Shown piece after piece: positions 1 through 64,000 of a stretch of 64,000 bases of DNA; within the stretch, counting starts at the first letter, position 1; each line of letters opens with the position of its first letter. Under the pieces are notes generated by a model. The model did not search any database and was not told where the DNA came from. It saw nothing but the letters and a program-made list of their open reading frames with translations. The stretch lies in NCBI GenBank assembly GCA_964587855.1, contig CAZPLT010000002.1, positions 6,676 through 70,675 on the forward strand. Direction: 5' to 3'. A program made the position numbers and the translations under genes. This DNA is from an uncultured Muribaculaceae bacterium (GTDB lineage Bacteria; Pseudomonadota; Alphaproteobacteria; Rs-D84).

Positions 1-1874
1 ATAATGGCTTCCGGTGCTTCAGAGTAGTCTTTTTGTCCTTCCTGACGAGAATAAAAGTTTTTCCCAGAATTGAAAGAACCGCGAATACTTGGAATTGTAA
101 TCGCAAGACGTATGTTGCCGTCATCTGACATTTCAAAGTCAACGTCTATGTCCGCACCCGCATGAATAACCCCATCGTCAAAGTCCGTTCCGGATATCTT
201 CATAACCCCAACCGGACGATTGTCTGTCACCGGATGCGTGATGTCGCCTTCCCATATTTTAAAGTCCAACGATCCAACATCGCCAGCTCTCAGTGTGGTT
301 GCGGCTTTGAATTTTTTACGTCCGCGTTTTGGCAATATGTCGCCAGCATTTACAAGATAATCCATAACTTCCGATCCGCCGATTTTATCCAAAGCGGCAA
401 TGCCTACTGAGTGCGAAGCTGGAATAGAATCGATTGTCGCGGCTGTTCGCATTACTGATATTTTACTTGGATCTAGTGCAACACTTTCGCCGAATTCGTT
501 AAACAAAAATGCCTTGAAACTATTCTCGCCGAGTTTTGACAGCACCAGTTCTATTGTCGCACCATCTTTCAAGGCAACTTTCCCCGATGACCAACCGGAA
601 TCTATGGAATCTATTTGGAATTCAAACTTACCTTTGACTTTGTCCGGCAGGCGAATTATCAGTTTCGTTTTTACGTCTGGTGTTCTAGCGATAAAGTCAA
701 ATTGCACATTTACTGCACCCTGTGATTGTACCGATCCGCGCATATTTTTGCGCGCGCGATCTTGCGTGGACCATTCGATTGATTCCGCGAATATGCTTGC
801 GCCTTCGGCAACGGCAGTCATTGGATTGACATCCGTGTTTGCCGGAATACCCAGGGCCTGTGAAACTTTATCACGCAATGGTTTATAACAAGTCGGTCCG
901 CCGACAAAAACAATCCTGGCGACATCGCTTGTTTTCAATCCGGCTTTATCCAATGTTTCGTTTACTGCTTTGATTGTGTCGTCAATCTGATCGGCAATTA
1001 AATCGTTGTACATTTTTCGTGTAATGGAAATGTCGAGATAGATATCTTCGCCCTTATTGTCTTTCATGCGTGCTTCGGCTTCTGATAAACTGATCGTAGC
1101 ATCTTCTTTTGAAGACAAGGCAATCTTCGCCTGTTCAGCGGCCCATGATGCAAGTTGAACCAGTGGTTTGTATTTTGAATCATTCCAAAATTCGTCCGGC
1201 AAATCAAAGTTATCAGACAGCCATGGATATACAACGTTGTCAACCAGCAGGCGATCAAAGTCGCGGCCACCGCACATAGCAATTCCTCCATGGCTTTGCA
1301 AACTCACATGACCATTGATACTTTCTGCCACTGCTACGTCCAGTGTTCCACCGCCCAGGTCATACACTAGAAATATTCCGTCTTCCGGTCTTGTTCTCAT
1401 AACGCTCATGATCGCGGCGACTGGTTCTTGCATCAATGCCACCTTTCCAATGCCAGCCATATTTGCCGCTTGCAAGGTTGCGTCTTTTTGCATCTGATTA
1501 AATGCCGCAGGTGTGGTAATAACAACACCGATGTCTGGATCTGTTTGCATGTCTTCCGACAGGTAGTTGAACAATGTTTTTAGAATCTCGGCCGAGCATT
1601 CTTCCGGCGACATTGTTTTCCCAAGGTTCGGAATATTTATCGGAGTATTTGTTCCCACGAAACGCTTAAATCTTGAAGCGACATTTTCGGGATCCTTTGG
1701 TGTCTGATCATATGCCCGTTTCCCAATATATTTATTTCCGCGCTTGTCTATGTAAATCGCGGACGGGGTCACATCATAACCATCGGTGCTTTTCCAAATT
1801 TTAACTTGCTCGCCGTCATAAGAGCAAATTGCGCTGTTGGTTGTTCCAAGATCTATTCCTATAAAGTTTTTCAT
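1..1874 (-). CDS. Non-canonical Hsp70-family (actin-like ATPase) protein, 3-prime end truncated by window edge
   Basis: Minus-strand frame from ATG at 1874-1872 is open to position 1 with no stop. The ORF track does not list it because it runs off the edge. Translation starts MKNFIGIDLGTTNSAICSYDG and contains YDLGGGTLDVAV, which are Hsp70 nucleotide-binding motifs. The C-terminal part is not DnaK-like. The ATG overlaps the stop of the upstream ORF (ATGA). Confidence 0.8.
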   Translation of the reverse strand, partial: MKNFIGIDLGTTNSAICSYDGEQVKIWKSTDGYDVTPSAIYIDKRGNKYIGKRAYDQTPKDPENVASRFKRFVGTNTPINIPNLGKTMSPEECSAEILKTLFNYLSEDMQTDPDIGVVITTPAAFNQMQKDATLQAANMAGIGKVALMQEPVAAIMSVMRTRPEDGIFLVYDLGGGTLDVAVAESINGHVSLQSHGGIAMCGGRDFDRLLVDNVVYPWLSDNFDLPDEFWNDSKYKPLVQLASWAAEQAKIALSSKEDATISLSEAEARMKDNKGEDIYLDISITRKMYNDLIADQIDDTIKAVNETLDKAGLKTSDVARIVFVGGPTCYKPLRDKVSQALGIPANTDVNPMTAVAEGASIFAESIEWSTQDRARKNMRGSVQSQGAVNVQFDFIARTPDVKTKLIIRLPDKVKGKFEFQIDSIDSGWSSGKVALKDGATIELVLSKLGENSFKAFLFNEFGESVALDPSKISVMRTAATIDSIPASHSVGIAALDKIGGSEVMDYLVNAGDILPKRGRKKFKAATTLRAGDVGSLDFKIWEGDITHPVTDNRPVGVMKISGTDFDDGVIHAGADIDVDFEMSDDGNIRLAITIPSIRGSFNSGKNFYSRQEGQKDYSEAPEAI

Positions 1875-2308
1875 TTGTCTGCCTTTTTTAGTAAAACCGA
1901 ACCGGTTTTGATGATTTTTCCGTTTTGCATGATTACTGGTTCCAGGACCTGGTCAATAACCAATTCATCGTCCTTGTCAAAATCGCCAATGTTGATCGGT
2001 GTGACTGGCATTCCAACATCAAATGGCATCTTGTCCAGTGATGCTATTGTCATGCCAGTGCTGTATAAATATTCTATTGCTTTCTTGTTGAACCAGGCGA
2101 ATTGGCTATGGTATTTGTTTTGCTCGTCATAGTCCAATCGAGATATAAGTTTATCCAAGAGCTTTGGCAGTCGCCATATCTCTATCGCAAACTCAGCTAG
2201 TGCGGCATCTTTATCCGGCACAGCGATTGTTATCTCGTCTGGCGCAAGACTTGTATCAGGCGGGGCGCTTGTTGTGCTTGAATCCGTATCTTTGATCTCT
2301 TCAGTCAT
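1871..2308 (-). CDS. Hypothetical acidic 145-aa protein, translationally coupled to the Hsp70-like gene
   Basis: ORF from the track. Its stop TGA overlaps the Hsp70-like ATG (ATGA). No family recognised. Confidence 0.55.
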   Translation of the reverse strand: MTEEIKDTDSSTTSAPPDTSLAPDEITIAVPDKDAALAEFAIEIWRLPKLLDKLISRLDYDEQNKYHSQFAWFNKKAIEYLYSTGMTIASLDKMPFDVGMPVTPINIGDFDKDDELVIDQVLEPVIMQNGKIIKTGSVLLKKADK

Positions 2309-2409
2309 ATTGTTCCTTATTAATTATAATTTCAAACAATTATATTATATCATATCGGCGCTTAAAACTTCCATAACAAAACCAGATTTAATAGTTGAAT
2401 GACAATCAT

Positions 2410-2763
2410 TCATTTGTTCTTATTAAACCCAAAAAAATCATAGCCCGATACTTTATGGCCACATATTTCGGCGGCGATGGAGGATAGGGTTTTATACGTG
2501 CGCCCGTTGAACGTAAACGCAGAAGGTGCGGTCACATTAACCAGGAATTCACGCCCCTTGAATTTTTTCAACAGCTGAGTTCCCGGTTTTACGTGATATT
2601 TGTTTTTATTTGACCGTGCCGCGCATTCGGCGGGATTCTTTGCATACGCGTTCAGGCGGGTTATGTGCCGCGGTTCAATTTTTACACCGCACATGGCGCA
2701 TTGTTCAGCGTATTTTGCCACACGTTCGCGAAACCCGCGTACATATTGATTTTTGTCTGTCAT
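2410..2763 (-). CDS. Small Cys-containing (zinc-ribbon-like) protein adjacent to the serine recombinase; recombinase-associated accessory protein
   Basis: 117-aa ORF with CAMCG and ECAA Cys pairs. It is divergent from the recombinase gene. Family assignment is uncertain. Confidence 0.5.
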   Translation of the reverse strand: MTDKNQYVRGFRERVAKYAEQCAMCGVKIEPRHITRLNAYAKNPAECAARSNKNKYHVKPGTQLLKKFKGREFLVNVTAPSAFTFNGRTYKTLSSIAAEICGHKVSGYDFFGFNKNK

Positions 2764-2886
2764 TTTGACTCCTTTGACATCAACACTAACGCTTACAAAG
2801 GGCGCGAAGTCCAGTAAATTAGCGCAATTTTTATAATTAAAATATCTTGTCTTATTAACTTGACTAAGGGCGTACGTTAAGCATTA

Positions 2887-4527
2887 GTGTTGTCAGCCAA
2901 AGGGGTTATTATGAAATGTGCTGTATATGTGCGAAAGTCCAGTGAACGTGGGCTGGATCAAGAATTTAACAGCTTGGATAACCAAGAACAGGCGTGCCGT
3001 GCATACATCATGTCACAAACTTTTCAGGGATGGGAATATGTCAAAACATATTCGGATGCGGCCATATCCGGTGGCACAATGGCACGACCGGGACTACGCG
3101 AAATGCTGACCGATATACGTGATGGCAAAATCCAATGTGTACTGGTGTACAAAATTGATCGATTGAGCCGATCCATCTATGACTTTAAACGAATGATGAA
3201 AGAAGACTTTGAACCGCACGATTGTAATCTCGTCAGTATCACGCAATCATTCGATACATCAACCGCGATGGGCAAATTGACATTGAATATGCTGTTATCA
3301 TTCGCGGAATTTGAACGAGAGGTCGCATCGGAACGCGTTCGCGATAAAATGCGTGCTACCAAGGCCAAGGGTTTGTGGACCGGTGGAATGTTACCCCTTG
3401 GATACGATGTAGAATTTGGCAAACTGATTGTAAATACGGCAGAGGCCGCAACAGTGCGCGAAATATTCCAAACATACCTTGAATCCACATCGCTGTCCGA
3501 TTGTCGCGGGCGCCTTATCGACAAAGGTATACATGGTAAAACTTGGATGACCAAGAAAGGAAATCAGAAAGGCGGCAAGATCCTATGCGTGTCGGGAATT
3601 CAACGAATTTTAACAAATCCAGTTTATATCGGCAAAATGCCAAACCGCACAACCAAAGAGGTATTCGATGGTATTCACAAAGCTATCATGGATGAACGAT
3701 TGTTCAATGCCGTGCAAGAAAAACTGGCCAAAAATAACACGCACGGCGATGCGCCGTACACTCGCGGAACCGCGCTGTTGCATAACAAATTATATACAGC
3801 GGATGGCACGGCGTTCAAAAATAAAAAGGGTAACAAGGGACTCAAAAAATACCGATACTATCGCGCCGATAAAACATCACTGCCCGCAGGCGATATTGAA
3901 TCAATCATGACAGATACAATTAAAAGATTCCTGGATTCTGACATGGAATGTCTGTCGGAATCCGCTAAACTTGCATTCAAACAAACCGAATACAGTGACA
4001 CGATGATTCAACCAATGATTGAAAAGATTGTTTATAACCCTGGTAAGCTGACGATATTTATAAACATTGCTGACCTGTCATACCTGAGCCCATTCAAAAC
4101 CGATTGTATAAATCAGAACGCCGACCCGATGCCGATGTACATAACCGATGACGGTAAATACGCGGTCTTGGAAACGCCCGTTTATATAGCATCGCGAACA
4201 TGCATCAACCACCGATGCGATGGCGGCGAAGTATCCATACTGACCAAATCTGAAAACGCAACATTGTTAATCAAGGCGTTATCATACGGCTGGAAATACA
4301 AACAAGATTACGAAAACGGAACACCGATAACGAATATCGCAGAATCCGAAAAGCGCGACAAACGCACGATCTATAAATACCTGAACCTAGCATACTTATC
4401 CCCACGCATCATAAATAGCATCATGTCATCTGAAATTCCCGCCGACATAAACCTGCAAAACCTGTTCACCATCGCATCAAAATACGACACATTCCCAGAA
4501 CAAGAAAAGGTGTTTTATGGTCGATGA
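2887..4527 (+). mobile_element. Large serine recombinase (integrase) of an integrative element
   Basis: N-terminal resolvase catalytic domain (AVYVRKSSERG..SLDNQ, YKIDRLSRS) followed by a recombinase domain and a long C-terminal extension. It lies about 0.9 kb from the tRNA-Val 3-prime end. The true start may be the internal ATG at 2911. Confidence 0.85.
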
Positions 4528-5300
4528 TTGACCTGATTCAATCTTGTGTTATAATCCAGATTATGGAATTTATAATCGTTGTTATTTTTATACTGTTATC
4601 CGTACTGATTATTCGCAGTAATTCGCGTAATAAAAATCATGAATTTGTTTTTATAAACCGCGGGCGACATCACAGAAATCGCGAGTTGCTGGAAACGGTA
4701 ACGTCCGCAGATCGTGGCACTTGGGCTGAACGTGATTTAGTGCTGGATTTATTAAAAAATGATATCCCCGCCGGGGCAATTTTTCATGATTTATATATCC
4801 GAAAACGCAATGGAACATTCTCGCAAATAGATCTGGTTGTTGCGACCAAGGTTGGAATTATCGTTATTGAAGTAAAAGATTATGGTGGGTGGATTTTTGG
4901 AAATGCTCACAATACGCAATGGACACAAGGAATGCGTCGTGGGCAAAAGTTTCGTTTTTATAATCCGATAATGCAAAACAATAGGCATATTGAAGAACTG
5001 CGTAAACAATCTAAACAGTTCCAAAACTTGCCCATTTATTCTGTAATAGTTTTTCATGGTAGTTGCGAATTAAAAGATATTACTTTTGTACCAAAGGGAA
5101 CATTTGTTACCACTGCGCACAGGTTTTTGGACGTTATAAATACAATAACTAACGACTCTGAGCCCGCAAATTACACCGATAAAATGGAAGTTGTTAGAAT
5201 ACTGAAAGCCGCAGTTGAAAATGGTAATACGCCAGATATACAAGAACGACACGCCCAACAAGTTCAAGATATTCTCGGGAAAGACCGCGTTTTTGCATAG
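4524..5300 (+). CDS. NERD (nuclease-related domain) protein
   Basis: QIDLVVATKVGIIVIEVKDYGGWIFG matches the NERD core. The start overlaps the recombinase stop (ATGA). There is an N-terminal TM segment. Confidence 0.7.
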   Translation: MIDLIQSCVIIQIMEFIIVVIFILLSVLIIRSNSRNKNHEFVFINRGRHHRNRELLETVTSADRGTWAERDLVLDLLKNDIPAGAIFHDLYIRKRNGTFSQIDLVVATKVGIIVIEVKDYGGWIFGNAHNTQWTQGMRRGQKFRFYNPIMQNNRHIEELRKQSKQFQNLPIYSVIVFHGSCELKDITFVPKGTFVTTAHRFLDVINTITNDSEPANYTDKMEVVRILKAAVENGNTPDIQERHAQQVQDILGKDRVFA

Positions 5301-5392
5301 TAGTGACTATGCGAAAATAGCCATTGTATAGAATGTGGGATAGATTGGGTATATATGGCGGATATATCTGCTATACCATAGTCACAGCATTA

Positions 5393-5421
5393 AAAAATCC
5401 CGCGGAACTGCGGGATTTTTG
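5393..5421. terminator. Rho-independent terminator hairpin (bidirectional) between the NERD gene and tRNA-Val
   Basis: aaaaaatcccgcggaactgcgggattttt: a GC stem flanked by A and T runs. Confidence 0.7.
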
Positions 5422-5458
5422 CAAAGAAAAAGGCTGTTTATACAAACAGCCAGAGTCT

Positions 5459-5534
5459 TGGTGGATGATGAGGGACTCGAACCCCCGACCTACTGGATGT
5501 AAACCAGACGCTCTACCAACTGAGCTAATCATCC
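5459..5534 (-). tRNA. tRNA-Val (anticodon UAC)
   Basis: Cloverleaf on the minus strand: acceptor GGATGAT/ATCATCC, D-arm GCTCAGTTGGTAGAGC, anticodon loop TTTACAT, T-loop GGTTCGAGTCC, encoded CCA. Confidence 0.9.
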
Positions 5535-5544
5535 GATTTGAAAA

Positions 5545-5844
5545 TTATTCTGGCAATGGCATGCCGGCCGTTGCTGTAGACATAACTTTATCAATCAAAT
5601 CGTCCGCCTTGGATTTAGCATCGTTAAATGCAGCAGAAATCAAAGCGGTCATTGTTTCCAAATCTTCTTTTAGCAAATCTGGATTCAATGTTAGCTTAAC
5701 TAAATCGTATTTGCCACTCATTTCTACAATGGCCATACCATTACCCGCGATACCTTTGACACTGGTTTTCCCCAATTGTTCTTGGGCATCGGAAACCTTA
5801 CTTTGTAATTGCTTGGCTTGTTCCATTAATGCTTTCATATCCAT
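5545..5844 (-). CDS. ybaB: Nucleoid-associated protein YbaB/EbfC
   Basis: 99-aa ORF with YbaB family similarity (GKYDLVKLTLNPDLL..). Its start overlaps the pnp stop. Confidence 0.85.
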   Translation of the reverse strand: MDMKALMEQAKQLQSKVSDAQEQLGKTSVKGIAGNGMAIVEMSGKYDLVKLTLNPDLLKEDLETMTALISAAFNDAKSKADDLIDKVMSTATAGMPLPE

Positions 5845-8030
5845 TATTTTTTCTCCTCGGCCCCAGTTTTTTGATTGATTCCGACCATAGATAGACGGGT
5901 TTTGCCACGTTTATCCACGCCCAGATATTTTACAAATACTTTGTCGCCTTCTTTTATTTTGGCGTCTTCTATTTTATTCAGACGTTCGCCGGTTATTTCA
6001 GAAATATGAACCAATGATTCAAAATTTCCATTCATAATTTTAACGAACAGACCAAAATCTTTCATTCCAGATACAACGCCTTCATAAATCATACCAACTT
6101 CGGGTTCGGCTGTAATGGTTTTGATTCTGGCCATTGCGTTTTCAGCGTCAGCCTTGTCCGTTGCCATAATTTTAACCGTTCCATCGTCTGTTAAATCAAT
6201 ACTGGTATTGGTTTCTTTGGTCAATGCTTGGATAACACTGCCACCCTTACCAATAACATCGCGGATTTTATCAGGATTTATTTTCATTGTAAAGGTCTGT
6301 GGAGCATATTCAGACAATTGTTTACGTGGAGCTTTAATAGCCTTGGTCATAATTCCCAAGATATGCATACGTCCATCTTTTGCCTGTGCCAATGCTTGTT
6401 TCATAATTTCAAAAGTAATAGATGTGATTTTAATGTCCATCTGCAAAGCAGTAACGCCCTTGTCAGTACCAGTTACTTTGAAATCCATATCACCCAAATG
6501 ATCTTCGTCGCCCATAATATCGGTCAAGACTTCGAATTCTTCACCTTCTTTAATCAGACCCATTGCTATACCTGCAACTGGACGTGTCATTGGGACACCG
6601 CCATCCATCAAAGCCAAAGTTGTTCCACAAACTGTTGCCATAGACGAACTGCCATTGGATTCCAAGATGTCGGATACTGCGCGAATTGTATAATCAAATT
6701 GTTCTTTGGATGGCAGCATAGGATTGATTGCGCGCCATGCCAATTTCCCATGCCCAATTTCACGACGTTTTGGTGCGCCAATACGGCCAATTTCACCAAC
6801 AGAAAATGGCGGAAAATTATAATCCAAGATAAAGCGATCATCAAATGCTCCGTCCAAAGATTCCCCAGGACGTGCATCTTTATCATTACCCAATGTCAAT
6901 GTAACCAAAGCCTGGGTTTCGCCGCGTGTAAATAACGCCGAGCCGTGTGTACGTGGCAGTACGCCAACTTCAACCTCAATTGGGCGAACAGTTTTAGAAT
7001 CACGACCATCAATACGTGGTTTTTTATCCAAAATATTACGACGCATAATACGTGCAGTAATAGATTCTATAATTTCGCCAGCCCATGCTTTCTGTAAATC
7101 AGTTGCATCCGCAATTGATGCACGTGCATCTGTTTTAATAGCGTCCAATGCGGCATATCTTTCCAATTTAGCGGAAATTTTTAATGCTTCGCCAATTTGG
7201 TCAGCAAAGCGTTCCAAATCAGATTCAATTGCCTTGTATTCTGGTGCGCGTTCAGCAACATCCCATGCGGCATTTCCAGCTTTTTCTTTTAATTCGTTAA
7301 TTGCGTCAATGACAGGCTGGAATGCATCAAAACCGAATTTAACAGCACCCAACATTTCGTCTTCGGACAATTCGCCTGCTTCGGATTCAACCATTAAAAC
7401 GCCATCTTTGGTTCCAGCAACAACCAATTCCAATTCAGAATCTACAATTTCTTTCTTAGTTGGATTTAACAAATATTTGCCATTTGCATAACCAACACGT
7501 GCTGCACCAATTGGCCCCATAAAAGGAACCCCAGAGATAGCCAATGCAGCAGATGATGCAATCATTGCCAATATATCTGGTTGGTTTTTCTTGTCATATG
7601 AAAAACAAGTAACAACAATCTGGGTGTCATTAGTAAATGTTTCTGGAAACAATGGACGAATTGGACGATCAATTAAACGTGAAATCAATGTTTCGTTTAA
7701 TGAAGATTTTCCTTCGCGACGATCGCGGCTGCCTGGTATACGACCAGCAGACGCAAATTTTTCTTGGTAATCTACGGTCAATGGAAAGAAGTCTTGGCCT
7801 TCTTTGGTTTCGCGTGAAGATACAACAGTTGCAAGAACCATTGTTTCACCCATTTTGGCCATAATACTGCCGGTTGCTTGTTTAGCAAAACGACCAGTTT
7901 CCAATATTAATTTTTCACCACCAAATTCAATTTCTGAACGGATTGGATTGTTCAAGACATTTTTGGGAGTCTTGTCCCCAAGTAAACCGAATAACATTTT
8001 TTTCCCTTTGTTTAAATTTTTATTCAGCAA
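5844..8030 (-). CDS. pnp: Polynucleotide phosphorylase
   Basis: 728-aa ORF with full PNPase architecture (two RNase PH domains, KH, S1). The N-terminus has [22 protein letters not shown]. The true start may be the internal Met at about 7997. Confidence 0.95.
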
Positions 8031-8137
8031 GAGAAAAATTATTCGTTCTTATCAGCTGTATGCAAATAAAAATGAATAATCTTTTTTCTCTTACCGTTTG
8101 ATTATAAATAAAAAACTGCAATTTGCAAATAAAATTA

Positions 8138-8160
8138 AAATCCCCATAAAGGGGATTAAA
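8138..8160 (-). promoter_or_regulatory. Hairpin between rpsO and pnp (rpsO terminator / pnp leader stem)
   Basis: aaatccccataaaggggatt stem-loop immediately downstream of rpsO on the minus strand. The conserved rpsO-pnp arrangement carries an RNase III-processed hairpin here. Confidence 0.6.
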
Positions 8161-8162
8161 AT

Positions 8163-8444
8163 TTATTTACGCAAACCAAGTTTTTTGATTAATGCTTCAT
8201 AATCTGCAGCATTTTTCTTTTTGATATAAGCCAATAATTTTTTACGACGATTAACCATCAATAACAAACCACGTTTCGAGTGTTTGTCTTTATGATTGTT
8301 TTTCATATGTTCTGTCAGGTTTTTAATGCGTTCTGTTAAGATTGCAACCTGGGCAGTTGCGGAACCGCCATTGTCTTTATCGTTGATTTTGTTTTCAGCA
8401 ATAACTTTTGCTTTGATACTTTTAATAAATGTTTTAATCGACAT
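8163..8444 (-). CDS. rpsO: 30S ribosomal protein S15
   Basis: 93-aa ORF; S15 family similarity. Confidence 0.95.
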
Positions 8445-9315
8445 TAATAATCCTTTTTGGTTTTAAGACACCGTTTTCAATTATTCCAATTCCAATAAAT
8501 TCATTATCAGAATAAACACGAACAGAACCATTTTCTGTAAAAGCAGATCTAGTTAAAAAGCCGCCGTGCTGAAACAATGCAGAGTCATTGTTATTCAGAT
8601 TTAAAACCGGAATGTCGCCCAGTCCAAAATCCGCCCGCTGCAAATAATCATTTATCGCAGTGCGCCCGCCATTATTAAACAAATTTTCCAGAAAATCAAG
8701 TGATACCGCATTTTTTATATCAAATCCATTTGTTTTAGTGCGACGAATAGCGGTGCAGGTGGCAATTGTACCGCATTTTTTTGCAATATCACGCGCCAGC
8801 GAGCGGACATAAGTACCACTAGAACACCGAACAATAAATGCAGAATCAGTTATATTTTTCAGGCTATAAATATGAACCAGACGAGATTTAATATCTAATT
8901 TCTCGCCAGCCAATGCCAGTTTATATGCCCGCTGTCCACCCACATGCACGGCGCTGAAATTTGGTGGCACTTGGTCATATTCCCCAATAAATTCATTACA
9001 AATCTTTTGCAAGGTTTCTTTTGATGGGATTTTCAAGCTATCGTCTTGTTTAATAATGCGCCCCGTTATGTCCAGGGTATCCGTTTCGGTTCCCCATTGA
9101 ACAGAAAATTCATATTCTTTATGTGCATCTGGAATATAAGGGATAACTTTGGTTGCTTCATCCAGTGCGATTATTAACAGACCAGATGCCATTGGATCCA
9201 ATGTTCCAATATGTCCAAATGTTTTTGCGCCGAACATACGCGCAATGCGTCCCCCTGCCCCGCGACTGGAAATGCCACTTGGTTTATCAAGTAAAATAAA
9301 TCCTGAATTTTTCAT
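8434..9315 (-). CDS. truB: tRNA pseudouridine-55 synthase TruB
   Basis: [14 protein letters not shown] catalytic Asp motif; 293 aa. Confidence 0.9.
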
Positions 9316-11819
9316 TTGCCAAAAAGGGATAATTGTGGGGATTCTTTATCTTTGGATCTGACAATAAAAACATCAGAAAGTTTTTCTTTGCCAACATGCC
9401 CCGAAAGATTTTCATGAGCATGTGTGTGTCCCCCATTGTTTTCCAATTTTTCCAAAATCATCGTTGCGCTGGACACAACGCTGTCAGGCATACCGGCCAT
9501 TTGCGCAACATGAATTCCATAAGAACGATTTGCAACGCCAGGCGCGATTTTATGCATAAATATAATTTCATCGTTGTGTTCTGCAACCTGGACATTCATA
9601 TTTTTCAAAGCATTCAATGGTATCTTGGTCAATTCATGATAATGCGTTGCGAACAAAGTTCTGGGCTGAATATTATTCAAAAATTCTAATACAGCCTGGG
9701 CAATAGCCATCCCGTCCCACGTTGCAGTCCCGCGCCCTATTTCATCAAAAATAATAAAGCTTTTATTTGTTGCACGATTAAGTATGTTTGCGGTTTCTTG
9801 CATTTCAACCATAAACGTGGATTGCCCCGCGGCCAAATTATCAGATGCACCAACGCGTGAAAATAACTGGTCACAAACACCAATAGTTGCAGATTTGGCC
9901 GGAACAAATGAACCCATATGTGCTAAAATCGCTATTAATGCATTTTGTCGCAAGTATGTTGATTTCCCCGCCATATTTGGCCCCGTCAGCAATGCGATTT
10001 TTTTATCATCTAAATTGCAATCATTTTGAACAAACTGATTACCAGATTTTTTTAATATGCTTTCTATAACTGGATGACGACCAGCAATAATTTCAAATTC
10101 ATCACCATTGGTTATAGTTGGACGGACCCAATTATATTCTGCAGCCGCAGCTGTTAATGCCATCCATACATCTGTTTCGGCCAGTAAGTCCGCGGTTTGT
10201 AATAATTCATCAGAAATATTGCGAATTTTTTCAATCAATTTTGAAATAATTTCAGATTCGATTGCTGCAGCTTTATCGGCTGCGCCACGAACATCATTAT
10301 CCAAGTCAATCAGGCGCGCCGTTGTAAATCGCATATTGTTTGCCATGGTCTGACGATGAATAAATCCAGATGTTGGGTTCATTAAGGCGTCCGCACGAGT
10401 ATTTGGAATTTCTATATGATAACCCAATATATTATTAAATTTTATTTTAAGAATATTGATACCGGTTTGTTGGATATACTCTGCCTGCAATACTGCGATG
10501 GTTTCTTTTGCACCATGTGCCATTTGTCGCATATTATCAAGCGCACCATCAAATCCATCCGCAATTATTTCGCCATCGCGGAAAAATGCCGGCATGTTAT
10601 TTGATAATGCATTGCGAAGTTCCAAAGCAAACGAATCAAAAGTTTTAATTTCTTTGAATTTAGCACTTAAATCTAGATCCAGCTTTTCCCCAACAGATTT
10701 TATAGTTGGTAAAGAATTCAGAAAATCAGATGTTGCGCGTAAATCACGTGGTGTACCGCGACCAGTAATCAAACGTGTTATTGCACGCCCAGCATCTGGC
10801 AATTTTGATAATTCGTTGCCCATAGATTTAAAAACGTTTGTATTTAATAACAGATGTGCGATGTGTTCCTGTCTGCGGCGAATTTCACCAACATCGCCAG
10901 ACAATTGCCGTAAAAATCCACGCAGTTTTCGCGCGCCGGCCGCCGTGTGTGTTTTATCCAATATATCTAATAAACAAGCACCACCATCGTTTAATACAGA
11001 ATCAATTTCCAAACTTTTCCAAGATGTGGAATCAACCAATAATTGTTTGCCCGCACCAAAACGATAAGGTGTTCGGAACGCAACATTTGTCCCGCGCTGG
11101 GTATTATTTAAATAAGCTGCTAATAATTTATCAGCAAAAGTTGGTATGCCAAAAATAGGTAAGATTTTTGATGTAATTGTATCAATATCAGCCCTGGAAT
11201 ATAATTTTTTGTATACAGGTGTTGTAGGGAACGATTCGCGTATACGCATTATTTCTGGCGTTTCGGCCAAATCTTCGGGATAAATAATTTCGGCTGGGGA
11301 AATCTTGTAAATATCATCAAAAATGTTTGTAGTTTGTCCTATAAAAAATTCACCAGTTGAAATATCGCAGCCAGAAAAATTATATCCAGATATTTCCGAT
11401 GGTGCGACAGCGACCAAAAAATTAGATTTTTTCGGACTTAGTAAATTATCATCGGTTAATGTTCCGGCGGTAATAACACGAACGATTTTTCGTTCTATTT
11501 GTTTATGTCCGCGGGCTTTTGCTTCGTCCGGAGTTTCCATTTGTTCAGCCAGTGCGACATTGGTGCCGGATTTTACCAAACGGGCAAAATAGTTATCTGC
11601 CGCATGCCATGGAATTCCGCACATAGGAATATCACTGCCGCGTTCATCAGTTCCACGATGAGTTAAAACCAAATCTAAAATTTTGCTGACTATGCGGGCG
11701 TCGTTAAAAAAAGCCTCGTAAAAATCGCCCAACCGAAACAACAAAACAGCATCTGGATTTTCAGCCTTCATATCCAGATATTGTTTCATAATCGGTGAAA
11801 GGGTTAATTTTTCAGCCAT
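9312..11819 (-). CDS. mutS: DNA mismatch repair protein MutS
   Basis: 835 aa. N-terminal TPIMKQYLDMK..FYEAFF mismatch-binding motif and Walker A GPNMAGKST. Confidence 0.95.
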   Translation of the reverse strand: MAEKLTLSPIMKQYLDMKAENPDAVLLFRLGDFYEAFFNDARIVSKILDLVLTHRGTDERGSDIPMCGIPWHAADNYFARLVKSGTNVALAEQMETPDEAKARGHKQIERKIVRVITAGTLTDDNLLSPKKSNFLVAVAPSEISGYNFSGCDISTGEFFIGQTTNIFDDIYKISPAEIIYPEDLAETPEIMRIRESFPTTPVYKKLYSRADIDTITSKILPIFGIPTFADKLLAAYLNNTQRGTNVAFRTPYRFGAGKQLLVDSTSWKSLEIDSVLNDGGACLLDILDKTHTAAGARKLRGFLRQLSGDVGEIRRRQEHIAHLLLNTNVFKSMGNELSKLPDAGRAITRLITGRGTPRDLRATSDFLNSLPTIKSVGEKLDLDLSAKFKEIKTFDSFALELRNALSNNMPAFFRDGEIIADGFDGALDNMRQMAHGAKETIAVLQAEYIQQTGINILKIKFNNILGYHIEIPNTRADALMNPTSGFIHRQTMANNMRFTTARLIDLDNDVRGAADKAAAIESEIISKLIEKIRNISDELLQTADLLAETDVWMALTAAAAEYNWVRPTITNGDEFEIIAGRHPVIESILKKSGNQFVQNDCNLDDKKIALLTGPNMAGKSTYLRQNALIAILAHMGSFVPAKSATIGVCDQLFSRVGASDNLAAGQSTFMVEMQETANILNRATNKSFIIFDEIGRGTATWDGMAIAQAVLEFLNNIQPRTLFATHYHELTKIPLNALKNMNVQVAEHNDEIIFMHKIAPGVANRSYGIHVAQMAGMPDSVVSSATMILEKLENNGGHTHAHENLSGHVGKEKLSDVFIVRSKDKESPQLSLFGK

Positions 11820-12016
11820 TAAACTTCGGATGTTTTTAATTTTTCTATTTTAAGCTCGGCGTCTTTTAATAATTTTTCGCAATGAGCCTTTAATTTCATT
11901 CCAGTTTCATACGCCTTAACCGAATCAGCCAATGGCAATTCGCCAGACTCCATTTTTTTAACCAGTTCGGTCAATTGTTTATAAGCTTCTTCAAAAGATA
12001 ATTTGTTTTCTTCCAT
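11819..12016 (-). CDS. xseB: Exodeoxyribonuclease VII small subunit
   Basis: 65-aa ORF with XseB family similarity (SFEEAYKQLTELVKKMESGELPL). Confidence 0.85.
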   Translation of the reverse strand: MEENKLSFEEAYKQLTELVKKMESGELPLADSVKAYETGMKLKAHCEKLLKDAELKIEKLKTSEV

Positions 12017-12073
12017 AATTTTTCCTTTGGATAAAATGGTACTATTTTAAATTTCAACTTTCAACTTTTAACT

Positions 12074-12101
12074 TAAAAAAAAGCGCCATTGGCGCTTTTT
12101 T

Positions 12102-12104
<3 letters not shown>
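12074..12104. terminator. Bidirectional rho-independent terminator
   Basis: aaaaaaagcgccattggcgcttttttt between xseB and mreB. Confidence 0.75.
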
Positions 12105-13175
<1,071 letters not shown>

Positions 13176-13249
13176 TTATTTTTAATTTCTTTCGCAATCA
13201 TAAAGCAGAATTTGCAAAATGCAATTATTATCTTATACTAATTAGTATT

Positions 13250-13600
13250 ATGAGACAAACAATAAGAAAACATAAAGATTTTATAGCCAGGATAGATGAT
13301 CCAGTGGTTAAAACACCTATTTTTATAGTTCGTTGTCGTCCAACATTATGGATTGGTGATGCAAAATATGGATTGATAGCCTCAAAAAAAACATTCGCTC
13401 GTGCACATGATCGTAATCGGGCAAAGCGTTTAATGCGTGTATGGCTTCGTGCATGCGAATCGGATATGAATCCAGAAATGGATTATATTGTCATAGCCAG
13501 AGTGGCAATTTTAGAGGCTAAACTGACAATAGGGATAGAAACAATGAAGAAAGCCCTGGATGAATTATCAAATGAAAAAAATAGCCCTTGTCTTAATTAA
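13250..13600 (+). CDS. rnpA: Ribonuclease P protein component
   Basis: 116-aa basic protein with RnpA-like sequence. It is directly followed by, and overlaps, yidD. Confidence 0.8.
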   Translation: MRQTIRKHKDFIARIDDPVVKTPIFIVRCRPTLWIGDAKYGLIASKKTFARAHDRNRAKRLMRVWLRACESDMNPEMDYIVIARVAILEAKLTIGIETMKKALDELSNEKNSPCLN

Positions 13601-13787
13601 ACTTTATCAATTTGGATTATCCCCATTATTTGGTGGTCGTGCAATGTGCCGTTTTACGCCATCTTGCAGTGAGTATGCAAAACAGGCGATTGAGAAACAT
13701 GGTGTTTTACGTGGGGTATGGTTGGGCTTAAAAAGAATTTTGCGTTGTCGCCCGGGGGGTGGATTTGGGTATGATCCTGTTCCTTGA
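13560..13787 (+). CDS. yidD: Membrane protein insertion efficiency factor YidD
   Basis: CRFTPSCSEYA hallmark motif. Confidence 0.9.
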   Translation: MNYQMKKIALVLIKLYQFGLSPLFGGRAMCRFTPSCSEYAKQAIEKHGVLRGVWLGLKRILRCRPGGGFGYDPVP

Positions 13788-13840
13788 CATCTATTTCAGA
13801 TTTGCTACAATTAATTTTGCACGTTTAAAAAGGATACTTA

Positions 13841-14299
13841 ATGTCATTTCGCGCAACAGTAAAAGCCATGACTAAAATTATGGATGAAATGGGTCTTACT
13901 GAACTTGATTTAGAACGCCAATTTTTATTTGGTATTTATCGTAAACACGTACATCTTTCGCGTCAAGGCGCAGCACAAGCATTTGCAACAATTCCTATGC
14001 CTGTTCCAGCAGCTCCGTTGACCAAGGTTTCATGCGAGGCATCTTCTAATCCTGCGGCATGTATAATAAATGCAGTACGCTCACCAATGGTTGGTGTCGC
14101 ATATTTGGCACCGGAACCAGGTTCAAAACATTTTGCAGAAGTTGGTAAGAAAGTTAAAGCCGGTGATACAGTTTGTTTAATAGAAGCTATGAAAACATTT
14201 AACCCAGTCAAAGCCGATAAAGATGGCACAGTAAAAGAAGTCTTGGTTTCCGATGGACAAGCAGTAGAATTTGATACGCCATTAATGGTGATAGAATAA
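13841..14299 (+). CDS. accB: Acetyl-CoA carboxylase biotin carboxyl carrier protein
   Basis: C-terminal biotinyl domain with EAMK biotinylation motif ([10 protein letters not shown]). Confidence 0.9.
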
Positions 14300-14300
14300 A

Positions 14301-15653
14301 ATGCCAGCCATAAAAAAAATCCTGATAGCGAATCGTGGGGAAATTGCTCTGCGAATTATTCGTGCTTGTCGAGATATGGGTATAAGAACAGTCGCAGTTT
14401 ATTCTTCTACGGATCGCACTGCTTCGCACGTTCATATTGCAGACGAATCTGTTTGTATTGGTCCAGGTCCAGCAAAAGATTCTTATCTTAATGAATCTGC
14501 AATTTTAACAGCGGCTTTGCTGACTAATTCTGATGCAATTCATCCAGGGTATGGATTTTTATCTGAACGCGCAGAATTTGTAGAAAAAGTCGAATTACAC
14601 AATTTAATCTGGATTGGTCCAGATGCAAATATGATTTCCAAAATGGGTGATAAAGTCGCCGCCAAGAAAACCGCAATAAAATGCGGTCTGCCGGTTGTTC
14701 CAGGTAGTGAGGGCGCAGTGGACACATTAGAATCCGCATTGGAATGGGGTGAAAAAATTGGATATCCAGTTATGTTGAAAGCATCGGCTGGTGGTGGTGG
14801 CAAGGGTATGCGACCAGTTAATAGTGCTTCTGAAATGGCCGAAGCGTTTCAAATGACCAAGCGCGAGGCCAAGGCTGGTTTTGGTGATGACACCCTGTAT
14901 ATGGAAAAATTGTTATTACATCCCAGACACATTGAATTTCAAGTTTTGGCGGATAAACATGGCGGAGCGGTGATTTTTGGGGAACGCGATTGTTCGTTGC
15001 AACGTAAAAACCAAAAAGTTATGGAAGAATGCCCTGCTGCCGCACTGACCACCAAACAACGCGATGATATGATTGAAATTTGTCGCGCTGCTGTGAAAAA
15101 AATGGGATATACAAATGCTGGAACTTTGGAATTTATGTTTGAAGACGGTAAATTTTATTTCCTTGAAATGAATACCAGATTACAGGTGGAACATCCAGTA
15201 ACGGAAATGGTTTATGGGGTGGACTTGGTTCGTGAACAAATTCGTATTGCCCAGGGTGAAAAGCTGGGATACAACCAGGGAAATCTTATTCCAAACGGAC
15301 ACGCAATAGAATTTCGTATCAATGCTGAAGATTCAGAAACATTTATTCCAAATCCTGGAAAAATAACAGCATATAATCCACCAGGGGGATTGGGAATAAG
15401 AATTGATTCTGCGGTTTATACTGGGTATGAAATACCACCAACGTACGACTCTTTGATTGCAAAATTGATAGTTTGGGCACCAAATCGTCCAGCATGTTTG
15501 ATGCGTGCACAAAGAGCTTTGGATGAATTTATTATAGAAGGTATAAAAACAACAATTCCTCTGCAGCAAAAATTATTACAAGTCAAAGACGTAAAATCTT
15601 TGAATGTAGATAATCATTGGTTGGAAGAGTTTTTATCTAAAGGTAAAAAATAA
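14301..15653 (+). CDS. accC: Biotin carboxylase
   Basis: 450-aa ATP-grasp protein with biotin carboxylase similarity throughout. Confidence 0.95.
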   Translation: MPAIKKILIANRGEIALRIIRACRDMGIRTVAVYSSTDRTASHVHIADESVCIGPGPAKDSYLNESAILTAALLTNSDAIHPGYGFLSERAEFVEKVELHNLIWIGPDANMISKMGDKVAAKKTAIKCGLPVVPGSEGAVDTLESALEWGEKIGYPVMLKASAGGGGKGMRPVNSASEMAEAFQMTKREAKAGFGDDTLYMEKLLLHPRHIEFQVLADKHGGAVIFGERDCSLQRKNQKVMEECPAAALTTKQRDDMIEICRAAVKKMGYTNAGTLEFMFEDGKFYFLEMNTRLQVEHPVTEMVYGVDLVREQIRIAQGEKLGYNQGNLIPNGHAIEFRINAEDSETFIPNPGKITAYNPPGGLGIRIDSAVYTGYEIPPTYDSLIAKLIVWAPNRPACLMRAQRALDEFIIEGIKTTIPLQQKLLQVKDVKSLNVDNHWLEEFLSKGKK

Positions 15654-15681
15654 AAAAACCGCCGTTTGGCGGTTTTTTTAT
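15653..15681. terminator. Bidirectional rho-independent terminator
   Basis: aaaaaaaccgccgtttggcggttttttta between accC and infC. Confidence 0.75.
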
Positions 15682-16232
15682 TTTGCAGGCGCAATTATTA
15701 TAGATCTTGTTTTTTCATCAGGTTTGGATTTGGATTCAACCAATCCTTTGTCCCCTATTATTTGAATAACGCGTTCAAAAAGATTTGTTGTTGCACCAGA
15801 TCTGGCACCAATCGCAAGTACTTTTTTACTGCCTTTGGTCATTACTGATATTTTAACCTTGTCCCCATCGCCTAAAAATTCAAATACCTTTTTCATTTTG
15901 ATATTTAAATCATTTTCTTCAATGAATGGTTTTATCCAAACTTCCTTCATTTCGTTTGTTTTTTGATGTTTGCGAGCTTCGGAAGCTTTCTTTTTTTGCT
16001 CATATTTGAATTTACCGTAATTCATAATCTTTACAATAGGCGGCACATTGGTTGCGTTTATTTCAACCAAATCCATGTCATTATCTATTGCCATTTGTAA
16101 AGCCTGTGGGGTTGGCATTACACCAAGATTTGCGCCAGTTTCAGAAATTACCTGAACACTTTTTGCAAAAATTTTATTATTCATTCGTGGACCGAAATCA
16201 CGGCGTGCTTCTCTATTAAATGTTGGTTTTAT
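15678..16232 (-). CDS. infC: Translation initiation factor IF-3, probable non-AUG (AUA) start
   Basis: IF-3 similarity (DLVEINATNVPPIVKIMNYGKFKYE). Homology extends upstream of the first ATG. A strong SD AAGGAG sits 6 nt before an in-frame ATA at 16232-16230. Confidence 0.85.
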   Translation of the reverse strand: MKPTFNREARRDFGPRMNNKIFAKSVQVISETGANLGVMPTPQALQMAIDNDMDLVEINATNVPPIVKIMNYGKFKYEQKKKASEARKHQKTNEMKEVWIKPFIEENDLNIKMKKVFEFLGDGDKVKISVMTKGSKKVLAIGARSGATTNLFERVIQIIGDKGLVESKSKPDEKTRSIIIAPAK

Positions 16233-16272
16233 TGTGGTCTCCTTTATAATCAGACAGCTTGATTCTAGACAT

Positions 16273-16956
16273 TTATTCCATACTTTTCAACATTTTTTGC
16301 AATTGGTCCCATGCAGTCTTTTTAGAATCGGGTTTCAGAATCATATAACTTGGGGTCGGAATAGAAAATACTTGAAACTCAGGATCTTTTTTAAATTGAT
16401 ATTTTGCCGCCAATGGACCAAGCGTTAAAACAGCCCGAGGTTTGCTAAGATCAATAAATTTATCAATAAATGGTTTGGTCAAAGAAAGTTCTTCGTCAGT
16501 TGGTGTTCTGCCCCCTGGTGTGCGCCAAAACAATAATGGACATATAGACACAAGACTTCTTTCCAGACCAATAGCATTTAACATCTTGTCCAAAAGTTCA
16601 CCAGAAACGCCAGACAAAATTTGTCCAAATTCATCATCTTCGGATGAAGGTACATCGGTTAAAATTAGTAATTTTTTCCCAATTGTCGGTAAAATAATAT
16701 TTTTTGCAAACATTTTTAATGGATGATTAAATTCTGTAATTGTATCGCACAGTTCTGAAAAATTTGTTGCATTGCATACTATTTCTTGGGCTGTGGTAAG
16801 AGACATCGGGGCAATAGGTGTAATTATATTTTTTGTATTATTTGTTATATTTTGTTCAACATTTTCTTGGGGTGATATTTTTTTTAAAGGGGTAAAATTA
16901 GAAAGTTCCCACTTTACACCTGCCAGATATAAATCGTGTAACGAATTGAATTTCAT
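16273..16956 (-). CDS. Uracil-DNA glycosylase superfamily (family 4-like) protein with degenerate motifs
   Basis: Region LLILTDVPSSEDDEFG..SGELLDKML resembles the family-4 UDG GE.PG..ED block but is degenerate. The start is taken at the internal Met to avoid overlapping pal. Confidence 0.5.
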   Translation of the reverse strand: MKFNSLHDLYLAGVKWELSNFTPLKKISPQENVEQNITNNTKNIITPIAPMSLTTAQEIVCNATNFSELCDTITEFNHPLKMFAKNIILPTIGKKLLILTDVPSSEDDEFGQILSGVSGELLDKMLNAIGLERSLVSICPLLFWRTPGGRTPTDEELSLTKPFIDKFIDLSKPRAVLTLGPLAAKYQFKKDPEFQVFSIPTPSYMILKPDSKKTAWDQLQKMLKSME

Positions 16957-17032
16957 AAGATTTTCCCTTGATTTTTCAGATAATAGCATGTAAAATAATA
17001 CCTGAACCAAAAAAACACAAGGGAGTATTTTC

Positions 17033-17452
17033 ATGAAAATGCAAAAAATTATGATGTTAGCAGGCGTAGCTGGCTTGTTGGCAGCATGTGGTGGTGCAAA
17101 TAAAATTGTTGAACCATCAAATTTGAACGAACAACGCGCGTTCTTTGATTTTGATTCTTCAGTAATCAGAGAAGATGCACAAAATAATTTGTTGGGCCAA
17201 TCTTTATATATGAAGCATTATCCAGAAACCAAAATTCAAATTGCTGGTAACTGCGACGAACGCGGAACAACAGAATACAATTTGGGCTTGGGCGCACGTC
17301 GTGCCAATGCAGCTAAAGCTGTGATGGTTAAAGACGGTATCGAAGCTAAACGTATTTCAACCATTTCTTATGGTAAAGAACGTCCATGGAAATTGGGCAG
17401 TGACGAAAGCGTATGGGAAAAGAACCGTAACGCAACAACAACCGTTAAATAA
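17033..17452 (+). CDS. pal: Peptidoglycan-associated lipoprotein Pal (OmpA family)
   Basis: Lipobox LLAAC and OmpA-like motif NCDERGTTEYNLGLGARRA. Confidence 0.9.
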   Translation: MKMQKIMMLAGVAGLLAACGGANKIVEPSNLNEQRAFFDFDSSVIREDAQNNLLGQSLYMKHYPETKIQIAGNCDERGTTEYNLGLGARRANAAKAVMVKDGIEAKRISTISYGKERPWKLGSDESVWEKNRNATTTVK

Positions 17453-17482
17453 AAAAATCCGCCAATTGGCGGATTTTTTATA
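17452..17482. terminator. Rho-independent terminator after pal
   Basis: aaaaaaatccgccaattggcggatttttta. Confidence 0.75.
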
Positions 17483-17549
17483 AGGACAAAGGTTTTTTCT
17501 TTGTCCTTCTTTCTTGCAATCTTTTTCCCTTGTGATTATACTTTGAAGC

Positions 17550-18614
17550 ATGAAGATTCTAGATAGGTATTTGCTGAGGCAAATAGCCTCATTTTTTATA
17601 ATGCTATTACTGGTTTTAACCGGCTTGGCTTGGATGCTGCAAATTCTATCTATGCTGAGAATACTTATTCAATATAATGTTAGTATGGGCGGCTTTTTGG
17701 GTTTAACCCTGATGATGGTACCATTTATCGCAACGCTTATAATCCCATTTGCTTTGTTTATAGCTGTTATGTTTGTTTATAATCGTTTAATAGCGGATCG
17801 CGAGATAACTGTTATGGTTGGTTCTGGGTTATCCCCTGCTCGAATTGCCAGGCCAGCGTTAATCTTTGCAGGTTTATTGACTGTTGTGCATTTGATTTTA
17901 AGTATTTGGCTGGTGCCAACAACCCAGGAAAGATTTTATAAAAAACAATGGGAAATGAGATATGGGTTGGCTCATCTTGCTTTGCAAGAAGCCTCTTTTA
18001 ATGAACTGGCGGATAATTTGGTTGTGTTTGTTAACAAGGTTAATAACATGGATATTTCAGGATTGATGTTATTTGATAATCGTAATTCAAAAAATCAGTT
18101 AGTTGCTTTGGCAGAAAAAGGAAAGCTGATATCAACATCACGTGGAATGTCTATTGTTATGGCGAATGGTTCGGTTCAGACTTTGGGCGATTCGTTTGTA
18201 ATTGGTACTTTTGATTCTTTTGATATGGATATGAATATATCAGACAAACAGGTAAAGTTCTCTTTTAAGACAAGACGTATTTCAACACCGCAATTAATCA
18301 GTGTTACGCGCAATAAAAATGATTTTAAACCGTCTGAATATAAATTATTAATATCGGAATTGGCAAATCGATTTTTAATGCCGTTTATTGACATAATATT
18401 TGTATTAATTGCTACACTGGTCATGTTAAAAACCTCACTTTTAAGAAGAAGAATAAGTTTATCTCCGTTTATTGCTACGGCAAGTATGGGCACAGCAATG
18501 GGGCTATTTATGACTTTTTCTGGTATAGTTGGATCATTTTCAGGTCTGGCTGTTTTAGCAACTGTAGAGTTTACAGTTATAGGCGTTTTAATATTAATGT
18601 TGTTTAAAAAATGA
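17550..18614 (+). CDS. LPS export ABC permease LptF/LptG family
   Basis: YjgP/YjgQ-type N-terminus MKILDRYLLRQI. It is a multi-TM protein and is followed by lptD. Confidence 0.85.
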   Translation: MKILDRYLLRQIASFFIMLLLVLTGLAWMLQILSMLRILIQYNVSMGGFLGLTLMMVPFIATLIIPFALFIAVMFVYNRLIADREITVMVGSGLSPARIARPALIFAGLLTVVHLILSIWLVPTTQERFYKKQWEMRYGLAHLALQEASFNELADNLVVFVNKVNNMDISGLMLFDNRNSKNQLVALAEKGKLISTSRGMSIVMANGSVQTLGDSFVIGTFDSFDMDMNISDKQVKFSFKTRRISTPQLISVTRNKNDFKPSEYKLLISELANRFLMPFIDIIFVLIATLVMLKTSLLRRRISLSPFIATASMGTAMGLFMTFSGIVGSFSGLAVLATVEFTVIGVLILMLFKK

Positions 18615-20635
18615 AAAAAATATATGCGTTTTGTCTTTTAGCTTTATTTTTTTGTGCTGCCGCAAGTGCTGCTGGATTAGATGCAAACGCACCAAAAACT
18701 ATAACTGCACCAAAAATAGAATATGACGTAACAGAAAAAGCAATTAAAACAACCGGGGATACCAGTATAACGAACGAATCTGGTCAAAGTATAAATTTAG
18801 TTGATGCTTATTTAAGTGAAAAAAATACCAATGTATCTGGTAAAGAAGTTACTTTATACCTATCAAAACAGACAAAAATAACCGCCAAAGATATACAAAA
18901 AGATGGGGATAAAACAACGGCATTACATTTAAGCTATACAACGTGCGCTAATTGTGGCGATGTCAGGGATGCTTGGAGTATATCTGCATCTAAATTGGAT
19001 CATGAAAATTTAAAGATGGAAATGACTTTTTATAATCCAGTTTTGTGGTTTTATGACGTTCCAGTGTTTTGGTTTCCCCAGATGAGCTATCCTGATCCAC
19101 GTGTAAAATATAAAACTGGTTTTCTATTTCCATATTTAAATTCAACAAACAATATGGGAATGCAGGTTAATGTACCGTTCTATATGAATTTTTCTGATAA
19201 TCATGATGCTACCATCACAGCGTCATATTTAACCGACGAAAATATTTTATGGCAAGTAGAACATCGTTTGAATATGAAGCGTTCCAGTATAAAAACAACG
19301 GGTTCATATACTCATAATAAAGCGGGCATGGATAGATGGCATGTTTTTAATAAAGATTTGGTAGAACTGGGCGATAATGCACTTTTAAATATCTTTTTTG
19401 ATAGGACGTCAGACAAGACTTATTTACAGCAATATGATTTTTATAATGACCAGCCATATTTAGATTCGGGTGCACGTCTGGAATTATTTGCGTCCCGGGG
19501 CTATACAACAATTGATACACATTTCTTCCAAGAACTGCGTGTATTAAGTGGTAATTATAATAATCCATCTGGCGATATTTTACCCAACGTTCATGGTGTT
19601 TATCAAACTACACCAATATTTGAAAATACATATTTATCATTTATGGGTGATGTTCTGGGTATCAGCAGCAGTGATTCGACCAGTCAAAGACTAATTGGCT
19701 CCACACAAATAATATCGCCGTGGATTCTCCCATTTGGGCAAAAACTGACACTTTCTGCTTCTGTGCGGTACGATGCCTATAATTTTATAAACACCCCTAT
19801 TTATGGCATTCCAGACGATTTTTCTGGGGTTAAATCCCGCTTTTTGCCATCTGGATATGTTGAATGGTCGTTGCCCTTTATGAAAAACGGCGAAGATTGG
19901 ATTAATATAATCGAGCCCAAGGCCAGATTAACAGTACAGCGCAGATTAAATGCATCTGGATTTGTGAATACAGATTCAGCCGGTTCTTTGCTTTCTGATG
20001 CAATGTTGTTTTCTGATAATCGTTTGTCTGGGTATGATCTTTGGACTAATGGAAATTATGCGGATTATGGACTGGATTGGACGGCATTTTCAGTAAATGA
20101 TTTACGTTCTGAAATTTTTGTTGGGCAAAGTTATGACTTTTTTACCCCGGGAAATTTGGATCCAAATTCTGGGTTTCATGATGGTGCGTCTGATTATGTT
20201 GCCAGAGCTGGTTTTTATTCTGGTGAATATTTTAGCTTTTTAAATAGATTCAGATTTGGAAATGATGATTTGGGATTGCGTCATTTAGAATCTATGGCTC
20301 GTGTGGGTGGGGATAATTACGCAGAAGGTGGGTATATCAGAGCAACACAGTTTACAGATGCGCTGGTTCTGGACAGAGTAATAAGCGAAGCAGTATTGGG
20401 CGGCGGCATTAAACTGACTGACAGACTTTCATTAAAAACACGTGTTATTTACAATATATCTGATGACAGAATACAACGTTTAAGCACAGGCTTGTATTAT
20501 GAACATCCGTGCTATACAATATCGTTTGATTATTCCAAAGATGGGGCCGAGCGTATTTACCAAGATGGTGAAAATTATTATGGTGGTACACGATTCAAGT
20601 TCCAATTTGCATTAAAACTTACCGAAGGAAAATAG
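18611..20635 (+). CDS. lptD: LPS assembly outer membrane protein LptD
   Basis: 674-aa ORF with signal peptide and OstA-like N-terminal domain, C-terminal beta-barrel. Conserved lptD then surA-like gene order. Confidence 0.85.
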   Translation: MKKIYAFCLLALFFCAAASAAGLDANAPKTITAPKIEYDVTEKAIKTTGDTSITNESGQSINLVDAYLSEKNTNVSGKEVTLYLSKQTKITAKDIQKDGDKTTALHLSYTTCANCGDVRDAWSISASKLDHENLKMEMTFYNPVLWFYDVPVFWFPQMSYPDPRVKYKTGFLFPYLNSTNNMGMQVNVPFYMNFSDNHDATITASYLTDENILWQVEHRLNMKRSSIKTTGSYTHNKAGMDRWHVFNKDLVELGDNALLNIFFDRTSDKTYLQQYDFYNDQPYLDSGARLELFASRGYTTIDTHFFQELRVLSGNYNNPSGDILPNVHGVYQTTPIFENTYLSFMGDVLGISSSDSTSQRLIGSTQIISPWILPFGQKLTLSASVRYDAYNFINTPIYGIPDDFSGVKSRFLPSGYVEWSLPFMKNGEDWINIIEPKARLTVQRRLNASGFVNTDSAGSLLSDAMLFSDNRLSGYDLWTNGNYADYGLDWTAFSVNDLRSEIFVGQSYDFFTPGNLDPNSGFHDGASDYVARAGFYSGEYFSFLNRFRFGNDDLGLRHLESMARVGGDNYAEGGYIRATQFTDALVLDRVISEAVLGGGIKLTDRLSLKTRVIYNISDDRIQRLSTGLYYEHPCYTISFDYSKDGAERIYQDGENYYGGTRFKFQFALKLTEGK

Positions 20636-20638
20636 TTA

Positions 20639-21460
20639 ATGAGAAAAATATTTATGCTTTTTGCTTTCTGTTTAATACCATGTGCGCTGAATGCTGCCAG
20701 TGTTATTGCAACAATAAATGGAACACCAATAACTGATGCGGATATTGTGGCACGGGTAAAATTAATGACTGCCCAGGGACATAATTATACAGATAATCGC
20801 AAACGCGCCCTGAATAATATTATAGATGACAGCGTAAAAATAAAATATGCTGAAAATTTTAAAATTACCCCGACAGATGATGAAGTAAATAAGCAATTAA
20901 AACAGATGAATATGACAAGTTTATCTGGGACAGAACGTGAAATGGCAAAATCTGCAATCAAGGCAGATATAGCGTGGCAAATTGTAATTGCGCGCACAAT
21001 AATGCCAACCATAGCCGTTAATAAAGAGGAAATAGCAAGCGAAACAGCAGAACTTGAACGTGCCAAAGGTTTGCCTTTAGAAATAACCTTTATTCGTTTA
21101 TTAAATATACCAGAATCTGTTGCAAAAAGTTTGACTGTACCCAAAGATTGTGATGATGCAATGCATATAGCCGAGAACTTGGGTGGTGCACCACAGAAGT
21201 TAACTGCCCCACAATACGAGTTATCTGATGATATTCGTGAACGTATGGCTGGTCTAGATTTATTAAAATGGTCATCGCGCCAAGATGATTCGGTTATTTT
21301 AATTTGTAATAAAAAAAGAATGAAAGATTATGCTCAATTGGATAACATTTTGGAACGTAATGCAGTATGGAAAAAAGCAATGTTCCAAGGAGATCAGCAA
21401 TTAAAACAATTACGTAGAAAAGCAGTTGTTGTAATTATGGATGATAAATACAAAATCTAA
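20639..21460 (+). CDS. SurA N-terminal domain periplasmic chaperone-like protein
   Basis: Signal peptide and position after lptD. It is short (273 aa) and has no obvious PPIase domain. Confidence 0.6.
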   Translation: MRKIFMLFAFCLIPCALNAASVIATINGTPITDADIVARVKLMTAQGHNYTDNRKRALNNIIDDSVKIKYAENFKITPTDDEVNKQLKQMNMTSLSGTEREMAKSAIKADIAWQIVIARTIMPTIAVNKEEIASETAELERAKGLPLEITFIRLLNIPESVAKSLTVPKDCDDAMHIAENLGGAPQKLTAPQYELSDDIRERMAGLDLLKWSSRQDDSVILICNKKRMKDYAQLDNILERNAVWKKAMFQGDQQLKQLRRKAVVVIMDDKYKI

Positions 21461-22521
21461 TGAAACAGGTCCTTTTTAATCTTACAAAACCAGAACTAGA
21501 AAAATTCGTAACGGATTTAGGGCAATCAAAATTTCGCGCGAAACAAATAACTGAATGGTTAAATCGCGGTGCGCCAGATTTTTCCGTGATGAAAAATTTG
21601 CCAGAATCGCTGCGGATGCAGCTGGACAAGGGCTCAGCCACCCTGCCCTGTGAAATTGTTCAAAAATTAGAATCATCAGACGGGCAAACAACTAAATTTT
21701 TGTTAAAATTAAATGATAATGAATTGATAGAATCGGTTTTAATGCGAACCAGCTATGGAAACAGTGTTTGTGTTTCCAGTCAGGTTGGTTGTGCCATGGG
21801 TTGCAAATTTTGTGCCAGCACGTTACTGGGACTGAAAAGAAATTTGACCGTAAATGAAATGATGGCCCAGGTTTTGGTTGCTCAATGGGCACTTCGTGGG
21901 GACACTGGAAATTCGCGTGCAAATGGCGATCCAAATAATAATGATGTGTCTCATTTAGTTGTTATGGGCACGGGCGAACCATTACAAAATTTAGAAAACC
22001 TAAAGGGCTTTTTGGAACGTGTAAATTCTGAATTAAATATAGGTTGGCGTCGTATAACCGTTTCAACCTGTGGCATAGTTCCTGGTATAAACGAGCTTAC
22101 TAAATGGGGCAAGCCTATAAATCTGGCTATTTCATTACACGCCGCTGTCAGCAGCATGCGCAGCGAATTGATGCCTAGTAATAAAATGTATGATTTAACC
22201 GAAGTTTTAGATGCGTCTTTTGGGTTTTCAGAAAAAACAGGTCGTCAATTGATGATAGAATATATTTTATTGGGCGGAAAAAATGATTCTGAACAAGATG
22301 CAAAAGATTTAATTGCTCTATTACACGGTAAAAATTGTATGGTGAATATAATTCCATGGAACGCGGTATCTGAACGTGACTTTATTGCCCCCAGTGGAAA
22401 TACAGTTCATAAATTCCAAGACGTATTATTAAAAAATGGCATCCATGCACGAATTCGCCGGGAACGTGGCGCTGATATTGGCAGTGCTTGCGGACAATTA
22501 CGTATAAATAATAACGTATAA
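21460..22521 (+). CDS. rlmN: 23S rRNA/tRNA m2A methyltransferase RlmN (radical SAM)
   Basis: CVSSQVGCAMGCKFCAS radical SAM motif; 353 aa. Confidence 0.9.
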   Translation: MKQVLFNLTKPELEKFVTDLGQSKFRAKQITEWLNRGAPDFSVMKNLPESLRMQLDKGSATLPCEIVQKLESSDGQTTKFLLKLNDNELIESVLMRTSYGNSVCVSSQVGCAMGCKFCASTLLGLKRNLTVNEMMAQVLVAQWALRGDTGNSRANGDPNNNDVSHLVVMGTGEPLQNLENLKGFLERVNSELNIGWRRITVSTCGIVPGINELTKWGKPINLAISLHAAVSSMRSELMPSNKMYDLTEVLDASFGFSEKTGRQLMIEYILLGGKNDSEQDAKDLIALLHGKNCMVNIIPWNAVSERDFIAPSGNTVHKFQDVLLKNGIHARIRRERGADIGSACGQLRINNNV

Positions 22522-22613
22522 TCAATAAGTTATAAGTTATTTCGCACGAAATGATTTTAGCCTTGCCCGAATCGTTGGATTCGGGTATTTTTGCGTGGTA
22601 AAGGAAACAGGAA

Positions 22614-23399
22614 ATGGCAAAAATTATCGCATTTGCAAATCAAAAAGGCGGTGTTGGTAAAACAACGACCGCTATAAATATTGGGGCATCGCTTGCTGCA
22701 ATAAAACGCCGGGTTTTGTTGGTAGATCTGGACGCTCAGGGAAACGCTGGGACGGGGCTTGGGTTTGTTCGTGCTTCGCATCCACAAAGTGTTCATGGTG
22801 TAATTATGGGAACAGATACAGCAGCAAATAATATACTTTCTACTGCTATCCCAAATATGCATATTTTGCCCAGCAGTCAGCAATTGTCCGGCGCAGAAGT
22901 AGAATTGTTGGATATGGATAATCGTGAATATCGCTTGCGTGATGCTTTGGCACCAATTGTAGAGCATTATGACTATATTTTGCTGGATTGTCCCCCTGCT
23001 CTGGGATTTTTGACATTAAATGCGTTGACTACAGCTGATTCTTTAATTATTCCATTACAGTGTGAATTCTTTGCGTTAGAAGGTGTGCAAAGTTTGATGA
23101 ATACTGTGAATGAAATTCAGAAAAAATGGAATTCAAATCTGGATATTTTGGGTATTGTTTTAACAATGTATGACCGTCGTTATGGCTTGACCAAAGCTGT
23201 AGAAGAAGACGTTCGTGGAACATTCGGTGACAAGGTATTTAAAACTGTAGTTCCCAGAAATGTCAGAATTTCAGAGGCTCCCAGCCATGGGAAACCTGCC
23301 CTGTTCTATGATTTTAATTCATCTGGTGCCCAGGCTTATTTACGTCTGGCGACCGAGGTTGTAAATGCCTGTGGCGACAAAGGAGAAATAAATGTCTAA
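22614..23399 (+). CDS. parA: Chromosome partitioning ATPase ParA
   Basis: KGGVGKTTTAINIG deviant Walker A. Confidence 0.95.
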   Translation: MAKIIAFANQKGGVGKTTTAINIGASLAAIKRRVLLVDLDAQGNAGTGLGFVRASHPQSVHGVIMGTDTAANNILSTAIPNMHILPSSQQLSGAEVELLDMDNREYRLRDALAPIVEHYDYILLDCPPALGFLTLNALTTADSLIIPLQCEFFALEGVQSLMNTVNEIQKKWNSNLDILGIVLTMYDRRYGLTKAVEEDVRGTFGDKVFKTVVPRNVRISEAPSHGKPALFYDFNSSGAQAYLRLATEVVNACGDKGEINV

Positions 23400-24264
23400 A
23401 TTTGGATTGGGCCGCGGACTAGCGGATTTGCAAAAAGAAATGGGTACAATGCCTGAAATCTCAGTATTGTCTGGTGCCGAACGTGTTGCTGTTCGACATA
23501 TTCCAATTGTAGCAATTGAATCAAACCCAGATCAGCCCAGGAAATATTTTGCCCCCCAGGAATTAGAAGAATTGGCGAATTCCATACGCGAAAAGGGTGT
23601 TTTGCAACCAATTTTGGTACGAAGTGTTACCGGAAAATCGAATCAGTATGAAATTATTGCTGGGGAACGTCGGTGGCGTGCCAGTAAAATAGCTGGGCTG
23701 GCTGAAATACCAGCATTGGTAAAAAATCTGGATGAAAACAGCGCAGCAGAAATTGCATTAATCGAAAACGTTCAACGTTCTGATTTGAACGCTATCGAAG
23801 AAGCAGCTGCATATGATAATTTAATGAAAAAAGCCGGCTATTCTCACGAGGATGTATCCAGATTAATCGGCAAGTCAGTCAGTTATTTGCGAAATATTTT
23901 GCGTTTATCGGCATTACCAGAATCAATCAAACAAATGGTAATTGATGGGCAATTGTCCGCTACACATGCAAGAACGTTGGCCGTCGCAGAAAATCCTGAA
24001 GCATTAGCAAAGAAAATACTTGCTGGAAATTTATCTGTTAAAGATACAGAGGATCTAGTAAAAAAAGCACAGAGAAGTAAAAAGAGCCGGTCTTTTTCTG
24101 GGAATCCTCAAAATACGCCTGAAATTCAAGAGTTTGAAAAGCAAATCAAGAAAAACACAGGTATCGTTGCAAAAATAAAATTAAAAAGAAACGGGGCGGG
24201 TCAATTAATTTTGAGTTTTACAAACCATAATGAACTTGAAAAAATCATAGGAAAATTACAATGA
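23392..24264 (+). CDS. parB: Chromosome partitioning protein ParB
   Basis: ParB N-terminal box (EIIAGERRWRA) and HTH domain. Confidence 0.95.
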   Translation: MSKFGLGRGLADLQKEMGTMPEISVLSGAERVAVRHIPIVAIESNPDQPRKYFAPQELEELANSIREKGVLQPILVRSVTGKSNQYEIIAGERRWRASKIAGLAEIPALVKNLDENSAAEIALIENVQRSDLNAIEEAAAYDNLMKKAGYSHEDVSRLIGKSVSYLRNILRLSALPESIKQMVIDGQLSATHARTLAVAENPEALAKKILAGNLSVKDTEDLVKKAQRSKKSRSFSGNPQNTPEIQEFEKQIKKNTGIVAKIKLKRNGAGQLILSFTNHNELEKIIGKLQ

Positions 24265-25163
24265 AAATTGGGATAATTGGTGCGGGCGCGTGGGGAACCG
24301 CTTTGGCAAACATCGCTGCCCATTCTGGGAACCAGGTTGTTATATGGGCATACGATGATAAAGACGAAATTAATCAAAAACACCGGAATTCCAGGTTACC
24401 TGGGGTTGTTATTTCTCATGAAATAACAGCAACAGATAAAATTTCCGATATTTCTGATACTGATGGGTGGTTAATAGTAACTCCAACAGAATTTTTTAAG
24501 GATATGGTTAAAAAAAGCCGGCCTTTTTGGAATAATCAACCGATAATTATTTGCTCTAAAGGGATAGAACCAAAATCGGATCAATTATTATCAGATGTCG
24601 TGAGTGAAATTATACCAGGGTCGGATAAATATATAGGTGTATTATCTGGACCACAATTCGCAGGAGAAGCTGCCAGAGGAAAACCAACCGGCAGCACCAT
24701 CGCAGGAACCGCGAAAGTTAGGGCTTTTGCACATAAAGCATTAAATAGTATTTATTTAGAAGACACATCTGATGTTAATGGTGTTCAAATATGTGGCGCT
24801 GGGAAAAATGCTATAGCTATACTGTTGGGATATTTGGACGGCATAGGCGCTGGGGAAAACGAAAGAGCTTTGATCCTGACCTTGGCTTGGCGTGAAATTA
24901 TTCAATTTGGCCGGCTTTTCGGGGCAAAGATTGATACGTTTAATATGCTTTGTGGGGTAGGGGATTTGTTCCTTACTGCGTCTAGTAAAACCAGTAGAAA
25001 TTATTCGGCAGGTATCTCAATCGCAAAAAAAGAAAAATTGTCTGGTACGATTGAGGGGCTGGCAGCATTAAAATGGATCATAAAAATATCCAGATCAAAT
25101 AAATTGAATTTACAAAATTTAGAAAATTTTTATAAATTAAATTCATCTTTTTTAAAGGAATAA
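24261..25163 (+). CDS. gpsA: NAD(P)H-dependent glycerol-3-phosphate dehydrogenase
   Basis: GAGAWGTALA Rossmann motif and GpsA similarity. Confidence 0.85.
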   Translation: MKIGIIGAGAWGTALANIAAHSGNQVVIWAYDDKDEINQKHRNSRLPGVVISHEITATDKISDISDTDGWLIVTPTEFFKDMVKKSRPFWNNQPIIICSKGIEPKSDQLLSDVVSEIIPGSDKYIGVLSGPQFAGEAARGKPTGSTIAGTAKVRAFAHKALNSIYLEDTSDVNGVQICGAGKNAIAILLGYLDGIGAGENERALILTLAWREIIQFGRLFGAKIDTFNMLCGVGDLFLTASSKTSRNYSAGISIAKKEKLSGTIEGLAALKWIIKISRSNKLNLQNLENFYKLNSSFLKE

Positions 25164-25314
25164 TATTTCATAGTTTTTAATTATTTTTATATTAAATAAT
25201 GAAAATAATTAGTATGAAATTTTGTTGGTTTAAGACATAAAAAAAGTAATTTATTTGTAACTTTTTTAAAGTAAAAAGCACTTTTTATGTGTAAATTATG
25301 TTTTTATTCTGAAT

Positions 25315-25902
25315 TTATTTACGTCGTAGCTTGATATGGTCAATTTTTACGATAAAACCATCCCCAGTTTTTGATGGGTAAAGCGTATAATTAAAATTAT
25401 ATTTTTCCTGCGCAGTAATAATTTCTTGTTGGATTCCTGAGCCTTTTAATAAATAGGCCGAAGATGCAGACGCGGCAATGTAATCCAGTATATTTATCAG
25501 CGGCGCAAACGCCCTGGCGGTAAAAATAATTGCCTTTCTGTCGCTATTTGGCATCTGTTTCAGGTAGTTTTCAACCCTGTTATTTACAATTTTCAAGTTT
25601 TGTAAGTCTAATTTTGATTTCACTTCTTCTAGAAAACTTGCTTTTTTATGAATCGATTCGATTGCGATAACTTTCCATCCCAAAATTGCCAAAACAACAG
25701 CAGGGAATCCAGCCCCGCTACCCATGTCTAGAACAGTCATATTTTTTGGTAAATAATCTGCCAATTGAGCGGAATCATCTATGTGCCGTCTTTGCACATC
25801 GTTTAATGTGCTGGGGGCGACCAAGTTCATTTTTGTTTGCCATGTTCGCAGAATCTGCGAATACAGGTCAAATTTATCTTGTATTTGGGTTGGGTATTTC
25901 AT
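25315..25902 (-). CDS. rsmG: 16S rRNA m7G527 methyltransferase RsmG (GidB)
   Basis: VLDMGSGAGFPAVVLAI SAM-binding motif. Confidence 0.9.
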   Translation of the reverse strand: MKYPTQIQDKFDLYSQILRTWQTKMNLVAPSTLNDVQRRHIDDSAQLADYLPKNMTVLDMGSGAGFPAVVLAILGWKVIAIESIHKKASFLEEVKSKLDLQNLKIVNNRVENYLKQMPNSDRKAIIFTARAFAPLINILDYIAASASSAYLLKGSGIQQEIITAQEKYNFNYTLYPSKTGDGFIVKIDHIKLRRK

Positions 25903-25916
25903 AAACTGATTATACT

Positions 25917-27560
25917 ATGAAAAAAGTAAGAAACAAAAAAAATTCGTTTATTATTGGGGGCTCTCTGTTATTAGGGGGGCTGACAGTTCTGGGAATGGTT
26001 ATATGGTGGCAACTGTATAACAGCCATAATTCTAAATCTTATGTATACCCAGAAAGCAAATTTGGAAATTATCTGGCGATAAAGCATGCCATTTGGATTG
26101 ATGATTATGATTCTGTAATCAAATTTTCAGAGATTTTAAAAGATTCCGATATTAAACCAGTCAAGGTTGATGTGGCTATAGGGCAATTTTTGGCTGGGAA
26201 CTTTGATTATTCTGGTAAAGCATTGGAAAAAGAAAGCACTTTACCTGCCCGAATCACCAGTATAGCATATTTGATAAAAAAAGATGATTGGAAGGGCGTT
26301 TACAGTATTGTTGCCAAAGATAATTCTCAAATTTTGGCTCCAGTGCGAATCTGGGCAGCGGTTGCAGTTGGGAAAGAATCCGAGGCACTTAAATTTATAA
26401 AGAAAACAAATGCATCCGAAAGTTGGAAAATATTTGCGCGTGGTATGGTTTATGCTGAAATTAAAAAGCCAGCCAAAGCCAAAGAATATTTTGATAAAGT
26501 TCCACTAGATTTCTTTAATTTGAACGATTATTTGTATGTGAAATCTTTTTATGAAAAAAATGGGTTTAGTAAAGCAGCCGAGGAATTATACCAAGATTTT
26601 TCTGAAACCCCAGGCGGAGCGTTTGCAAGTTCATATAAAGCAGATTATTCCGAGTTTACAGGTCTAAAGAAAGCGCTTTGTTTTGGATTGGTTCAAAATG
26701 TTTCTCATACTCCATCAATGTCTTATTCTGGAGCGGCACTTATGTTGATGCGCTTGGCGCAATCGATGGGTGGTGACAGTGATGCAATAAATTATTATTT
26801 GGGTATGTATTTTTATATTGCCGGATCTGATGAATATACCGAGTATTTTTCAAAAATAGATTCAACCAGTCCTTATCGTCTATTTGTAATGATGAAAGAA
26901 GCTGAAAAAGCCGGAAAATTTGATAAATCACGTTCTATTTTAAATAAAGTGCTTGAGAAAAATCCTTACTTTATTCCAGCATTGCAAAAATTAGTAGCGA
27001 TGAATTTACAAAAAGGCCGGTATAATGATGCATTAGATGCCGTAAATAAAGTATTAAAAATGCCGGGATTGTCCCAGGAAGGCTTTGAAAAAGTAAAATC
27101 ATATTTATTGCTTGTTCGTGCGCGAATTTATATGGCCGATTCAAAATTTGATAATGCCCAAGATGATGTTTTAAAAGCTGGCGATTTAACAAAAAGCAAT
27201 CCCGAAGTTTTATTAAATATGGCAAAAATATGGGCAGCCAAGAAAGAACATTTGGATAACGCGTATTTATATGTAACGGCCGTTATAAAAGATTCTCCGT
27301 CAAATATAGATGCTTTGGATACATTGGCAATGGTTGTTTGGGCCAAAGAAGGAGCGTCCGCCGCATCAGAGGTTTTAGAGCGAGTAGGGCGAGTAGCCGA
27401 TGAAAATTCTGCATTGTTTCAACATTTGGGGGATGCCAGAACAGAATTAGGGGATAAAAAAGGCGCAATAGAAGCATATCAGCATGCGTTGATTTTATCT
27501 GGCGATGGATTGTCCTGTAATGAAAGATGTTTAGAAAAGAAGATTAAACGACTAAAATAA
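25917..27560 (+). CDS. Membrane-anchored tetratricopeptide repeat protein
   Basis: N-terminal TM segment followed by multiple TPR-like repeats; 547 aa. Confidence 0.7.
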   Translation: MKKVRNKKNSFIIGGSLLLGGLTVLGMVIWWQLYNSHNSKSYVYPESKFGNYLAIKHAIWIDDYDSVIKFSEILKDSDIKPVKVDVAIGQFLAGNFDYSGKALEKESTLPARITSIAYLIKKDDWKGVYSIVAKDNSQILAPVRIWAAVAVGKESEALKFIKKTNASESWKIFARGMVYAEIKKPAKAKEYFDKVPLDFFNLNDYLYVKSFYEKNGFSKAAEELYQDFSETPGGAFASSYKADYSEFTGLKKALCFGLVQNVSHTPSMSYSGAALMLMRLAQSMGGDSDAINYYLGMYFYIAGSDEYTEYFSKIDSTSPYRLFVMMKEAEKAGKFDKSRSILNKVLEKNPYFIPALQKLVAMNLQKGRYNDALDAVNKVLKMPGLSQEGFEKVKSYLLLVRARIYMADSKFDNAQDDVLKAGDLTKSNPEVLLNMAKIWAAKKEHLDNAYLYVTAVIKDSPSNIDALDTLAMVVWAKEGASAASEVLERVGRVADENSALFQHLGDARTELGDKKGAIEAYQHALILSGDGLSCNERCLEKKIKRLK

Positions 27561-27599
27561 TTTGCAATTATTTATCAGTTTGTTATAATCTCATCCGCT

Positions 27600-27677
27600 G
27601 GACGCGTAGCTCAGTTGGTTAGAGTATCTCCTTGACATGGAGGGGGTCGGAAGTTCGAGTCTTCTCGCGTCCACCAG
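27600..27677 (+). tRNA. tRNA-Val (anticodon GAC)
   Basis: GGACGCGTAGCTCAGTTGGTTAGAG..CCTTGACATGG..GGTTCGAGTC..CGCGTCCACCA. It closely resembles canonical bacterial tRNA-Val(GAC). Confidence 0.9.
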
Positions 27678-27777
27678 GATTTGTAAAATGAAACGAATGA
27701 AAATATAATCTTATCAAGCATTAACGGGAATTTTAGGCGCCCCGTTGGCGCCTATTTTTATAAAAAGCGAGAAAAAT

Positions 27778-29781
27778 ATGAGTAAAAAATACCTTATTAC
27801 CAGTGCATTACCTTATGTAAATGCTGTACCACATATTGGAAATTTTATAGGCAGTGTTTTACCAGCGGATGTTTATGCCAGATTTGCTCGCGCTCGTTAT
27901 GGCGCAGAAAATGTTTTATTTGTATGTGGTGCGGATGCACACGGCAGCCCGATAATTATCAGTGCAAAAAAAGAAAATATGCCAGTTGCGGATCTGGTAA
28001 AAAAATATCATTCATTACACGCCAAAATTTTTAATGATTTTAATGTGTCTTTTGATGGTGGATATGGGACAACACATACACCAGAACAGACAGAATTAGT
28101 TCATGAATTATTTAATTCTTTAGAAAAAAATGGCTTTGTAGAAGAAAAAACAACAATCCAACCTTATTCTGTAGACGATGAAATGTTTTTAGCAGACAGA
28201 CAGATAGAGGGAACTTGTCCAAAATGCGGACACGAGAAAGCTCGTGGTGATCAGTGTGATAAATGTGGTGAATTGTTGGATCCGGCAGATTTAATAAATC
28301 CTTATGTAGCAGAAAGCGGCAGTCGTAATATTGAAATGCGCGAAACAAAAAATCTGTTTTATCGCGCAGACAAGGTTAAAGCAGATGTTGAAAAGTGGTT
28401 TAACAAAACCGCTGAAAAAAATGGTTGGTCAAAATATGCAATTGGCGCAACAAAGAAATATTTAAGTGAAGATATTCCAAATCCATCAATTACACGTGAT
28501 TTGCCATGGGGGATACCGGTGAACAAACCAGGATACGAAGACAAAGTGTTTTATGTATGGTTTGATGCGCCATGGGGATATATTTCTATATCACAAAATG
28601 CAAATAAAAAGTGGGCAGATTGGTGGCATGGTGGCGAAAATTGCCATTACGTGCAATTTATGGGTAAAGATAATATTAAATTCCACTCTTTATTTTTTCC
28701 AGGCCAGGAATTTGCTTGGGCAGATGGTAATTGGAAGAAAGTTGATGTATTAAAAGGGTTCAGTTTTTTAAATTTTGAAGGCGATAAAATTTCTAAATCT
28801 GCAAATCATGGAATCTTTCTGGACCAAGCCATATCTGATGCGCCGGCGGATTGCTGGCGGTATGCTTTGATGTCATCTGCACCCGAAACAGACGATACAG
28901 ATTTCACAATCCAACGCTTTGCCGATATCGTTAATAAAGACCTGAACGGGATGTTGGGCAATTTTGTGTCACGCGTTTGCAAAATTACAGAAAAGAATTT
29001 TGGATTGAAAATTCCAAAATTTGAAAAAGGATTTGAAACGCCAATTGAAAAGATGAATGAGCTTTTGCATGAATTAACATCTGCGCTGGATGCTTGTGAA
29101 TTTCGTAAATCCATAGTTGCATTGCGTTCTATGTGGGCCATTGCCAATGAATATATGAGTGAAAAAGAGCCATGGGCATTGGTAAAAAACGGAAACTTAT
29201 CCGATGCGGGTGCGGTATTAAATGAATGTTTTCAAATGATAGACTTTTTTGCCCGCGTTTCAGCGCCGTTTATTCCAGATGCCGCGGCAAAGATTCAATC
29301 AGTATTTACAGTCAAAAGAGATTTGTCTTGGCCAAAAGAATTTGAATGGCGCATAAATGACGGGGAAGGCTTTATCGTCCCAGAAAATCTGTTTTCACGT
29401 ATAGATGACGATAAAATCGCTGCTATGACTGAAAAATATGTTAAAAAAGCGCCAAAAATTGTAATCGCAAAGATTTTGACGGCAACGCCACATCCAGACA
29501 GCGACCATTTACAAGTCTTGTCAGTGGATGCGGGGCAGGGTGCACCACTGGAAATCGTATGTGGTGCGCCAAATGCGCGTGCCGGTTTGGTTTCTGTTTT
29601 GGCAATGGTTGGGGCAAAATTGCCCGCGTTTGATGCGCCACTGGCCGCGCGCAAGGTTCGTGGAGTTCTGTCAAACGGCATGATGTGCGCCGCAGATGAA
29701 TTGGGTATCAGCAATGATCATGATGGCATAATTGAATTGCCCGATGATTCCGTAATTGGCGCAGAATTTAAAATAAAATAA
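27778..29781 (+). CDS. metG: Methionyl-tRNA synthetase with C-terminal tRNA-binding domain
   Basis: HIGN class I motif (PYVNAVPHIGN), zinc knuckle CPKCG..CDKCG, KMSKS-like KISKS. Confidence 0.95.
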   Translation: MSKKYLITSALPYVNAVPHIGNFIGSVLPADVYARFARARYGAENVLFVCGADAHGSPIIISAKKENMPVADLVKKYHSLHAKIFNDFNVSFDGGYGTTHTPEQTELVHELFNSLEKNGFVEEKTTIQPYSVDDEMFLADRQIEGTCPKCGHEKARGDQCDKCGELLDPADLINPYVAESGSRNIEMRETKNLFYRADKVKADVEKWFNKTAEKNGWSKYAIGATKKYLSEDIPNPSITRDLPWGIPVNKPGYEDKVFYVWFDAPWGYISISQNANKKWADWWHGGENCHYVQFMGKDNIKFHSLFFPGQEFAWADGNWKKVDVLKGFSFLNFEGDKISKSANHGIFLDQAISDAPADCWRYALMSSAPETDDTDFTIQRFADIVNKDLNGMLGNFVSRVCKITEKNFGLKIPKFEKGFETPIEKMNELLHELTSALDACEFRKSIVALRSMWAIANEYMSEKEPWALVKNGNLSDAGAVLNECFQMIDFFARVSAPFIPDAAAKIQSVFTVKRDLSWPKEFEWRINDGEGFIVPENLFSRIDDDKIAAMTEKYVKKAPKIVIAKILTATPHPDSDHLQVLSVDAGQGAPLEIVCGAPNARAGLVSVLAMVGAKLPAFDAPLAARKVRGVLSNGMMCAADELGISNDHDGIIELPDDSVIGAEFKIK

Positions 29782-30299
29782 TGAATCAGAAAGATAAAAT
29801 TGTTTTAATGTCTTGCTGTGCGCCATGTGCTTGTGGGGCTATTTTACAATTAAAAGAGCAGGGCGCTGATTTTATTGTTTTATTTTACAATCCAAATATA
29901 TTTCCAGAATCTGAATATCAAAAAAGACTGGCCGAGCAGATAAAATATTGCGAAAGTCTGGGCGTAAAATACCATGTTGGCGATTATAATCATAATGAAT
30001 GGTTAAACTGTGTTTGTGGTTTGGAATCCGAACCCGAGCAAGGTAAGCGTTGCACAGAATGTTTCAAAATGCGCTTTGTATGGGGTGCGCGTTGGGCATG
30101 CGATAACGGATATAATAAAATAATGTCAGTTTTTGGTGTTTCAAAACACAAAGACCAAGCCCAGGTGGATGCATCTGCATCTGAGCTTGGGCTGGAATAT
30201 GTTCCGTTTCAATGGGACGAGAAACTTCGTCAAAAAATAAATCATGAATCAGATTTTTACAGACAAAAATATTGTGGCTGTGAATTTAGTCAAAACTAG
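29781..30299 (+). CDS. queH: Epoxyqueuosine reductase QueH (DUF208)
   Basis: CCAPC motif and QueH-family Cys pattern; 172 aa. Confidence 0.85.
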   Translation: MNQKDKIVLMSCCAPCACGAILQLKEQGADFIVLFYNPNIFPESEYQKRLAEQIKYCESLGVKYHVGDYNHNEWLNCVCGLESEPEQGKRCTECFKMRFVWGARWACDNGYNKIMSVFGVSKHKDQAQVDASASELGLEYVPFQWDEKLRQKINHESDFYRQKYCGCEFSQN

Positions 30300-31636
30300 C
30301 TAAATGGATTTTCCGATTTTTTATATTCTATGAATATTGGTAATTGTTCCCAATCCATAGTTTTTGCAATTCCTTTGCGCAAATATCTGGTATAAGATTC
30401 GGGTACATCAGATGCCCCACCAACGTGAATCGCAATCTTTATCGGATTTGTTGAAATTTGTGTTACAAATTTGATTTTCATTGGACGTTTCAGACGTGAA
30501 AGCGGCGGTTGACGGGCCTCTATCAATTTTTCAATAGTACGATTGAGTAAAGATGTTGGTGCGCGGTCGGCCGTTTTATCATGCAATTCAAATACGCGTT
30601 TCATTAAATTTTTCATACCTGTTCCAATTTCGGCTGAAATTGGTAAAATCAAAGGTCGAATTATTTGATAAAATGAATTTTTAAATTGATGTTTTAATTT
30701 TAATAATTTGTCTTCGCGTTCTTCTGCCTCAACCAAGTCCCATTTGTTTAATGCAATTGCCAATATTTTACCAGCGTCATAAACACGTGCGGCAATTCCC
30801 AAGGTTTGCTTTTCAATATCACCAGTGGAATCTACAACCAAAATTACCACATCTGTTTTTTCCATCGCGTCCAAAGATTTTAATGCGGATAAAGTTTCCA
30901 ATCCATCTGTAATATTCGATTTTCTGCGCAGTCCAGCAGTATCATTGATTATAATATCCCGGTTCAGATATTTTGTTTTGATTTCAATAGTATCACGAGT
31001 AACACCAGGTTCATCACGAACAATTACACGTTTTTCACCCAAAATTTGATTTACAAAAGTTGATTTTCCAACATTTGGCTGTCCCATAATGGTTATGCGC
31101 AACTTTGAATTTGAAGATGTGGGAGTTTTAGTAATTGTTGATGGTTCTGTTTGTTTGATAAAATCATAAATTTTATCAAATCCTAGTTTATGTTCAGCAG
31201 ATATTGGGAAAGGTTCCCCAAATCCCAATTTATAAAATTCATGTATATCGTTAACACGTTTTGCAGATTCTGTTTTATTTGCTAATAAAAGTATTTGGGC
31301 GTTATTTTGTTTTTCTTTTCGTATGCGTTTTGCCCATTCTATATCTTTTGGTGTAATGCCAACACGACCATCCACAACGAATAAAATAACATCAGATAGT
31401 CGAACGGCGTTCAATGCAAACTCGGTTGATTGCTTTTCTATTTCATTACCTTTGGTTTCCAGACCGGCGGTGTCCATCAATTCAAATTCCAAATCCCCCA
31501 ATTTAGCATTGCCGGTTAAAACGTCACGTGTAACGCCGGGACGATCATGAACCAGCGCACTGCGCGAATGTGTCAGTGCATTAAACAATGTAGATTTTCC
31601 AGTATTTGGCCGGCCGGCTATTGCAACTTTTAACAT
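30296..31636 (-). CDS. der: Ribosome biogenesis GTPase Der (EngA)
   Basis: Two tandem GTPase domains with GRPNTGKS and GQPNVGKS P-loops and a C-terminal KH-like domain. Confidence 0.95.
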   Translation of the reverse strand: MLKVAIAGRPNTGKSTLFNALTHSRSALVHDRPGVTRDVLTGNAKLGDLEFELMDTAGLETKGNEIEKQSTEFALNAVRLSDVILFVVDGRVGITPKDIEWAKRIRKEKQNNAQILLLANKTESAKRVNDIHEFYKLGFGEPFPISAEHKLGFDKIYDFIKQTEPSTITKTPTSSNSKLRITIMGQPNVGKSTFVNQILGEKRVIVRDEPGVTRDTIEIKTKYLNRDIIINDTAGLRRKSNITDGLETLSALKSLDAMEKTDVVILVVDSTGDIEKQTLGIAARVYDAGKILAIALNKWDLVEAEEREDKLLKLKHQFKNSFYQIIRPLILPISAEIGTGMKNLMKRVFELHDKTADRAPTSLLNRTIEKLIEARQPPLSRLKRPMKIKFVTQISTNPIKIAIHVGGASDVPESYTRYLRKGIAKTMDWEQLPIFIEYKKSENPFS

Positions 31637-31704
31637 GTTTTTTCCTGTTGAAATATTTGTTTGTTGGCTTTATTATAGACATAAGAAGAAGAAAAGGCAA
31701 AAAA

Positions 31705-32301
31705 ATGATTAAAAAATTCAAAAGCTGGTCTCAGCATATAATTCATATTTTAACTCAACCCCGTCAATTCTTTCCCAAGATAGTTGCAGACGGAAATTTA
31801 GAAGAGTCGATGTTAAAGGCATTCCTGTATGGTTTGTTGGGTGGAATTGCAGTTCTAGCATTGCAATTGATTGGTGGCGCAACAATTACATTTGCTGCTG
31901 TATTTTCTAAATTGATAGTTGTTCCGGTATTGGCAGTTGCTTTGTTATTCTTGCTTGCTGGAATGATGATGATGGTATCTGAAATAACCAGTGGCGAACG
32001 TGACTGGGAAATAGCGGTCAAGGGTTTGGCTTCGGTATTCTTTATTTATCCAATTATTTTAGTTTTAAATTTCTTGGCATGGAATTGTACAACCCTGTGG
32101 ATAATAAGTATATTGGTTGATGGTTATGTATTATTCTTGCTTTATAACATTGGTGTATATTGCATGAAGGGTAATAAAATAAAAGTTATGGTTGTTATTG
32201 GTGCGTTTGCAATTTTTGCAATAACGATTTACGCAACAGATTATCGTCTGGGTTGGTTTATGTTGAAAAACACCGGTGCAGCGTTAAAGTGTTTGGTATA
32301 A
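31705..32301 (+). CDS. Multi-pass membrane protein (Yip1-like architecture), hypothetical
   Basis: ORF in the track; start placed at the internal ATG (MIKKFKSW) to avoid overlap with der. Several hydrophobic segments. Confidence 0.55.
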   Translation: MIKKFKSWSQHIIHILTQPRQFFPKIVADGNLEESMLKAFLYGLLGGIAVLALQLIGGATITFAAVFSKLIVVPVLAVALLFLLAGMMMMVSEITSGERDWEIAVKGLASVFFIYPIILVLNFLAWNCTTLWIISILVDGYVLFLLYNIGVYCMKGNKIKVMVVIGAFAIFAITIYATDYRLGWFMLKNTGAALKCLV

Positions 32302-32308
32302 AAAATAA

Positions 32309-32329
32309 TCCCGCATTGCGGGATTTTTT
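32309..32329. terminator. Bidirectional rho-independent terminator
   Basis: aatcccgcattgcgggattttt hairpin between the membrane protein gene and the porin gene. Confidence 0.75.
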
Positions 32330-32331
32330 AA

Positions 32332-33339
32332 TTAAAACTTTAACATTAATCCGGCTGAAATAAATGGTGATGTTTTGTTTGACGAAACAATACCGCCACT
32401 GGCCCAAACATTCCAAAATTGATCAATTTTATAACGAAGTGAGATTATGCCAGTATGTGCAAAATAATCTTCTGTATTGTGAAATGTGCCGATTTGGGAA
32501 AGCATATAAGATGTTGAAACTGACCATCCAAGTAAATCATAACTGATCCCAGTACCAAAGGAAATGCCATCGGATAAGGTGCCCATTGGTTTTTTATCAT
32601 AAGTGGTCTTTGCATTTAATCCCCAATTCCAGCTGTTGTATTGCAGGTTTAATCCAGCTGAAATCTGACCACGCCAATCTGCATTAACTGGCATTGCATA
32701 AATATCACCAATAAAATTATCTGGGTGTTCTATAAAAGAGCTGCCCAATGATAATGCCAACTTTGTTTTTCCACCTGATTTTTTATATTTAATACCAAAA
32801 TCAAAAGCATCGTTAAAATGATGTTGTTTTGGTGCAAATGAAAACCCAACTTGTATTGGTCCAGGCGCACTGACTATGTTTGCGCGAAATGCAAATTGTG
32901 TTCCAGAAATTGTGCCGCGTGAAATCATAGGTAATGGATCTGCAAAGTCATAAATAATCGAATCATTATTTATACGTAATCCACCAACGTCTGGCAGACC
33001 CAATCCTAATTTTGCAGCGATAGTGTCCGTCCACCCCAGTTCCATGCGTCCCCATGATGATTCAGTATAAACAAAGGCATCCATAAATGGCTTGTCCTGG
33101 TCTATTCCCCATGCGCTGTGTGAAATGGCGGCACCAAATAACAAATCTTTTGATTTGCGATATGTTATTTGCCCACGAGCTTGCCAATCGTTTGCAAGAT
33201 CAGATCTGTCATCAGAAATTACATAACCAGCAGTTCCATAACCAGATAATTTAAAATTCCAATTACTATAATTGTGTTCTAATGCATTTGCAGTAAATGG
33301 CAGGATACAAAAAGTTAAAGGTAAAATTAGTTTTTTCAT
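32332..33339 (-). CDS. Outer membrane beta-barrel porin-like protein
   Basis: Signal peptide, alternating amphipathic strands, C-terminal aromatic residue (..LMLKF). Confidence 0.7.
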   Translation of the reverse strand: MKKLILPLTFCILPFTANALEHNYSNWNFKLSGYGTAGYVISDDRSDLANDWQARGQITYRKSKDLLFGAAISHSAWGIDQDKPFMDAFVYTESSWGRMELGWTDTIAAKLGLGLPDVGGLRINNDSIIYDFADPLPMISRGTISGTQFAFRANIVSAPGPIQVGFSFAPKQHHFNDAFDFGIKYKKSGGKTKLALSLGSSFIEHPDNFIGDIYAMPVNADWRGQISAGLNLQYNSWNWGLNAKTTYDKKPMGTLSDGISFGTGISYDLLGWSVSTSYMLSQIGTFHNTEDYFAHTGIISLRYKIDQFWNVWASGGIVSSNKTSPFISAGLMLKF

Positions 33340-34223
33340 TTTTTTGTTTCCGCTAAGACAGCATTTTGTAATTTTGCAAATGCCCGTTCTTCTATTTGAC
33401 GTACACGCTCGCGCGAGATTCCATATTCACCAGCCAATTGTTCCAATGTTTTAACAGGATCTGACATTCTGCGTGCAATTAAAATTGCGCGATCGCGTTC
33501 TGGTAAATCAACCAAATGCTTTTTCAAAAGAGCCATACCAGATTTTCGCATTTGAAATGCTTCTAATCGATCTTCAATAGATTCGGTTTTATCTTCTAGA
33601 TTAGAAAGAAGATCTGTAGAATCTGAATCTTGGTGCGCGGGTGCGTTCAGCGATACATCACGTGCACCCATTCTTTGCGCCATACGCGAAACATCTTTTT
33701 CATTAACGTCCAGATATTCAGCAATTTGTTTTACTTCGTCTGGGGATATATTTCCGGTCATTATACCAAGTGCACGTTTGGCGCGAGACAGGTTAAAGAA
33801 AACGCGTTTTTGATTTGCTGATGTTCCGATTTTAACCATTGACCAATTAGAAAGGATTAAATCGTACATTTCTGCCTTGATCCAAAACATGGCATAGGTT
33901 GAAAAGCGAAACCCTTTTTCTGGATCGAATTTTTGCAGGGCCTGCATCAACCCCAAATTCCCAGATGCAATTAAATCGGATACAGGCAGACCATAATTTT
34001 TAAATTCATAGGCAACGGCCACCACCATACGCAAATGCGAAGTAATTAATTTCTCGGCCGCATCAGAATCATGCTGGGATGACCAAGCGTTTGCATATTC
34101 GTATTCCTCGCTTGCGGTTAAAATAGGGTATTTTTTGATATAATCGATATAGCGCGCCAAAGAATAGTCATCTGAAATGGCGGGCAGGGTCGAACTTTTA
34201 ATAGTTGGCAGTATTTCTGACAT
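33336..34223 (-). CDS. rpoH: RNA polymerase sigma-32 factor RpoH
   Basis: Sigma-70 regions 2 and 4 plus an RpoH box-like QKRVFFNLSRAKR. Confidence 0.9.
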   Translation of the reverse strand: MSEILPTIKSSTLPAISDDYSLARYIDYIKKYPILTASEEYEYANAWSSQHDSDAAEKLITSHLRMVVAVAYEFKNYGLPVSDLIASGNLGLMQALQKFDPEKGFRFSTYAMFWIKAEMYDLILSNWSMVKIGTSANQKRVFFNLSRAKRALGIMTGNISPDEVKQIAEYLDVNEKDVSRMAQRMGARDVSLNAPAHQDSDSTDLLSNLEDKTESIEDRLEAFQMRKSGMALLKKHLVDLPERDRAILIARRMSDPVKTLEQLAGEYGISRERVRQIEERAFAKLQNAVLAETKK

Positions 34224-34313
34224 AAATCCATTATAGGGCAGATGGCACTAAAAATCAACTTGCGGGCAGGGGATAAAATTACTATGATTTTACAAAACCA
34301 AAAGGAATAAGTA

Positions 34314-34997
34314 ATGGCGAATATGTTATCGCATAACAAAAATATTAAACCAACCAAGAAAACTATGGAAGAACACGCCGAAGACGCGTTGTATCGTGAA
34401 ATTACCGAAGAAGTTCACGCAGAAAAAGTATATAACTTTGTAAAAAAGCATATGCGTGCTTTTATTGCGGGCGCAATAATGGCCGTAATTTTAGTTGTGG
34501 CGTTTCAATTATATCGTAATTATCGTGCAAATTCTGCAAGTGCCCAGGCAAAAATATTTGAATCTGCTATTGTGATGAGTGCAAATGGGGATATGGCTGG
34601 TGCAGACGCTGAATTTGCCCGTGCTGCTGCAAAATCTTCGGGCGGGATGGGTGATTTGGCATTGTGGGAATCCGCAATGATGGATTTACGCACTGGTAAG
34701 GGGATTGTAAAACTGGAAAAATTAGCTGCTGATGGTTCAACTCGTGATTTTCGTGATTTGGCTTTAATCAGACTTTCAACGATTCGTGGTGATTCGATGT
34801 CAGCAGAAGAATTTGAAAAGTTTTTATCGCCAGTTTTAACCCAAAAGTCACCTTTTTATTATACTGGTATGCTGTTGGTTGCACAAAAATATGTATCAAC
34901 AGGGGATAAAGACAGTGCAAACAAATGGTTGAATAAAATAGTTAGCGACAAACAAACACCATCCATAATTATTGCAATGGCAGAAAGTTTAAGATAA
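34314..34997 (+). CDS. YfgM-like membrane-anchored TPR-like protein
   Basis: N-terminal TM anchor followed by a helical repeat domain. It is followed by a BamB-like lipoprotein gene, as in the conserved yfgM-bamB pair. Confidence 0.55.
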   Translation: MANMLSHNKNIKPTKKTMEEHAEDALYREITEEVHAEKVYNFVKKHMRAFIAGAIMAVILVVAFQLYRNYRANSASAQAKIFESAIVMSANGDMAGADAEFARAAAKSSGGMGDLALWESAMMDLRTGKGIVKLEKLAADGSTRDFRDLALIRLSTIRGDSMSAEEFEKFLSPVLTQKSPFYYTGMLLVAQKYVSTGDKDSANKWLNKIVSDKQTPSIIIAMAESLR

Positions 34998-35764
34998 TGA
35001 AAAAAACATATCTGATATTATTTTTGTTGGTATCTTTTGTTGGGGCATGTTCTAAACCAGATCCAATTTTGCCAGGGTTAAGAACCCCTGTGTTTGGTAC
35101 ATCAGAACCAGTCTTGTTGGGCAACATTCCAACAGATGTGGTAGCAGACAGCTTTAATCGCATAAAGACCCCAGAAAAACAAACAAAATACGAACAAAAT
35201 CTTAATAATGAAGTTTTTGAAGTATCTGCTGATGGCGCAAAAAGAAAAATATTTGCGGGATTTCCAACCGAAACGAAAATAGATTCCCCCAGAATTCCCG
35301 TTCTGTATAAAAATTTCATTTATATTGGATTAACAACAGGTGAAGTAATAAAACTTAATCCAAAGACAAAAAATATAGAATGGATTGCTGATATTTATAA
35401 AGATATGGATATGTTAAGTGTTGGTTCTGTACTGGATGTAGTTGCATCGCCCGTAATTGATGAAGACAGATTATTCGCAGGTGGTATGGGGCGTGCTTTT
35501 TGTCAGATAAATATTTCAAATGGTGATAAAAAATGGTGCGCGGACATATCTGTTGCGACACCATTCTTGATTGCGGGGGATATTGCTTTTGTTGTTGGAA
35601 CAGATTCACGTTTGTATGCAATAAATACTAAAAATGGTGGAATATATTGGATAACTGATGTTAAAAAATCGGTCCAACCACGTATGGAAATCGAAGATGA
35701 GAAATATTTTGTAATCGTTGGCAAACAATGGTTTGATGCCACCAGCGGTGTAGATGATGATTAA
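34997..35764 (+). CDS. PQQ-repeat beta-propeller lipoprotein (BamB-like, short)
   Basis: Lipobox (FVGACSK) and PQQ-like repeats (LYAINTKNGGIYW). Confidence 0.6.
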   Translation: MKKTYLILFLLVSFVGACSKPDPILPGLRTPVFGTSEPVLLGNIPTDVVADSFNRIKTPEKQTKYEQNLNNEVFEVSADGAKRKIFAGFPTETKIDSPRIPVLYKNFIYIGLTTGEVIKLNPKTKNIEWIADIYKDMDMLSVGSVLDVVASPVIDEDRLFAGGMGRAFCQINISNGDKKWCADISVATPFLIAGDIAFVVGTDSRLYAINTKNGGIYWITDVKKSVQPRMEIEDEKYFVIVGKQWFDATSGVDDD

Positions 35765-36482
35765 GAAAGTATTATTTAATATTCTTGATTTTTTCTTTCC
35801 CCCAACATGTCCAATTTGTAAAAACCCGGTATCCGAACATGGAACCTTGTGCCATGATTGTTGGGGTAAATTTAATTGGATTTCTGATCCAAAATGTCAT
35901 ATTTGCGGATATCCGTTTCCTGCTAATTTAGATCTGGGGGTACGCCCGATGTGTCCCGTGTGTGCAGCTGGTGAAAACGAGCTGGATTGGATGCGCAGCG
36001 CATGTGTTTACGATGAGTTTTCACGGGATATAATGTTGCCATTTAAGCACGCAGGGCAAATTCATTATCAAAGAATTATGAGTCGTGCAATGATTATGGC
36101 GTTGAGGGAAATGAACGAAAAAGTTGATATTGTTATGCCAGTACCACTTTCAAATCGCCGTTTGTTTAAACGCGGGTATAATCAAGCAACTTTGTTAGCG
36201 CGACCAATCGCGAAATATTTAAATACCAGACTGGATATTGATTCTATTCATCGTAAACATCGCTCGGACATGGGACATAAGAATGCTAAACAAAGAGCGG
36301 ATAATATTCGCGGAGTCTTTGCTGTGATGCGTCCAGAGAAGATTACGGGTAAAACAATTTTGTTGGTTGATGATGTTATGACAACTGGCGCTACATTTGC
36401 AGAATTACACCGCGCATTAAAGAAAGCAGGGGCAGACAAGGTAATTGGAATAACTTTTTGTCGGGTTGTTCGTGCGATTTAA
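35754..36482 (+). CDS. comF: ComF family phosphoribosyltransferase-domain protein
   Basis: N-terminal Cys-rich zinc finger and C-terminal PRTase motif LLVDDVMTTGAT. Confidence 0.85.
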   Translation: MMIKKVLFNILDFFFPPTCPICKNPVSEHGTLCHDCWGKFNWISDPKCHICGYPFPANLDLGVRPMCPVCAAGENELDWMRSACVYDEFSRDIMLPFKHAGQIHYQRIMSRAMIMALREMNEKVDIVMPVPLSNRRLFKRGYNQATLLARPIAKYLNTRLDIDSIHRKHRSDMGHKNAKQRADNIRGVFAVMRPEKITGKTILLVDDVMTTGATFAELHRALKKAGADKVIGITFCRVVRAI

Positions 36483-36555
36483 TTAAATTGCTTTTCGTAT
36501 TTTTATATGCTAGTTTTCTTATTAATCCGATATAAGAATTAAACAAGGAATAAAA

Positions 36556-37080
36556 ATGAAAAAAATTATACCGATTGCTTTTATGATTTTGCCATTTTCG
36601 GCAAATGCAATGCCACTTACTGGATTTTACCAAACAGTTGATGATGAAATACATAAACCAAAATCAATTGTTGCATTATACGAATGCAAAAATGAAGATG
36701 AGGCTAAATTATGTGGTCGTATAATCGCACTTTATGATTTGGAAACTGGCAAAATATCAGAAACTTTGAATAAACCTGTTCGTATTGCAGATAATGTTAA
36801 AGGTGCACCAAAAATGGCCGGGTTGGATATTCTTTGGGATATGGAATGGGACGAAGACGATACTGAATATTCAGGTGGAAAAATTATGGACCCCAAAAAG
36901 GGCAGTGTTTATTCATCTGTAATTTGGCAAGAAGAAAACGAACCAACTAAATTACGTGTTCGTGGAAAAATTGGACCATTTGGACGTACTCAAACTTGGA
37001 ACGTTATGAAAAAATCAGATTTACCAAAAGATTTGCAAAAATTAGATACCGGCAAATGGGAAGTATTAGTCGTTAAATAG
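36556..37080 (+). CDS. DUF2147 domain secreted protein
   Basis: Signal peptide and DUF2147-like motifs (GKIMDPKKGSVYS). Confidence 0.6.
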   Translation: MKKIIPIAFMILPFSANAMPLTGFYQTVDDEIHKPKSIVALYECKNEDEAKLCGRIIALYDLETGKISETLNKPVRIADNVKGAPKMAGLDILWDMEWDEDDTEYSGGKIMDPKKGSVYSSVIWQEENEPTKLRVRGKIGPFGRTQTWNVMKKSDLPKDLQKLDTGKWEVLVVK

Positions 37081-37167
37081 CGGGATGCGCAATTTGCGTA
37101 TTCCGCAATGCTGCGCTTGAAACGCAGCATTTTTAATTGTAAAATACTGGCGAAAAAAGGAAATAAT

Positions 37168-39549
37168 ATGAATATCGAGCTTGGTAAAAATATTGCCCCA
37201 CGTGAAATAGAGACACGTATTCAAAAATTTTGGGATGAAAATAATTTTTGGGAAAATGATGTAGCAAGTAAAAAGCCCGCTTTTTGCATGATGATGCCAC
37301 CACCAAATATAACGGGCAGTTTACATATGGGCCATGCGCTGGATAATGTTTTGACTGATATAATATGTCGTTATAAAAGAATGGATGGTTTTGATGTTTT
37401 GTGGCAACCGGGGACCGATCATGCATCAATTGCTACGCAATTATTGGTAGAGCGTGAACTTTCTAAAAATGGTATAAATCCACACAGCCTGTCAAAACAA
37501 GAATTATTGGATTATGCATACAAATGGAAAGAAGAAAAGGGTGGGCAGATAGTCAATCAATTACACGTTTTGGGTGTTACGCCTGTTTGGTCGCGTTCGC
37601 GCTTTACAATGGATGATGGTTTGTCGCGTGCGGTTATTAAACTTTTTGTTAAAATGTATAACGAAGGTTTAATTTACAAAGCGCGCCGTTTGGTTAACTG
37701 GTGTCCAAAACAACAAACAACAATTTCTGATTTAGAAATAGAAACACGTGAAGAGAAAGGCAAATTTTATTATTTCAATTATCCATTAAAAGATGGTGGC
37801 ACTATAGAAATTGCAACGACCAGACCAGAAACTTTATTTGGTGATACAGCAATTGCGATTCATCCAAAAAATGAAAAATTAAAACACTTTATTGGTCAAA
37901 CAGCAATCATCCCATTAACTGATATAGAAATTCCAGTTATCGCAGATGAACATGCCGATCCTGAAAAGGGAACAGGTGCGGTGAAAATTACACCGGCGCA
38001 CGACCAAGATGACTGGGCTGTTGGGCAACGTCATAATTTAGAACCTTTGTGCATTTTAACGCCTGATGCAAAAATGGCAGTGGTTAATCAAGTTCCAAAA
38101 AAATATCAGGGCTTGGACAGATTCGAAGCACGTAAACAAATAATGGCGGACATAGAAGCGGCCGGATTGTTGATAAAGGTAGAAGATAAAACAATTCCAA
38201 CCCCTTATTCGCAGCGTGGTAATTGTGTTATTGAATATATGGTTCGTGATGAATGGTTTGTTGATGCGAAAAAATTATCTGTTCGCGCAATGGAGGTTGC
38301 GGAAAATGGTGAACTTGGGTTTATACCAGAACACAGAAAAAATTTGTATATGGCATGGCTAAAAGATATCCATGAATGGAGTATTTCACGTCAATTATGG
38401 TGGGGGCATCAAATTCCAGCATGGTATGACGACCAGGGTAATGTTTATGTAGTAGAAGATGAATCAAAGTTACCAAAAGACAAAAAGTTGACCCGTGATG
38501 AATCTTGTTTGGATACTTGGTTTTCGTCTGCTTTGTGGCCATTTTCAACACTTGGTTGGCCAGATAAAACACCAGAACTGGAAAAATATTATCCAACTGA
38601 TTTATTGATAACAGGGACAGATTTAATTTTCTTTTGGGTTGCCCGTATGACGATGATGGGAATGTATACCATGGAACAGGTTCCTTTTCGCACGGTAGAT
38701 TTTCACGGAATGGTCAGGGATTCCAAGGGACAAAAAATGTCCAAAACCAAGGGTAATGGAACAAATCCGCTGGATGTTATAGAAAAATATGGAACGGACG
38801 CTTTGCGTTATTGGGTAACCACAACCCCAATCGGGCAAGATATTAAATATTCCGAAGATGAGGTTAAGCGTGGTAATAAATTGCTAACTAAACTTTGGAA
38901 TGCATCAAAATATGTTTTGATGAATTTAAAAGATTTCGATGAAAATCCAAAACCAACAGAAATTGAAAACAGATTTATAGAAGACAGATGGCTTTTGCTT
39001 GAACTAAATAAAACCGTTGTAGAAGTGCGAAAACACATGGATAAATATGATACCTTTAACGCACGCGCGGCCATTGATACTTTCTTTTATGATGTATTTT
39101 GTGATCAATACTTGGAATTTATAAAAGACAGATTTTGGACCCCCGAAAATTACAGTCCGGAATCAAAACTTGCAGCGCAATGGACACTATGGGAAGTTTT
39201 GCGCGAAATTATCGGTTTGTATGCACCTTTTGTACCGTTTATTACGGAAGAGCTGTATCAAAAGATATATGCAGATGAATCCAAGACTTTGCATTTAACC
39301 AGTTATCCGGTAATCCAAAAAGAAAGAGATACAGATGTATCAAAAATGGAAGTTGCGCTGGATATATTAAAAAGGATTCGTGGATTGCGTACGGATTACA
39401 AATTGGGTAATGGCGCAAAATTGGAAAAAGTAATTCTGGATTTTGAAATTCCAAATGAATTAAATGGTGTTATAAAATCTGGATCGCGCGCTGATACAAT
39501 AGAATTTGGAAATAAATTTGATATAGTGGTAAAACAAAATGAACAGTAA
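37168..39549 (+). CDS. valS: Valyl-tRNA synthetase (short form, about 794 aa)
   Basis: HMGH class I motif (PPPNITGSLHMGHAL) and KMSKS (KMSKTKGN). It lacks the long C-terminal coiled coil of typical bacterial ValRS. The start is taken at MNIELGKN. Confidence 0.9.
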   Translation: MNIELGKNIAPREIETRIQKFWDENNFWENDVASKKPAFCMMMPPPNITGSLHMGHALDNVLTDIICRYKRMDGFDVLWQPGTDHASIATQLLVERELSKNGINPHSLSKQELLDYAYKWKEEKGGQIVNQLHVLGVTPVWSRSRFTMDDGLSRAVIKLFVKMYNEGLIYKARRLVNWCPKQQTTISDLEIETREEKGKFYYFNYPLKDGGTIEIATTRPETLFGDTAIAIHPKNEKLKHFIGQTAIIPLTDIEIPVIADEHADPEKGTGAVKITPAHDQDDWAVGQRHNLEPLCILTPDAKMAVVNQVPKKYQGLDRFEARKQIMADIEAAGLLIKVEDKTIPTPYSQRGNCVIEYMVRDEWFVDAKKLSVRAMEVAENGELGFIPEHRKNLYMAWLKDIHEWSISRQLWWGHQIPAWYDDQGNVYVVEDESKLPKDKKLTRDESCLDTWFSSALWPFSTLGWPDKTPELEKYYPTDLLITGTDLIFFWVARMTMMGMYTMEQVPFRTVDFHGMVRDSKGQKMSKTKGNGTNPLDVIEKYGTDALRYWVTTTPIGQDIKYSEDEVKRGNKLLTKLWNASKYVLMNLKDFDENPKPTEIENRFIEDRWLLLELNKTVVEVRKHMDKYDTFNARAAIDTFFYDVFCDQYLEFIKDRFWTPENYSPESKLAAQWTLWEVLREIIGLYAPFVPFITEELYQKIYADESKTLHLTSYPVIQKERDTDVSKMEVALDILKRIRGLRTDYKLGNGAKLEKVILDFEIPNELNGVIKSGSRADTIEFGNKFDIVVKQNEQ

Positions 39550-40267
39550 ATATACTGAAAACAAAATAGTAAAAACTTATCAGTGTGATAAAAATGGGTT
39601 TATTCGCCCAGTTATTCTGATGAATTATTTGCAAGACGTTGCAGATACTCATGCTGAAATTTTGGGTGCTGGACGCGTGTTTTGTATAGAAAAAGGAATT
39701 GCGTGGGTTGTAACTCATTATTTGGTGGATATTATTCAGTTGCCACGTGAATCTGACGAGCTGGTTATTACAACCTGGCCGGCGGCACATGGCCCGTTAA
39801 AAGCGATTCGTGATTTTGAGATTCATGGGACGGACGGACGATTGATGATTCGTGCCACCAGTCAATGGATTTTGATAAATACTGCTTTGCGTATACCTCT
39901 GCGATTAAGCGAGTATCTGCCCAGTGATTGGGCATCTGGGATTGGGCGCGCTTTGGATTTGGTATTTGAAAAATTCCCAGATTTCGAACCAAATCAAAAA
40001 GACAATAAATTTTTGGTGCGTTATGATGATGTTGATATAAATCAGCATGTAAATAATGCAATCTATGCAAAATGGGCAACAGAAAGTGTTGATTTTAATT
40101 TTCGAGATACGCACAATCTGCGCAAAATATATCTGAACTTTAAAAAAGAAATACCATTTGATACAAAAGAAGCAGTTGTCGAAACGGCAATTGATGGATT
40201 CGTCAGTCGACATAAAATAAAAACCAGTGATATAGAAAACGCGAATGTAATCTGTGAATGGAAATAA
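39539..40267 (+). CDS. Acyl-ACP thioesterase family protein
   Basis: Tandem hot-dog fold with acyl-ACP thioesterase similarity; 242 aa. Confidence 0.75.
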   Translation: MNSKYTENKIVKTYQCDKNGFIRPVILMNYLQDVADTHAEILGAGRVFCIEKGIAWVVTHYLVDIIQLPRESDELVITTWPAAHGPLKAIRDFEIHGTDGRLMIRATSQWILINTALRIPLRLSEYLPSDWASGIGRALDLVFEKFPDFEPNQKDNKFLVRYDDVDINQHVNNAIYAKWATESVDFNFRDTHNLRKIYLNFKKEIPFDTKEAVVETAIDGFVSRHKIKTSDIENANVICEWK

Positions 40268-40359
40268 AGCCATTTTTATTTTGCGTGGGCTGTATTTTTT
40301 TATTTTTTTATAAATAATTATATGTTATAATTTACACAAAGAGTTTTTTAGGGGGAATT

Positions 40360-41655
40360 ATGAAAAAGATATTATTTACATTTATGGGTTTGCTTATTTG
40401 CGTCAATGCACATGCGTTGGATGGCAAAAGTTATGCAGCTGGTGCGGCAACAGTTATTTTAGCACCAGTGGTTTTGGCTACTGTCACACCGGCATTCGCA
40501 GTATTAGCCCCAACGGTTGCAGTAACGGGTATGGCAGCTGTAACGACAGGTTTGGCAGCTGTTGGTACAGCTTCTATAATTGCTTTGCCCGTTGCGACAA
40601 CAATTTTAACTATTAAAGCGATTCAGAAAATAGATGATGACCATTTTGTTGATGTAGAAGGAAAAAATCTTGGTTGTAATACAGCAGATGACACACATGT
40701 AGATGTTGGTTATACTGCCTTTTGTCAGTATCCACAAACAAATACTTGTATGAATACAAATATAGGTAAAACTAATCAGGATTCAAGTTTGGGTTCAAAA
40801 ATTTCTTCTATCGGGGGAAACGATGAATGGGAAGGATGTAAAAACACATATTGTAGGGGATATAGTGGAAGTGTACCGGAAAATGCAATCCCTGTTATGG
40901 ATAATTCATCATATAAATGCTGGTGGTGGTCTTGTGTTAATGGTTTTACTCAAAAAGGTGACAGATGTGCTTGTATTGGAAAAAAACCATATATTACGAA
41001 AGATGCAAAAGGTATAACGGTTTGTGCTGAATGTACTGGTAAAAATCAATATCGTACAAAAAACGCCGAAGGTGAAACTATTTGTGCGGTTTGTAATGAA
41101 CCTTATATATTGGACGGTGAAAAATGTATAGAAAAACCAAAACCTGTAAATCCTGTAAAACCAAAACCTGTAAATCCTGTAAAACCAAAACCAGATGATA
41201 AAACAAAACCAGATGATAATAAAACTGACAATCGCACTGAATGCGACAAAGGTACAGCTGGTTATGTGCTTTTTGAAGGTAGTTGTATAAAAACAGATGA
41301 AAAAGATGCGATTGAGAAAAAACGCGAGGAAGAACATATTGCTAAAGAAAAGGCAGATAAAATAGCATCCTTGCAGACACAAATTGCTGCTTCGGCCAGC
41401 GCTTCTGAAGAAATAGAGACAAAGTATTTATCTGGCAAAAAATCTGTTTGGAAAAATGCTGATGGCGAGTTTAATAAATCACGTCTGGCTTCGGATTCTA
41501 TTGCTGGTGTTGTTCTTGGTGCCTCAGGTGGGTTGATTACTCACAGTATTATAAAAAAGAATCAGATTAAAAAAGGGCTGGAAGATGTTGCTTGCTTCGT
41601 AGGCGATTCTGAAGTAGCCGAATATGGTGATGAATTTACAATAGGATTGAATTAA
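40360..41655 (+). CDS. Secreted Cys-rich protein with Pro-Lys tandem repeats
   Basis: Signal peptide, many Cys, PKPVNPVK x2 and KPDD repeats, coiled-coil-like C-terminal part. No family recognised. Confidence 0.7.
   Translation: MKKILFTFMGLLICVNAHALDGKSYAAGAATVILAPVVLATVTPAFAVLAPTVAVTGMAAVTTGLAAVGTASIIALPVATTILTIKAIQKIDDDHFVDVEGKNLGCNTADDTHVDVGYTAFCQYPQTNTCMNTNIGKTNQDSSLGSKISSIGGNDEWEGCKNTYCRGYSGSVPENAIPVMDNSSYKCWWWSCVNGFTQKGDRCACIGKKPYITKDAKGITVCAECTGKNQYRTKNAEGETICAVCNEPYILDGEKCIEKPKPVNPVKPKPVNPVKPKPDDKTKPDDNKTDNRTECDKGTAGYVLFEGSCIKTDEKDAIEKKREEEHIAKEKADKIASLQTQIAASASASEEIETKYLSGKKSVWKNADGEFNKSRLASDSIAGVVLGASGGLITHSIIKKNQIKKGLEDVACFVGDSEVAEYGDEFTIGLN
41134..41220 (+). repeat. In-frame coding tandem repeats (24-bp unit x2, then a roughly 18-bp unit x2)
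   Basis: aaaccaaaacctgtaaatcctgta is repeated twice, followed by two copies of aaaccagatgata-like units inside the secreted-protein gene. Confidence 0.8.
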
Positions 41656-41713
41656 AAGTCCTATTTCGCAGAAAGCGGGGTTTGGACATAGTTTTTTAGG
41701 AGAAGGTGTTAAA

Positions 41714-42469
41714 ATGAAAAGATATTTAATTTGTTTATGTTCTCTGTTGGTCACTGTTCCGGTAATTGCCGCGCAAACTAACAGGACCAAACCAGCTAAT
41801 TACGACGAGGAACGTGTCGGGACCAAGGGGAATGTGACAACGGCACACCAAGTCCGTGTGGGAACGACTTCGTCCTCGTCAACAACATCTGTGACGTCAT
41901 CGACATCAAGTCAGGTTGATACGCGTGAAGAGGAAAAAGAAGCCTGTACAAGTCGTAACTCGGGCGCAGGCAATACTTTTGTTTGGGCGTCTAAAACAAA
42001 TAGTAGCAACTATGAATCAATGGTTGAAGATACTGAAAAACCAAAAAACAACGCTTGCTTTGTTCGTGTGACGTTAAAATCTAAAAACCCAAAAATTCAA
42101 ATTGAGGAATCTTCCAAATACTTTGTGATAGGGGAACAAGAGACTTGCGGCAGTTGGGAAAAAGAAGAAGATATAAAGCAACAGATCCTTGATTCTAAGA
42201 AAAGTGGTCTAGTCGGCGGAACAATCGCTGGCGCTGTTGGTGGTGCCGTGTTGGGCGTAGGCGCTATGGAATTGTTTGGAAACAAGGCAATTGGTGGCAA
42301 AGTTCAGGGACAAAAAGCTTTGTCTGACGAACAATTACTGCGTTCTCAGATGTTGGCAGCAGGCAAGGAAGATGAATGGAAAAAATACGAAGAATCAAAA
42401 AAAGAAAGGTCTAGTCTTTGCGAGGAGCTGCATGCCCTTGGGGGTAAAGCACCAGAATGTGACGAATAA
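41714..42469 (+). CDS. Secreted Ser/Thr-rich hypothetical protein
   Basis: Signal peptide, Ser-rich low-complexity N-terminal region, Gly-rich segment. No family recognised. Confidence 0.65.
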   Translation: MKRYLICLCSLLVTVPVIAAQTNRTKPANYDEERVGTKGNVTTAHQVRVGTTSSSSTTSVTSSTSSQVDTREEEKEACTSRNSGAGNTFVWASKTNSSNYESMVEDTEKPKNNACFVRVTLKSKNPKIQIEESSKYFVIGEQETCGSWEKEEDIKQQILDSKKSGLVGGTIAGAVGGAVLGVGAMELFGNKAIGGKVQGQKALSDEQLLRSQMLAAGKEDEWKKYEESKKERSSLCEELHALGGKAPECDE

Positions 42470-42499
42470 AAAAACGCGCCATTTGGCGCGTTTTTTTTA
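42468..42499. terminator. Bidirectional rho-independent terminator shared with rpmH
   Basis: aaaaaaacgcgccatttggcgcgtttttttt. Confidence 0.75.
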
Positions 42500-42501
42500 T
42501 C

Positions 42502-42649
42502 TTACAGCAGATACTGCCACGCGGACACGTCCCTTGGCACGACGACGATTCAATACGTCACGTCCGCCCTTAGTTGCCATTTTTTCACGAAAACCATGGG
42601 TTTTTACCCGACGAGTTTTCGAAGGTTGATATGTTCTTTTGGTTGCCAT
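42502..42649 (-). CDS. rpmH: 50S ribosomal protein L34
   Basis: Minus-strand 44-codon ORF translating to [49 protein letters not shown]. It is absent from the ORF track because it is under 60 aa. Confidence 0.92.
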
Positions 42650-42762
42650 TTCTAAATCTCTTTCTTTTTAATTGCTAGGGCATTTAACCACAGGTTTTGC
42701 TGATTTGCAAGTAAAATAATGCGATTGTTTATATCATCATCCACGTTTAAAAAACTGGTAAT

Positions 42763-43125
42763 TTATATAGATTTATCATTTTTAAGATGATTTAACAGTA
42801 ATAAAGTCGCATAGTTGGATTCTTTCGCAACGAATTTACACGATCCGTCTCCATATGTGGCAAAACATGTAAGTTCTTTATCATTTGGCGAAGGTTTGTT
42901 GTGATTAAATCTTTTATCAAGATTTTCGCCATATAAAGATTCATCAAGCTTTATCCCATAAATATGATAATAGACAGCTTTGTTTGTAACAGTACTGACT
43001 GTTTTTTTTATTTCTCTGGACGTTATGACAAATCTGCTATAAGAAACATTACTGCTGAATTCTATGGAATAGCCAATTTTATATAAAAATTTAGTTGGTT
43101 TTGTTCTAACTTTTTTAAATACCAT
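42763..43125 (-). CDS. Hypothetical protein, paralog 1 of a tandem pair
   Basis: 120 aa. It shares a conserved block with the neighbouring 115-aa ORF (YGIKLDESLYGENLDKRFNHNKPSPNDKEL vs YGLELNTKLYGPDLDKWFKNRKPSPKDKSL). Confidence 0.6.
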   Translation of the reverse strand: MVFKKVRTKPTKFLYKIGYSIEFSSNVSYSRFVITSREIKKTVSTVTNKAVYYHIYGIKLDESLYGENLDKRFNHNKPSPNDKELTCFATYGDGSCKFVAKESNYATLLLLNHLKNDKSI

Positions 43126-43288
43126 TTAAAAATCTCTTAATTTGCCATACAAAGTTGTTAATTATTTCTTTCTTTCCAGTATACCCAACCATGTTAAAAA
43201 TTCGGTAAATAGGCACCATACGAATAAAATCGCAGCAATTGTTCCAATCGGACCAAGTAAAATCATAGGTTCCATTTTTACACTTTTG

Positions 43289-43636
43289 TTATTTGGATAT
43301 TTTGTTCAAAGATTTTGTTAGTATAGCTTTTTGTACGACTGCGGCGGTTTCACCAAAAAAACGATCTTTACCATTGTTTGAAATAGCAAAAAATTTAAGG
43401 CTTTTATCTTTTGGGGAAGGTTTGCGATTTTTAAACCATTTATCTAAATCTGGGCCGTATAATTTAGTATTTAATTCTAAACCATAAAGTTGGTAACTTA
43501 AACGCTCTCCCGCAGCATTTTTAAAAGATTTTATGTCTGCAGACTCTATAACAAAGTAACAATGTGAAATACGATGGTTAAATGATATTGAATCACCAAT
43601 TTCGTGAAATAATTCGCCAGATTTTTTATTTTGCAT
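43289..43636 (-). CDS. Hypothetical protein, paralog 2 of a tandem pair
   Basis: See paralog 1. The gene lies in the gyrA upstream region on the opposite strand. Confidence 0.6.
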   Translation of the reverse strand: MQNKKSGELFHEIGDSISFNHRISHCYFVIESADIKSFKNAAGERLSYQLYGLELNTKLYGPDLDKWFKNRKPSPKDKSLKFFAISNNGKDRFFGETAAVVQKAILTKSLNKISK

Positions 43637-43798
43637 TTTTATACCTTTTTATTATTTATTGACAAAGACACTATAAACATAAAACTGTATTTGTCAATAA
43701 TTTTATTTATATAAAAACCGCATTTTTTTTGGATTATTTTCTTGCCCGAAACTTAGCAATTTGCTATCTTTATAACGCTAAAAAACGGAGTATTTTTT

Positions 43799-46480
43799 AT
43801 GTCTGAAATTAATGAAGTTTCCCCAGAAATCAAAGTTCCAATCAGTGTTCTTGAACAAGAAATGCGTGGCAGTTTTTTGAACTATGCAATGTCGGTTATT
43901 GTTGATCGCGCTTTGCCCGATGTTCGTGATGGTTGTAAACCTGTGCATCGTCGTATTTTGTATGTTATGAACGATGTAGCGCCTGCAACGCGTGCAACTG
44001 TAAAATGCGCCCGTATCGTTGGTGATGTTATGGGTAAATACCATCCCCATGGCGACAGCAGTATTTATGACGCGATGGTTCGTATGGGTCAGGATTTTTC
44101 TATGGGTGCATGCTTGGTCCAGGGTCAGGGAAATTTCGGCAGTATGGACGGGGATAAACCCGCCGCTATGCGTTATACCGAAGCAAGATTATCTAAACTG
44201 GGCGGGTCATTAATGGACGATATGGACAAAGATACCATTGAATGGATGCCTAATTTTGACGATACTTTGAAAGAGCCACAGGTTTTACCCGCGAAATTTC
44301 CAAATTTCTTGGTAAATGGCGGCAGTGGAATTGCGGTTGGTATGGCGACAAATGTGCCAACTTATAATTTGGGCGAGGTTTGTGATGGTGTTTTGGCTAT
44401 ATTAAACAATGCCGAAATTACAGATGAAGAATTATTTGGAATTATTCAGGGGCCAGATTTCCCAACGGGCGGGATTATGATGGGGCGTGGCGGCGCATTC
44501 AAAGCGCACACAACTGGCCGCGGCAGTGTGATTGTTCGTGCAAAAACTCATGTCGAGGATATGAAAGAAAAGCAAGCAATCATAGTTGATGAAATTCCTT
44601 ATCAAGTAAATAAAGCTCAGTTGATTATAAAAATTGTAGAGCTGTCCAAAGAAAAACGTATCGAAGGGCTTGGTGAAATTCGTGATGAAACCAGCAAAGA
44701 AGGCGTGCGTATAGTTATCGAATTAAAGCGTGATGCAATTGCTGATGTTGTTCTGAATCAATTATTTCAATACACAGAATTACAAAGCAGTTTCCCAGTA
44801 AATATGATGGCGTTAAATCATGGCCGTCCAATGTTATTTAATGTTCGTGGTGTGTTGGATGCTTTTATTGATTTTCGTATAGATGTTATTCGCCGCAGAA
44901 CTATATTTGAATTAAACAAGGCACGTAATAAAGCACATACTTTATTGGGCTTGTCAGTTGCGGTTGGAAATCTTGATGAAATTATTGCTTTGATAAAAGG
45001 CAGTGAATCGCCCGAGGCAGCACGTCAGGCATTGATATCTCGCAGTTGGAAAGCATCAGATATAGAAAGCTATATCAGATTGATTGATGATCCAAATACC
45101 GAATATGAAAATGGTATGTTCCGTATGAGCGAAGATCAAGCAAAAGCCATCTTGGAATTACAATTACATCGCTTGACCGGATTAGAACGTGAAAAAATTC
45201 ATAATGACTTGGTAGAACTTGGTGCAATTATCAAAGAATTGTTGGATATTTTGGGCAGTTACGAAAGAATTATACAAATTATTCGCGATGAAACATCTGC
45301 GGTTCGTGATAACTGGTCGGTTCCACGCAGAACAATAATTTCTGACGCCGAAGTTGATATGGATATAGAAGATTTAATAGCACGCGAAGATATGGTTGTA
45401 ACAGTTTCAAACACTGGATATATCAAACGTGTTGCGCTGGATACTTACCGCGCACAAAAACGCGGGGGTAAGGGTCGCAATGCAATGACCACCAAAGAAG
45501 ACGATTATGTATCTCAATTATTCGTTGCAAATACTCATACTCCATTGATGTTTTTCAGCAGCAAGGGTATGTGTTATCGCTTGAAAACTTATAAATTACC
45601 AGAATCGGCCGCCAGTGCCAAGGGTCGTCCATTGGTGAATTTATTACCATTGTCTGCGGGTGAAACAATCACGGCAATTTTACCAGTGCCAGAATCTGAA
45701 ACTGGAACATTTTTGATGTTCGCAACCAGCATGGGAACGATTCGCAGAAATGATTTTTCAGACTTTGAAAGCATACGTGCAAACGGAAAAATTGCGATGA
45801 AGTTGGAAGATGGCGAAAGCCTGGTCAGTGTTATGTTGTGCAATGAAAACCAAGATGTATTTTTAAGCACTTATCGTGGTCGCTGCATCAGATTCCCAGT
45901 AAATGAAATTCGCGTATTCCAAAGCAGAAATTCAACCGGTGTTCGCGCAATCAAATTGGGCAAAGACGACAAAATTATCGGTATGGCAATGCTGAATCAT
46001 TCAGACGCTGACGCGGAAACACGCGCAGCATATATCAAGCAAAGCCGCGCGCTGCGCCGCGCAGACGGAGTGGAAGAAGAAGCTGGCGACGAAGAAGAAA
46101 CAACCAGTATTGTTTTGGGCGAAGCAACGATGGCGGATATGGCGCGCGATGAACAATTTATTTTGACCATCAGTGAAAATGGATTTGGGAAACGCACCAG
46201 TTCGTATGAATATCGTTTGACCCATCGTGGCGGTTCGGGTATTACCGCAATTAAACTGGGCGGAAAAAATACAGCGGTCGCGGGCAGCTTCCCAATTGAT
46301 AATGGTCATGATATTATGATGGTGACGGACGGCGGCAAAATTATCAGAACGCCAGCGGACGCGGTTCGTATCGCGGGTCGTTCCACAGCGGGTGTAACAT
46401 TGTTAAAAACAGCTGAAAAAGAACGCGTCATCAGCACCACAGCAATTGAAAAAGAAGAAGTAATTGAAAACGAGGAATAA
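43799..46480 (+). CDS. gyrA: DNA gyrase subunit A
   Basis: 893 aa with GyrA N-terminal breakage-reunion domain (active-site region AMRYTEARL) and C-terminal beta-pinwheel repeats. Confidence 0.97.
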
Positions 46481-46484
46481 TAAT

Positions 46485-47336
46485 ATGTCAGATAATAATT
46501 CAGTAGCTTTAATAGGTAATTTTGATTCGTGTTCTCATATTGATGATGAGGTGGAATACTGGTTTGCTCGAGATTTACAAAAACTCCTTGGGTATGAAAA
46601 GTGGGATAAATTTACAAATATAATAGACAAGGCTAAATTAGCTTGTAAAAACAGTGAGTTATCAGTATTAGACCATTTTCTCCAAGTGGGGAAAATGGTT
46701 GTGATAGGTTCTAGCACTAACAGAGAGATTGAAGATTATAAATTAACAAGATATGCGTGTTATTTAATAGCACAAAATGGAGATTCTGCAAAAAGAGAGG
46801 TAGCCTTTGCTCAAACTTATTTCGCTGTTCAGACCAGGAAACAAGAGATAATTGAACAAAGAATGGCAGAATATGAGAGATTGGCGGCACGTGTAAAATT
46901 ATCTGAGACAGAGAAAGAGCTTGGTTCTTTATCATATGAGCGTGGTGTAGATAGTAGGGGGTTTGCTATTATTCGTAGTAGGGGCGATCAAGCATTATTT
47001 GGCGGATATAATACCAGCAATATGAAGCAACGGCTTGGGATAAATAATGAATCTAGGCCATTAGCGGATTTTTTACCGGCAGTTACCATAAAAGCGAAAG
47101 ATTTAGCTACAGAAATGACAAATCATAAGTTAAAAAATTCTAATTTAAGTGGTTCTGATAAAATCTCTGACGAACATGTAAAAAATAATGCTAGTGTTAG
47201 AAAAGCTCTTACAGATAGCGAAATTTACCCAGAGAAATTGCCACCAGCGGAAGATATAAAAAAAGTTGAAAGTAAAATAAAACGAGAAGAGAAACAAATA
47301 GCTTTATCAAAGACTAAAAAAATTACTAAAAACTAA
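46485..47336 (+). CDS. dinD: DNA-damage-inducible protein D homolog
   Basis: Blocks matching E. coli DinD: RYACYLIAQNGD, AQTYFAVQTRKQE, ALFGGY. The start is taken at MSDNNS. Confidence 0.75.
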   Translation: MSDNNSVALIGNFDSCSHIDDEVEYWFARDLQKLLGYEKWDKFTNIIDKAKLACKNSELSVLDHFLQVGKMVVIGSSTNREIEDYKLTRYACYLIAQNGDSAKREVAFAQTYFAVQTRKQEIIEQRMAEYERLAARVKLSETEKELGSLSYERGVDSRGFAIIRSRGDQALFGGYNTSNMKQRLGINNESRPLADFLPAVTIKAKDLATEMTNHKLKNSNLSGSDKISDEHVKNNASVRKALTDSEIYPEKLPPAEDIKKVESKIKREEKQIALSKTKKITKN

Positions 47337-47388
47337 GTTATATTATATGATTTTAATTTATTAAACACATAGAAACTTAAGGCGTAAT

Positions 47389-47625
47389 ATGTATGAAATA
47401 ATAAAAGATAAAGAATCGGGGCTTTATAGGATAATCAGTGAAATAGAACCACTTGATAAAGAAAACGAAGAGGTGGTTTTATTAAATTCTATGCCCAAAG
47501 CAAGTGTTGTTTCCTTAATTTCGGACGAATTTCGCACGATGATAGATTCTGGATTATGTGATGAAAATTATCGGGATTTTAAGGATAAAATAAGTTTTAT
47601 AAAAACGATAACTTTGGATTTATAA
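47389..47625 (+). CDS. Hypothetical 78-aa protein
   Basis: ORF between dinD and the DpnI-like gene; no similarity recognised. Confidence 0.4.
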   Translation: MYEIIKDKESGLYRIISEIEPLDKENEEVVLLNSMPKASVVSLISDEFRTMIDSGLCDENYRDFKDKISFIKTITLDL

Positions 47626-47626
47626 A

Positions 47627-48397
47627 ATGGAGATAATACCAAGTTTTGATTTAAGTATGGCATGTTGTTACAAAAGCGAATCACAAAAAATTCGGGTTAT
47701 GTCGGAACATTGGGTAAAAGAAAATGCGTTTTGCCCAAATTGCGGTGAAATATTAGAAAAATATCAAAATAATAAACCTGTTGCGGATTTCTTTTGCCCT
47801 AATTGTGGTGAAGATTATGAGTTAAAAAGTAAATCAGGCACATTCGGCGTAAAAGTTTTAGATGGCGCATATAATACTATGATAGAAAGAATAAATAGTA
47901 TTAAGAATCCGAACTTTATGATTATGAATTATTCAGAGTGTTCTATTAGAAATTTTATGGTAATTCCAAAACATTTTTTTACAGATGATATAATAGAAAA
48001 AAGAAAGCCATTATCAGATACTGCACGCAGAGCAGGATGGATTGGTTGTAATATCTTGCTAAATAAAATCCCAAATAGCGGAAAAGTATTTTTTATTAAA
48101 GATTCTGAATTTATTGGAAAAACTGAAATTATAACGGAATATAATAAGGTCAAATTTCTTCAAAATGAATATCAAAAGAAAAGGGGCTGGTTAATAGATA
48201 TTATTGGATTTATAGAAAAACTCAATCAAAAGACATTCAAACTATAAGATATGTATAAATTTGAAAAGGAATTGTATTTAAAACATCCATCTAATAACAA
48301 TATAAAACCTAAAATTAGGCAACAATTACAATATTTAAGAGATAAGGGATATTTGACATTTGATGGCAATGGAACTTATACTACGATAAATAACTAG
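47627..48397 (+). pseudogene. dpnI: DpnI-like methyl-directed restriction endonuclease gene, interrupted by an in-frame TAA at 48245-48247
   Basis: Residues 1-206 align with DpnI (YKSESQKIRVMSEHWV..FCPNCGE, KPVADFFCPNCGEDYELKSKSG, DGAYNTMIERI, RKPLSDTARRAGWIGCNIL). The next 49 codons in the same frame encode the DpnI C-terminal winged-helix segment (DMYKFEKEL..IRQQLQYLRDKGYLTFDGNG). A TAA stop sits where DpnI has Glu. Confidence 0.8.
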
Positions 48398-48407
48398 GGT
48401 AAATGAA

Positions 48408-48791
48408 ATGAATACGGCATTTTTATCTATTAACGATGTATCAAAGCAATTGGATATTCCAGCGCATACTTTGCGCTATTGGGAAAAACAATTTCCAGTT
48501 TCTATAAAGCCCGCAACTGGCGCGGGGGGACGTCGCTATTATCGCCCTGAAACGGTTGCTGCGCTGAAACAGGTTCGCGCTTTGCTGTATGATCGCGGCA
48601 TGACCATTGCTGGTGTTAAAAAGTTAATAAAAGATGGTCAGTTTCTGAATACTGAAATAAACATTTCGGTTGAAAAACCAGTTGGCTTAGCCAAGCCATC
48701 AAAACAAGCCCCAGGGCTGTTTACAAACAGCGCTAATATAGATAAAGCCATAGATTTGCTGGAACAGGCGCGAGCAACCTTGAATTCTTGA
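48408..48791 (+). CDS. MerR family transcriptional regulator
   Basis: N-terminal MerR HTH (LSINDVSKQLDIPAHTLRYWEKQ). Confidence 0.8.
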   Translation: MNTAFLSINDVSKQLDIPAHTLRYWEKQFPVSIKPATGAGGRRYYRPETVAALKQVRALLYDRGMTIAGVKKLIKDGQFLNTEINISVEKPVGLAKPSKQAPGLFTNSANIDKAIDLLEQARATLNS

Positions 48792-48881
48792 ATAATAAAG
48801 CCCGGTTGGGCTTTTTATTTTCCAATTTATTTTATTGTAAATAGTTTTTTTGGGTATAGAATTGTCGGACAAAGGAAAAAA

Positions 48882-49586
48882 ATGAAATCAATTGAAAAAA
48901 TAAGCATTCTGGGGGACTCGATTTCCAAGGGTGTTATATTGGACACTCTTTCGAAAAAATACAAAATATTAAAAGAATCCGCAGCCGATTTATTCAGCAG
49001 CGAAAATAACGTGATTGTAAAAAACTATGCAAAGTTTGGCTGCACCAGTGAAAAAGCGTTGGGGTTGATTGCTGATATAGTAAAAGAAGAAAACAAGCAT
49101 GAAATTATCCTGATAGAATTGGGCGGAAATGATTGTGATTACAAATGGGACGAAGTTGCAAAAGACCCAGAGGCAAATCATCGTCCAAATGTGGAATTAG
49201 AAGACTTTAGATTAAATATTGCCAAGATTATTGAAATTGTAAAGACCAGTGGGCGTGATTTGGCGTTTATGACGTTGCCACCAATTGACGCACAAAAATA
49301 CTTTAATTGGATTACGCGCGGCGATCCGGAAAGAGCCAAAAATATTCTGCGTTTTATAGGTGAAGTAAATTATATTTATCGGCATCAAGAATTATATGCC
49401 ACAGCATTGGAAGAAATTGCAACCCAGAACAAGGTATATAAAATTCCGGTTCGGGCAGGATTCTTGGCAATTCCAAAATATGGCGATTATATTTGTGATG
49501 ATGGAATTCATTTGAATGAGCAAGGTCAAGAAGTAATGAAAAATATATTCAATGATACATATAACAAGTATATAAGTAAAAAATAA
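48882..49586 (+). CDS. SGNH/GDSL hydrolase family protein
   Basis: GDSIS block (ISILGDSISKGV) and downstream SGNH conserved residues. Confidence 0.75.
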   Translation: MKSIEKISILGDSISKGVILDTLSKKYKILKESAADLFSSENNVIVKNYAKFGCTSEKALGLIADIVKEENKHEIILIELGGNDCDYKWDEVAKDPEANHRPNVELEDFRLNIAKIIEIVKTSGRDLAFMTLPPIDAQKYFNWITRGDPERAKNILRFIGEVNYIYRHQELYATALEEIATQNKVYKIPVRAGFLAIPKYGDYICDDGIHLNEQGQEVMKNIFNDTYNKYISKK

Positions 49587-49587
49587 T

Positions 49588-49614
49588 AAAAACCCGCATA
49601 TGCGGGTTTTTTTA
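49588..49614. terminator. Bidirectional rho-independent terminator
   Basis: aaaaacccgcatatgcgggttttttt. Confidence 0.75.
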
Positions 49615-49615
49615 T

Positions 49616-49974
49616 TTACATAACATGAGAAGATAATTTATTTCTTAGTATTGCCATTTCACGATATTTGTCTTCAGTAAAAAGTATGTTCCAAAAAATA
49701 TTTGTTTTTGTATTTTCTGAACAATTTTGATGTTTTTTTATCAATTCTAATAAAGGAGGAACATTTATATTTTGTTCGGCTAAGGTACCAAGTTCATTAT
49801 CTGACATAAACGGATTTTTCGCCAATCCCATTAAAATTTCATAATTAGTAGAGCCTAAAAAAGTTAAACGTTGCTCTTTGTCCGCGGTTGTCATTGCTTG
49901 TTCTTTCAAATCCTTATATAAAGGATTTCCTTTGTTATTCTTATTAATACTACAATTAAGAATACTACTCATTT
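49616..49974 (-). CDS. Hypothetical protein
   Basis: ORF from the track (149 aa). The start is more plausibly the internal Met (MSSILNCS). No similarity recognised. Confidence 0.4.
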
Positions 49975-50580
49975 TTTTCACCTTTGATTTGTATCGGTCC
50001 TTTTTGGTCAAAAACAAAGGCCGAAGAATATAAATAGTAGAATAGACAAAGCTAACTTTCAACAAATTTATAAATTTGTCGAAAAATCGTTTAAAATCAA
50101 TTAAATAAAATGAAATTTATAAACCAATGTGGCAGAAAAAGACTCGTCTGTGCAATCTATAAGTGGGGAAGGTTGGTTTGTATTCATTTTTTTTGATCGC
50201 ATACGAAAGTTACAAAGATAAATCTTGGTAAAAATTATAGCCCAAATATAAAGAATATTCCTTTTCAGAAATTTTCTTTTTATATGTATCCCCAGGATAT
50301 GGCGTGCTGTAAAAAGTCCTTAGATCTTCGAATCCAACCCCAATATAAAAATTAGTATATTTTGAATGGTAAGTATAACTGGCAGAATAACCCAGCAAGT
50401 TTTTATCTTGATACGATTGCTCGGTATCATAGTATTTGTATAAAGGCATAAATTTCAGAATATGTCTTTTATATAAATATAATCTAATCTCTCTCCTTTT
50501 TTCCAGTTGTAATTATACATTAATTTTTAATATAAAGAAATTGATTTATTTCCTAGAACAAAAGGCAGATTAAAAAGTTT

Positions 50581-50655
50581 TGGCAGTCCCAACGGGAATC
50601 GAACCCGTGTTTTCAGAATGAGAATCTGGCGTCCTGACCGCTAGACGATGGGACC
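50581..50655 (-). tRNA. tRNA-Glu-like, apparent anticodon CUC, with C27-A43 mismatch in the anticodon stem
   Basis: Minus-strand cloverleaf GGTCCCATCGTCTAGCGGTCAGGAC..anticodon loop TTCTCAT..GGGTTCGATTCCCGTTGGGACTGCCA. The D-arm is tRNA-Glu-like. Confidence 0.7.
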
Positions 50656-50743
50656 ATTCAGCAGGCTTTTACCAGCTTATAATGAAAACCTGGTGTTTTC
50701 AAGAATAATTATAAAAAAATCGCACCCAAACAGGTGCGCAAAT

Positions 50744-50919
50744 TTTTTGGTTGGGCCACACGGGCTGTAATTCCCAACGCTTCGCTTTTGGGCCCCTTTC
50801 GTGTCGTAAGGCTCAAACTTAGTAAGACTCGTTTTCGCCAACTATCCACTCCGAACCGCGCGGTTCTGTCTTCCGCAAAACTCAACCAAAATAAAAACGC
50901 CACAAGGGCGTTTTAATTT
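50744..50919 (-). ncRNA. Candidate small RNA or integration scar. A roughly 170-nt minus-strand segment is bounded by two terminator hairpins and ends in a tRNA-like 3-prime end (…GCCCGTGTGGCCCAACCA) that duplicates the tRNA-Gln 3-prime end
   Basis: Terminator hairpins at 50896-50917 (aaaacgcccttgtggcgttttt) and 50709-50745 (aaaaaatttgcgcacctgtttgggtgcgattttttt). The 19-bp direct repeat ttttggttgggccacacgg occurs at 50744-50762 and 50917-50935. No ORF of 60 aa or more on the minus strand. Confidence 0.35.
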
Positions 50920-50993
50920 TGGTTGGGCCACACGGATTCGAACCGCGATAAAGAGAACCAAAATCTCTTGTCCTACCGTTAGACGACGCCCCA
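50920..50993 (-). tRNA. tRNA-Gln (anticodon UUG)
   Basis: Minus-strand TGGGGCGTCGTCTAACGGTAGGAC..stem AGAGA/TCTCT with loop TTTTGGT..GGTTCGAATCC..TGGCCCA A CCA. U1-A72 is typical of bacterial tRNA-Gln. There is one G-G mismatch in the acceptor stem. Confidence 0.75.
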
Positions 50994-51046
50994 AAAGCTT
51001 CAAAATTATAACTAACTAATATAAAAAATCAATAGAAAATAATTAT

Positions 51047-51667
51047 CTACAAATGATGCGTTAATAAGCTTGTATGAAATGCTCCCATTTGTTTTTTAAA
51101 CTCTGTTAGCATTTTTTTGTAATTTTGTTCTGTTGATTCAATTATTGTTCTGCTGTTATTTGTTATAATATCCATACGAAAATCATTTACTCTTGAAACA
51201 GCCGTAATATTATGCGTTTTTTCTAAATTTTCAGAAGCTCCTTCTAGAACAACACAAAGCTTTTGTATCTCTTGAATAGTTTTTAAAACGTTTTGGGTGA
51301 TAAGCTCCGCACCTATGCTGCCACCGTATTCACGAATATCATAAAATCTTTCACAAAACGCATATGTTTCCTTAATAGCAGTTTTATAAGTAGGCTGGAC
51401 AAGTTCCTTGACACCTTGTAATAATACAGGATCTTGTTTGTGAAGTATCATGTTTGAATTCACTTGCTTTGCTGATACTAATGCTGTATTCATTTTTTCG
51501 GCATCTGATTTTATCAGATCCAGCATATTTGATTCTTTTTTGTAAAGTCCAGTTGATGAAAAACGTAATAAAAAATTGATTATAGTTTTATAATCAGAGT
51601 GATATCTGCCATTAATATTTTTAAGTAGAGTCATCAGAATATCCTTTTTGGCTATTCTCTCTTCCAT
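51047..51667 (-). CDS. Hypothetical protein
   Basis: 206-aa ORF; no similarity recognised. Its start overlaps the end of the upstream IMPase-like gene. Confidence 0.5.
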   Translation of the reverse strand: MEERIAKKDILMTLLKNINGRYHSDYKTIINFLLRFSSTGLYKKESNMLDLIKSDAEKMNTALVSAKQVNSNMILHKQDPVLLQGVKELVQPTYKTAIKETYAFCERFYDIREYGGSIGAELITQNVLKTIQEIQKLCVVLEGASENLEKTHNITAVSRVNDFRMDIITNNSRTIIESTEQNYKKMLTEFKKQMGAFHTSLLTHHL

Positions 51668-52362
51668 TTATTATTTGATGCCACCAATTCGGCATTCATT
51701 TCGACTGCTCCCCCAGCCTCGTTAATCAATAATTCGCCAGCACATATTTCGGCGTAATCCAATGGATGTGAAATAAAACCATCAAATTTCCCGGCGGCAA
51801 CCCATGCAAGATCCAAAGCTGGACAACCAGTAATACGGACATCCCCATTAGCTTTGAAATCATCAGAGCCCAAGCCCAATGTTAAATCCGCGGATTCTTT
51901 TATTCCGGAAACCTTGATTCGCGCAGAATGAAATGCGGAAAATGCGAATGCACCACATCCGGCCTCGGCATAATATAATCTTTCATCAATTGGGCTGTAT
52001 ACCAATGCAATTTTTGTTTCATTGTTTGATCGCAAAGCCAACGAAATTGCAAAATGTGGATTTCCACGTACAAAATTTTTAGCCCCTGAAAATGCCAAAA
52101 CAAATTCATCCCGTCCATCACCCTCATGGGAATAGTTTGGTGTTAAAACACCAGCGTTTGGGCGAACCAGAGTTAAATTACGTAAAATGGATTCTTCTAT
52201 TCTTATTGCGGCTTTTTTTACAAAGTCGCGGGCACCAGAAAGAGATTGTTGCAGGTTTTCAACTTCCCCAAAATCATGACGTAATCCAGCCCCAGTTTGC
52301 GCTAATGCTGCAAACATTTTATTTAATTCCGAAGAGCCTTTGATCAGATTTTCTTTTTTCAT
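51652..52362 (-). CDS. Inositol monophosphatase family protein with degenerate metal-binding motif
   Basis: IMPase-family blocks (GNPHFAISLAL, VYSPIDERLYYAEAGCGAF). The expected DPIDGT block appears as LAFSGA. Confidence 0.6.
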   Translation of the reverse strand: MKKENLIKGSSELNKMFAALAQTGAGLRHDFGEVENLQQSLSGARDFVKKAAIRIEESILRNLTLVRPNAGVLTPNYSHEGDGRDEFVLAFSGAKNFVRGNPHFAISLALRSNNETKIALVYSPIDERLYYAEAGCGAFAFSAFHSARIKVSGIKESADLTLGLGSDDFKANGDVRITGCPALDLAWVAAGKFDGFISHPLDYAEICAGELLINEAGGAVEMNAELVASNNKWKRE

Positions 52363-52384
52363 TTCTTGTGCTTTTAAAAATAAA

Positions 52385-52404
52385 AGCCAGCGTGAACGCT
52401 GGGC
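52385..52404. terminator. Hairpin terminator after rpmE
   Basis: agccagcgtgaacgctggct followed by a T/A run. Confidence 0.6.
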
Positions 52405-52407
52405 TTA

Positions 52408-52617
52408 TTAAAATTTGAACCCGTCGAATTTTTTCTTAAAGTCAGCGGCACGTTGACCCTTGTCTGCAGTGGCACGTTGACCAGTCCAAGCAGAGTGGTT
52501 CAGATTATCAACAGATAAAACCAAATCCTTGTTCGCGGACGAGAACATTTTTATTGTTTTGCCATCTGTCCGGGTAACTTTGATTTCATGGTATTCTGGA
52601 TGAGTGTTTTTCTTCAT
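52408..52617 (-). CDS. rpmE: 50S ribosomal protein L31
   Basis: MKKNTHPEYHEIKV N-terminus typical of L31; 69 aa. Confidence 0.9.
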   Translation of the reverse strand: MKKNTHPEYHEIKVTRTDGKTIKMFSSANKDLVLSVDNLNHSAWTGQRATADKGQRAADFKKKFDGFKF

Positions 52618-52688
52618 AGTTAAACCTTTTTTTAGCTTGCAAATTATACAGGGAAATTTTGTAAAATCAAGTAAGAATAGATATTAAT

Positions 52689-53213
52689 TTAATATCCGCC
52701 GACACAACCCAGGTAAAAATTACCCGAAGATTCTATAAAGTTTTGGAATTTACCAGTATTTTTTCCAGAAAACAGGGCCAAAACAGTTCCGGATTCGGTT
52801 GCCAGCATATCAGCTATACTTACGCCAAAGCTGGATACTTTCTTGAAAAATCCAGGGGTTGGAAAGATTTCTGCAACAAAAAGTTTGTTTTGATCTTTGT
52901 TTTCGTTTATTTGATCTTTGGCGATCGCCATCAAAGTGCAATCTTTGGTCAGGATGATTTTTTCGCAAACTTGAGCTTGTCCACCCAATAATTCTCCCCA
53001 CCAGCCAGGTACACCAGAAAACACAGGATAATAGAGAATAGCGTCAGGAGTGGTCTTGAAAAATTCAACCATATCGAAATCTGTGGGTGTCAAACAAGGC
53101 ATTTCCCCATGACGATCTGAAATAATCCGTCTGGCCGATTGATAGGTGTCCGAATCGCGGGTCCCTCTGGTGGGCCAGAATAAAAACGGGGAACGTATGG
53201 TTTTATAAGTCAT
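52689..53213 (-). CDS. Conserved hypothetical protein
   Basis: 174-aa ORF; no confident family assignment. Confidence 0.5.
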   Translation of the reverse strand: MTYKTIRSPFLFWPTRGTRDSDTYQSARRIISDRHGEMPCLTPTDFDMVEFFKTTPDAILYYPVFSGVPGWWGELLGGQAQVCEKIILTKDCTLMAIAKDQINENKDQNKLFVAEIFPTPGFFKKVSSFGVSIADMLATESGTVLALFSGKNTGKFQNFIESSGNFYLGCVGGY

Positions 53214-53279
53214 TGCTGGAATTATATCAGATTTTAAAGCTTGATTAAAGTCGGTATAGTAAAATAAATTACTTGACTT

Positions 53280-54623
53280 TTAGTCCTTCTTTATATTTTT
53301 CCACCAAGCTTTAACATTACTGGTTATTTTACTGAAATCTTTCTTTGCATCATCATAAAGCTTGGATGGTATTTTGACGTCACTGAACAAAGCCTGAGTT
53401 AATGCTGGTATAGCATTCATAAAGATTGCCAAGAATAATCCCATCATTATAATTGTTACCAGACTATCATTATTCATAAACAGGCCATCTATTAAAATTT
53501 CAGCCTTGTTTTCAATTATTGCAGTTTGTAAAACACTGGCGCCTTGCCATTTACCAAAAGCCGAATTCAAGAATAACACTGAAAATGCAGTAAATATCCC
53601 AACCATTGCGATACCCAATGTATTTTGAACCACTTTATCAATAATACCCTTGATATTCTTTTTCCCATCTGGCAGCACCATCCATGTTTTTCCATCCGCA
53701 TCTTGGAACAGCCATGCCAGTAACATTAACGGCAACATAACCAGTCCCATCCCTAATTCTATGAAAGTTTGTAAGAAATAAAGTGGGATTGGCAGCAGGG
53801 CAAAGAAAAATAAAACGACAATTAAAAGCCCAGCTAAAAACATAACTACATTCGGAAAAATTGGAATGTTAAATATCAGCTTGTACATATATTTATCGTT
53901 AAATGCCATATTCATAATTGTCCAACCCGCTGTCATTCCCAGACCGGTCATTTGATGGACTTGACCTATTTGGCATGCCAGATTATGGCGAAGTTTTGGT
54001 GAAAATGCGCCGTTTTTAGATGCTGCTTTATCCGCACTAGAAGGATCCATAACAGCGGTTGCAATCAGGCAAGTTTCAAAAGAATTTTCATTATTTACAT
54101 CTGGGGCCATTCTTACATCCACCGAATGAGAAAGTGCCAATCCAACATTAAAGATAGGTTCTACGGCTGTGCTGGTTATAAACCTGGGCAATGGGAACGC
54201 TAATAACAGTGTTATAAAAGTAAGTTTAAATAAATGTGTTCCCAGTTTTCCAGAAAAATTCCATGCATCAGGAGATTTTGGTTCCCCGTCTATTCCTAGA
54301 TACCCCTTTAATACTTCCCAACCAAAATATACAGCAGTCAGGGCAAAAGCTATCGGAATACAAACCTGACCAATAGCTGAATAAATACGTGGTAAAACAT
54401 CTGATAAAACCAATATTATATCATTAAACATCCCACATGACCAACAACTGGAAAAGAAAGATAGAGCATCTGCCATATCAACAGGTGACATAGAGCGATA
54501 AATGGAAAATCCAGCAATTGTTACGCCACCAGCAATTGCGCCTATTGCGAGTGGAGCAATTGCCCCTGCGGAAAATGGCAAGAAAGAAAGAAAGATAATC
54601 CAAAAATTTTTTAGTTTGTTCAC
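53280..54623 (-). CDS. Large polytopic membrane protein, member 1 of a five-gene array (VirB6/TrbL-like?)
   Basis: 447 aa. Signal-peptide-like N-terminus, at least 6 TM segments, a central loop, and a K-rich C-terminal tail. It is transcribed divergently from the four following genes. Confidence 0.75.
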   Translation of the reverse strand: MNKLKNFWIIFLSFLPFSAGAIAPLAIGAIAGGVTIAGFSIYRSMSPVDMADALSFFSSCWSCGMFNDIILVLSDVLPRIYSAIGQVCIPIAFALTAVYFGWEVLKGYLGIDGEPKSPDAWNFSGKLGTHLFKLTFITLLLAFPLPRFITSTAVEPIFNVGLALSHSVDVRMAPDVNNENSFETCLIATAVMDPSSADKAASKNGAFSPKLRHNLACQIGQVHQMTGLGMTAGWTIMNMAFNDKYMYKLIFNIPIFPNVVMFLAGLLIVVLFFFALLPIPLYFLQTFIELGMGLVMLPLMLLAWLFQDADGKTWMVLPDGKKNIKGIIDKVVQNTLGIAMVGIFTAFSVLFLNSAFGKWQGASVLQTAIIENKAEILIDGLFMNNDSLVTIIMMGLFLAIFMNAIPALTQALFSDVKIPSKLYDDAKKDFSKITSNVKAWWKNIKKD

Positions 54624-54675
54624 AGACTAATTATATCATAATTTGCCCAGGCTTTTTATGCTATAATACAAAGAA

Positions 54676-55938
54676 GTGAGAAAAGTACTTTTATCTTTAT
54701 TATTTTTAATTCTTCCATGTGCAGCTTATGCCTCATGGGGTATTGTTGATTCATTGGATCTTTCCCCATTTATTCCGATAATTTTAGATGCTTTTGTATC
54801 TGTTGCTATGGCTACTTATGAATTTTTTGTGGGCAATGGGGACGGGATAATTTATATCTTGGTTTGGGGTTGGTTGGGCTGGTTTATTGGAATGTATTTG
54901 GTAAAAATGTATATTCCGCAAAGTTGGCTGGATTTTTTTAATGCCAAGGGTGGACAAATGTGGGATAAACCTTCTGCACTTAAGATTTCTGAAGATGTAT
55001 TAAAACCATGTATTCGGGGTATAATTGCAGCAGCATTATTACTGCCAATCAAACCACAATATATTACCGGTATAATCGTAGATCCTTTTCTGCAATTTGG
55101 GGAAATTTATACACAAAGTATGTCATCAAGTATCAACCAGATGAATGTATCAGCGGGTGTTTCAGAAGAAAGCATTGCTTGCCCCCCCGATTTAATCGAA
55201 AAAGGATATATTTCAGAAGACGGGTGCAAATTCTTAATTCGTCCAGTTGCTCAAATAACACACGCAAATAATCAAGTTATCAAACGTGGATTGAAATTTA
55301 TAACCGATGGGTTATTGGGGTTGATGACTCTGATACCACATGGGGGTCGTGATATTATGAATTTGATAACTGGTATATTTTTGGTATTTACTTTTGTAGC
55401 CAGTAATTTCTTTATGGCGCTTTTAATAATCCAGGCGATTTTTGAATTTGGAATGGCTTTGATAATGTACCCATTCAAAGTTTTAATGTTTGTTGCGGAT
55501 AAAAATGCCAAGGGTTGGGTTAACCCATGGCCAGCATTCAGTCAGATAATAGAAAGCTTGAAAAAACTAGTAATAACTATGATTGCTTGTGTGTTTATTT
55601 TGGTTATAAATATTGCCGCAATCAAGGCTTTGTTTAATTTTAATCATTCAACATTTGTTGTGGCTGCTGGTGGTTCTGCGTCCAGCAATGTCCCAGTTGT
55701 TGCAAATACTCCGATGGGCTTTGGTGGGCATTCTGTAATTTGGATGTCATCTGTTTTGACATTCTTTTTAATGTTTAAAATTTTTGAAATAACTAAAAAA
55801 CAGTTGCTGGATTATACAGGCAAGGGTTCAGATAGTTTGTATAACAAAGCTGTTGGCGATACTAAAAATGCATGGAAAAAAACAAATGAGTGGCGCAAAG
55901 GTATTAATAAAGCTATGGGATGGTTTAAAAAGAAATGA
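54676..55938 (+). CDS. Large polytopic membrane protein, member 2 of the array (VirB6/TrbL-like?)
   Basis: 420 aa. Signal peptide, a Cys-containing periplasmic loop, a cluster of TM helices, and a K-rich tail (KNAWKKTNEWRKGINKAMGWFKKK). Confidence 0.8.
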   Translation: MRKVLLSLLFLILPCAAYASWGIVDSLDLSPFIPIILDAFVSVAMATYEFFVGNGDGIIYILVWGWLGWFIGMYLVKMYIPQSWLDFFNAKGGQMWDKPSALKISEDVLKPCIRGIIAAALLLPIKPQYITGIIVDPFLQFGEIYTQSMSSSINQMNVSAGVSEESIACPPDLIEKGYISEDGCKFLIRPVAQITHANNQVIKRGLKFITDGLLGLMTLIPHGGRDIMNLITGIFLVFTFVASNFFMALLIIQAIFEFGMALIMYPFKVLMFVADKNAKGWVNPWPAFSQIIESLKKLVITMIACVFILVINIAAIKALFNFNHSTFVVAAGGSASSNVPVVANTPMGFGGHSVIWMSSVLTFFLMFKIFEITKKQLLDYTGKGSDSLYNKAVGDTKNAWKKTNEWRKGINKAMGWFKKK

Positions 55939-57137
55939 ACGGACTGATCGAATCTTCGGTGCAATGTTGGAGCTGTCCTGTATTTGACCGTTTGTTCCAA
56001 GTTATTTCTGCCACCACCAGCGCTGTTTACGGAAAGATGTCGTTATTGGCTGCAGTTTTATTATGTGTTTTTGTTGCTTTTTATATTTTGTATTCGGTTG
56101 TAACAAACTTGCGCGCAAAAGATAAAATGGAACCGATGTATCAATCTTATTTGAAACCAGTAATAATAAATTCTTTATTCGTAATTACTATTTTGGGATT
56201 GGGTGTTATGGTTCCCAGGTTGGTAACCAGACTCAGTTTTGAACCTGTGGCGGATATGACGCTGGTTTATACCCAATCAATGTTAAATACAAATCCAGAT
56301 CAAGTTGCGCAAAAGGTAGTATATACCCCAGAAAAAATGTCCGAAGATGGATTTTATCGTCCCGAGTTACGCGACAAAATAATTTTATTGATGAAGACCA
56401 GTATTACCCAATTTCAATCAATGATGAAACTGGGTATGGCAATAATGGACAAGGCATTTGAATGGAAAGCACTTTTGGGAGTTGGTGCGCTGGTAAAACA
56501 TATTATGATATTTTTTATGGGGTTGTATGTTGTTTGGGCGTTTTTTAAATTGTTTATAAAGTTTTGTTTTTATTTTGCTGATGTTGTAATTGATATGACT
56601 TTTTTTGCCTTTTTCTTTCCATTTATGACTGTTTTGTGGGTGTTTAAAAATTCTAAAAGCGCGGATTGGGTAAAAAATATGAGCAGTAAAATAACACCTG
56701 CATTTTTCCAAAATTTAATAAACTCTATCGTTTCATTAGCAACAGTTGTTATAACTTATGTTGTAATTATGGTTATAATTACAAAGTTCTTTGCTGGACC
56801 AAATATTGATGTCACAGAAGTAATGAATGGAAATATATTGGCCAGTGATATATCAGATGATAATTTGGCTATGGTTTCTTTGGGTGGAGTTTTAGTATTG
56901 GTTTATATTGTTGGATACTTATCAGAAAATATTAAACAAGTTGCCAAAGCAATTACAGATGCGTTTAATATAACTGAAAGAACTGAAGTCGGCGAAAAAC
57001 TTGGTGAAGATGCATTAAAGGTTGGAAAAAACACATTTGATTTTGCAAAAAATACTGGAAAAACTCTTTGGACTGCGATCACTGGTAAAGATACCGATAA
57101 AAAAGATGGTGAAAAAGAAGATAAAAAAGAAAAATAG
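55935..57137 (+). CDS. Large polytopic membrane protein, member 3 of the array
   Basis: 400 aa and multi-TM. Its start overlaps the previous stop (ATGA). The C-terminal tail is K/E/D-rich (KDTDKKDGEKEDKKEK). Confidence 0.8.
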   Translation: MNGLIESSVQCWSCPVFDRLFQVISATTSAVYGKMSLLAAVLLCVFVAFYILYSVVTNLRAKDKMEPMYQSYLKPVIINSLFVITILGLGVMVPRLVTRLSFEPVADMTLVYTQSMLNTNPDQVAQKVVYTPEKMSEDGFYRPELRDKIILLMKTSITQFQSMMKLGMAIMDKAFEWKALLGVGALVKHIMIFFMGLYVVWAFFKLFIKFCFYFADVVIDMTFFAFFFPFMTVLWVFKNSKSADWVKNMSSKITPAFFQNLINSIVSLATVVITYVVIMVIITKFFAGPNIDVTEVMNGNILASDISDDNLAMVSLGGVLVLVYIVGYLSENIKQVAKAITDAFNITERTEVGEKLGEDALKVGKNTFDFAKNTGKTLWTAITGKDTDKKDGEKEDKKEK

Positions 57138-57140
57138 TTT

Positions 57141-58595
57141 ATGTGGAAATCTAAAATAATTTTAATGGCCGTCAAAGCGATAATGTGGATTATCGCCATT
57201 GGTATTGGAATTTGGTATTTGTCATCCAGTATAAATGGTGATTCTATTACATACGCCAGTATGAACAGTTTTCTGCACGCAACCGGTGCTTGCCATGGCG
57301 ATGTGTGTGATATATCACAAAGTAATGGTTGCTTTTTGTGTCCTTATGTTACCCAATTGTTCAATGTAATTGGTATGGCGACAAAAAGCTTTTGGGATGC
57401 GTTGGTTGCCAATCTATGGATTTTAATTGCGATGGGATTTGTAATTTTTATGTTGAGACATACCTGGAAGAAATTGGCTGAAGCCAACAAAGAAAATATT
57501 AAAATGACCACCAAGTCCAGAGATTTTAATTTCAAGGATTGGTTTGATCCAATATGGAAACAATTTGCCAGGGTTTTATTTGTAGGTGCATTTTTGGGTG
57601 CATTAAGTTTTGGTGGAACAACAGTTTTAAAAACTGTATCAGATATTACAATCCGCCCAGTTATGTATGTTGGATCTGAACTTGCCATGGCTGCAACGGG
57701 CATAGGTTCTGATGCAATGTGTCCAGCGTTGGAAACTCAAAATTCAGATAATGTGATTGGTCCAGCATTAAAACCATTTATGTGTATTGTTGGCAATGCC
57801 AGCAGTGTTATTTTAGCTGGGGCGTCTGGTGGATTTTCTTTGATGAATTTCGCATGGATGGGAATGGGGGGTGGCTTGTTTACTTGGTTGGCTGGATTGG
57901 GCTTGGTAATAATGTTTTTAATTATCGGATTTGGTTTGTTTTTTGATATTTTAAATGTCGTCTTCAGATTGGTATTTATAATTATATTCCTGCCCGTTAT
58001 TATTGCCAGTTATGCATATGAAAATGGCGTGTTAAAGGGTGCAGTGGGCAAATCGGTTGATATGCTTGTAAATTGTGCGGTCAGGGTAATTGTAATTACG
58101 TTGAAAGTTCTAATAATTTATACAATCGTTGCATATGCTGCGGATGAATATTTCCCGGGGCCTGTGGATGGGTATTCTGTAATTACTCCACCTGGATTTG
58201 CAGGAATGCAATCGGCGCAAAATTCATCAAATAAAATTGTAGCCCAAGTATTTTCAGATTGTGAAAAAGTATCTGTTCAAGATGGCAAAATGAATAAAGA
58301 TTTATTCAAAGCATGTTTTGACCGCACCAGTGCAACCATTGAAGCATCGCACCCAGGGGCGTTTGACTTTATGCGTAATGGTTGGGACTTTCTTATGATT
58401 ATGTTGGGAATATTTCTGTTATATTTTTATGTTATCAGTAAAAAATTGGATGAAGTTTTTGTTGGTGATGGTGCAGGCAAAGATCCAATATTTAATATAG
58501 GAAACTCGTTCAAAGAAATGGGGCAAAAGTTATGGAGTATTCCATCGGGAATAACCAAGATGATTACAGATGCTATGGAAAAAGGAAGTAAATAA
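57141..58595 (+). CDS. Large polytopic membrane protein, member 4 of the array
   Basis: 484 aa and multi-TM with a Cys-containing loop. It starts 3 nt after the previous stop. Confidence 0.8.
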   Translation: MWKSKIILMAVKAIMWIIAIGIGIWYLSSSINGDSITYASMNSFLHATGACHGDVCDISQSNGCFLCPYVTQLFNVIGMATKSFWDALVANLWILIAMGFVIFMLRHTWKKLAEANKENIKMTTKSRDFNFKDWFDPIWKQFARVLFVGAFLGALSFGGTTVLKTVSDITIRPVMYVGSELAMAATGIGSDAMCPALETQNSDNVIGPALKPFMCIVGNASSVILAGASGGFSLMNFAWMGMGGGLFTWLAGLGLVIMFLIIGFGLFFDILNVVFRLVFIIIFLPVIIASYAYENGVLKGAVGKSVDMLVNCAVRVIVITLKVLIIYTIVAYAADEYFPGPVDGYSVITPPGFAGMQSAQNSSNKIVAQVFSDCEKVSVQDGKMNKDLFKACFDRTSATIEASHPGAFDFMRNGWDFLMIMLGIFLLYFYVISKKLDEVFVGDGAGKDPIFNIGNSFKEMGQKLWSIPSGITKMITDAMEKGSK

Positions 58596-58601
58596 TAAAA
58601 T

Positions 58602-59882
58602 ATGAATTTATTTAAATTAAATCTTAAAAAAATAAAGATATTTTGCAAATTTGCTTTGGTTGCTTTTTGTTTGTTTTTTGTTTCTCCGGTAAGTGCAGCT
58701 GGCAATGTTCCAAATGGTGGGGATATTTCTGATTATGGTGTTTGGGCAACGGAACACAATAGACAGCTTTTGTTAGATAGCTTGTCTTCGGACGTAAGTT
58801 CGTTTTATAAACCCATAGTTGATGATTATGTTCCAGTAGAGGCACGAGTTGGTAAAGTACTGATTGATGCATTAGATAAAGTTGGGGAATCTTTACAACG
58901 CAGTTTGTTTAATTTTATTCAAATATTTCTGGGTGTTTTGTTGGCTTTTTGGTTAATGCTTGAAGCATATAATTTAATTAAATCCAAGGGCGATGTAAAG
59001 AAAACCACAATGGAAATAGTTAAAAAAACTGTATTGGTATCAATTTGGATTTGGGTTTTAAATAATGATCCCGGACAGATTTTTATGACTATATTTGGGC
59101 CTATAATTAAAGTTGGCAGTTATACATCTGATTTAATTTTGAACTCGGTTGTTTCAGAAGCAGGCAAAATTAATTTGCCAGATACCTGTGGGGCTATACA
59201 TAATTTTGTTGGCGGTAATGGTTATACTGCGGATTTGATTTGTATGCCGACACGTTTGTCTGGATTTTTTTATACTTGTATTACGGCTGGATTTAAATGG
59301 ATGTGGGCCGGCTTGGGCCACAGTGCGCTGACCTTTGTTGCGGGTGCTGTGTTTGTGGTTATGTTTACTATAAATTTATGGAAATTTGCATTATTGGCAT
59401 TGGGGGTAATCGTTGATTTATTCTTGGCAATTATCTTATTGCCATTTACCGCGGTCAAGGAATGTTTTGGTAAAGGCACCAGTTTACAAGGGGTTGTGGG
59501 TAATATATTTAATGCTTTTGCGGGGCTTTTCAAAGCTGTCAGTTTGAATGATCAAATAATGCGTTTTATCAAGGCAGTTATTTACTTTATAGTATTATCT
59601 GTAATGGCGGCAATTGGCGCGGCGTTACTCGGTGGGGTGGTTAATGCTGATTTATCTTCGGTAACACCATCTGTTGAAAGTGATAGCTTTATGTCCGTTT
59701 TAATAGTTGGTTGTTTGGTGTCGTATTTGGTTTCTCAATCAGCAAAATTGGCCGAGAATTTAGGCGGCAAGATAGATGGCTCGTTTGGTGAAAAAGTTCA
59801 AGGGGATATTAAAAATCTTTGGGATAAAACAAAAAAGCAAGTTATGGATTGGCGAAAAATTTATAAAGAATCAAAAAAGTAA
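58602..59882 (+). CDS. Large polytopic membrane protein, member 5 of the array
   Basis: 426 aa. Signal peptide, multi-TM, K-rich tail. It starts 6 nt after the previous stop. Confidence 0.8.
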   Translation: MNLFKLNLKKIKIFCKFALVAFCLFFVSPVSAAGNVPNGGDISDYGVWATEHNRQLLLDSLSSDVSSFYKPIVDDYVPVEARVGKVLIDALDKVGESLQRSLFNFIQIFLGVLLAFWLMLEAYNLIKSKGDVKKTTMEIVKKTVLVSIWIWVLNNDPGQIFMTIFGPIIKVGSYTSDLILNSVVSEAGKINLPDTCGAIHNFVGGNGYTADLICMPTRLSGFFYTCITAGFKWMWAGLGHSALTFVAGAVFVVMFTINLWKFALLALGVIVDLFLAIILLPFTAVKECFGKGTSLQGVVGNIFNAFAGLFKAVSLNDQIMRFIKAVIYFIVLSVMAAIGAALLGGVVNADLSSVTPSVESDSFMSVLIVGCLVSYLVSQSAKLAENLGGKIDGSFGEKVQGDIKNLWDKTKKQVMDWRKIYKESKK

Positions 59883-59935
59883 ATTGATAATTGATAAATA
59901 TTGCGCTAGAATAGATAAAATTTACAGGAGAAAAA

Positions 59936-61012
59936 ATGTTATCAATGATGTTATCTAACTTGGGTTATGAGATGGGCAGTGGTTTATCTTTTGCCTGTGG
60001 CTTTCTGGTCGCTTTATTTATAATGTTGGTATTCGGGCGAAAATATATAAACGCTATGGTTCGTTTACAAAAAAAGGGACAACCAATCAGTGAAAATGTT
60101 CCACAATCTCATTTGGCCAAAGCAGGAACACCAACAATTGGCGGTGGGTTATTATTATTGGCCATTATTATATCCAGTTTTTTATTTATGGATTTTGCAA
60201 ATCCAACCCCTTGGATTGCGATTGGCGCACTGATTTGGTTTGGTGTAATTGGATTTGCAGATGATTATAAAAAGGTAACCAGCCAAAGCAAAAAAGCCTC
60301 CAATGGTTTATCGGCAAAAATGCGTCTTTTATTAGAAGGTTTGGGGGTTATTGCTTTGGCATATTGTGCGAATGCTGTAATGCCTTTCTATTTACCATCT
60401 TATTCTGTTGCTTTCCCAGGGGGCTATGTTTTTCCAATTGGAATTTTGTATTTTGGTTTTGCTTATTTTGTAATTGCTGGAACCGCAAATGCTGCAAATA
60501 TAACTGATGGTTTAGATGGAATGTTATCAAAAATATATCTGCCAATATTGATTGTTTTGTTGGTTGCTTTGTTTGGTGCAACACGTGTTGGATTTATTCC
60601 ATATTCTTTATTGTTGCCAGAAGCCGTGGGATTATTCCCTGTGTTGGGCGCAGCATTTGGTGCGCTGGTTGGATTTTTATGGTTTAATTCAGCGCCAGCA
60701 CAGATTTTTATGGGCGATACTGGCAGTTTGGCATTGGGCGGATTTGTTGGAACAATATCAATGTTGTTAAAAGTCGAGATTGTAATTGGTATTGCCAGTT
60801 TGATGATGGTTGCGATTTTAGCATCCAGTTTTATTCAAATATTTGTTTATAAATTAACCAAAAAAAATGGAGTGGGCAAGCGTGTATTCTTGCGTGCGCC
60901 ATTACATCATCATTTTGAAGAAAAGGGTTTGCCAGAATCAAAAATCGTAGAAAGATTTTTCATAATGTCGATTTTGTTCAGTGGTGTGGCTCTGTTGCTG
61001 TTAAGGTTATAA
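59936..61012 (+). CDS. mraY: Phospho-N-acetylmuramoyl-pentapeptide transferase
   Basis: GFADDYKKV and PLHHHFE motifs; 358 aa. Confidence 0.95.
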   Translation: MLSMMLSNLGYEMGSGLSFACGFLVALFIMLVFGRKYINAMVRLQKKGQPISENVPQSHLAKAGTPTIGGGLLLLAIIISSFLFMDFANPTPWIAIGALIWFGVIGFADDYKKVTSQSKKASNGLSAKMRLLLEGLGVIALAYCANAVMPFYLPSYSVAFPGGYVFPIGILYFGFAYFVIAGTANAANITDGLDGMLSKIYLPILIVLLVALFGATRVGFIPYSLLLPEAVGLFPVLGAAFGALVGFLWFNSAPAQIFMGDTGSLALGGFVGTISMLLKVEIVIGIASLMMVAILASSFIQIFVYKLTKKNGVGKRVFLRAPLHHHFEEKGLPESKIVERFFIMSILFSGVALLLLRL

Positions 61013-61013
61013 A

Positions 61014-62159
61014 ATGATAAAACGTGGTGAAGAAAGTACTTTGACCAGCTGGTATTTTGAAATAGACAGGCGTTTATTCTGGTGTGTGTTAATAATGTTT
61101 GTTGTAGGTTTGTGGGCGATGGTATCTGCCGGCAGTGTTGCGGCCGAGCGTCTTAATCCCCCCCAGCCATGGCATTTCTTTTTGATAAAGGCAATACCTC
61201 TGTACATAATTGGTTTAATAACTTTGATGGTTTCATCTTTTTTAAATCGTCGTCAAATAATGATTGTCAGTGTATTAAATGTATTGGTTTGTGGATTACT
61301 TTTGATTGCGACATTAATTATGCCGGCAGCGGTCAAGGGTTCTGCTAGATGGGTTGATTTAGGTTTCGCATCTGTTATGCCTAGTGATTTATTAAAGCCT
61401 GGCTTTATAATTATAACTGCTTGGTTTTTAACCAGGCTTGAAAAATTGGCACCTGGGGATATATTTTTTTCAAAACGGGTTTGGAAATGGGACGGGTGGC
61501 CAGTTTATTTATCAGCATTTCTACCGATGTTGATTATTATTTTAACTCACCCTGACTTTGGTTCTTTTACTCTTTATTCATTGGTATTTTGTGTAATGAT
61601 ATTTTTGGCAGGGCTGCCCATGTACTTTATACCTGTTTTAATAGGATTGGGATTTGGTGCTGGTGTGTTTGCATTTTTTACTATGGCTCACGTTAGATTG
61701 CGTATATTGGGATTTCTGGGACTAGCGGGTGGTGGTGATAATTACCAAATCAGAAAATCGGTCGAGGCAGTTCAACATGGCGGTCTGTTTGGTCGCGCCG
61801 AAGATAGTTTTATAAAGCAATCATTGCCTGATGCACATACAGACTTTGTGTTTTCAGCCATAGCAGAAGACTCTGGCGCAATAATTGCATGTATCTTATT
61901 ACTGGGATTTTTATATATATTAAAACGTTTGGCAGCAAACGCGATGAGCGCCAAAGATAAAATGGTATTTTATGCATGTGGTGGAATGATGGCTTTGTTT
62001 GGTGCCCAGGTATGTATTAATATAATGTCAACATTGGGATTATTCCCACCAAAGGGAATGACTTTACCGTTTATTTCATATGGGGGGTCTTCCTTCGTTG
62101 CTTTTTGTCTAGCATTTGGTATGATTATTGCATTGGTTCGTGAAGATAAGTGGAAATAG
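61014..62159 (+). CDS. ftsW: Peptidoglycan glycosyltransferase FtsW (SEDS family)
   Basis: 381-aa SEDS membrane protein positioned between mraY and murG. Confidence 0.9.
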   Translation: MIKRGEESTLTSWYFEIDRRLFWCVLIMFVVGLWAMVSAGSVAAERLNPPQPWHFFLIKAIPLYIIGLITLMVSSFLNRRQIMIVSVLNVLVCGLLLIATLIMPAAVKGSARWVDLGFASVMPSDLLKPGFIIITAWFLTRLEKLAPGDIFFSKRVWKWDGWPVYLSAFLPMLIIILTHPDFGSFTLYSLVFCVMIFLAGLPMYFIPVLIGLGFGAGVFAFFTMAHVRLRILGFLGLAGGGDNYQIRKSVEAVQHGGLFGRAEDSFIKQSLPDAHTDFVFSAIAEDSGAIIACILLLGFLYILKRLAANAMSAKDKMVFYACGGMMALFGAQVCINIMSTLGLFPPKGMTLPFISYGGSSFVAFCLAFGMIIALVREDKWK

Positions 62160-62175
62160 ATATAAACAGAGGTAA

Positions 62176-63234
62176 GTGATGAAAATTTGGATAGCAACCG
62201 GTGGAACCGGTGGACATATTTTTCCAGCAATCAGTGTTGCTGAAGAATTAGTGCGTCGTCATCATCGTGTTATTATTTCCAGTGATGGCCGCGGAATGCC
62301 AATTGTTAAAAAGAGCAAGCCTTTACGTTCTGGATCTGCTTTTATTTGGGCATCGGGGGTCGGTGCAAAATCAAAAATTCAACAAATTGTTGCGTTGTTT
62401 AAAATTGCTGTTTCCGCATTTGTAATGACTTTGCGTTTTATAATTTTTAAACCAACGCGTGTAGTTGCGTTTGGTGGATATTCGTCTGTGCCGGTGGTGT
62501 TTGCCGCCAGAATATGGAAAATACCGACATTATTACATGAACAAAATGCTCACATTGGTCGTGCTAATTTATTTGCTCTGCGCTGGATTGATAAATTGAT
62601 GACCAGTTTTCCAAATGTAAAGGGTATTCCAGAATCCAAGGTAAAAATTATTTATACTGGATTACCAGTACGCAGGGAATTCTTAATAGAAAAAGAGTAT
62701 AATCAAACAACAAATGAAAATCGTTTATTGGTTACGGGTGGCAGTTTAGGAGCACAAATTATAGATGAGGTTGTCCCTGATGCGATTATGAATTTACCAA
62801 TGACGTTTCGTAAAAAATTATTTATAACACAACAGACAAGACCTGAAAATGTTGCGCGCCTGCAAAGGTTTTATGCTAGTAATGGAATCAAGGCTAATGT
62901 AGTCAGCTTTATAAATGATATGGCGGATGCATTAGGCTCGGCAGAATTGATAATCAGTCGTGGTGGTGCCAGCACTATCGCAGAAATGCAAGCCATGGGT
63001 CGTCCAGCAATTATTGTTCCATTGGGAATAAATCCTGATCAGATTGCAAATGCAGAAGCTTTCGCGATAACTGGTGGGGCAATCGCAATCGAGCAAAAAA
63101 AGTTCACGGCAAAATGGCTGTCCGCAACGCTAGAAGAATTATTTGAAAATCCAGCCAGATTAAAAAAAATGGCGGACAAGGCGAAAATCCCAAACAAAGC
63201 CGTTGAAAATATAGTCAAAGAAATTTTGTTATAA
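62176..63234 (+). CDS. murG: UDP-GlcNAc:undecaprenyl-PP-MurNAc-pentapeptide GlcNAc transferase
   Basis: N-terminal GGTGGHIFPA motif; 352 aa. Confidence 0.95.
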   Translation: MMKIWIATGGTGGHIFPAISVAEELVRRHHRVIISSDGRGMPIVKKSKPLRSGSAFIWASGVGAKSKIQQIVALFKIAVSAFVMTLRFIIFKPTRVVAFGGYSSVPVVFAARIWKIPTLLHEQNAHIGRANLFALRWIDKLMTSFPNVKGIPESKVKIIYTGLPVRREFLIEKEYNQTTNENRLLVTGGSLGAQIIDEVVPDAIMNLPMTFRKKLFITQQTRPENVARLQRFYASNGIKANVVSFINDMADALGSAELIISRGGASTIAEMQAMGRPAIIVPLGINPDQIANAEAFAITGGAIAIEQKKFTAKWLSATLEELFENPARLKKMADKAKIPNKAVENIVKEILL

Positions 63235-63289
63235 AAAACTTGATTATATAATAATTATAATTTATAATCATTTTCGCATTTAAAGAATA

Positions 63290-63745
63290 ATGAAAATGAT
63301 ACAAAAAGAATTTATAAATATTATTGAACAAAATATGGTTGTTTTAGCCTGGTTGTCGGATACTTTGAAAAGACCGACCAATGTTTTATTACGCCGTCCC
63401 AGACAACAACTGGAAATTTTAGTTCGTTTACATTTGGGTGGTCGTTCCAAATTAAAAGATATTGCTGCACGTGAATATACGCCTGCTTCAAATTTGTGTT
63501 CGGTGTTTCGTATACTGGAACAAGAGGGCTTTGTAAAACGTGAAATTGATAAAGATGACCGTCGCAATACCTGGTATTCTGTTACATCAAGTGGTACAAA
63601 ATTGGCACGAAAAACCATAGATGCTTTTCGTAGACGTGTAGCGGAACTTTTTTCTGAAATATCGGATGAAGACGAAAAGAAATTAACAGAGGCACTTAAA
63701 AGTATGAATGTTATCTTAAATAAAATAAAACAGGAAAAAATATGA
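63290..63745 (+). CDS. MarR family transcriptional regulator
   Basis: Winged-helix MarR signature (..LEQEGFVKREIDKDDRRNTWYSVTSSG). Confidence 0.8.
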   Translation: MKMIQKEFINIIEQNMVVLAWLSDTLKRPTNVLLRRPRQQLEILVRLHLGGRSKLKDIAAREYTPASNLCSVFRILEQEGFVKREIDKDDRRNTWYSVTSSGTKLARKTIDAFRRRVAELFSEISDEDEKKLTEALKSMNVILNKIKQEKI

Positions 63746-64000
63746 AAAAAATAGCGATATTATTATCTTTGGTTATAGTTAGTTTTATGCAAAATGCGTT
63801 TGCTCGTGATTTATCTTTCAATGATGCAGTGAATATGATTTTGGTTGAATCCAATGATTTAAAAAAAGCGGATGCAAATGTAAAAAAGGTCCAGGCTCAA
63901 TTAGCTGCTGTAAATTCTAATCGTTGGTTTCATATCGATGGTACAGCAACTTATATGAATCTGGTAAATGTTAAAGATCCCAGTAATCCAAATGGTGTTG
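63742..64000 (+). CDS. TolC-like outer membrane efflux protein (5-prime part; continues beyond window)
   Basis: Signal peptide followed by OEP-family N-terminal repeat-like sequence. It overlaps the marR stop. Confidence 0.6.
   Translation, partial: MKKIAILLSLVIVSFMQNAFARDLSFNDAVNMILVESNDLKKADANVKKVQAQLAAVNSNRWFHIDGTATYMNLVNVKDPSNPNGV

Follow-up and report, generated by a model that had tools for sequence, protein, structure and literature searches.

The window, a stretch of 64,000 nucleotides, opens with a gene block that faces the 3′ end of an intact tRNA-Val(UAC) gene (5459–5534, minus strand; detected by ARAGORN, Rfam tRNA 70.8 bits). On the minus strand, an Hsp70-like ATPase gene (1874 to <1; Pfam HSP70, 5.8e-60) runs off the left window edge after 624 codons, and its start is overlapped by the stop of a gene for a 145-aa protein (1871–2308). 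A DUF2924 protein of 117 aa (2410–2763, minus strand; Pfam DUF2924, 6.4e-19) is followed on the plus strand by a large serine recombinase (LSR) of 546 aa (2887–4527; Pfam Resolvase, 3e-37, and Recombinase, 5.5e-14) and a NERD-domain protein of 258 aa (4524–5300; Pfam NERD, 6.3e-27), the start of which overlaps the LSR stop. Three non-coding features lie between the NERD gene and the tRNA: a conserved 83-bp block (5303–5385) bounded by an inverted repeat, a hairpin with a perfect 11-bp stem (hairpin 2; 5393–5420, AAAAATCCCGC / GCGGGATTTTT) and a hairpin on the minus strand (hairpin 1; 5432–5451, stem GGCTGTTT/AAACAGCC) followed by TTTTTCTTT on the tRNA strand.

The preliminary description had assigned a mobile or accessory character to all genes up to position 5300 and had placed the return of the core genome just past the tRNA. 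Domain matches confirmed the Hsp70-like, LSR and NERD genes, the small partner gene is present as described, and ybaB, pnp, rpsO and truB were found on the other side of tRNA-Val. A suggested check for compositional deviation gave a GC content of 0.428 for positions 1–5458 and 0.373 for the remainder of the window. The GC content of every other 5.4-kb stretch is 0.395 or lower, making the island the GC maximum of the window. The supposed zinc-ribbon small protein proved to be the DUF2924 protein, the cysteines of which are not conserved among homologues.

Insertion polymorphism and island boundaries

The block had been read as an integrative element at tRNA-Val, and comparison with strains lacking it had been named beforehand as a refuting test. 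Three metagenome contigs (L006, L007, L010) lack the block while sharing 99.8–100% identity with the core flank (window 15845 to 5459) over 10.4 kb. Their identity to the window ends at 5459, the last base of tRNA-Val(UAC). Beyond it they continue with a native terminator and then a 120-aa gene; because the tRNA runs straight into these, the contigs represent empty sites. The native hairpin, CACTCCGCAAGGGGTG with a T-run, differs from hairpin 1 and reappears past the far end of the island. Near-identical strains without the block and an exact stop at the 3′-terminal base of the tRNA thus support the integrative reading.

The island extends beyond the window, as had been anticipated, and its missing left part is supplied by two relatives that are 94–97% identical to it (L001, 97%; L002). 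The island measures 9,614 bp in L001. In L002 the far junction reads ...CAGATTACCGCCCCACCA|GATATAAAACACTCCGCAAGGGGTG, where the GATATAAAACACTCCGCAAGGGGTG side is the post-tRNA sequence of the empty sites (96% identity over 584 bp). The left junction of the window island is presumably the same as in these relatives. Domain scans found no replication, packaging or transfer genes among the island's genes, and no tyrosine integrase among all seven genes scanned; the LSR is the only recombinase.

Two earlier expectations about the junctions had to be abandoned. The block does not end about 150 bp short of the tRNA but directly adjoins its final base (boundary 5458|5459). Nor is the tRNA 3′ segment duplicated as a long direct repeat: only CCACCA, the final 6 nt of tRNA-Val (5459–5464, minus strand), is repeated at the two junctions. 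So short a repeat is in keeping with a serine and not a tyrosine recombinase, and it explains why the tRNA, which serves as the target (attB) gene, stays intact. Since CCACCA is the sole repeat, it must contain the point of strand exchange. The LSR would catalyse a conservative attP × attB exchange within these 6 bp, although dyad-symmetry analysis did not place the crossover dinucleotide. A search for an excised circle or attP junction found none.

We put at about 0.8 the probability that window positions 1–5458 are the right-hand 5.5 kb of an approximately 9.6-kb integrative island, placed directly after the encoded CCA of tRNA-Val(UAC), integrated by the LSR and carrying putative defence cargo. 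The island might instead be a decayed, immobile ('grounded') prophage of which the integrase end and some moron genes survive, in which case the empty alleles would reflect an old segregating insertion or a single precise deletion event. The same LSR/DUF2924 module occurs in sibling loci that are phage-like, as they contain ParB-methylase, DUF5681 and large-terminase genes; one relative sits in a 37.5-kb IMG/VR viral contig, and the island itself is devoid of replication, packaging and transfer genes. However, both junctions are exact, the recombinase, DUF2924 gene and every conserved att-flanking element are intact, and carriers and non-carriers share the near-complete flank identity given above. 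In addition, the same gene order (9.5 kb) recurs at tRNA-Lys(CUU) in L019, with an LSR 62% and cargo 64–77% identical, which favours a long-lived compact element over a chance remnant of deletion. Defence-type cargo without phage genes is likewise found in at least six compact elements of 8–14 kb. We consider a decayed prophage unlikely and retain the integrative island as the preferred reading.

The recombinase and conserved non-coding sequence

The LSR comprises 546 aa from a GTG start, or 538 aa from the ATG at 2911 that is called on relatives' contigs. Its best PHROG match is an integrase (4.8e-90), the catalytic domain of TP901-1 matches it at 3e-29, the A118 recombinase domain matches too, and the SPbeta integrase aligns. 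The catalytic-domain residues Y14, R16, S18, D91, R92 and R95 are invariant in eight homologues. No Zn_ribbon_recom match and no conserved cysteine after residue 206 were found; because a zinc-ribbon motif is not detectable, this LSR may recognize DNA in another way than the LSRs studied so far.

A survey of 88 relatives (31–77% identity), hosted mainly by uncultured Alphaproteobacteria of gut, rumen and digester, yielded 39 tRNA genes in the 4 kb downstream of the LSR, every one of them on the opposite strand with the 3′ end toward the LSR. There was no same-strand tRNA gene in this interval in the 88 relatives, and none upstream in 234 kb of sequence. As judged from these sequences, the LSR 3′ end appears nearly always to face a tRNA 3′ end, a pattern present in 22 of the 33 loci with at least 4 kb of downstream sequence; in the other 11, the first 4 kb are free of tRNA genes. 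The targets span at least 11 isoacceptors. In 13/13 mapped elements the far arm ends in the last 6–8 nt of the element's own tRNA (CCACCA, CCGCCA or CCGACCA, by target tRNA). The LSR is not a conserved chromosomal resolvase, the outcome that the preliminary description had listed as refuting, but the signature gene of a family of variable-cargo elements and prophages at tRNA 3′ ends. By association, the LSR is probably the integrase of the island.

The DUF2924 gene accompanies the recombinase, lying within 4.5 kb upstream in 16 of 17 loci at ≥55% LSR identity and in 25 of 32 at 39–55%. The C-terminus of the protein has a weak RAMA-like match (0.005). We conjecture that it is an accessory partner, a candidate that would assist the LSR in directionality or DNA binding.

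Both symmetric elements near the tRNA had been proposed as recombinase sites, which does not hold for either. The reported perfect 20-bp palindrome exists as a symmetric element, but lies at 5432–5451 rather than 5433–5452 and is an 8-bp stem with a 4-nt loop, namely hairpin 1. With the T-run that follows on the tRNA strand, it has the form of an intrinsic terminator of the tRNA. It is the replacement terminator hairpin that the island supplies directly behind tRNA-Val, in the element-side arm beside the junction; it may also overlap the element-side half-site. The reported 10-bp inverted repeat is real, conserved and covarying, but measures 9 bp (GTGACTATG at 5303–5311, CATAGTCAC at 5377–5385): its right arm had been placed 10 bp off, and the left arm reads aGTGACTATG. 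At ≥74 bp from the junction, the block that it bounds is too far from the crossover to belong to the minimal att site.

The 83-bp block recurs at this position in all relatives with ≥60% LSR identity. It spans 81–83 bp (71 bp in L018) in 13 sequences, namely 11 relatives, the window and L001, and ends 62–75 bp from a tRNA in 10 of them (exceptions: L017, the contig of which has no tRNA, L018, L023 and L026). The arms covary among relatives (GACTAT/ATAGTC, GACTC/GAGTC, GACTT/AAGTC), and on the plus strand the left arm can be read as a −35-like TTGACT that is followed, after 18 nt, by TATA(G/C)A. The block may serve as operator, promoter or accessory site of recombination. Hairpin 2 has a core, CCCGC...GCGGG, that is conserved across relatives; it is flanked by A/T runs on both sides and is terminator-like in either direction. 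The far side of the reconstructed attP has paired TTCCCTG repeats, one pair at about −60 to −90 and another at about −150 to −230, with iteron-like spacings of 10–11 and 21–22 bp, and an A-ATTAC motif at −17 to −11. We conjecture that this architecture provides accessory sites, which would consist of the repeats and A-ATTAC on the far side and of the two hairpins and the 83-bp block on the tRNA side.

These repeats invite a different assignment, in which the LSR is a local invertase or resolvase acting on the inverted repeat or on TTCCCTG, and the island was inserted by another agent, such as a lost tyrosine integrase or a helper element. Conservation and covariation of the inverted repeat would suit such a role, serine recombinases do include invertases and resolvases that use accessory sites, and this LSR has no recognizable zinc-ribbon motif. 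Yet a 546-aa protein with a Recombinase domain, a best PHROG match to integrases and alignments to those of TP901-1, A118 and SPbeta is at odds with it, as is a repeated core of 6 bp where ≥15 nt is usual for tyrosine-integrase islands in tRNA genes. Furthermore, the orientation and distance of the tRNA 3′ end track the LSR gene across very different cargo (39/39 tRNAs), and the 83-bp block occurs in no alternative orientation among relatives. We judge a local invertase highly improbable and continue to regard the LSR as the probable integrase.

The island may also be a phage satellite with its own LSR that depends on related helper prophages, equipped with the same att/LSR module, to be excised, packaged and transferred; the far-end repeats would then be signals for packaging or replication and not arm sites for recombination. 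One integration module and the same conserved end sequences are common to mini-islands and full prophage-like elements, the repeats are spaced like iterons, and the island has no transfer genes. Against this, the island contains no capsid, terminase-small, primase or Rep gene, no helper was identified, and the viral collection holds no close copy of the island. A satellite seems rather unlikely to us, if less so than a decayed prophage. Integration is the same for a satellite as for the integrative island that we favour; only dissemination differs.

Cargo genes

The preliminary description had recognized a two-gene Hsp70 module. The Hsp70-like gene and its coupled partner are indeed there, but they belong to a four-gene cassette, the other two genes of which lie beyond the window edge. 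The cassette starts with the gene for the 145-aa protein; its other products are the Hsp70-like ATPase (831 aa in L001), a classical AAA ATPase of 466 aa and a protein of 596 aa. The Hsp70-like ATPase consists, in order, of a nucleotide-binding domain, a beta-rich region and a helical C-terminus. The Pfam HSP70 match is confined to residues 5–364 (profile positions 2–373 of 599), that is, to the nucleotide-binding domain, where the motifs DLGTT, EP.AA and DLGGGT are readable in the sequence; the protein scores far under the NCBIfam cut-offs for DnaK and HscA. The 145-aa protein has no family match in Pfam, PADLOC, PHROG or NCBIfam and only 10 homologue clusters in 5.8 billion proteins. Its AF2 model (pLDDT 68) shows two long helices and a small beta domain, and returned no Foldseek match. 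The 596-aa protein is without known relatives.

The cassette is rare, unannotated and undescribed. Its AAA protein resembles PADLOC IetA (6e-25), the one exception among components that otherwise match no known defence models. The cassette is conserved in other lineages, including one contig labelled Desulfococcus; elsewhere it adjoins type I restriction-modification and zeta-toxin genes or lies within a P2-like prophage, beside tail genes. This gene neighbourhood suggests that it is an anti-phage or conflict system.

The NERD gene occupies a second cargo slot, between LSR and tRNA, and L021 has a copy 81% identical in the same position. The protein has a hydrophobic N-terminal segment and is probably membrane-anchored; its PADLOC matches are only to the NERD regions of PglW and MkoA. 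In sibling elements the cargo comprises type II, IIS and IIG restriction-modification, KAP NTPases, TPR-PIN proteins, Cas4-like nucleases or phage modules. A chassis of LSR, DUF2924 gene and att architecture would thereby carry interchangeable cargo in two slots.

Comparison with known systems

The cassette resembles CoCoNuT CnuD (PMC11090510) and IetAS in combining an Hsp70-like ATPase with an AAA-type NTPase in an apparent defence context. Unlike these, it has no McrB-type GTPase, McrC, HEPN domain or IetS protease, and its 145-aa and 596-aa partners are without known relatives. In CnuD the ATPase motifs are described as degenerate (PMC11090510); in the Hsp70-like ATPase of the cassette they look intact.

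The LSR shares an N-terminal resolvase-type catalytic domain and a Recombinase domain with phiC31, Bxb1, A118, TP901-1, SPbeta SprA and SCCmec Ccr. As in phiC31/Bxb1-type elements, the recombinase gene lies at one element end, insertion is conservative and precise, and the junctions have little sequence in common (6 bp here). To our knowledge, the LSRs studied so far insert into protein-coding genes or intergenic sites, and their att sites are simple, with a length of about 40–50 bp. This clade differs in lying at the extreme 3′ end of tRNA genes, in having no detectable zinc-ribbon cysteines, in its almost constant DUF2924 partner, and in conserved repeats 60–230 bp from the junction on both sides.

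Among the matches listed, the nearest named relative of the LSR in the phage collection is that of Wolbachia phage WO (30% identity over 93–94% of the protein). We know of no reported integration of this phage at tRNA ends. Its module has the same LSR/DUF2924 pairing in an alphaproteobacterial host (PMC11376236), but phage WO is a full prophage, and the 9.6-kb island described here carries cargo and no phage genes.

Like the tRNA islands of tyrosine integrases (Islander/TIGER; PMC7192596), this one is integrated at the 3′ part of a preserved tRNA, has its integrase gene by the tRNA-proximal end and carries accessory or defence cargo; it differs in having no tyrosine integrase and a repeat of 6 bp instead of a 15–50-nt tRNA fragment. 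Tycheposons are also compact, cargo-carrying and tRNA-targeted, but mostly use tyrosine recombinases and carry replication genes. An LSR is present in 27 of 937 Prochlorococcus tycheposons and related cryptic elements (bioRxiv 10.1101/2020.12.28.424599), and Paracoccus phage vB_PamS_Pami6, which is absent among the matches listed for the LSR query (best 25 of 187 phage records), has a serine recombinase and a predicted tRNA-Met site (PMC6536676). Likened by description, Pami6 and the LSR tycheposons are precedents for serine recombinases on tRNA-associated elements.

Precise insertion behind tRNA-Val(UAC)

The island is a precise insertion directly behind the CCA end of tRNA-Val(tac), a gene on the minus strand (5459..5534) with its 3' end toward the island block and with ybaB, pnp, rpsO, and truB next on its other side. 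Comparing empty with filled sites yields exact junctions for this insertion; its length is 9,614 bp as measured in L001, a metagenome relative of the island. Three empty-site contigs with an identical YbaB (L006, L007, L010) match the window from 15845 to 5459 at 99.8-100% identity, and the match ends exactly at 5459, the last base of the tRNA. Beyond this base, the empty sites contain GATATAAAACACTCCGCAAGGGGTGTTTTTT, which is the native terminator, and then a 120-aa gene. L001 (9,668 bp) and a second relative, L002, were found by exact-protein look-up and both reach beyond the left edge of the window; the former is 97% identical to window 1-5488 and the latter 94% identical to window 1-3366, the region in common. 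In L002, the far end of the island reads ...CAGATTACCGCCCCACCA|GATATAAAACACTCCGCAAGGGGTG and runs on into the 120-aa gene of the empty sites, with 96% identity to the empty-site flank over 584 bp. From these relatives, which are 94-97% identical to the island, we infer the probable left junction of the window's own copy.

The only sequence common to both junctions is CCACCA (6 bp). No second copy of the 26-nt tRNA 3' segment was found in L001 or L002 with up to 7 mismatches allowed, the tRNA itself excepted. The tRNA gene remains intact after insertion in its 3' part. The native tRNA terminator is pushed to the far junction, and a hairpin from the island takes its place. This hairpin was previously described as a perfect 20-bp palindrome; it exists, but lies at 5432-5451 and has an 8-bp stem with a 4-nt loop. 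As TTTTTCTTT follows it on the tRNA strand, it reads as an intrinsic terminator for tRNA-Val.

The reconstructed attP is ...CAGATTACCGCCCCACCA|AGACTCTGGCTGTTTG..., and this excised-circle junction had no match in IMG/VR. Two short ‘Bacteriophage sp.’ records encode a related recombinase and a DUF2924 protein; they are uninformative on circular forms because they show no terminal overlap and no tRNA. A dyad-symmetry scan of the reconstructed attP and attB of five elements gave no consistent crossover centre. The ends of the L001 contig (positions 1-30, 9645-9668) reach just 30 nt past the junction at the tRNA and 24 nt past the far one, or 30 nt counting the 6-nt core. Logan assemblies presumably use k=31, and graph branching at both junctions would yield this pattern of ends. 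It is a hint that carrier sample SRR10769903 contains both filled and empty or excised alleles; SRR8925824 is a second carrier sample.

The overall reading of the preliminary description, namely an integrative island at tRNA-Val, is supported. The GC content of the island block is 0.428 versus 0.373 in the remaining window, where no other 5.4-kb stretch exceeds 0.395. On the minus strand, the gene for an Hsp70-like ATPase (Pfam HSP70, 5.8e-60, nucleotide-binding domain only) runs from 1874 off the left window edge, and its start is overlapped by the stop of a 145-aa gene (2308..1871). Also on this strand, a 117-aa gene (2763..2410) had been taken to encode a zinc-ribbon protein; the product is instead a DUF2924 protein (Pfam, 6.4e-19) and the CxxC is not kept in its homologues. 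The plus strand carries the 546-aa large serine recombinase (2887..4527; Pfam Resolvase, 3.1e-37) and, overlapping its stop, a 258-aa NERD gene (4524..5300; Pfam NERD, 6e-27). Based on L001 and L002, the Hsp70-like cassette comprises four genes, encoding the 145-aa protein, the Hsp70-like ATPase (831 aa), an AAA ATPase (466 aa), and a 596-aa protein, and is followed by a non-coding end region. None of the seven island genes encodes a tyrosine integrase (Phage_integrase family). Three other tRNA genes are present in the window: Val(gac) at 27600-27676, Glu(ctc) at 50581-50655, and Gln(ttg) at 50920-50993. All three appear unoccupied, with no recombinase homologue, TTCCCTG cluster, or GC shift nearby.

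The recombinase clade and its tRNA targets

The recombinase begins with a resolvase-type catalytic domain, as serine integrases do. In its catalytic domain, Y14, R16, S18, D91, R92, and R95 are invariant in eight homologues, and the TP901-1 catalytic domain matches it at 3.3e-29. The Recombinase domain follows (PF07508, 5.5e-14, residues 185-283) and is alignable to the A118 integrase and SPbeta SprA/YokA. The best PHROG match is ‘integrase’ (4.8e-90), and the nearest named relative among the phage records listed is the recombinase of Wolbachia phage WO, at 30% identity. The C-terminal DNA-binding part may differ from that of studied enzymes, given that the protein has no Zn_ribbon_recom match and its eight homologues no invariant cysteine past residue 206; residues 325-546 have no sequence match to any solved large serine recombinase. 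Studied enzymes carry a four-cysteine zinc ribbon with an embedded coiled coil in the corresponding region. By eye, LLHNKLYTADGTAF...YRYYRA stands where we would assume CxxC motifs from typical large serine recombinases. Residues ~285-546 (window 3740-4527) are without conserved cysteines throughout the clade and may represent a cysteine-less version of the zinc-ribbon domain.

Relatives with 31-77% identity to the recombinase were collected from one genome scan and one metagenome scan. The resulting 88 loci, judged by record titles, mostly derive from uncultured gut, rumen, and digester Alphaproteobacteria. At these loci, the 4 kb downstream of the recombinase contain 39 tRNA genes in total. 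All 39 are on the opposite strand with the 3' end facing the 3' end of the recombinase gene, none is on the same strand, and no tRNA gene occurs in 234 kb of upstream sequence. The pattern is present at 22 of the 33 loci with at least 4 kb of downstream sequence; the other 11 have no tRNA within this distance. Targets include Val(tac), Val(cac), Ser(tga), Ser(gga), Pro(tgg), Pro(cgg), Ala(cgc), Ala(ggc), Lys(ctt), Met(cat), and Tyr(gta). In each of 13 mapped elements, the far arm ends with the terminus of the element's own tRNA, over 6-8 nt, for example CCACCA (Val, Lys), CCGCCA (Ser), and CCGACCA (Pro). Retargeting among at least 11 isoacceptors could proceed through a co-evolved 6-8-nt mimic of the tRNA end. 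A DUF2924 gene is found within 4.5 kb upstream of the recombinase at 16 of 17 loci with at least 55% identity and at 25 of 32 with 39-55%.

At several related loci, 13-19 nt of the tRNA 3' end recur as an additional copy 180-260 bp past the far arm of the recombinase element (locus coordinates: L015 ~1108, L023 ~3130, L025 ~1606, L032 ~130; L017 ~235). On the tRNA-proximal side in L023, a ~170-bp piece with such a copy at its end is found between the intact tRNA-Pro and the element; L017 has the same piece at the far end. These copies resemble scars left by earlier elements that had stacked up at one tRNA through tandem accretion. Four loci (L017, L018, L020, and L019, the last on OZ246409.1, a 716,531-bp ‘chromosome’) contain an alphaproteobacterial-type element in records whose labels are Muribaculaceae or Bacteroides fragilis; mis-binning of MAG contigs or mislabelling of small genomes may be the reason.

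Conserved sequences at the element ends

Both ends of the elements carry conserved non-coding sequence. On the tRNA side, a block of 81-83 bp (71 bp in one case) is present in every relative with at least 60% recombinase identity and spans 5303-5385 in the window. Its bounds are the inverted repeat noted in the preliminary description. The repeat is real but measures 9 bp, with arms GTGACTATG at 5303-5311 and CATAGTCAC at 5377-5385, the right arm having been placed 10 bp off. These arms covary. Thirteen sequences contain the block, namely 11 relatives, the window, and L001, and in 10 of them the distance from its end to the tRNA is 62-75 bp. Read along the recombinase strand, the left arm of the block includes a -35-like TTGACT followed after 18 nt by a -10-like TATA(G/C)A. 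Between the block and the terminator-like hairpin lies a second hairpin with an 11-bp perfect stem (5393-5420). A small RNA running from the promoter-like left arm to this hairpin found no support: Rfam returned nothing above threshold, RNAalifold on 10 homologues recovered the hairpin stem only, and several homologues have no T-run on that strand.

The far side has a tandem pair of TTCCCTG(T/A) copies with 10-11 bp spacing at about -58 to -90. Further out, at about -150 to -234, is a second TTCCCTG pair with 21-22 bp spacing, close to an inverted copy. Elements whose cargo differs considerably share this arrangement, and in a more distant member TTCCCAT takes the place of TTCCCTG. As the repeats are on the 3' side of the cargo genes, they are not cargo-gene promoters. 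An A-ATTAC motif is additionally found at -17..-11 in elements with at least 60% recombinase identity.

Together, the conserved end elements reach 60-230 bp from the junction. Studied serine integrases need roughly 50 bp, their simple att sites being ~40-50 bp with a central 2-bp crossover and imperfect dyad symmetry. The block and repeats are located beyond this range and could be accessory or regulatory sites, possibly bound by the DUF2924 protein. This would amount to a complex attP with DUF2924 on arm-type TTCCCTG repeats, unlike the ‘simple-site’ serine integrases of genome engineering. End elements occur at unexpected positions in two loci: the 83-bp block of L026 is at 13324, with the nearest tRNA 6.9 kb further on, and a TTCCCTG pair of L046 is at 12597, downstream of the recombinase. 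Tandem or nested elements may account for both.

Island cargo and relation to known systems

The cassette combines two recognizable ATPases with two proteins of little resemblance to known families. Its AAA protein is of the classical AAA type, has Walker motifs that are intact as read from sequence, and matches PADLOC IetA at 6e-25. No significant match to PADLOC 2.0 models was obtained for the Hsp70-like, 145-aa, or 596-aa proteins; with the AAA protein alone matching a model, the cassette does not correspond to one catalogued PADLOC 2.0 system. The motifs of the Hsp70-like ATPase look intact. The Pfam HSP70 match stops at profile position 373 of 599, after the nucleotide-binding domain, and DnaK/HscA equivalog scores are ~200 bits, far under the cut-offs of 620-1019. 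This partial match and the low scores argue against a canonical Hsp70 with a canonical substrate-binding domain. A J-domain co-chaperone (HPD motif) and GrpE exchange factor, as in the DnaK machine, were not recovered in the cassette, and GrpE-like and J-like identities for the 145-aa and 596-aa proteins failed their tests. For the 596-aa protein, 5.8 billion proteins yielded about 60 homologue clusters, all unannotated and with no Pfam domains. Its predicted structure (pLDDT 90.5) comprises a helical half, a beta domain matching PH/FERM-like folds, and a C-terminal hydrophobic helix; structural searches yielded generic helical-repeat and PH/FERM-like matches only, none informative.

The four-gene order is kept on metagenome contigs of other lineages, one of them labelled Desulfococcus, and the cassette elsewhere adjoins type I restriction-modification, zeta-toxin, and DUF932 genes. 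It thus forms a conserved operon in defense islands or mobile-element hotspots across lineages. From this genomic context, we infer that the cassette is probably a defense or conflict system. In L106 (5762-11743) and L107 (2938-8919), the cassette is inside a P2-like prophage, just past the tail genes (gpD, gpU, tape-measure, tube, sheath) and flanked by EcoRI-type methylase genes and a PLD-family gene. We take this place to resemble the variable anti-phage hotspot of P2-like phages in the P2/P4 hotspot literature.

Sibling islands carry restriction-modification, KAP, or PIN genes in the slot that the cassette occupies here. L016 encodes an AlwI-type restriction enzyme with two Dam-class methylases and a KAP NTPase (PADLOC PDC-S20); L025 a HaeIII restriction enzyme with a C5 methylase, an SMC/AAA_21 ATPase, and a KAP NTPase; and L023 a split type IIG restriction-modification system. 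A TPR-PIN protein is present in both L015 and L029, a Cas4/DUF2779 nuclease in L015, and a 1,630-aa M48-peptidase protein in L027. Phage-like genes for a ParB-methylase, DUF5681, and a large terminase occur among L018, L021, L026, L029, and L032. In L019, the Hsp70-like cassette is found in identical gene order at tRNA-Lys(CUU), with a 62% identical recombinase and 64-77% identical cargo. The compact island therefore evolves as an entity in its own right and is not the product of a chance deletion. As the same chassis slot holds known defense systems in siblings, the island's cargo is a good candidate for phage-defense testing, specifically the rare Hsp70-like/AAA cassette and the membrane-anchored NERD protein.

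Islands at tRNA genes are the textbook domain of tyrosine integrases. In a survey of integrative elements, tRNA or tmRNA genes were the targets of 44.5% of tyrosine-integrase elements and of 14 of 297 serine-integrase elements; serine integrases at tRNA genes were considered rare and proof was asked for (PMC7192596). A tRNA-Met site was predicted for a Paracoccus phage with a serine recombinase (PMC6536676), and a large serine recombinase is present in 27 of 937 Prochlorococcus tycheposons and related cryptic elements (bioRxiv 10.1101/2020.12.28.424599). In view of these precedents, serine recombinases on tRNA-associated elements are of a kind already known. A recombinase/DUF2924 pairing has also been described for Wolbachia phage WO (PMC11376236). 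The aspects that appear new are the rule followed across the clade, the pairing with DUF2924, the extended att architecture, and the island cargo.

In its fullest form, to which we give roughly a one-in-three chance, our reading is that these recombinases and their DUF2924 partners are unrecognised tRNA-3'-end serine integrases serving at least 11 isoacceptors, that DUF2924 binds a complex attP, and that the cassette is a new chaperone-ATPase anti-phage system. The case described here is exactly mapped, with filled and empty alleles from near-identical strains, and is part of a clade that follows one consistent rule. Recombinase biology and genome engineering gain from it a set of natural serine integrases whose targets, the 3' ends of tRNA genes, are predictable and universally conserved. 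Its apparent partner protein and arm-like sites are both unusual among large serine recombinases.

The island combines features of two known systems. With tyrosine islands of the P4/Islander type it shares an intact tRNA with insertion in its 3' part, but it has neither a tyrosine integrase nor a substantial tRNA 3' direct repeat. With serine integrases, it shares the catalytic domain, the Recombinase domain, and precise insertion with minimal junction sequence.

Follow-up and report, generated by a model that had tools for sequence, protein, structure and literature searches.

Three types of prokaryotic Hsp70 are distinguished in a review of the family, namely DnaK, HscA and HscC (PMC8215388). 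According to the same source, plasmid and phage replication depend on Hsp70, and E. coli HscC is a specialised, sporadically distributed member whose gene lies beside those of the tail-anchored J-proteins DjlB and DjlC, an arrangement that points to work at the inner membrane (PMC8215388). Hsp70 proteins also appear in predicted defence systems. The CnuD protein of CoCoNuT systems is Hsp70-like with degenerate Walker motifs and is associated with an McrBC-type GTPase (CnuB/CnuC) and DUF2357 (PMC11090510), while the GAP1-N2 GTPase systems combine HSP70 with GrpE and DnaJ-FNIII (PMC7159879). In the case of bNACHT25, phage is sensed through the host DnaJ (PMC12169576). Chaperone genes can also travel as stress cargo: the transmissible stress-tolerance locus, which carries ClpK/ClpG, is found on plasmids and integrative elements (PMC8290217).

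Here, we analyse an Hsp70 gene and its small upstream neighbour at the start of a DNA stretch of 64,000 nucleotides, which is referred to as the window throughout. An earlier note, made from the sequence of the window, had drawn attention to this gene pair.

The Hsp70 gene and its partner are coupled

The Hsp70 open reading frame is on the minus strand. It starts with the ATG at 1874-1872 and remains open up to window base 3, giving 624 amino acids in the window (Table 1). The earlier note had recognised an Hsp70 nucleotide-binding domain (NBD) in this frame, and this is confirmed by the motifs IGIDLGTTNS (residues 5-14) and DLGGGTLD (residues 172-179) and by a match of residues 5-364 to the Pfam HSP70 family (E value of 5.8e-60). 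It had further described a 145-residue acidic protein with a TGA that overlaps the Hsp70 ATG, in agreement with the coordinates of both frames and with the pI of 4.48 (26 Asp and Glu residues versus 16 Lys and Arg residues).

In 74 related loci, the two genes either share a 4 nt stop/start overlap or are spaced by at most 6 nt, with partners that are 33-72% identical to the window copy. The overlap is not a matter of chance, because it is kept in these 74 loci with diverged partners. The small gene is deeply conserved and is retained even beside Hsp70 relatives that are only 39% identical overall, which makes it the genuine partner that it had been supposed to be. A scan for promoters and terminators gave results that were no better than those for shuffled sequences.

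The full-length Hsp70 gene, the recovery of which the earlier note had proposed, was obtained from public contigs and encodes 831 amino acids. The corresponding frame on contig L001 (3615-6110) is identical over 624 of 624 shared residues. The whole operon was recovered from public contigs bearing an identical partner. A gene for an AAA+ ATPase and then a gene for a 596-residue protein follow the Hsp70 gene just outside the window edge, and both proteins are recorded on the same 75.7 kb NCBI contig as the proteins of the window itself. The idea of a two-component module is therefore not supported, as the operon of this clade consists of four genes once those for the AAA+ ATPase and the 596-residue protein are counted. 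We refer to this operon, which covers 6.1 kb on contig L001 (3181-9302), as the cassette.

Table 1. Features of the cassette and its surroundings in the window.
Feature	Position	Strand	Basis or remark
Hsp70 gene, 5' 1872 nt (aa 1-624 of 831)	1..1874	-	Continues past window start
Divergent DnaK-like SBD-beta of Hsp70 (predicted), aa ~485-605	60..422	-	AlphaFold, Foldseek, hhalign
Extra beta-rich domain of Hsp70 (predicted), aa ~378-475, between NBD and linker/SBD	450..743	-	AlphaFold2 strands
Nucleotide-binding (ATPase) domain of Hsp70, aa 1-365	780..1874	-	Matches to Pfam and PDB profiles confined to aa 1-364
ATGA stop/start overlap of partner and Hsp70 genes	1871..1874	-	Sequence reading
145-aa acidic partner ORF	1871-2308	-	ATG 2308-2306, TGA 1873-1871
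Conserved core of partner: helical hairpin aa 33-83 and small beta domain aa 86-142	1874..2212	-	
N-terminal tail of partner, aa 1-32, acidic, disordered, non-conserved	2213..2308	-	pLDDT <55
AAGGAA, RBS-like	2313..2318	-	4 nt upstream of partner ATG; read from sequence
DUF2924 protein, 117 aa, first gene on cassette strand	2410..2763	-	Pfam DUF2924, E 6.4e-19
Large serine recombinase, divergent from cassette	2887..4527	+	Pfam Resolvase 3e-37, Recombinase 5.5e-14
NERD-domain protein, start overlaps recombinase stop (ATGA)	4524..5300	+	Pfam NERD 6e-27
tRNA-Val(TAC), edge of compositionally foreign segment	5459..5534	-	ARAGORN, Rfam

Domain structure of the Hsp70

The protein shows the hallmarks of the Hsp70 superfamily, namely an actin-like ATPase domain in which both phosphate motifs (phosphate-1 and phosphate-2) and the D/K/E/D/T catalytic residues are found. 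Asp8, Lys70, Glu150, Asp172, Thr177 and Asp179 are invariant across 31 homologues and correspond, as mapped by motif reading, to the DnaK catalytic residues D8/K70/E171/D194/T199/D201. An intact ATPase site is thus strongly supported as a prediction from the sequence.

No Pfam match is found for residues 365-624. Searches against the PDB with the C-terminal 464 residues (HMM and phmmer) and with a 31-sequence family profile returned matches to the NBD only. The view that the C-terminal two thirds are unlike the substrate-binding domain (SBD) or lid of DnaK holds for these HMM searches, which were blank, but not for AlphaFold, Foldseek and hhalign, which point to an SBD-beta-like domain that is followed by helices in the model. 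In particular, the HMM search of the C-terminal region that had been suggested finds nothing past the NBD with Pfam or PDB models, while hhalign does align the DnaK SBD. The AlphaFold model has eight strands at residues 490-602 and then helices, and Foldseek aligns it with full-length DnaK and BiP over 640-800 columns. Residues ~489-590 are aligned onto DnaK 398-486 by hhalign with a score of 28.6, compared with 13.6 ± 2.4 for shuffled sequences. The E values against the E. coli DnaK SBD are 0.0015-0.0035 and the score is reached by none of 200 shuffles.

A linker-like motif, TIDSIPASHSVGI, precedes the SBD-beta-like domain and is parted from the NBD by the extra beta domain. The latter has no family match and no sequence match in Pfam or the PDB. 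The C-terminus is predicted to be helical and lid-like and spans ~200 residues. The predicted structure strongly supports a layout in which the ATPase domain is followed by the extra beta domain, then by an SBD-beta of the DnaK type that has diverged greatly, and finally by a long helical C-terminus.

The protein scores far under the NCBIfam equivalog cut-offs (214.8 versus 648 bits for DnaK, 197.8 versus 620 bits for HscA and 46.5 versus 331 bits for the YegD-type model PRK11678), and its description as a non-canonical Hsp70 is therefore upheld. At least 7800 sequence clusters match the Hsp70 and ∼3100 match the partner. The family is a distinct, widely transferred type that is none of DnaK, HscA or HscC.

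The partner resembles GrpE in its predicted fold

The acidic N-terminal tail of the partner is missing in most homologues, which are 113-131 residues long. The AlphaFold2 model has a pLDDT of 84. When it was compared with the whole PDB using Foldseek, ranks 1-9 were all GrpE or GrpEL1 chains. The top match is 9bls_C (E value of 1e-3, probability of 1.0), followed by 1dkg, 8gb3, 4ani and 3a6m, and the GrpE matches have probabilities of 0.72-1.0 with TM-scores of just 0.35-0.50. The earlier note had stated that there is no grpE nearby. This has to be revised, as the 145-residue partner is itself predicted to have the GrpE fold.

The HMM search that had been recommended for the partner was blank or sub-threshold, and it was Foldseek that brought out GrpE. 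Pfam GrpE (PF01025) is the commonest weak match in the partner family (ten of 25 members, all sub-threshold, with a best E value of 0.0019), and the window partner has no Pfam match, PF01025 staying below its gathering threshold. Alignment of the family with E. coli GrpE in hhalign covered the non-conserved tail only. The partner profile has no matches among PDB sequences, and in 1.84 billion representative proteins it retrieves a closed family of 794 clusters that does not reach canonical GrpE.

The model strongly supports a GrpE fold that is cut down to the hairpin and beta domain and that is without the long N-terminal helix of GrpE. The proposed kinship with GrpE rests on this fold. Given the fold and the constant position of the gene immediately upstream with an overlap, the partner can be read as a dedicated nucleotide-exchange factor (NEF) of the Hsp70 that is made in a fixed proportion to it. 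GrpE factors dimerise, bind to the Hsp70 NBD and accelerate the release of ADP; in this putative role, for which the genetic coupling argues, the partner would bind to the NBD and release ADP.

The AAA+ ATPase and the fourth protein

The AAA+ ATPase matches PF00004 with an E value of 1.4e-29 and contains the motifs GKPGTGKT, IIIIDEME and RTGRFD. It thus has both Walker motifs (A and B) as well as an arginine finger, as in AAA+ proteins of the classical clade (Cdc48/VAT/FtsH/PAN). The best PDB matches are VAT (1.5e-53), Cdc48 and p97, and a single-ring classical AAA+ protein nearest to these three is the strongly supported prediction. IetA and IteA are matched over the AAA module (PADLOC IetA, 6e-25; NCBIfam IteA, 7e-24).

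The fourth protein gives nothing significant against Pfam, NCBIfam or the PDB. Its N-terminus aligns weakly with positions 6-74 of a J-domain profile, with the HPD loop deleted (hhalign score of 17.6, E value of 0.009), and this score is reached by one of 300 shuffles. No HPD tripeptide is present in the N-terminal 80 residues of 24 homologues, and none of the 24 family members matches Pfam DnaJ. The HPD motif is needed for canonical ATPase stimulation by J-domain proteins. The alignment weakly suggests a J-domain-like N-terminus without the HPD loop, and the C-terminus is a strongly supported membrane anchor. This C-terminal transmembrane (TM) segment is found only in the clade without a separate TM/PG_binding_1 protein, a peptidoglycan-binding membrane protein that is encoded in 52 of 80 loci. 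The PG-binding protein carries the motif K(K/R)GFSGLSDLVS at its N-terminus.

Distribution and genomic surroundings

The order partner, Hsp70, AAA and fourth gene is kept in nearly all of the 80 loci, which come from more than ten phyla. They include Bacteroidota, Verrucomicrobiota, Clostridia, Acidobacteriota, Desulfobacterota, Nitrospirota, Chloroflexota, Hydrogenedentota, Ignavibacteria and Alpha-, Beta- and Gammaproteobacteria. At the same time the Hsp70 family is present in just 196 of 185 579 species genomes, scattered across many phyla, with C-terminal regions that are 47-77% identical. The conserved core chaperone operon that was part of the refuting case set beforehand is contradicted by this distribution. 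On plasmids of Sinorhizobium and Aminobacter, the partner is likewise retained beside distantly related Hsp70 proteins (hhalign E values of 2e-17 and 4e-18), and the N-terminal 340 residues of the fourth protein recur on the Sinorhizobium plasmid (E value of 6e-22).

In the window, the island (1-5300) has a GC content of 42.9%, compared with 37.3 ± 1.3% in the rest. The serine recombinase is CcrB/XisF-like, with scores under the cut-offs for both, and is accompanied by the DUF2924 gene in the same arrangement on contigs L001-L004. An Rfam scan found tRNAs only. The suggestion that the pair is cargo of a mobile island beside a recombinase and a tRNA is upheld.

Elsewhere, the cassette travels on mobilisable elements, a Tn7-like transposon and plasmids, including IncP plasmids. 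In a widespread ∼12.5 kb integrase-relaxase element it constitutes most of the cargo, together with PG-binding and YhcG-like proteins. It also occurs in chromosomal defence islands without transfer genes, and its position is always in a variable or mobile context. Genes for Zorya, Gabija, restriction of types I, IIG and IV, BrxR and E1-E2 are found next to it. When 137 flanking ORFs were sampled at random, matches to defence genes were present but not overwhelming. The survey of the gene pair across genomes that the earlier note had called for thus finds the cassette recurring in mobile, defence-rich neighbourhoods across many phyla.

No relative was found in 50 697 phage records. The cassette is undescribed in the PADLOC, NCBIfam and Pfam families and in the literature searched, and a preprint on serine recombinases and defence does not mention it. 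With PADLOC v2.0.0, neither the Hsp70 nor the partner nor the fourth protein has a match beyond noise.

Proposed function and alternative explanations

We hold with moderate confidence that the two window genes form the 5' end of an operon for a chaperone machine that is self-contained, moves horizontally and consists of Hsp70, NEF, adaptor and unfoldase. In such a machine, the tail-anchored fourth protein would localise the assembly to the inner membrane and select or present the client. The Hsp70 would capture this client upon ATP hydrolysis, the GrpE-like partner would release ADP and so reset the cycle, and the AAA+ ring would unfold or extract the Hsp70-held client. As the cassette is mobile and has restriction, Gabija, Zorya, BrxR and E1-E2 genes as its neighbours, the most likely client is some part of a phage or plasmid that invades the cell. 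From this context we infer, with a confidence that falls slightly short of even, that the cassette is a defence or exclusion system with a client of this kind. The lack of an effector speaks against this reading, since the cassette shows no recognisable domain of a nuclease, protease, NADase or pore-forming protein. More tentatively still, the cassette could represent a fourth, mobile type of bacterial Hsp70 system around which a novel class of defence against phages or plasmids is built. In this case, the Hsp70, the GrpE-like factor, the HPD-less J-like membrane adaptor and the Cdc48-like unfoldase would recognise and dismantle a protein of the invader at the cell envelope, or would be triggered by it.

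It is unlikely that the cassette is mobile cargo for proteostasis or stress tolerance, with the Hsp70/NEF pair and the AAA+ protein forming a bi-chaperone, analogous to the ClpK/ClpG-carrying locus, that would disaggregate or refold the proteins of the host when it is exposed to heat or chemical stress. The parts list (Hsp70, exchange factor, AAA+ unfoldase and a possible J-like adaptor) does parallel the DnaK-DnaJ-GrpE/ClpB disaggregase (PMC8215388), and carriage on plasmids and integrative elements is shared with the transmissible stress-tolerance locus (PMC8290217). However, an SBD so divergent that HMMs miss it suggests a specific client rather than unfolded proteins in general. The AAA+ protein has a single ring without a recognisable ClpB middle domain. 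The cassette comes without small heat-shock proteins or proteases, its accessory proteins bind peptidoglycan or belong to the membrane, and it is flanked by genes for restriction, Gabija, Zorya and BrxR rather than by stress genes. Somewhat less likely again is a service to the mobile element itself, for which the machine would remodel a replication, transfer or integration protein, or the envelope, while the element establishes itself in a new host. Such a service is rendered by DnaK-DnaJ-GrpE in the replication of lambda, P1 and F. The dependence of plasmid and phage replication on Hsp70 is established (PMC8215388), the cassette forms the bulk of the cargo of the ∼12.5 kb element, and the peptidoglycan-binding membrane protein is part of it in 52 of the 80 loci. 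Nevertheless, the copies are linked to unrelated mobility machineries (serine recombinase, tyrosine integrase plus relaxase, Tn7-like, IncP plasmids) and some are inside chromosomal defence islands without transfer genes, so that the cassette is not tied to the life cycle of one element.

An addiction pair of the toxin-antitoxin kind, in which the acidic partner neutralises a toxic Hsp70-like ATPase, would account for a small acidic upstream gene coupled to a larger one on a mobile island. We consider it very improbable: the predicted fold of the partner is that of GrpE and not an antitoxin-like DNA-binding fold, the Hsp70 retains all chaperone domains and the operon contains two to three further conserved genes. 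The clearly Hsp70-like N-terminal domain would also suit an ordinary housekeeping operon with a DnaK, HscA or HscC orthologue that merely lies beside the island. This is the least probable explanation and we give it hardly any weight, since the equivalog scores are far too low (215 against a cut-off of 648 for DnaK, 198 against 620 for HscA), the GC content sets the segment apart, the contexts are always variable or mobile and the family is scattered over many phyla, with a presence in just 196 of 185 579 species genomes.

If the proposed defence class is real, immunity would operate via a private chaperone cycle and not via nucleases or nucleotide signalling, and such chaperone-based immunity would echo bNACHT25 (PMC12169576). 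A defence role for the cassette would mean that bacterial immunity can have a chaperone cycle at its core, either for sensing or for execution. With its steady defence neighbours, and as cargo of small mobilisable elements that are common in gut metagenomes, the cassette is a concrete candidate to be cloned and challenged with phage. Should it not be a defence system, studies of Hsp70 allostery could still make use of it as a natural Hsp70/NEF/AAA+ machine that is compact and has an odd domain inserted.

Comparison with known systems

The likeness to DnaK-GrpE consists of the catalytic residues of the NBD, the predicted SBD-beta-like domain and helical lid-like region and the partner with a predicted GrpE fold. 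ClpB cooperates with DnaK, and an AAA+ ATPase is likewise encoded alongside the cassette Hsp70. The cassette Hsp70 is not a DnaK orthologue and has a ∼100-residue beta domain inserted after the NBD and a helical C-terminus of ∼200 residues. The putative exchange factor lacks the long N-terminal helix of GrpE and is out of reach of sequence profiles, the weakly J-like protein is without an HPD, and a single Cdc48/VAT-like ring is predicted instead of ClpB. The DnaK system belongs to the core, whereas the cassette is mobile and sporadic.

HscC with DjlB and DjlC is similar in combining a sporadic Hsp70 with a tail-anchored partner, which in the cassette is the fourth protein with its weakly J-like N-terminus and C-terminal TM segment. 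This protein has no detectable homology to DjlC (hhalign E value of 0.4). In the E. coli record, neither a GrpE-type nor an AAA+ gene is adjacent to that of HscC, and HscC, with 556 residues, is without the inserted domain. The family of the cassette Hsp70 arrives with its own putative exchange factor, which is unusual among specialised bacterial Hsp70s.

IetAS/IteA is matched by the cassette AAA+ protein over the AAA module, while the N-terminal domain of 225 residues differs. The IteA score is 84.6 bits against a cut-off of 510 and the cassette contains no IetS subtilase or serine protease, so that it was rejected as an IetAS system. It is not a type III CoCoNuT, as neither a CnuB/CnuC McrBC-type GTPase nor DUF2357 is present in the cassette or in the 20 kb around it in the contexts read, nor is it a GTPase-tubulin-HSP70 system, the TRAFAC GTPase and tubulin core genes being absent in and next to the cassette. 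The Walker motifs of CnuD are degenerate, whereas the ATPase site of the cassette Hsp70 is predicted to be intact. CoCoNuT CnuD and the GAP1-N2 systems remain precedents for the recruitment of Hsp70 into predicted defence, in the latter case together with GrpE and J partners.

Operon structure and genomic context

An acidic 145-aa protein (pI 4.48), hereafter the partner, shares an ATGA at its stop codon with the start of an Hsp70 gene that carries the motifs IGIDLGTTNS and DLGGGTLD. The earlier note had described this pair, and the recombinase beside it, correctly as written. The Hsp70 gene runs off the start of the window, and an exact-sequence lookup of the partner returned five public contigs. 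On one of these, L001, the Hsp70 is 831 aa long and identical over all 624 residues in common with the window, so that the full-length gene sought in the earlier note is now available. Two further genes follow on L001, spaced by 3–5 nt or overlapping: a 466-aa AAA ATPase (PF00004, E 1.4e-29) and a 596-aa protein without a family match, hereafter the fourth protein. Both are recorded, as identical sequences or as members of the same 90% cluster, on the 75.7-kb NCBI contig bearing the window's own proteins, and the two genes therefore lie just past the left edge of the window. The operon in this lineage has four genes. Between L001 and a second contig, L002, the partner and fourth proteins are 100% identical while the Hsp70 and AAA proteins are only 94–95% identical, which hints at recombination within the cassette.

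The GC content of segment 1–5300 is 42.9%, compared with 37.3 ± 1.3% (maximum 39.5%) for equal-sized 5.3-kb windows in the remainder. This step near the tRNA-Val is consistent with recent acquisition of the island. A second ATGA overlap (4524–4527) couples the large serine recombinase to the NERD-domain protein, whose NERD domain has weak matches to the PglW and MkoA N-termini (PADLOC, NCBIfam). The DUF2924 protein, always found between serine recombinase and cassette on related contigs, has a weak RAMA-domain/PDC-S14 match and is a candidate recombination directionality factor or regulator.

Features of the window, of the Hsp70 model and of related contigs
Feature	Location	Strand	Basis or remark
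Partner ORF, 145 aa	ATG at 2308, TGA at 1871-1873	-	ORF reading
Hsp70 ORF, 624 aa in the window	ATG at 1874 to first base	-	ORF reading
DUF2924 gene	2410-2763	-	upstream of partner
Large serine recombinase	2887-4527	+	divergent from cassette
NERD protein	4524-5300	+	start overlaps recombinase stop
tRNA-Val	5459-5534	-	
Nucleotide-binding domain (NBD)	Hsp70 aa 1-365		AlphaFold2
Beta-rich domain	Hsp70 aa 378-475		AlphaFold2
Second beta domain, eight strands	Hsp70 aa 490-602		AlphaFold2
Helices	Hsp70 aa 620-812		AlphaFold2
Fourth protein	L001 7512-9302		C-terminal TM helix
K(K/R)GFSGLSDLVS proteins	L097 16038-17501; L007 12944-14506; L089 12323-13072		
Trio with surrounding genes, Sinorhizobium meliloti pSymA	L107 3684-10688		
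Split Hsp70, Aeromonas caviae pKAM471_1	L007 8995-11492		545 aa + 200 aa

Structure of the Hsp70

The Pfam HSP70 match is confined to residues 5–364 (E 5.8e-60) and nothing in Pfam matched the remaining 260 residues in the window. The protein scores far below the NCBIfam cut-offs for DnaK, HscA and YegD-type proteins. Matching sequence clusters number at least 7,800 and are named at source only 'Hsp70 family protein' or 'DnaK'; among the best 120 clusters, the length is nearly always 828–834 aa. The residues equated with DnaK Asp8, Lys70, Glu171, Asp194, Thr199 and Asp201 are invariant in 31 homologues, which leads us to expect an active ATPase.

The AlphaFold2 model (mean pLDDT 79) has four parts, and Foldseek aligns it to full-length DnaK, BiP and Ssb in the PDB over 640–800 columns. 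Sequence profile searches detect no substrate-binding domain (SBD) in the C-terminus. In profile–profile alignment (hhalign), residues ∼489–590 fall on DnaK 398–486 (E 0.0015–0.0035), in a register that is visible by eye (..GADIDVDFEMSDDGNIRL.. in the Hsp70, ..PQIEVTFDIDADGILHV.. in DnaK). The score of 28.6 was reached by none of 200 shuffles (13.6 ± 2.4), and DnaK from the E. coli record yields the same alignment. The earlier claim of no resemblance to an SBD in the C-terminus thus holds for ordinary searches but not for the fold or the profile alignment. The protein appears to be a complete Hsp70 on the usual plan, its catalytic site intact; an added domain separates the NBD from a linker-like TIDSIPASHSVGI motif, and the helical tail is extended.

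The partner resembles GrpE in fold

At 90% identity the partner family falls into about 3,100 clusters and at 50% into 794, all labelled 'hypothetical' and none with a Pfam domain. Only residues 33–145 are conserved, the acidic N-terminal tail being specific to the window's lineage. Three much longer members, P0261 (350 aa), P0276 (529 aa) and P0337 (508 aa), have either two domain copies (one protein) or long N-terminal extensions.

An HMM search of the partner, as the earlier note had proposed, gave no family above threshold; Pfam GrpE was the commonest weak match (10 of 25 members, best E 0.0019). The C-terminal half is reminiscent of GrpE by eye (..G.PFD...H/M.A......V..V...G......V.R.A.V.V.K). 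No connection was obtained by hhalign against a manually entered E. coli GrpE sequence, nor did a profile link the family to GrpE when searched against the PDB or 1.84 billion proteins. The AlphaFold2 model (pLDDT 84) consists of two helices followed by a small beta domain, and all nine of its best Foldseek matches in the whole PDB are chains of GrpE or GrpEL1 (probability 0.72–1.0); they represent five organisms, and most are in complex with their own Hsp70. From the predicted fold we conclude that the partner is probably a minimal, highly divergent GrpE-type factor in which the long N-terminal helix typical of GrpE is missing, and we infer nucleotide-exchange activity. This GrpE-fold protein is translationally coupled to and co-inherited with the Hsp70.

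The AAA ATPase and the fourth protein

The AAA ATPase has a 225-aa N-terminal domain without a family assignment and a single classical AAA module, with VAT, Cdc48, p97 and Afg2 as best PDB matches; models of the anti-phage proteins IetA/IteA gave sub-threshold scores only. The fourth protein starts with NPFYILGATPRD..I.ELA.......D......AR..LT.PRKR..AE..W. and was compared with a profile of seven manually entered J-domain sequences, of which that of DnaJ later agreed with the E. coli record. Its positions 7–63 align with J positions 6–74 with the HPD loop deleted (hhalign E 0.009), a score reached by one of 300 shuffles of either side. Pfam DnaJ matched none of 24 homologues and no relation to DjlC was detectable. 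We treat 'J-like, HPD-less' as a lead from sequence, not as a finding.

Conservation and mobility of the cassette

Scanning one genome per species (185,579 species) with two C-terminal peptide patterns gave 196 relatives, a lower bound, of which 80 loci were read for gene order. Nearly all complete loci have the order partner, Hsp70, AAA ATPase, fourth gene. The partner and Hsp70 genes overlap by 4 nt in most and are never more than 6 nt apart; half have an extra gene between the AAA and fourth genes. The cassettes of 52 of the 80 loci encode a PG_binding_1-domain membrane protein. It is missing from the window's clade (MAGs of gut Alphaproteobacteria, Muribaculaceae, Puniceicoccales and Clostridia), where the fourth protein instead bears a C-terminal TM helix. 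Among the fourth protein of L001 and its homologues in L008–L014, such a helix occurs only in that clade, and the pattern suggests that membrane anchoring is supplied by one of two alternatives. The PG_binding_1 protein and a separate 250-aa protein have in common a cytoplasmic N-terminal motif, K(K/R)GFSGLSDLVS, that the Hsp70 or AAA protein might recognize as a docking or client peptide. The PG_binding_1 protein from Aeromonas contains, in addition, four repeats with Cys residues (CNYDRQYR..DYY.CLRRE).

Plasmids of Sinorhizobium and Aminobacter encode more remote relatives of the Hsp70, with 39% identity over the whole protein and 24% over the C-terminus. The partner is present on both plasmids (hhalign E 2e-17 and 4e-18). 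The N-terminal 340 residues of the fourth protein also have a homologue on that of Sinorhizobium (E 6e-22), and the Hsp70 is followed by an AAA gene on neither. The deepest conserved core found here therefore consists of the Hsp70, its GrpE-like factor and the N-terminal region of the fourth protein, the adaptor; the AAA ATPase is a lineage-specific addition or loss. On pSymA the trio stands in a different gene set, among hypothetical proteins of 577, 176 and 86 aa.

The carriers are unrelated mobility systems: the serine-recombinase/DUF2924/NERD island of the window, a ∼12.5-kb integrase–AlpA–NikA–relaxase element, a Tn7-like transposon on an Aeromonas IncP plasmid and a conjugative Polaromonas plasmid. 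The ∼12.5-kb element, most of whose cargo is the cassette, occupies several different sites in chromosomes, and the contig collection has its partner protein in 684 indexed blocks. In the Tn7-like transposon the Hsp70 is annotated as two CDSs and is probably a frameshifted pseudogene.

Neighbouring genes are often defence genes. In Polaromonas the cassette is flanked by ZorAB and, at its other end, by a GajB-type helicase (2e-237) and then an AAA-family ATPase. Across six metagenomic contexts the neighbours include type I R-M, an Mrr-type type IV enzyme, an E1–E2/JAB protein and BrxR; HsdR, an integrase and Fic are further neighbours. The Sinorhizobium relative has a type IIG enzyme and a complete Gabija (GajA 5e-275, GajB 6e-241) next to it, and the Aminobacter one a RES toxin. 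A random sample of 137 flanking ORFs gave MADS, WYL, type I/II/IIG and Hachiman matches amid ordinary genes. No relatives were found in a phage collection. The cassette is mobile, sporadically distributed and often resident in defence islands.

Possible function

The partner would serve as exchange factor for the Hsp70, the fourth protein as a membrane-anchored targeting factor, and the AAA ring would act on clients held by the Hsp70. A role in defence or exclusion, to which the neighbourhoods point, is possible at slightly less than even chance. Its chief weakness is that no effector enzyme is recognizable in the cassette, and for that reason membrane or envelope action would be the likeliest output. 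One of the two main rivals is a mobile disaggregase for stress tolerance formed by the same chaperone parts, which we consider unlikely. The other, a function in transfer or establishment of the element itself, given carriers as different as a conjugative plasmid and a Tn7-like transposon, is distinctly improbable.

Comparison with known systems

PADLOC v2.0.0, NCBIfam release 20 and Pfam hold no model of the partner, the Hsp70 C-terminus or the fourth protein, and full-text searching found no description of the cassette. Its Hsp70 is an orthologue of none of the curated families. The cassette differs from CoCoNuT (PMC11090510) and from GTPase-centred systems (PMC7159879), both with Hsp70-like parts, in that their defining genes are absent. 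The closest architectural analogue is HscC with tail-anchored DjlB/DjlC, but that adaptor has no detectable homology to the fourth protein and no NEF or AAA gene adjoins hscC on the E. coli record (review PMC8215388). In its working the cassette would resemble DnaK–GrpE(–DnaJ–ClpB). We rate it as a new type of Hsp70 system, with a real chance, if not an even one, that it is also a new kind of defence system.

Follow-up and report, generated by a model that had tools for sequence, protein, structure and literature searches.

In an uncultured gut alphaproteobacterium related to Candidatus Enterousia, gyrA and a gene for a MerR-family regulator are separated by a block of about 1.9 kb whose three co-oriented genes encode a DinD homolog, an acidic orphan protein of 78 residues (p78) and a member of the DpnI family, the last divided by a single in-frame TAA. 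The DpnI-family gene had been under purifying selection as strict as that acting on gyrA, and the same gene carries two other lesions in a related species. We think it probable that the block is a horizontally acquired, defense-type insertion, and that the account as a whole (acquisition, maintenance by selection, a recent TAA, and parallel losses) is correct. Positions below refer to the entire 64-kb stretch of DNA that was analyzed, which we call the window.

A three-gene block between gyrA and merR

The left flank of the insertion is gyrA (43799-46480, + strand; an 893-aa ORF), which shares 78-92% identity with its counterparts in 80 related genomes. The right flank is the MerR-family gene (48408-48791, +; Pfam MerR_1, E = 5.8e-21), followed by a terminator-like hairpin (48797-48814, +); the sequence scan found none on the + strand from the gyrA stop codon to 48797. 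When 79 relatives and the window are counted together, no more than 31 nt (median 21) separate the gyrA stop from the merR start in 74 of the 80 genomes, and in the closest relatives by gyrA (L015-L017) merR overlaps the gyrA stop. The block also has a GC content of 0.306, versus 0.425 for gyrA and 0.432 for merR. Gap lengths and composition thus agree with the preliminary description of this DNA, which had proposed an accessory insertion after gyrA. A repeat search revealed no convincing direct or inverted repeats at the block boundaries, the 38-bp repeat of L002 was not found in the window, and the only RNA families in 40000-54000 were two tRNAs. In this gut clade, small co-oriented cassettes have repeatedly inserted at the junction where gyrA and merR overlap, a pattern that may aid the annotation of the clade's poorly known metagenome-assembled genomes.

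The first gene of the block (46485-47336, +; 283 aa, with a Bro-N domain) exceeds the cut-off of the NCBIfam DinD equivalog NF008573 (339.6 bits, cut-off 242; residues 11-276 on model positions 11-284 of 288), which bears out its identification as a DinD homolog. It also matches Pfam Bro-N (E = 3.4e-11), the PADLOC defense candidate PDC-S13 (E = 4e-111) and phrog_8036 (E = 4.4e-88), and its matches to the equivalog and to PDC-S13 are full length. The DinD family owes its name to control by DNA damage through LexA. Unlike E. coli DinD, the window gene has no LexA-box-like site upstream and begins 5 nt past the gyrA stop; neither GTTC-N7-GTTC nor CTGT-N8-ACAG occurs within the 500 nt upstream, and the operator of the host clade may differ from both. 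In the related species this gene is not conserved alongside DpnI, its place being taken by an unrelated 189-aa gene, and of 56 unrelated loci that could be assessed, 2 have a DinD homolog immediately 5' of DpnI.

The conserved partner of the DpnI gene is p78 (47389-47625, +), to the exclusion of DinD. The p78 stop codon overlaps the DpnI start (TAAAATG). Searches of Pfam, NCBIfam, PADLOC and PHROG produced no match for p78 (pI 4.4), and its sole homolog among 1.84 billion representative proteins is P0136, a protein 68% identical whose gene in L178 has the same placement and overlaps DpnI in the same way. The gene has a dN/dS of 0.31. A fold search with a low-confidence AF2 model of p78 (pLDDT 66) gave no match at E below 0.8.

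The DpnI-family gene and its premature stop codon

The third gene begins with a 206-aa ORF (47627-48247, +) that ends at the premature TAA (48245-48247, +). Its product covers positions 4-182 of the 183 in the Pfam DpnI profile PF06044 (E = 4.3e-77; 258.3 bits, cut-off 26.7), matches PADLOC mREase_II (E = 4.4e-79), and extends into the winged-helix domain profile DpnI_C (PF17726) at positions 2-23. [quoted passage not shown] Because the first ORF ends at profile position 23 and the second begins at position 25, the stop takes the place of one profile position, with no insertion or deletion. In a PDB search, residues 7-252 of the read-through protein aligned with residues 8-255 of DpnI (4esj; E = 3.6e-73), and the read-through translation, KTFKL-stop-DMYKFEKEL, puts the stop on the E of DpnI FTL-E-DMYRF, that is, at Glu207. 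The Pfam and 4esj alignments therefore confirm what had been proposed from the sequence, a DpnI homolog in both domains divided by one in-frame TAA, and the C-terminal similarity proved significant in the profile comparison.

Residues important to DpnI function are retained on both sides of the stop. An alignment of the window protein with DpnI and 116 homologs shows conservation of E25, D53, E64, K66 and four zinc-binding cysteines, whose catalytic and zinc-site roles were established for DpnI (PMC3424567); numbering follows DpnI, and D53 corresponds to D54 of the window protein. The DNA-contact residues Q18, R21, R126, R135 and W138 are likewise conserved in the 206-aa piece, as are R231 and Q232 of the recognition helix (KIRQQLQ) in the 48-codon piece. 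Conservation in the family reaches 90% or more at 105 columns, and the window protein departs from it at 6 of these; five of the six changes exchange one hydrophobic residue for another, and the total falls inside the family range (mean 2.7, maximum 16). The gene contains no second lesion.

An uninterrupted single DpnI ORF is present in 66 of 80 related loci, and most of the others end at contig ends. With the TAA at codon 207, the window gene does not encode both domains on one polypeptide of about 255 aa, and we therefore class it as a truncated rather than a working family member. A search for relatives with an intact gene at the gyrA-merR locus, a possibility raised in the preliminary description, found none. 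The nearest full-length DpnI-family proteins among 5.8 billion are 63% identical and lie at other loci; JGI metagenome contigs yielded a best overall identity of 59%, again at another locus.

One substitution is sufficient to create the stop, as had been suggested, but the proposed GAA ancestor is just one of several one-step routes. Since homologs carry D, N, E, S or Q at this column and both alleles of the related species lack the corresponding codon through deletion, the ancestral codon (GAA?) is not recoverable. Recoding of the TAA was rejected: 18 of the 27 ordinary stops in the window are TAA, the most frequent choice, and the window tRNAs are ordinary.

Purifying selection and two further lesions in related species

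Remnants of the same module occur at the same spot in the related species, in two alleles. In L178, the order is gyrA-189aa-p78-DpnI-merR, with DpnI codons 1-84 fused to IINN by an in-frame internal deletion at ATACTAT. In L002, the order is gyrA-NUDIX-189aa-48-codon tail-merR, and a deletion between two ATGTATAAA repeats has joined the start of p78 to DpnI codon 209; sequence 5' of the L002 tail matches that 5' of p78 in L178 up to the shared ATGTATAAA. Both lesions are microhomology-mediated deletions.

Comparison of the window with these remnants over DpnI codons 1-84 and 209-256 reveals 33 synonymous and 13 nonsynonymous changes. Codons 1-84 give a dN of 0.048 and a dS of 0.863, and codons 209-256 a dN of 0.030 and a dS of 0.525 (the 48-aa piece and the L002 remnant are identical at 45 of 48 residues). 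Together the two segments yield a dN/dS of 0.057 (binomial P = 2e-15), compared with 0.067 for gyrA and 0.117 for merR; between these two species, DpnI was constrained as tightly as gyrA. The neutral share of DpnI divergence is at most about 6%, or roughly 17% with sampling error. A ratio this low between species means that all three lesions, the TAA and the two deletions, are recent and independent. The low ratio, the lack of a second lesion and the intact set of functional residues uphold the earlier suggestion of a recent loss, and the two additional lesions in the related species support the accompanying proposal of acquisition followed by silencing.

It tells against this account that the nearest relatives by gyrA (L017, L015 and L016) lack the block altogether: for the two species to share the module, it must have been cleanly lost at least twice or have moved from one lineage to another. 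The dS of DpnI (0.73) is somewhat lower than that of gyrA (1.08).

These observations suggest the following history. A block consisting of the DinD-like gene, p78 and a DpnI-family type IIM gene was driven into a normally overlapping gyrA-merR pair. The p78-DpnI module, found at this spot in both species, was then held by strong purifying selection through most of the period after their divergence, and selection over that period points to a working endonuclease directed against Gm6ATC, a specificity predicted from homology. The ancestral enzyme presumably cleaved incoming Dam-methylated DNA. [quoted passage not shown] Given that the related species lost the same gene through two other recent events, the TAA is best viewed as the first step of gene loss, and the enzyme may now be dispensable or costly in the clade. 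The gene had earlier been described as inactivated. Its truncation by the TAA is clear, but loss of activity is a prediction, as the 206-aa product holds a complete catalytic domain and its activity may be reduced instead of lost. The layout of the genes, their homology, the insertion, the history of selection and the parallel lesions follow from the sequence comparisons; the specificity of the enzyme, its loss of activity and the cause of the loss are inferred.

The case is one of ordinary gene loss, of a well-documented sort. It offers a natural example of one methyl-directed restriction gene that passed from strong selection to three independent losses in two sister species, one by a nonsense codon and two by microhomology deletions, and an unrelated lineage shows a similar pattern. 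This fits the view that type IIM and type IV enzymes are quickly gained and lost as the methylation of incoming or host DNA shifts.

Possible functions of the fragments and comparison with known systems

The 48-codon tail contains a sigma-70-like promoter site (48353-48382, +; TTGACA, an 18-nt spacer and TATACT) that matches 11 of 12 consensus positions, is the best + strand site in 43500-49800, and lies 26 nt before the merR ATG. A role in merR transcription is therefore conceivable, and we regard the site as a putative promoter. L002 carries identical hexamers at the same position. Among 80 other DpnI genes, no equivalent 3' end scores above 9; the site falls on codons for residues that few family members have (T244, 3%; T252, 2%). 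Equally strong sites lie 5' of merR in three of the six genomes with an insertion and in none of the 74 without one (Fisher P = 2.4e-4). These features, together with the persistence of the tail alone in L002 with its frame intact, a Shine-Dalgarno-like AAGG and a dN/dS of 0.057, would fit a tail retained for its own sake, because it encodes a small winged-helix protein or because it carries the merR promoter after gyrA and merR were separated. We judge this explanation possible, at perhaps one chance in four. Selection on the full-length gene accounts for the low dN/dS, since codons 1-84 give the same value; the placement of the L002 breakpoint at an ATG with a ribosome-binding site results from deletion between the two ATGTATAAA repeats; and the promoter site is a consensus match from a scan. 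Moreover, L178 has lost nearly the whole tail, including the -35 hexamer, and retains a 9/12 site with merR intact.

Several features had given the tail the look of a gene in its own right: it survives alone beside merR in L002, its dN/dS is low, and its homology starts exactly at the ATG. As a stand-alone conserved gene it was rejected, on the grounds of the repeat-mediated breakpoint and the equally low ratio of codons 1-84. An apparent stand-alone tail at the same Met in L174 proved to be a truncation remnant, in which DpnI homology reaches about 10 codons upstream of the ATG.

Somewhat less likely, in our estimate, is a truncated enzyme that still works: the 206-aa product would act as a methyl-directed endonuclease without a winged-helix domain, and the 48-aa piece, perhaps made by reinitiation at TAA-GAT-ATG, could pair again with the first helix left on that product, or act as a competitor at Gm6ATC sites. 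The catalytic domain is complete and its key residues are all conserved, and the gene is free of a second lesion, although that is equally expected if the TAA is merely recent. In DpnI itself, the isolated catalytic domain specifically cleaves Dam-methylated DNA in vitro, and the winged-helix domain, when isolated, binds Gm6ATC and prevents cleavage if present in excess (PMC3424567). Only 3 nt separate the stop from the restart ATG, and a single-sequence AF2 model of the 48-aa piece (pLDDT 71) predicts that it can fold alone, as a helix-turn-helix plus hairpin. However, the catalytic domain of DpnI on its own gave a very low expression yield (PMC3424567), and the window fragment additionally bears an orphaned helix. 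No Shine-Dalgarno sequence precedes the ATG at 48251, and in the related species the alleles of this gene are clear nulls, an indication that selection on the enzyme has become relaxed or negative in the clade.

A combination of these ideas appears improbable: that the stop re-wired the system into a stand-alone methyl-directed nuclease and a reinitiated 48-aa tail acting in trans, as partner or competitor, with the DNA of the tail serving as the merR promoter. If so, the tail promoter would restore expression of merR after the insertion uncoupled it from gyrA.

Finally, we consider it very improbable that the TAA is a sequencing or assembly error in an intact gene: the lesion is one base, and the species is known from a single sample (the only source of the window merR and DpnI proteins), but between 47000 and 48500 the window and the Logan reassembly of run SRR8925824 share 100% identity, TAA included, so that two assemblies by different software, possibly from the same reads, agree across 1.5 kb with zero differences, consensus substitution errors are rare, and inactivation of the same gene is under way in the sister species.

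The closest counterpart of the window gene is R.DpnI of Streptococcus pneumoniae (type IIM/IIE; PDB 4esj and 4kyw; 'Dam-replacing' family). The two share the same two-domain layout end to end, the PD-(D/E)XK residues, the Cys4 zinc site, the DNA-contact residues, and R231 and Q232. Unlike R.DpnI, the window gene resides in an alphaproteobacterium, has its winged-helix domain cut after the first helix by the stop, and is preceded by the orphan 78-aa gene instead of DpnD; its function is predicted from sequence. The window wing is also atypical among DpnI homologs, with N in place of R248 (75% of homologs) and T in place of L253. The drp locus of Neisseria meningitidis, which we take to be the source of the Pfam name for the Dam-replacing family, is another strain-variable accessory DpnI-family gene at a chromosomal site. 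The window gene differs from drp in its placement between gyrA and merR and in showing no sign of having replaced dam. A tblastn search of the 64-kb window with an approximate E. coli Dam query gave a best E of 0.024, inside mutS. In other lineages, decaying DpnI genes (L009-L012 and L174-L177) likewise show one gene disrupted by varied nonsense, frameshift or deletion events among close genomes, in hosts and loci unrelated to those of the window and in some cases beside a DpnD-PcfM neighbor.

A DpnI-family gene divided by one in-frame TAA

Four closely packed ORFs, all on the + strand, occupy the interval from the gyrA stop (46480) to the merR start (48408): a DinD-like gene (46485-47336, 283 aa), a 78-aa ORF that we term p78 (47389-47625), and two pieces of a gene related to DpnI, the methyl-directed (Gm6ATC) type IIM restriction endonuclease. 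The 5' piece (47627-48247, 206 aa) ends in TAA at 48245-48247, and a 48-aa tail (48251-48397) resumes in the same frame one GAT codon after the stop. The 206-aa ORF contains a complete Pfam DpnI catalytic domain (E 4.3e-77) and DpnI_C profile positions 2-23; the tail matches positions 25-69 (E 5.2e-20). Because these segments flank the stop, the TAA takes the place of exactly one residue, without an indel. Translated through the stop, the protein can be aligned with solved DpnI (4esj; E 3.6e-73) over its full length, and the TAA then coincides with Glu207, the E in FTLEDMYRF. The preliminary description of a DpnI-family gene split by a single TAA, with significant homology on both sides, is thus confirmed. 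Over 1.5 kb, TAA included, the window shows no difference from a Logan reassembly of run SRR8925824, and TAA is the commonest stop codon within the window, i.e., an ordinary stop. Homologs carry D, N, E, S or Q at codon 207, and both alleles of the related species have lost this codon through deletion.

The neighboring genes differ in how readily they can be assigned. The DinD identification made from sequence alone was borne out, the ORF scoring 339.6 bits against an NCBIfam equivalog cut-off of 242; it also matches the PADLOC defense candidate PDC-S13 and phrog_8036. The p78 product is acidic (pI 4.4), with no family match in Pfam, NCBIfam, PADLOC and PHROG profile searches and no fold match in a structure search with its predicted model.

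The TAA certainly rules out a full-length enzyme. The claim of inactivation holds to that extent; complete loss of nuclease activity is a further step that we infer. In DpnI, residues 1-182 form the catalytic domain and residues 183-254 a winged-helix domain, a type IIE-like effector that alone binds Gm6ATC and in excess stops cleavage (PMC3424567; PMC4117772). Plain gene loss is probably the correct reading of the TAA, because the sister species has clear null alleles. Those same alleles make it unlikely that the truncated product is still active as an enzyme, a reading encouraged by the isolated DpnI catalytic domain, which cuts Dam-methylated and not unmethylated DNA, with very low expression yield (PMC3424567; PMC4117772). 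The tail could be translated by reinitiation at TAA-GAT-ATG; we found no Shine-Dalgarno sequence for it in the window. For the tail, AF2 run on the single sequence predicts a helix-turn-helix plus hairpin (pLDDT 71).

Remnants in a related species and the timing of loss

Two strains of a related species retain different parts of the module. In the first (contig L002, equivalent to L019), whose gyrA is 87% identical to that of the window, the order is gyrA-NUDIX-189 aa-48-codon tail-merR; the catalytic domain is absent, the tail is 94% identical to its window counterpart, and DNA homology begins exactly at the tail ATG. An exhaustive search with p78 returned a single homolog (P0136, 68% identical) on L178, a contig from another strain of that species (a single difference across 381 nt of merR). 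Here the order is gyrA-189 aa-p78-DpnI-merR, and DpnI codons 1-84 run in frame into IINN-stop. Sequence 5' of p78 in L178 matches that 5' of the L002 tail without a difference through ATGTATAAA inclusive, a 9-mer that encodes both the p78 start (MYK) and DpnI codons 209-211 (MYK). This identifies the L002 allele as the product of a deletion between 9-bp direct repeats, which gave the tail the ribosome-binding site and start codon of p78. The L178 allele arose by a separate in-frame deletion at a 7-nt microhomology, ATACTAT. A full-length p78-DpnI module was therefore recently present in the related species and destroyed twice, and the window TAA is one of three independent loss events in the clade. 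We also considered the tail as a conserved mini-gene, prompted by homology starting at its ATG and its low dN; we rejected this, as the L178 comparison explains the breakpoint as a repeat deletion.

Substitution patterns bear on the timing of the loss. For DpnI, dN, dS and dN/dS are 0.048, 0.863 and 0.055 over codons 1-84 (window vs. L178), 0.030, 0.525 and 0.057 over codons 209-256 (window vs. L002), and 0.041, 0.725 and 0.057 for both joined (33 synonymous changes in 71 sites, 13 nonsynonymous in 325; binomial P 2e-15). Corresponding values are 0.072, 1.08 and 0.067 for gyrA, 0.178, 1.52 and 0.117 for merR, and 0.198, 0.639 and 0.31 for p78. DpnI was therefore as constrained as gyrA through nearly all of the divergence, the neutral share of the path being at most about 6% (about 17% with sampling error). 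The window copy carries no second lesion and keeps E25, D53, E64, K66, the Cys4 zinc site, Q18, R21, R126, R135, W138, R231 and Q232; it deviates at 6 of 105 highly conserved columns, five by hydrophobic-for-hydrophobic swaps, within the family range. Together these data give quantitative support to the recent loss first proposed, and the main interpretation holds overall: the feature is a type IIM restriction gene of the DpnI family, recently truncated and lying within an accessory insertion. A tree built from gyrA places the window together with L017 and L014-L016, relatives that all lack the DpnI block, and has L019 as outgroup. Vertical descent of the module would require no fewer than two clean losses. 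For DpnI, dS is somewhat below the gyrA value.

Other repeats and deletions were observed nearby. A 38-bp perfect direct repeat, ATGAATAAACCATATCGTCTTTATTGTGAAGATTGTTT, which begins a short ORF (MNKPYRLYCEDC...), flanks the 189-aa gene, itself without known function (L002 7326-7363 and 7935-7972; also in L003 and L019); it is not present in the window. The GDSL hydrolase gene 3' of merR encodes 234 aa in the window (48882-49586) and is cut in L002 (8613-8849) to a 78-aa in-frame fusion of the first ~66 and last ~12 residues, an internal deletion in the style of those in DpnI. Within the window, a 21-nt direct repeat (47607-47627 and 48197-48217; 17/21 identical, sharing TTGGATTTATA), with one copy just 5' of the DpnI start and the other intragenic, is microhomology of the type behind the related species' deletions.

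Inserts and a promoter-like site at the gyrA-merR junction

A gyrA scan of species-representative genomes yielded 80 relatives, all uncultured gut Alphaproteobacteria around Candidatus Enterousia (best gyrA identity 92%). Among 80 genomes with both genes (the window and 79 relatives), the gyrA stop lies at most 31 nt from the merR start in 74 (median 21), and the closest of these relatives (L015-L017) have a merR ATG that overlaps the gyrA end. Intervening inserts, all on the + strand, are confined to six genomes: the window (1927 nt), L019/L002 (1292 nt), L064 (714 nt), L014 (448 nt, a NUDIX gene), L042 (347 nt) and L087 (340 nt). With a block GC of 0.306 vs. 0.425 for gyrA, 0.432 for merR and 0.378 for the whole window, this agrees with the accessory insertion originally described. 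Contents across the six comprise NUDIX, 189-aa and 104-aa genes, a 186-aa signal-peptide protein, a lipoprotein and the window block; the normally overlapping junction is a recurrent landing site for differing small inserts.

No terminator-like site was found on the + strand from the gyrA stop until a hairpin after merR (48797-48814). The top + strand promoter-like site in 43500-49800, a consensus match only (TTGACA-18 nt-TATACT, 11/12 positions), lies within the tail at 48353-48382, 26 nt 5' of the merR ATG. Identical hexamers occupy the equivalent position in L002 (8103-8132). They are encoded by family-rare residues of the DpnI wing (T244, 3%; T252, 2%), and no score above 9 was obtained for the 3' ends of 80 other DpnI genes. 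Sites scoring 11/12 precede merR in three of the six insertion genomes (window, L002, L064) and in none of the 74 others (Fisher P 2.4e-4). This pattern suggests that long insertions uncoupling merR from gyrA may bring or evolve a promoter, although L178 lacks the -35 hexamer and retains only a 9/12 site, and the scan registers consensus matches only.

Two further observations concern the surroundings. MAG records L014, L015 and L016 are titled 'uncultured Muribaculaceae bacterium', while their gyrA is 90-92% identical to the window's alphaproteobacterial gene and they share its gyrA-merR synteny; either these titles are mistaken or the bins contain foreign sequence. Upstream of gyrA, two paralogous small - strand ORFs (42763-43125, 120 aa; 43289-43636, 115 aa) share ...YG.(K/E)L...LYG..LDK.F...KPSP.DK.L..FA... 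in a region of about 0.29-0.32 GC and have no Pfam match.

DinD, GATC and DpnI loss in other lineages

Of 56 unrelated loci that could be assessed, only 2 have DinD next to DpnI, and the related species lacks DinD; we therefore regard DinD as a neighbor in a defense-type block, not a fixed partner. On contig L166 (1945-3558) an intact DinD homolog (54% identical) lies 3 nt 5' of an intact 255-aa DpnI gene, and L117 is likewise paired; as these are unrelated metagenome contigs, the pairing recurs occasionally. A Dam tblastn over the 64-kb window gave a best E of 0.024, inside mutS, and no GATC methylase was found there. GATC occurs 112 times in the whole window vs. 224 Markov-expected (half), and TCGA is similar (71 vs. 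137); the 1.9-kb block has a single GATC, at 46986.

A documented triple independent loss and a cassette hotspot at the gyrA-merR junction take this locus slightly beyond the routine. In an unrelated lineage (L009-L012, about 3431-4201), one DpnI gene carries a Trp-to-stop, an Arg-to-stop or a frameshift, differing by sample. The broken gene, seen also in L176-L177, adjoins a DpnD-PcfM gene, and the lineage is present in many samples. Given these lesions, repeated independent loss of DpnI is not peculiar to the window's clade.

Follow-up and report, generated by a model that had tools for sequence, protein, structure and literature searches.

CIMEs, known from the Streptococcus ICE literature, are cis-mobilizable, att-flanked elements that lack recombination and transfer genes; the described examples span kilobases and plainly derive from known ICEs by deletion. 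The 3'ETS-leuZ of E. coli is a small RNA derived from a tRNA trailer. In tycheposon islands, partial tRNAs are left behind by successive integrations (bioRxiv 10.1101/2020.12.28.424599). The tycheposons of Prochlorococcus are flanked by full-length and partial tRNAs, with older elements pushed outward and degenerate remnants accompanied by extra partial tRNAs, and they carry tyrosine recombinases as well as cargo genes (bioRxiv 10.1101/2020.12.28.424599).

The locus described here lies in a 64,000-nucleotide stretch of DNA, the whole of which is referred to as the window. Judged by a SuhB-like inositol-monophosphatase gene that flanks the locus, the window comes from an uncultured alphaproteobacterium akin to Candidatus Enterousia. 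Behind the tRNA-Gln(UUG) gene is a short non-coding segment that ends in a second copy of the tRNA 3' end. The reading preferred here, which is given an even chance of being correct, is that of a miniature, integrase-less, att-flanked module, acquired and lost through recombination at the 3' ends of tRNA genes. The family that such modules would form is undescribed, and its function and mobility remain putative.

The 19-mer TTTTGGTTGGGCCACACGG occurs exactly twice in the window, at 50745-50763 and 50917-50935 (window-wide BLAST E=2.3e-4). The direct repeat reported in the original prediction is therefore real, with its first copy one base off from the 50744-50762 given there. Read on the minus strand, the 19-mer comprises the T-stem 3' strand, the acceptor 3' strand, the discriminator and the CCA of tRNA-Gln(UUG), followed by AAA; that is, the last 16 nt of the tRNA and three trailer bases. 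The earlier assignment of the repeat to the tRNA-Gln 3' end is thereby borne out, the gene itself being confirmed at 50920-50993. One repeat unit measures approximately 172 bp, and the 153-bp insert between the two copies consists of a terminator hairpin and approximately 120 nt of GC-richer non-coding sequence (48% GC in the insert versus 38% in the window). Each copy of the 19-mer is followed on the minus strand by an intrinsic-terminator-like hairpin, as had been noticed previously; these run from 50914 to 50894 and from 50738 to 50721, with a T run after each, and the scan that detected them returned four such sites where 0.8 were expected. The first, hairpin A, extends to a 19-bp inverted repeat (50883-50901 and 50907-50925) that takes in the last 9 nt of tRNA-Gln, and this first hairpin of the module appears to serve as the terminator of the tRNA gene. 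The features of the locus, in the order in which they are met on the minus strand and in window coordinates, are as follows.

51005 to 51032, minus strand: tRNA-Gln promoter, sigma-70-like (TTGATT, 16 nt, TATAAT), scored 10/12.
50920 to 50993, minus strand: chimeric tRNA-Gln(UUG) gene, found by ARAGORN and Rfam, with its mismatch flagged in the cmscan alignment.
50917 to 50935, minus strand: direct repeat copy 1, the tRNA-Gln 3' end (CCGTGTGGCCCAACCA) plus AAA; exact repeat.
50883 to 50925, minus strand: hairpin A, with a 19-bp stem in which the last 9 nt of the tRNA, CAACCAAAA, pair with TTTTGGTTG; its core is the putative tRNA-Gln intrinsic terminator.
50858 to 50882, minus strand: X-left, a conserved flank, AGTTTTGCGGAAGACAGAACCGCGC, that runs into the T-arm-5'-like word GGTTCG; kept in relatives.
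50791 to 50857, minus strand: core-1, 67 nt, predicted to fold on the tRNA-sense strand into an irregular hairpin made up of five short helices, its apical loop being variable.
50764 to 50790, minus strand: linker and T-arm-like hairpin (TTGGG-AATTACAG-CCCG) with a conserved TTACA.
50745 to 50763, minus strand: direct repeat copy 2, a tRNA-Gln 3' fragment of the B type that runs on into the native trailer; exact repeat, and matched by the junction of relatives.
50713 to 50739, minus strand: terminator B, the native tRNA-Gln terminator in "empty" relatives (terminator scan; L001 and L021).
50581 to 50655, minus strand: tRNA-Glu(CUC), the conserved downstream neighbour, outside the module, which serves as a locus marker (tRNA finding; relatives).
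50709 to 50903, minus strand: open reading frame of 64 aa with a GTG start, overlapping the segment.
50734 to 50916, plus strand: open reading frame of 60 aa with a GTG start, overlapping the segment.

The putative unit is composed of a terminator hairpin, the left flank, the 67-nt core, the T-arm-like hairpin and a copy of the tRNA 3' end. The GTTGGG of the linker is complementary to the CCCAAC of the repeat that follows it. The GC-rich stretches that were originally proposed to pair fare poorly across relatives: the palindrome CCGCGCGG is not conserved, reading AAGCGAGG in the related contig L022, and GGGGCCC varies, reading GGGACCC in the same-species contigs L012 and L016 and GGGACCT in L022.

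A comparison of the tRNA-Gln locus across related genomes, as the original prediction had proposed, finds the segment in some relatives and a one-copy junction in two others. In L001, the closest genome in the collection (SuhB 93% identical at the amino acid level), the homolog of terminator B lies directly behind tRNA-Gln, with tRNA-Glu following 93 nt later, and the difference from the window at this locus is exactly one 172-bp repeat unit. The same empty junction, with exactly one repeat copy, is present in L021 (SuhB 90%). The tRNA-terminator junction of both genomes is the junction found in the window between repeat copy 2 and terminator B. With tRNA-end repeats on the one hand and this one-copy junction on the other, the suggestion of an att-type duplication at the tRNA-Gln 3' end holds in kind.

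Within the species, the module is carried by two independent Logan unitigs, L012 and L016, and because these show the same structure an assembly artefact is excluded. The samples with carriers are SRR27197524, SRR27197537, SRR8925824 and SRR10769903. The flanks of L012 match those of the window with 0 mismatches in approximately 1.3 kb, and those of L016 with 7 mismatches in approximately 5.1 kb. The 153-bp insert differs within the species by three to four substitutions, a diversity far above that of the flanks, and the loop of terminator B differs by 4 nt between the window and L012/L016. That loop reads TGTTT in the window (50727-50732) versus CAAAT in L012 and L016, and the loop of the first terminator reads CTTGT in the window (50902-50906) versus its exact reverse complement, ACAAG, in L022. 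These inversion-like changes in both terminator hairpins suggest template switching at the hairpins.

Further relatives carry the module in part, in whole or with another core. In L031 (SuhB 88%), a tRNA-Gln of the B type defined below is followed by hairpin A and the left flank as in the window, and the contig ends there. L025 (SuhB 87%) and L026/L027 (78%) retain hairpin A and the left flank up to GGTTCG, which then lead into a different core of approximately 80 nt, followed by CCGTG and a terminator and then by tRNA-Glu; the core of L025 and L026 is barely alignable to core-1. The sequence of hairpin A is identical in L025, L026 and L031, and a similar hairpin stands behind the native A-type tRNA of L028. 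X-left is kept in L022, L025, L026 and L031, although the core that follows it can differ. L022 holds the whole unit at 84-88% identity, beside a flanking gene of approximately 73% nucleotide identity. There the module is situated approximately 650 nt farther from the tRNA, behind an extra insert with a 125-aa open reading frame; a relic, CAACCAAAA, stands in front of it, suggestive of tandem accretion, and it ends in a divergent tRNA-Gln-like fragment, CCGTGCACCCCAATCA. The approximately 650-nt piece between tRNA-Gln and module (979-1636 of L022), whose 125-aa product has no Pfam, PHROG or phage match, is bounded by short repeats of the CAACCAAA type, which gives it the look of another small insert at this site.

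The module is also associated with a second tRNA. In L006, an Enterousia MAG, a homologous core lies directly behind tRNA-Glu (nhmmer E=6e-10; cmsearch 104 bits); this module ends in a tRNA-Glu-like fragment, and a perfect 40-nt repeat spans the end of tRNA-Glu and the terminator. In the counterpart of the linker, TTGGC is complementary to the tRNA-Glu end GCCAA. Across copies, the flanking repeat varies from 8-9 to approximately 40 bp; it measures 19 bp in the window and 40 bp in L006, and in L022 it extends, mismatches included, over approximately 29 bp. No other copy was found by nhmmer or with covariance model R1 in the 64-kb window or in approximately 200 kb of related loci.

Together, these comparisons point to a small module family in Enterousia-like Alphaproteobacteria, whose members are always found immediately downstream of a tRNA gene, each closing with a copy of that tRNA's own 3' end, Gln-type behind tRNA-Gln and Glu-type behind tRNA-Glu. 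Because it is carried by same-species contigs and by distant relatives, occurs with alternative cores within the same flanks, and has a Glu-type copy in L006, the module is, on this comparison, a recurrent unit and not a randomly decayed island. Given how widely such units occur across the clade, the module could be ancestral there, and the "empty" sites of L001 and L021 would then be deletions between repeats and not the ancestral state.

The tRNA-Gln gene of the window is itself a chimera. Two acceptor types occur among the contigs: the A type, with the 5' strand TGGGGCG and the 3' strand CGCTCCA, in L016 and L028 (and a related variant in L023), and the B type, with TGGGCCA and TGGCCCA, in L001, L021, L022, L025, L026 and L031. 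In the window, an A-type 5' strand, TGGGGCG, is combined with a B-type 3' strand, TGGCCCA, which results in a G5·G68 mismatch; the same chimera recurs in the independent sample L012. Its Rfam tRNA score of 49.4 bits is 7-9 bits lower than those of the A type (56.1) and the B type (58.4), the parental alleles being intact in L016/L028 (A) and L001/L026 (B). In L016, the tRNA is fully A-type, with the matched CGCTCCA, and the downstream fragment is B-type, such that the repeat agrees at only 16 of 19 positions. It thus appears that the repeat of the window overwrote the tRNA's own 3' acceptor strand, and that the sister contig L016 keeps the matched allele. The simplest account would be that the downstream fragment converted the tRNA 3' end by gene conversion, or that an alternative crossover point was used. 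Either would make the perfect 19-bp identity a secondary product, which the 16/19 repeat of L016 indicates as well.

The exchange of alleles extends upstream of the gene. L010, a contig of the same species, matches the window without a difference over 3.3 kb upstream and switches abruptly at approximately 51022; from there to tRNA position 7 it shows nine differences and a 2-nt indel, with a B-type promoter spacer and 5' strand. L026 combines an A-like promoter spacer with a B-type tRNA. The tRNA-Gln locus is a recombination mosaic. The idea that the insertion brought in a foreign tRNA allele together with its promoter was dropped on account of this combination in L026, and it is also countered by L025, L026 and L031, where a B-type tRNA is followed by the same hairpin. 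Separately, the Logan unitigs L010, L011 and L017 of this species end inside the tRNA-Gln body (window 50948-50957), which would fit co-existing alleles or occupancy states in those samples. A mirror image of the 3'-side arrangement of the window is seen on the 5' side in L030 (JGI 3300042603 Ga0466714_075829), where three partial tRNA-Gln 5' ends, in the region 3950-4404, lie upstream of the intact gene; these copies, TGGGGTGTCG[C/T]C with promoter-like flanks, are each followed by a GC-rich, partly palindromic insert.

Under the preferred reading, the module would now be a non-autonomous cassette. Recombination between its repeats would delete it precisely and leave one copy, the endpoint seen in L001 and L021, and excision would be expected to yield an empty-site junction, ...GGTTCGAATCCGTGTGGCCCAACCAAAAAATTTGCGC, and circle junctions of the form ...ATTACAGC-CCGTGTGGCCCAACCAAAA-TTAAAACGCC. 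Recombination with relatives could swap both core and tRNA allele, for which the resulting mosaic is seen, and gene conversion between the repeats could rewrite the acceptor 3' strand of the functional tRNA, which is chimeric in the window and L012 and not in L016. Excision or mobilisation would presumably be carried out by a recombinase acting in trans or by host recombination. Such a cassette is consistent with the tRNA-specific flanking repeats, the one-copy sites, the stacking in L022, the swapping of cores within fixed flanks, the raised diversity of the insert within the species and its higher GC content. As in att scars, direct repeats of a tRNA 3' end are accompanied by an intact tRNA at one end (in the window, L022 and L006), and the unoccupied site of L001 and L021 holds one repeat copy; as in CIMEs, att-type repeats stand at the ends and recombination genes are absent. 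MITEs were ruled out, the ends being direct and not inverted repeats and the flanking repeats varying between 19, approximately 29 and 40 bp.

Several observations weigh against a cassette. An integrase gene or pseudogene, which would be expected of an att scar, is absent in or beside the element; no integrase was found in or near any copy of the module, and neighbouring open reading frames are devoid of integrase domains. Of the window open reading frames checked, only one proved to encode a recombinase, a large serine recombinase situated 46 kb off, at 2887-4527. Viral contigs scanned for exact patterns, an insensitive form of matching, yielded neither a parent element nor a free attP; the patterns comprised words from the core, the 19-mer, the two junctions, the end of the A-type tRNA and a core pattern with gaps. 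A BLAST search of phage and plasmid records with three module variants and the 125-aa open reading frame of L022 gave only one weak 25-nt plasmid match (E=0.4), and a metagenome scan with a 20-mer only a chance match in the GC-rich contig L015. In addition, repeat length is far from constant among copies, hairpin and left flank are near-identical across lineages in which SuhB is only 78% identical, and the core has an RNA-like fold, with G·U pairs, on the tRNA-sense strand only. A selected RNA would account for this conservation of hairpin and left flank, and for the sense-only fold, no less well than a DNA scar.

The principal alternative, which is considered possible but rather unlikely, sees the module as a structured non-coding RNA housed in the 3' trailer of tRNA-Gln or tRNA-Glu and produced by read-through or processing of the tRNA transcript. 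Its 3' end would mimic the T-arm and acceptor end of the cognate tRNA for tRNA-processing or tRNA-binding factors, and the flanking repeat would belong to the design of the RNA and be only secondarily a substrate for recombination. The 67-nt five-helix hairpin (50791-50857) is the single-sequence minimum free energy fold in the window, L012, L022 and L006, whereas the antisense strand has no consistent fold. When the fold of L022 is imposed on L006, 17 of 18 pairs are kept, with two double and two wobble changes; residues of the stems and internal loops are invariant and the apical loop is variable. Genomes that agree at approximately 73% of nucleotides in the flanking gene share 84-88% identity in the core, and the complementary segments of linker and tRNA end track the tRNA type (GTTGGG/CCCAAC for Gln, TTGGC/GCCAA for Glu). 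All pair cells are standard pairs, of which only one is compensatory, and the covariation is not significant: with only approximately three effective sequences, 94 of 500 shuffles reach the observed score. Folding z-scores are likewise unremarkable, being +0.3 (window) and +1.1 (L022) for the whole unit and -0.7 to 0.0 for the hairpin alone, with the exception of L006 (-2.15). The core is replaced in L025 and L026, and the close relatives L001 and L021 lack the module altogether.

The form of this idea put forward in the original prediction, a stand-alone RNA with a tRNA-like CCA end, is weak. There is no promoter-like site upstream of the segment on the minus strand, and a strong terminator lies directly upstream of it. 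The CCA is not conserved either, being AUCA in L022, with the acceptor part absent from L025 and L026, and no Rfam family matches any variant. A further reading, judged distinctly unlikely, would see in the module an as yet undescribed kind of selfish or semi-domesticated structured RNA of approximately 120-170 nt on tRNA 3' ends, co-transcribed with the tRNA and copying the cognate T-arm and acceptor tail, whose protein-less DNA would spread between tRNA genes (Gln, Glu) and lineages by means of tRNA-derived homology.

It is highly unlikely that the segment is a tRNA-Gln gene duplicated in tandem and then decayed, for instance a second isoacceptor gene since lost, with a degenerated 5' half and insertions, of which only the last 19 nt can still be recognised. 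Such an origin could draw on words colinear with the tRNA, namely ATTTTGGTT (anticodon loop), CGCGGTTCG (T-stem 5' strand and start of the T-loop) and the 19-mer, and on a weak T-arm-like similarity just upstream of repeat copy 2. Local alignment to the tRNA outside the 19-mer was judged not significant against shuffles (core p=0.33; left flank p=0.015, the latter because its 9-mer is the hairpin's complement of the tRNA end). No second tRNA was found by ARAGORN with introns allowed and the threshold lowered with -ps, where the matches at ps80 were implausible, or by the Rfam tRNA model at E<=10. A core behind tRNA-Glu with a Glu-type end, as in L006, is inexplicable by local duplication of tRNA-Gln. 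A related notion, that the core had been inserted into the T-loop belonging to a second copy of the tRNA, was set aside: T-arm-like words do flank the core, and the similarity to tRNA is not significant.

The remnant of one large island or prophage that integrated in tRNA-Gln and was randomly whittled to approximately 170 bp, which was the more specific part of the att reading first proposed, is very doubtful. The att-like repeat, the empty site in relatives and a nearby mobile-looking islet with Bro-N and DpnI-like genes downstream of tRNA-Glu could be cited for it. Random decay, however, would not leave the same unit of approximately 120-170 bp in several contexts, including a different tRNA, and at least three independent contexts hold the compact unit without an island; viral contigs, phage records and plasmid records yielded no parent element whose ends match.

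The surroundings of the locus show some turnover of their own. The approximately 4.1 kb downstream of tRNA-Glu (window 46464-50575) is without a counterpart in L001; L026 has the MerR and GDSL-lipase genes of that stretch but lacks the Bro-N, 78-aa and DpnI-like genes (46464-48400), which look like a small inserted restriction or phage-derived islet beside gyrA. Between suhB and tRNA-Gln, a 206-aa open reading frame (51047-51667) has no Pfam domain and is 43-54% identical in relatives whose adjacent SuhB is 83-90% identical; it would thus be unusually fast-evolving or replaced. At 2887-5534, the large serine recombinase (546 aa, Resolvase and Recombinase domains) and a NERD-domain protein lie beside tRNA-Val(tac) (5459-5534), of which no repeat was found within 6 kb.

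A known RNA gene, such as a two-piece tmRNA, SRP RNA or 6S RNA, or an assembly artefact, is given next to no probability: the host belongs to a group with permuted tmRNA genes and the segment ends in a tRNA-like CCA, but ARAGORN in tmRNA mode found no tmRNA, Rfam 15, including the tmRNA_permuted and SRP families, gave nothing credible at E<=10, the end has tRNA-Gln identity (U1-A72 type) and not G3·U70, no tag open reading frame is conserved, and the unit is dispensable in L001 and L021. The Rfam searches, run both at gathering and at E<=10 on the window and five relatives, assigned no known RNA family to the segment. Inside it, the highest-scoring match, to a microRNA model, reaches 24.6 bits where the gathering score is 70, and covers the hairpin only. 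The prior rejection of two-piece tmRNA and SRP RNA is upheld by these results, and the Rfam/Infernal check suggested with it has the same outcome. Group II intron domain V, a K-turn and T-box-like pairing with NCCA were dismissed by eye, as was an integron attC, since GTTRRRY/RYYYAAC-like words in the hairpin occur at chance frequency. Protein coding was rejected too. The two GTG-start frames listed above contradict the statement that the segment has no open reading frame of 60 aa or more, though neither is conserved, stop codons interrupting both in the homologous segment of L022. A search of 5.8 billion proteins with the six frames concatenated into a pseudo-protein gave no match, and an exact look-up of the 64-aa product returned no record.

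If the preferred reading is correct, tiny protein-less cassettes can be left behind by integration-type recombination at tRNA genes or can make use of it; in reduced alphaproteobacterial genomes they would persist, exchange their cores and pass from one tRNA gene to another, and island finders that seek integrases would miss the whole class. There would be a concrete cost as well, in that the leftover fragment has apparently made the acceptor stem of what is possibly the only tRNA-Gln(UUG) gene a mismatched chimera, with natural "before" and "after" alleles of the tRNA coexisting in one species. If the RNA reading is correct instead, the module would represent a new tRNA-linked RNA family.

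Among described systems, the alphaproteobacterial two-piece (permuted) tmRNA shares with the module its host class and the succession of a structured segment, a T-arm-like hairpin, an acceptor 3' strand and CCA. The module differs in the Gln or Glu, and not Ala, identity of its acceptor, in having no tag frame, in escaping detection by ARAGORN and Rfam, and in being dispensable. Like small RNAs of the 3'ETS-leuZ type, it is non-coding, lies in a tRNA 3' external spacer and could be released by processing; unlike them, it has a terminator between tRNA and segment, is flanked by tRNA-end repeats, is polymorphic in its presence and is known here from DNA alone. It resembles the partial-tRNA remnants of tycheposons, on a far smaller scale and with neither recombinase nor cargo genes. 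With attL/attR scars of the 3'-end class, as left by P4-like integrases and genomic islands, it has in common that direct repeats, 16-20 bp long, pair an intact tRNA gene on one side with a 3' tRNA fragment on the other, that relatives show a one-copy empty site and that, in L022, a second insert is stacked at the same tRNA. It departs from them in having no integrase or cargo, in its compact size of approximately 150-180 bp at two different tRNAs, and in repeats that range from approximately 9 to 40 bp. As CIMEs are, the module is att-flanked and without an integrase, but it is approximately 100 times smaller and no parent element is known. In kind, the module would belong with tRNA att scars and CIME-like elements.
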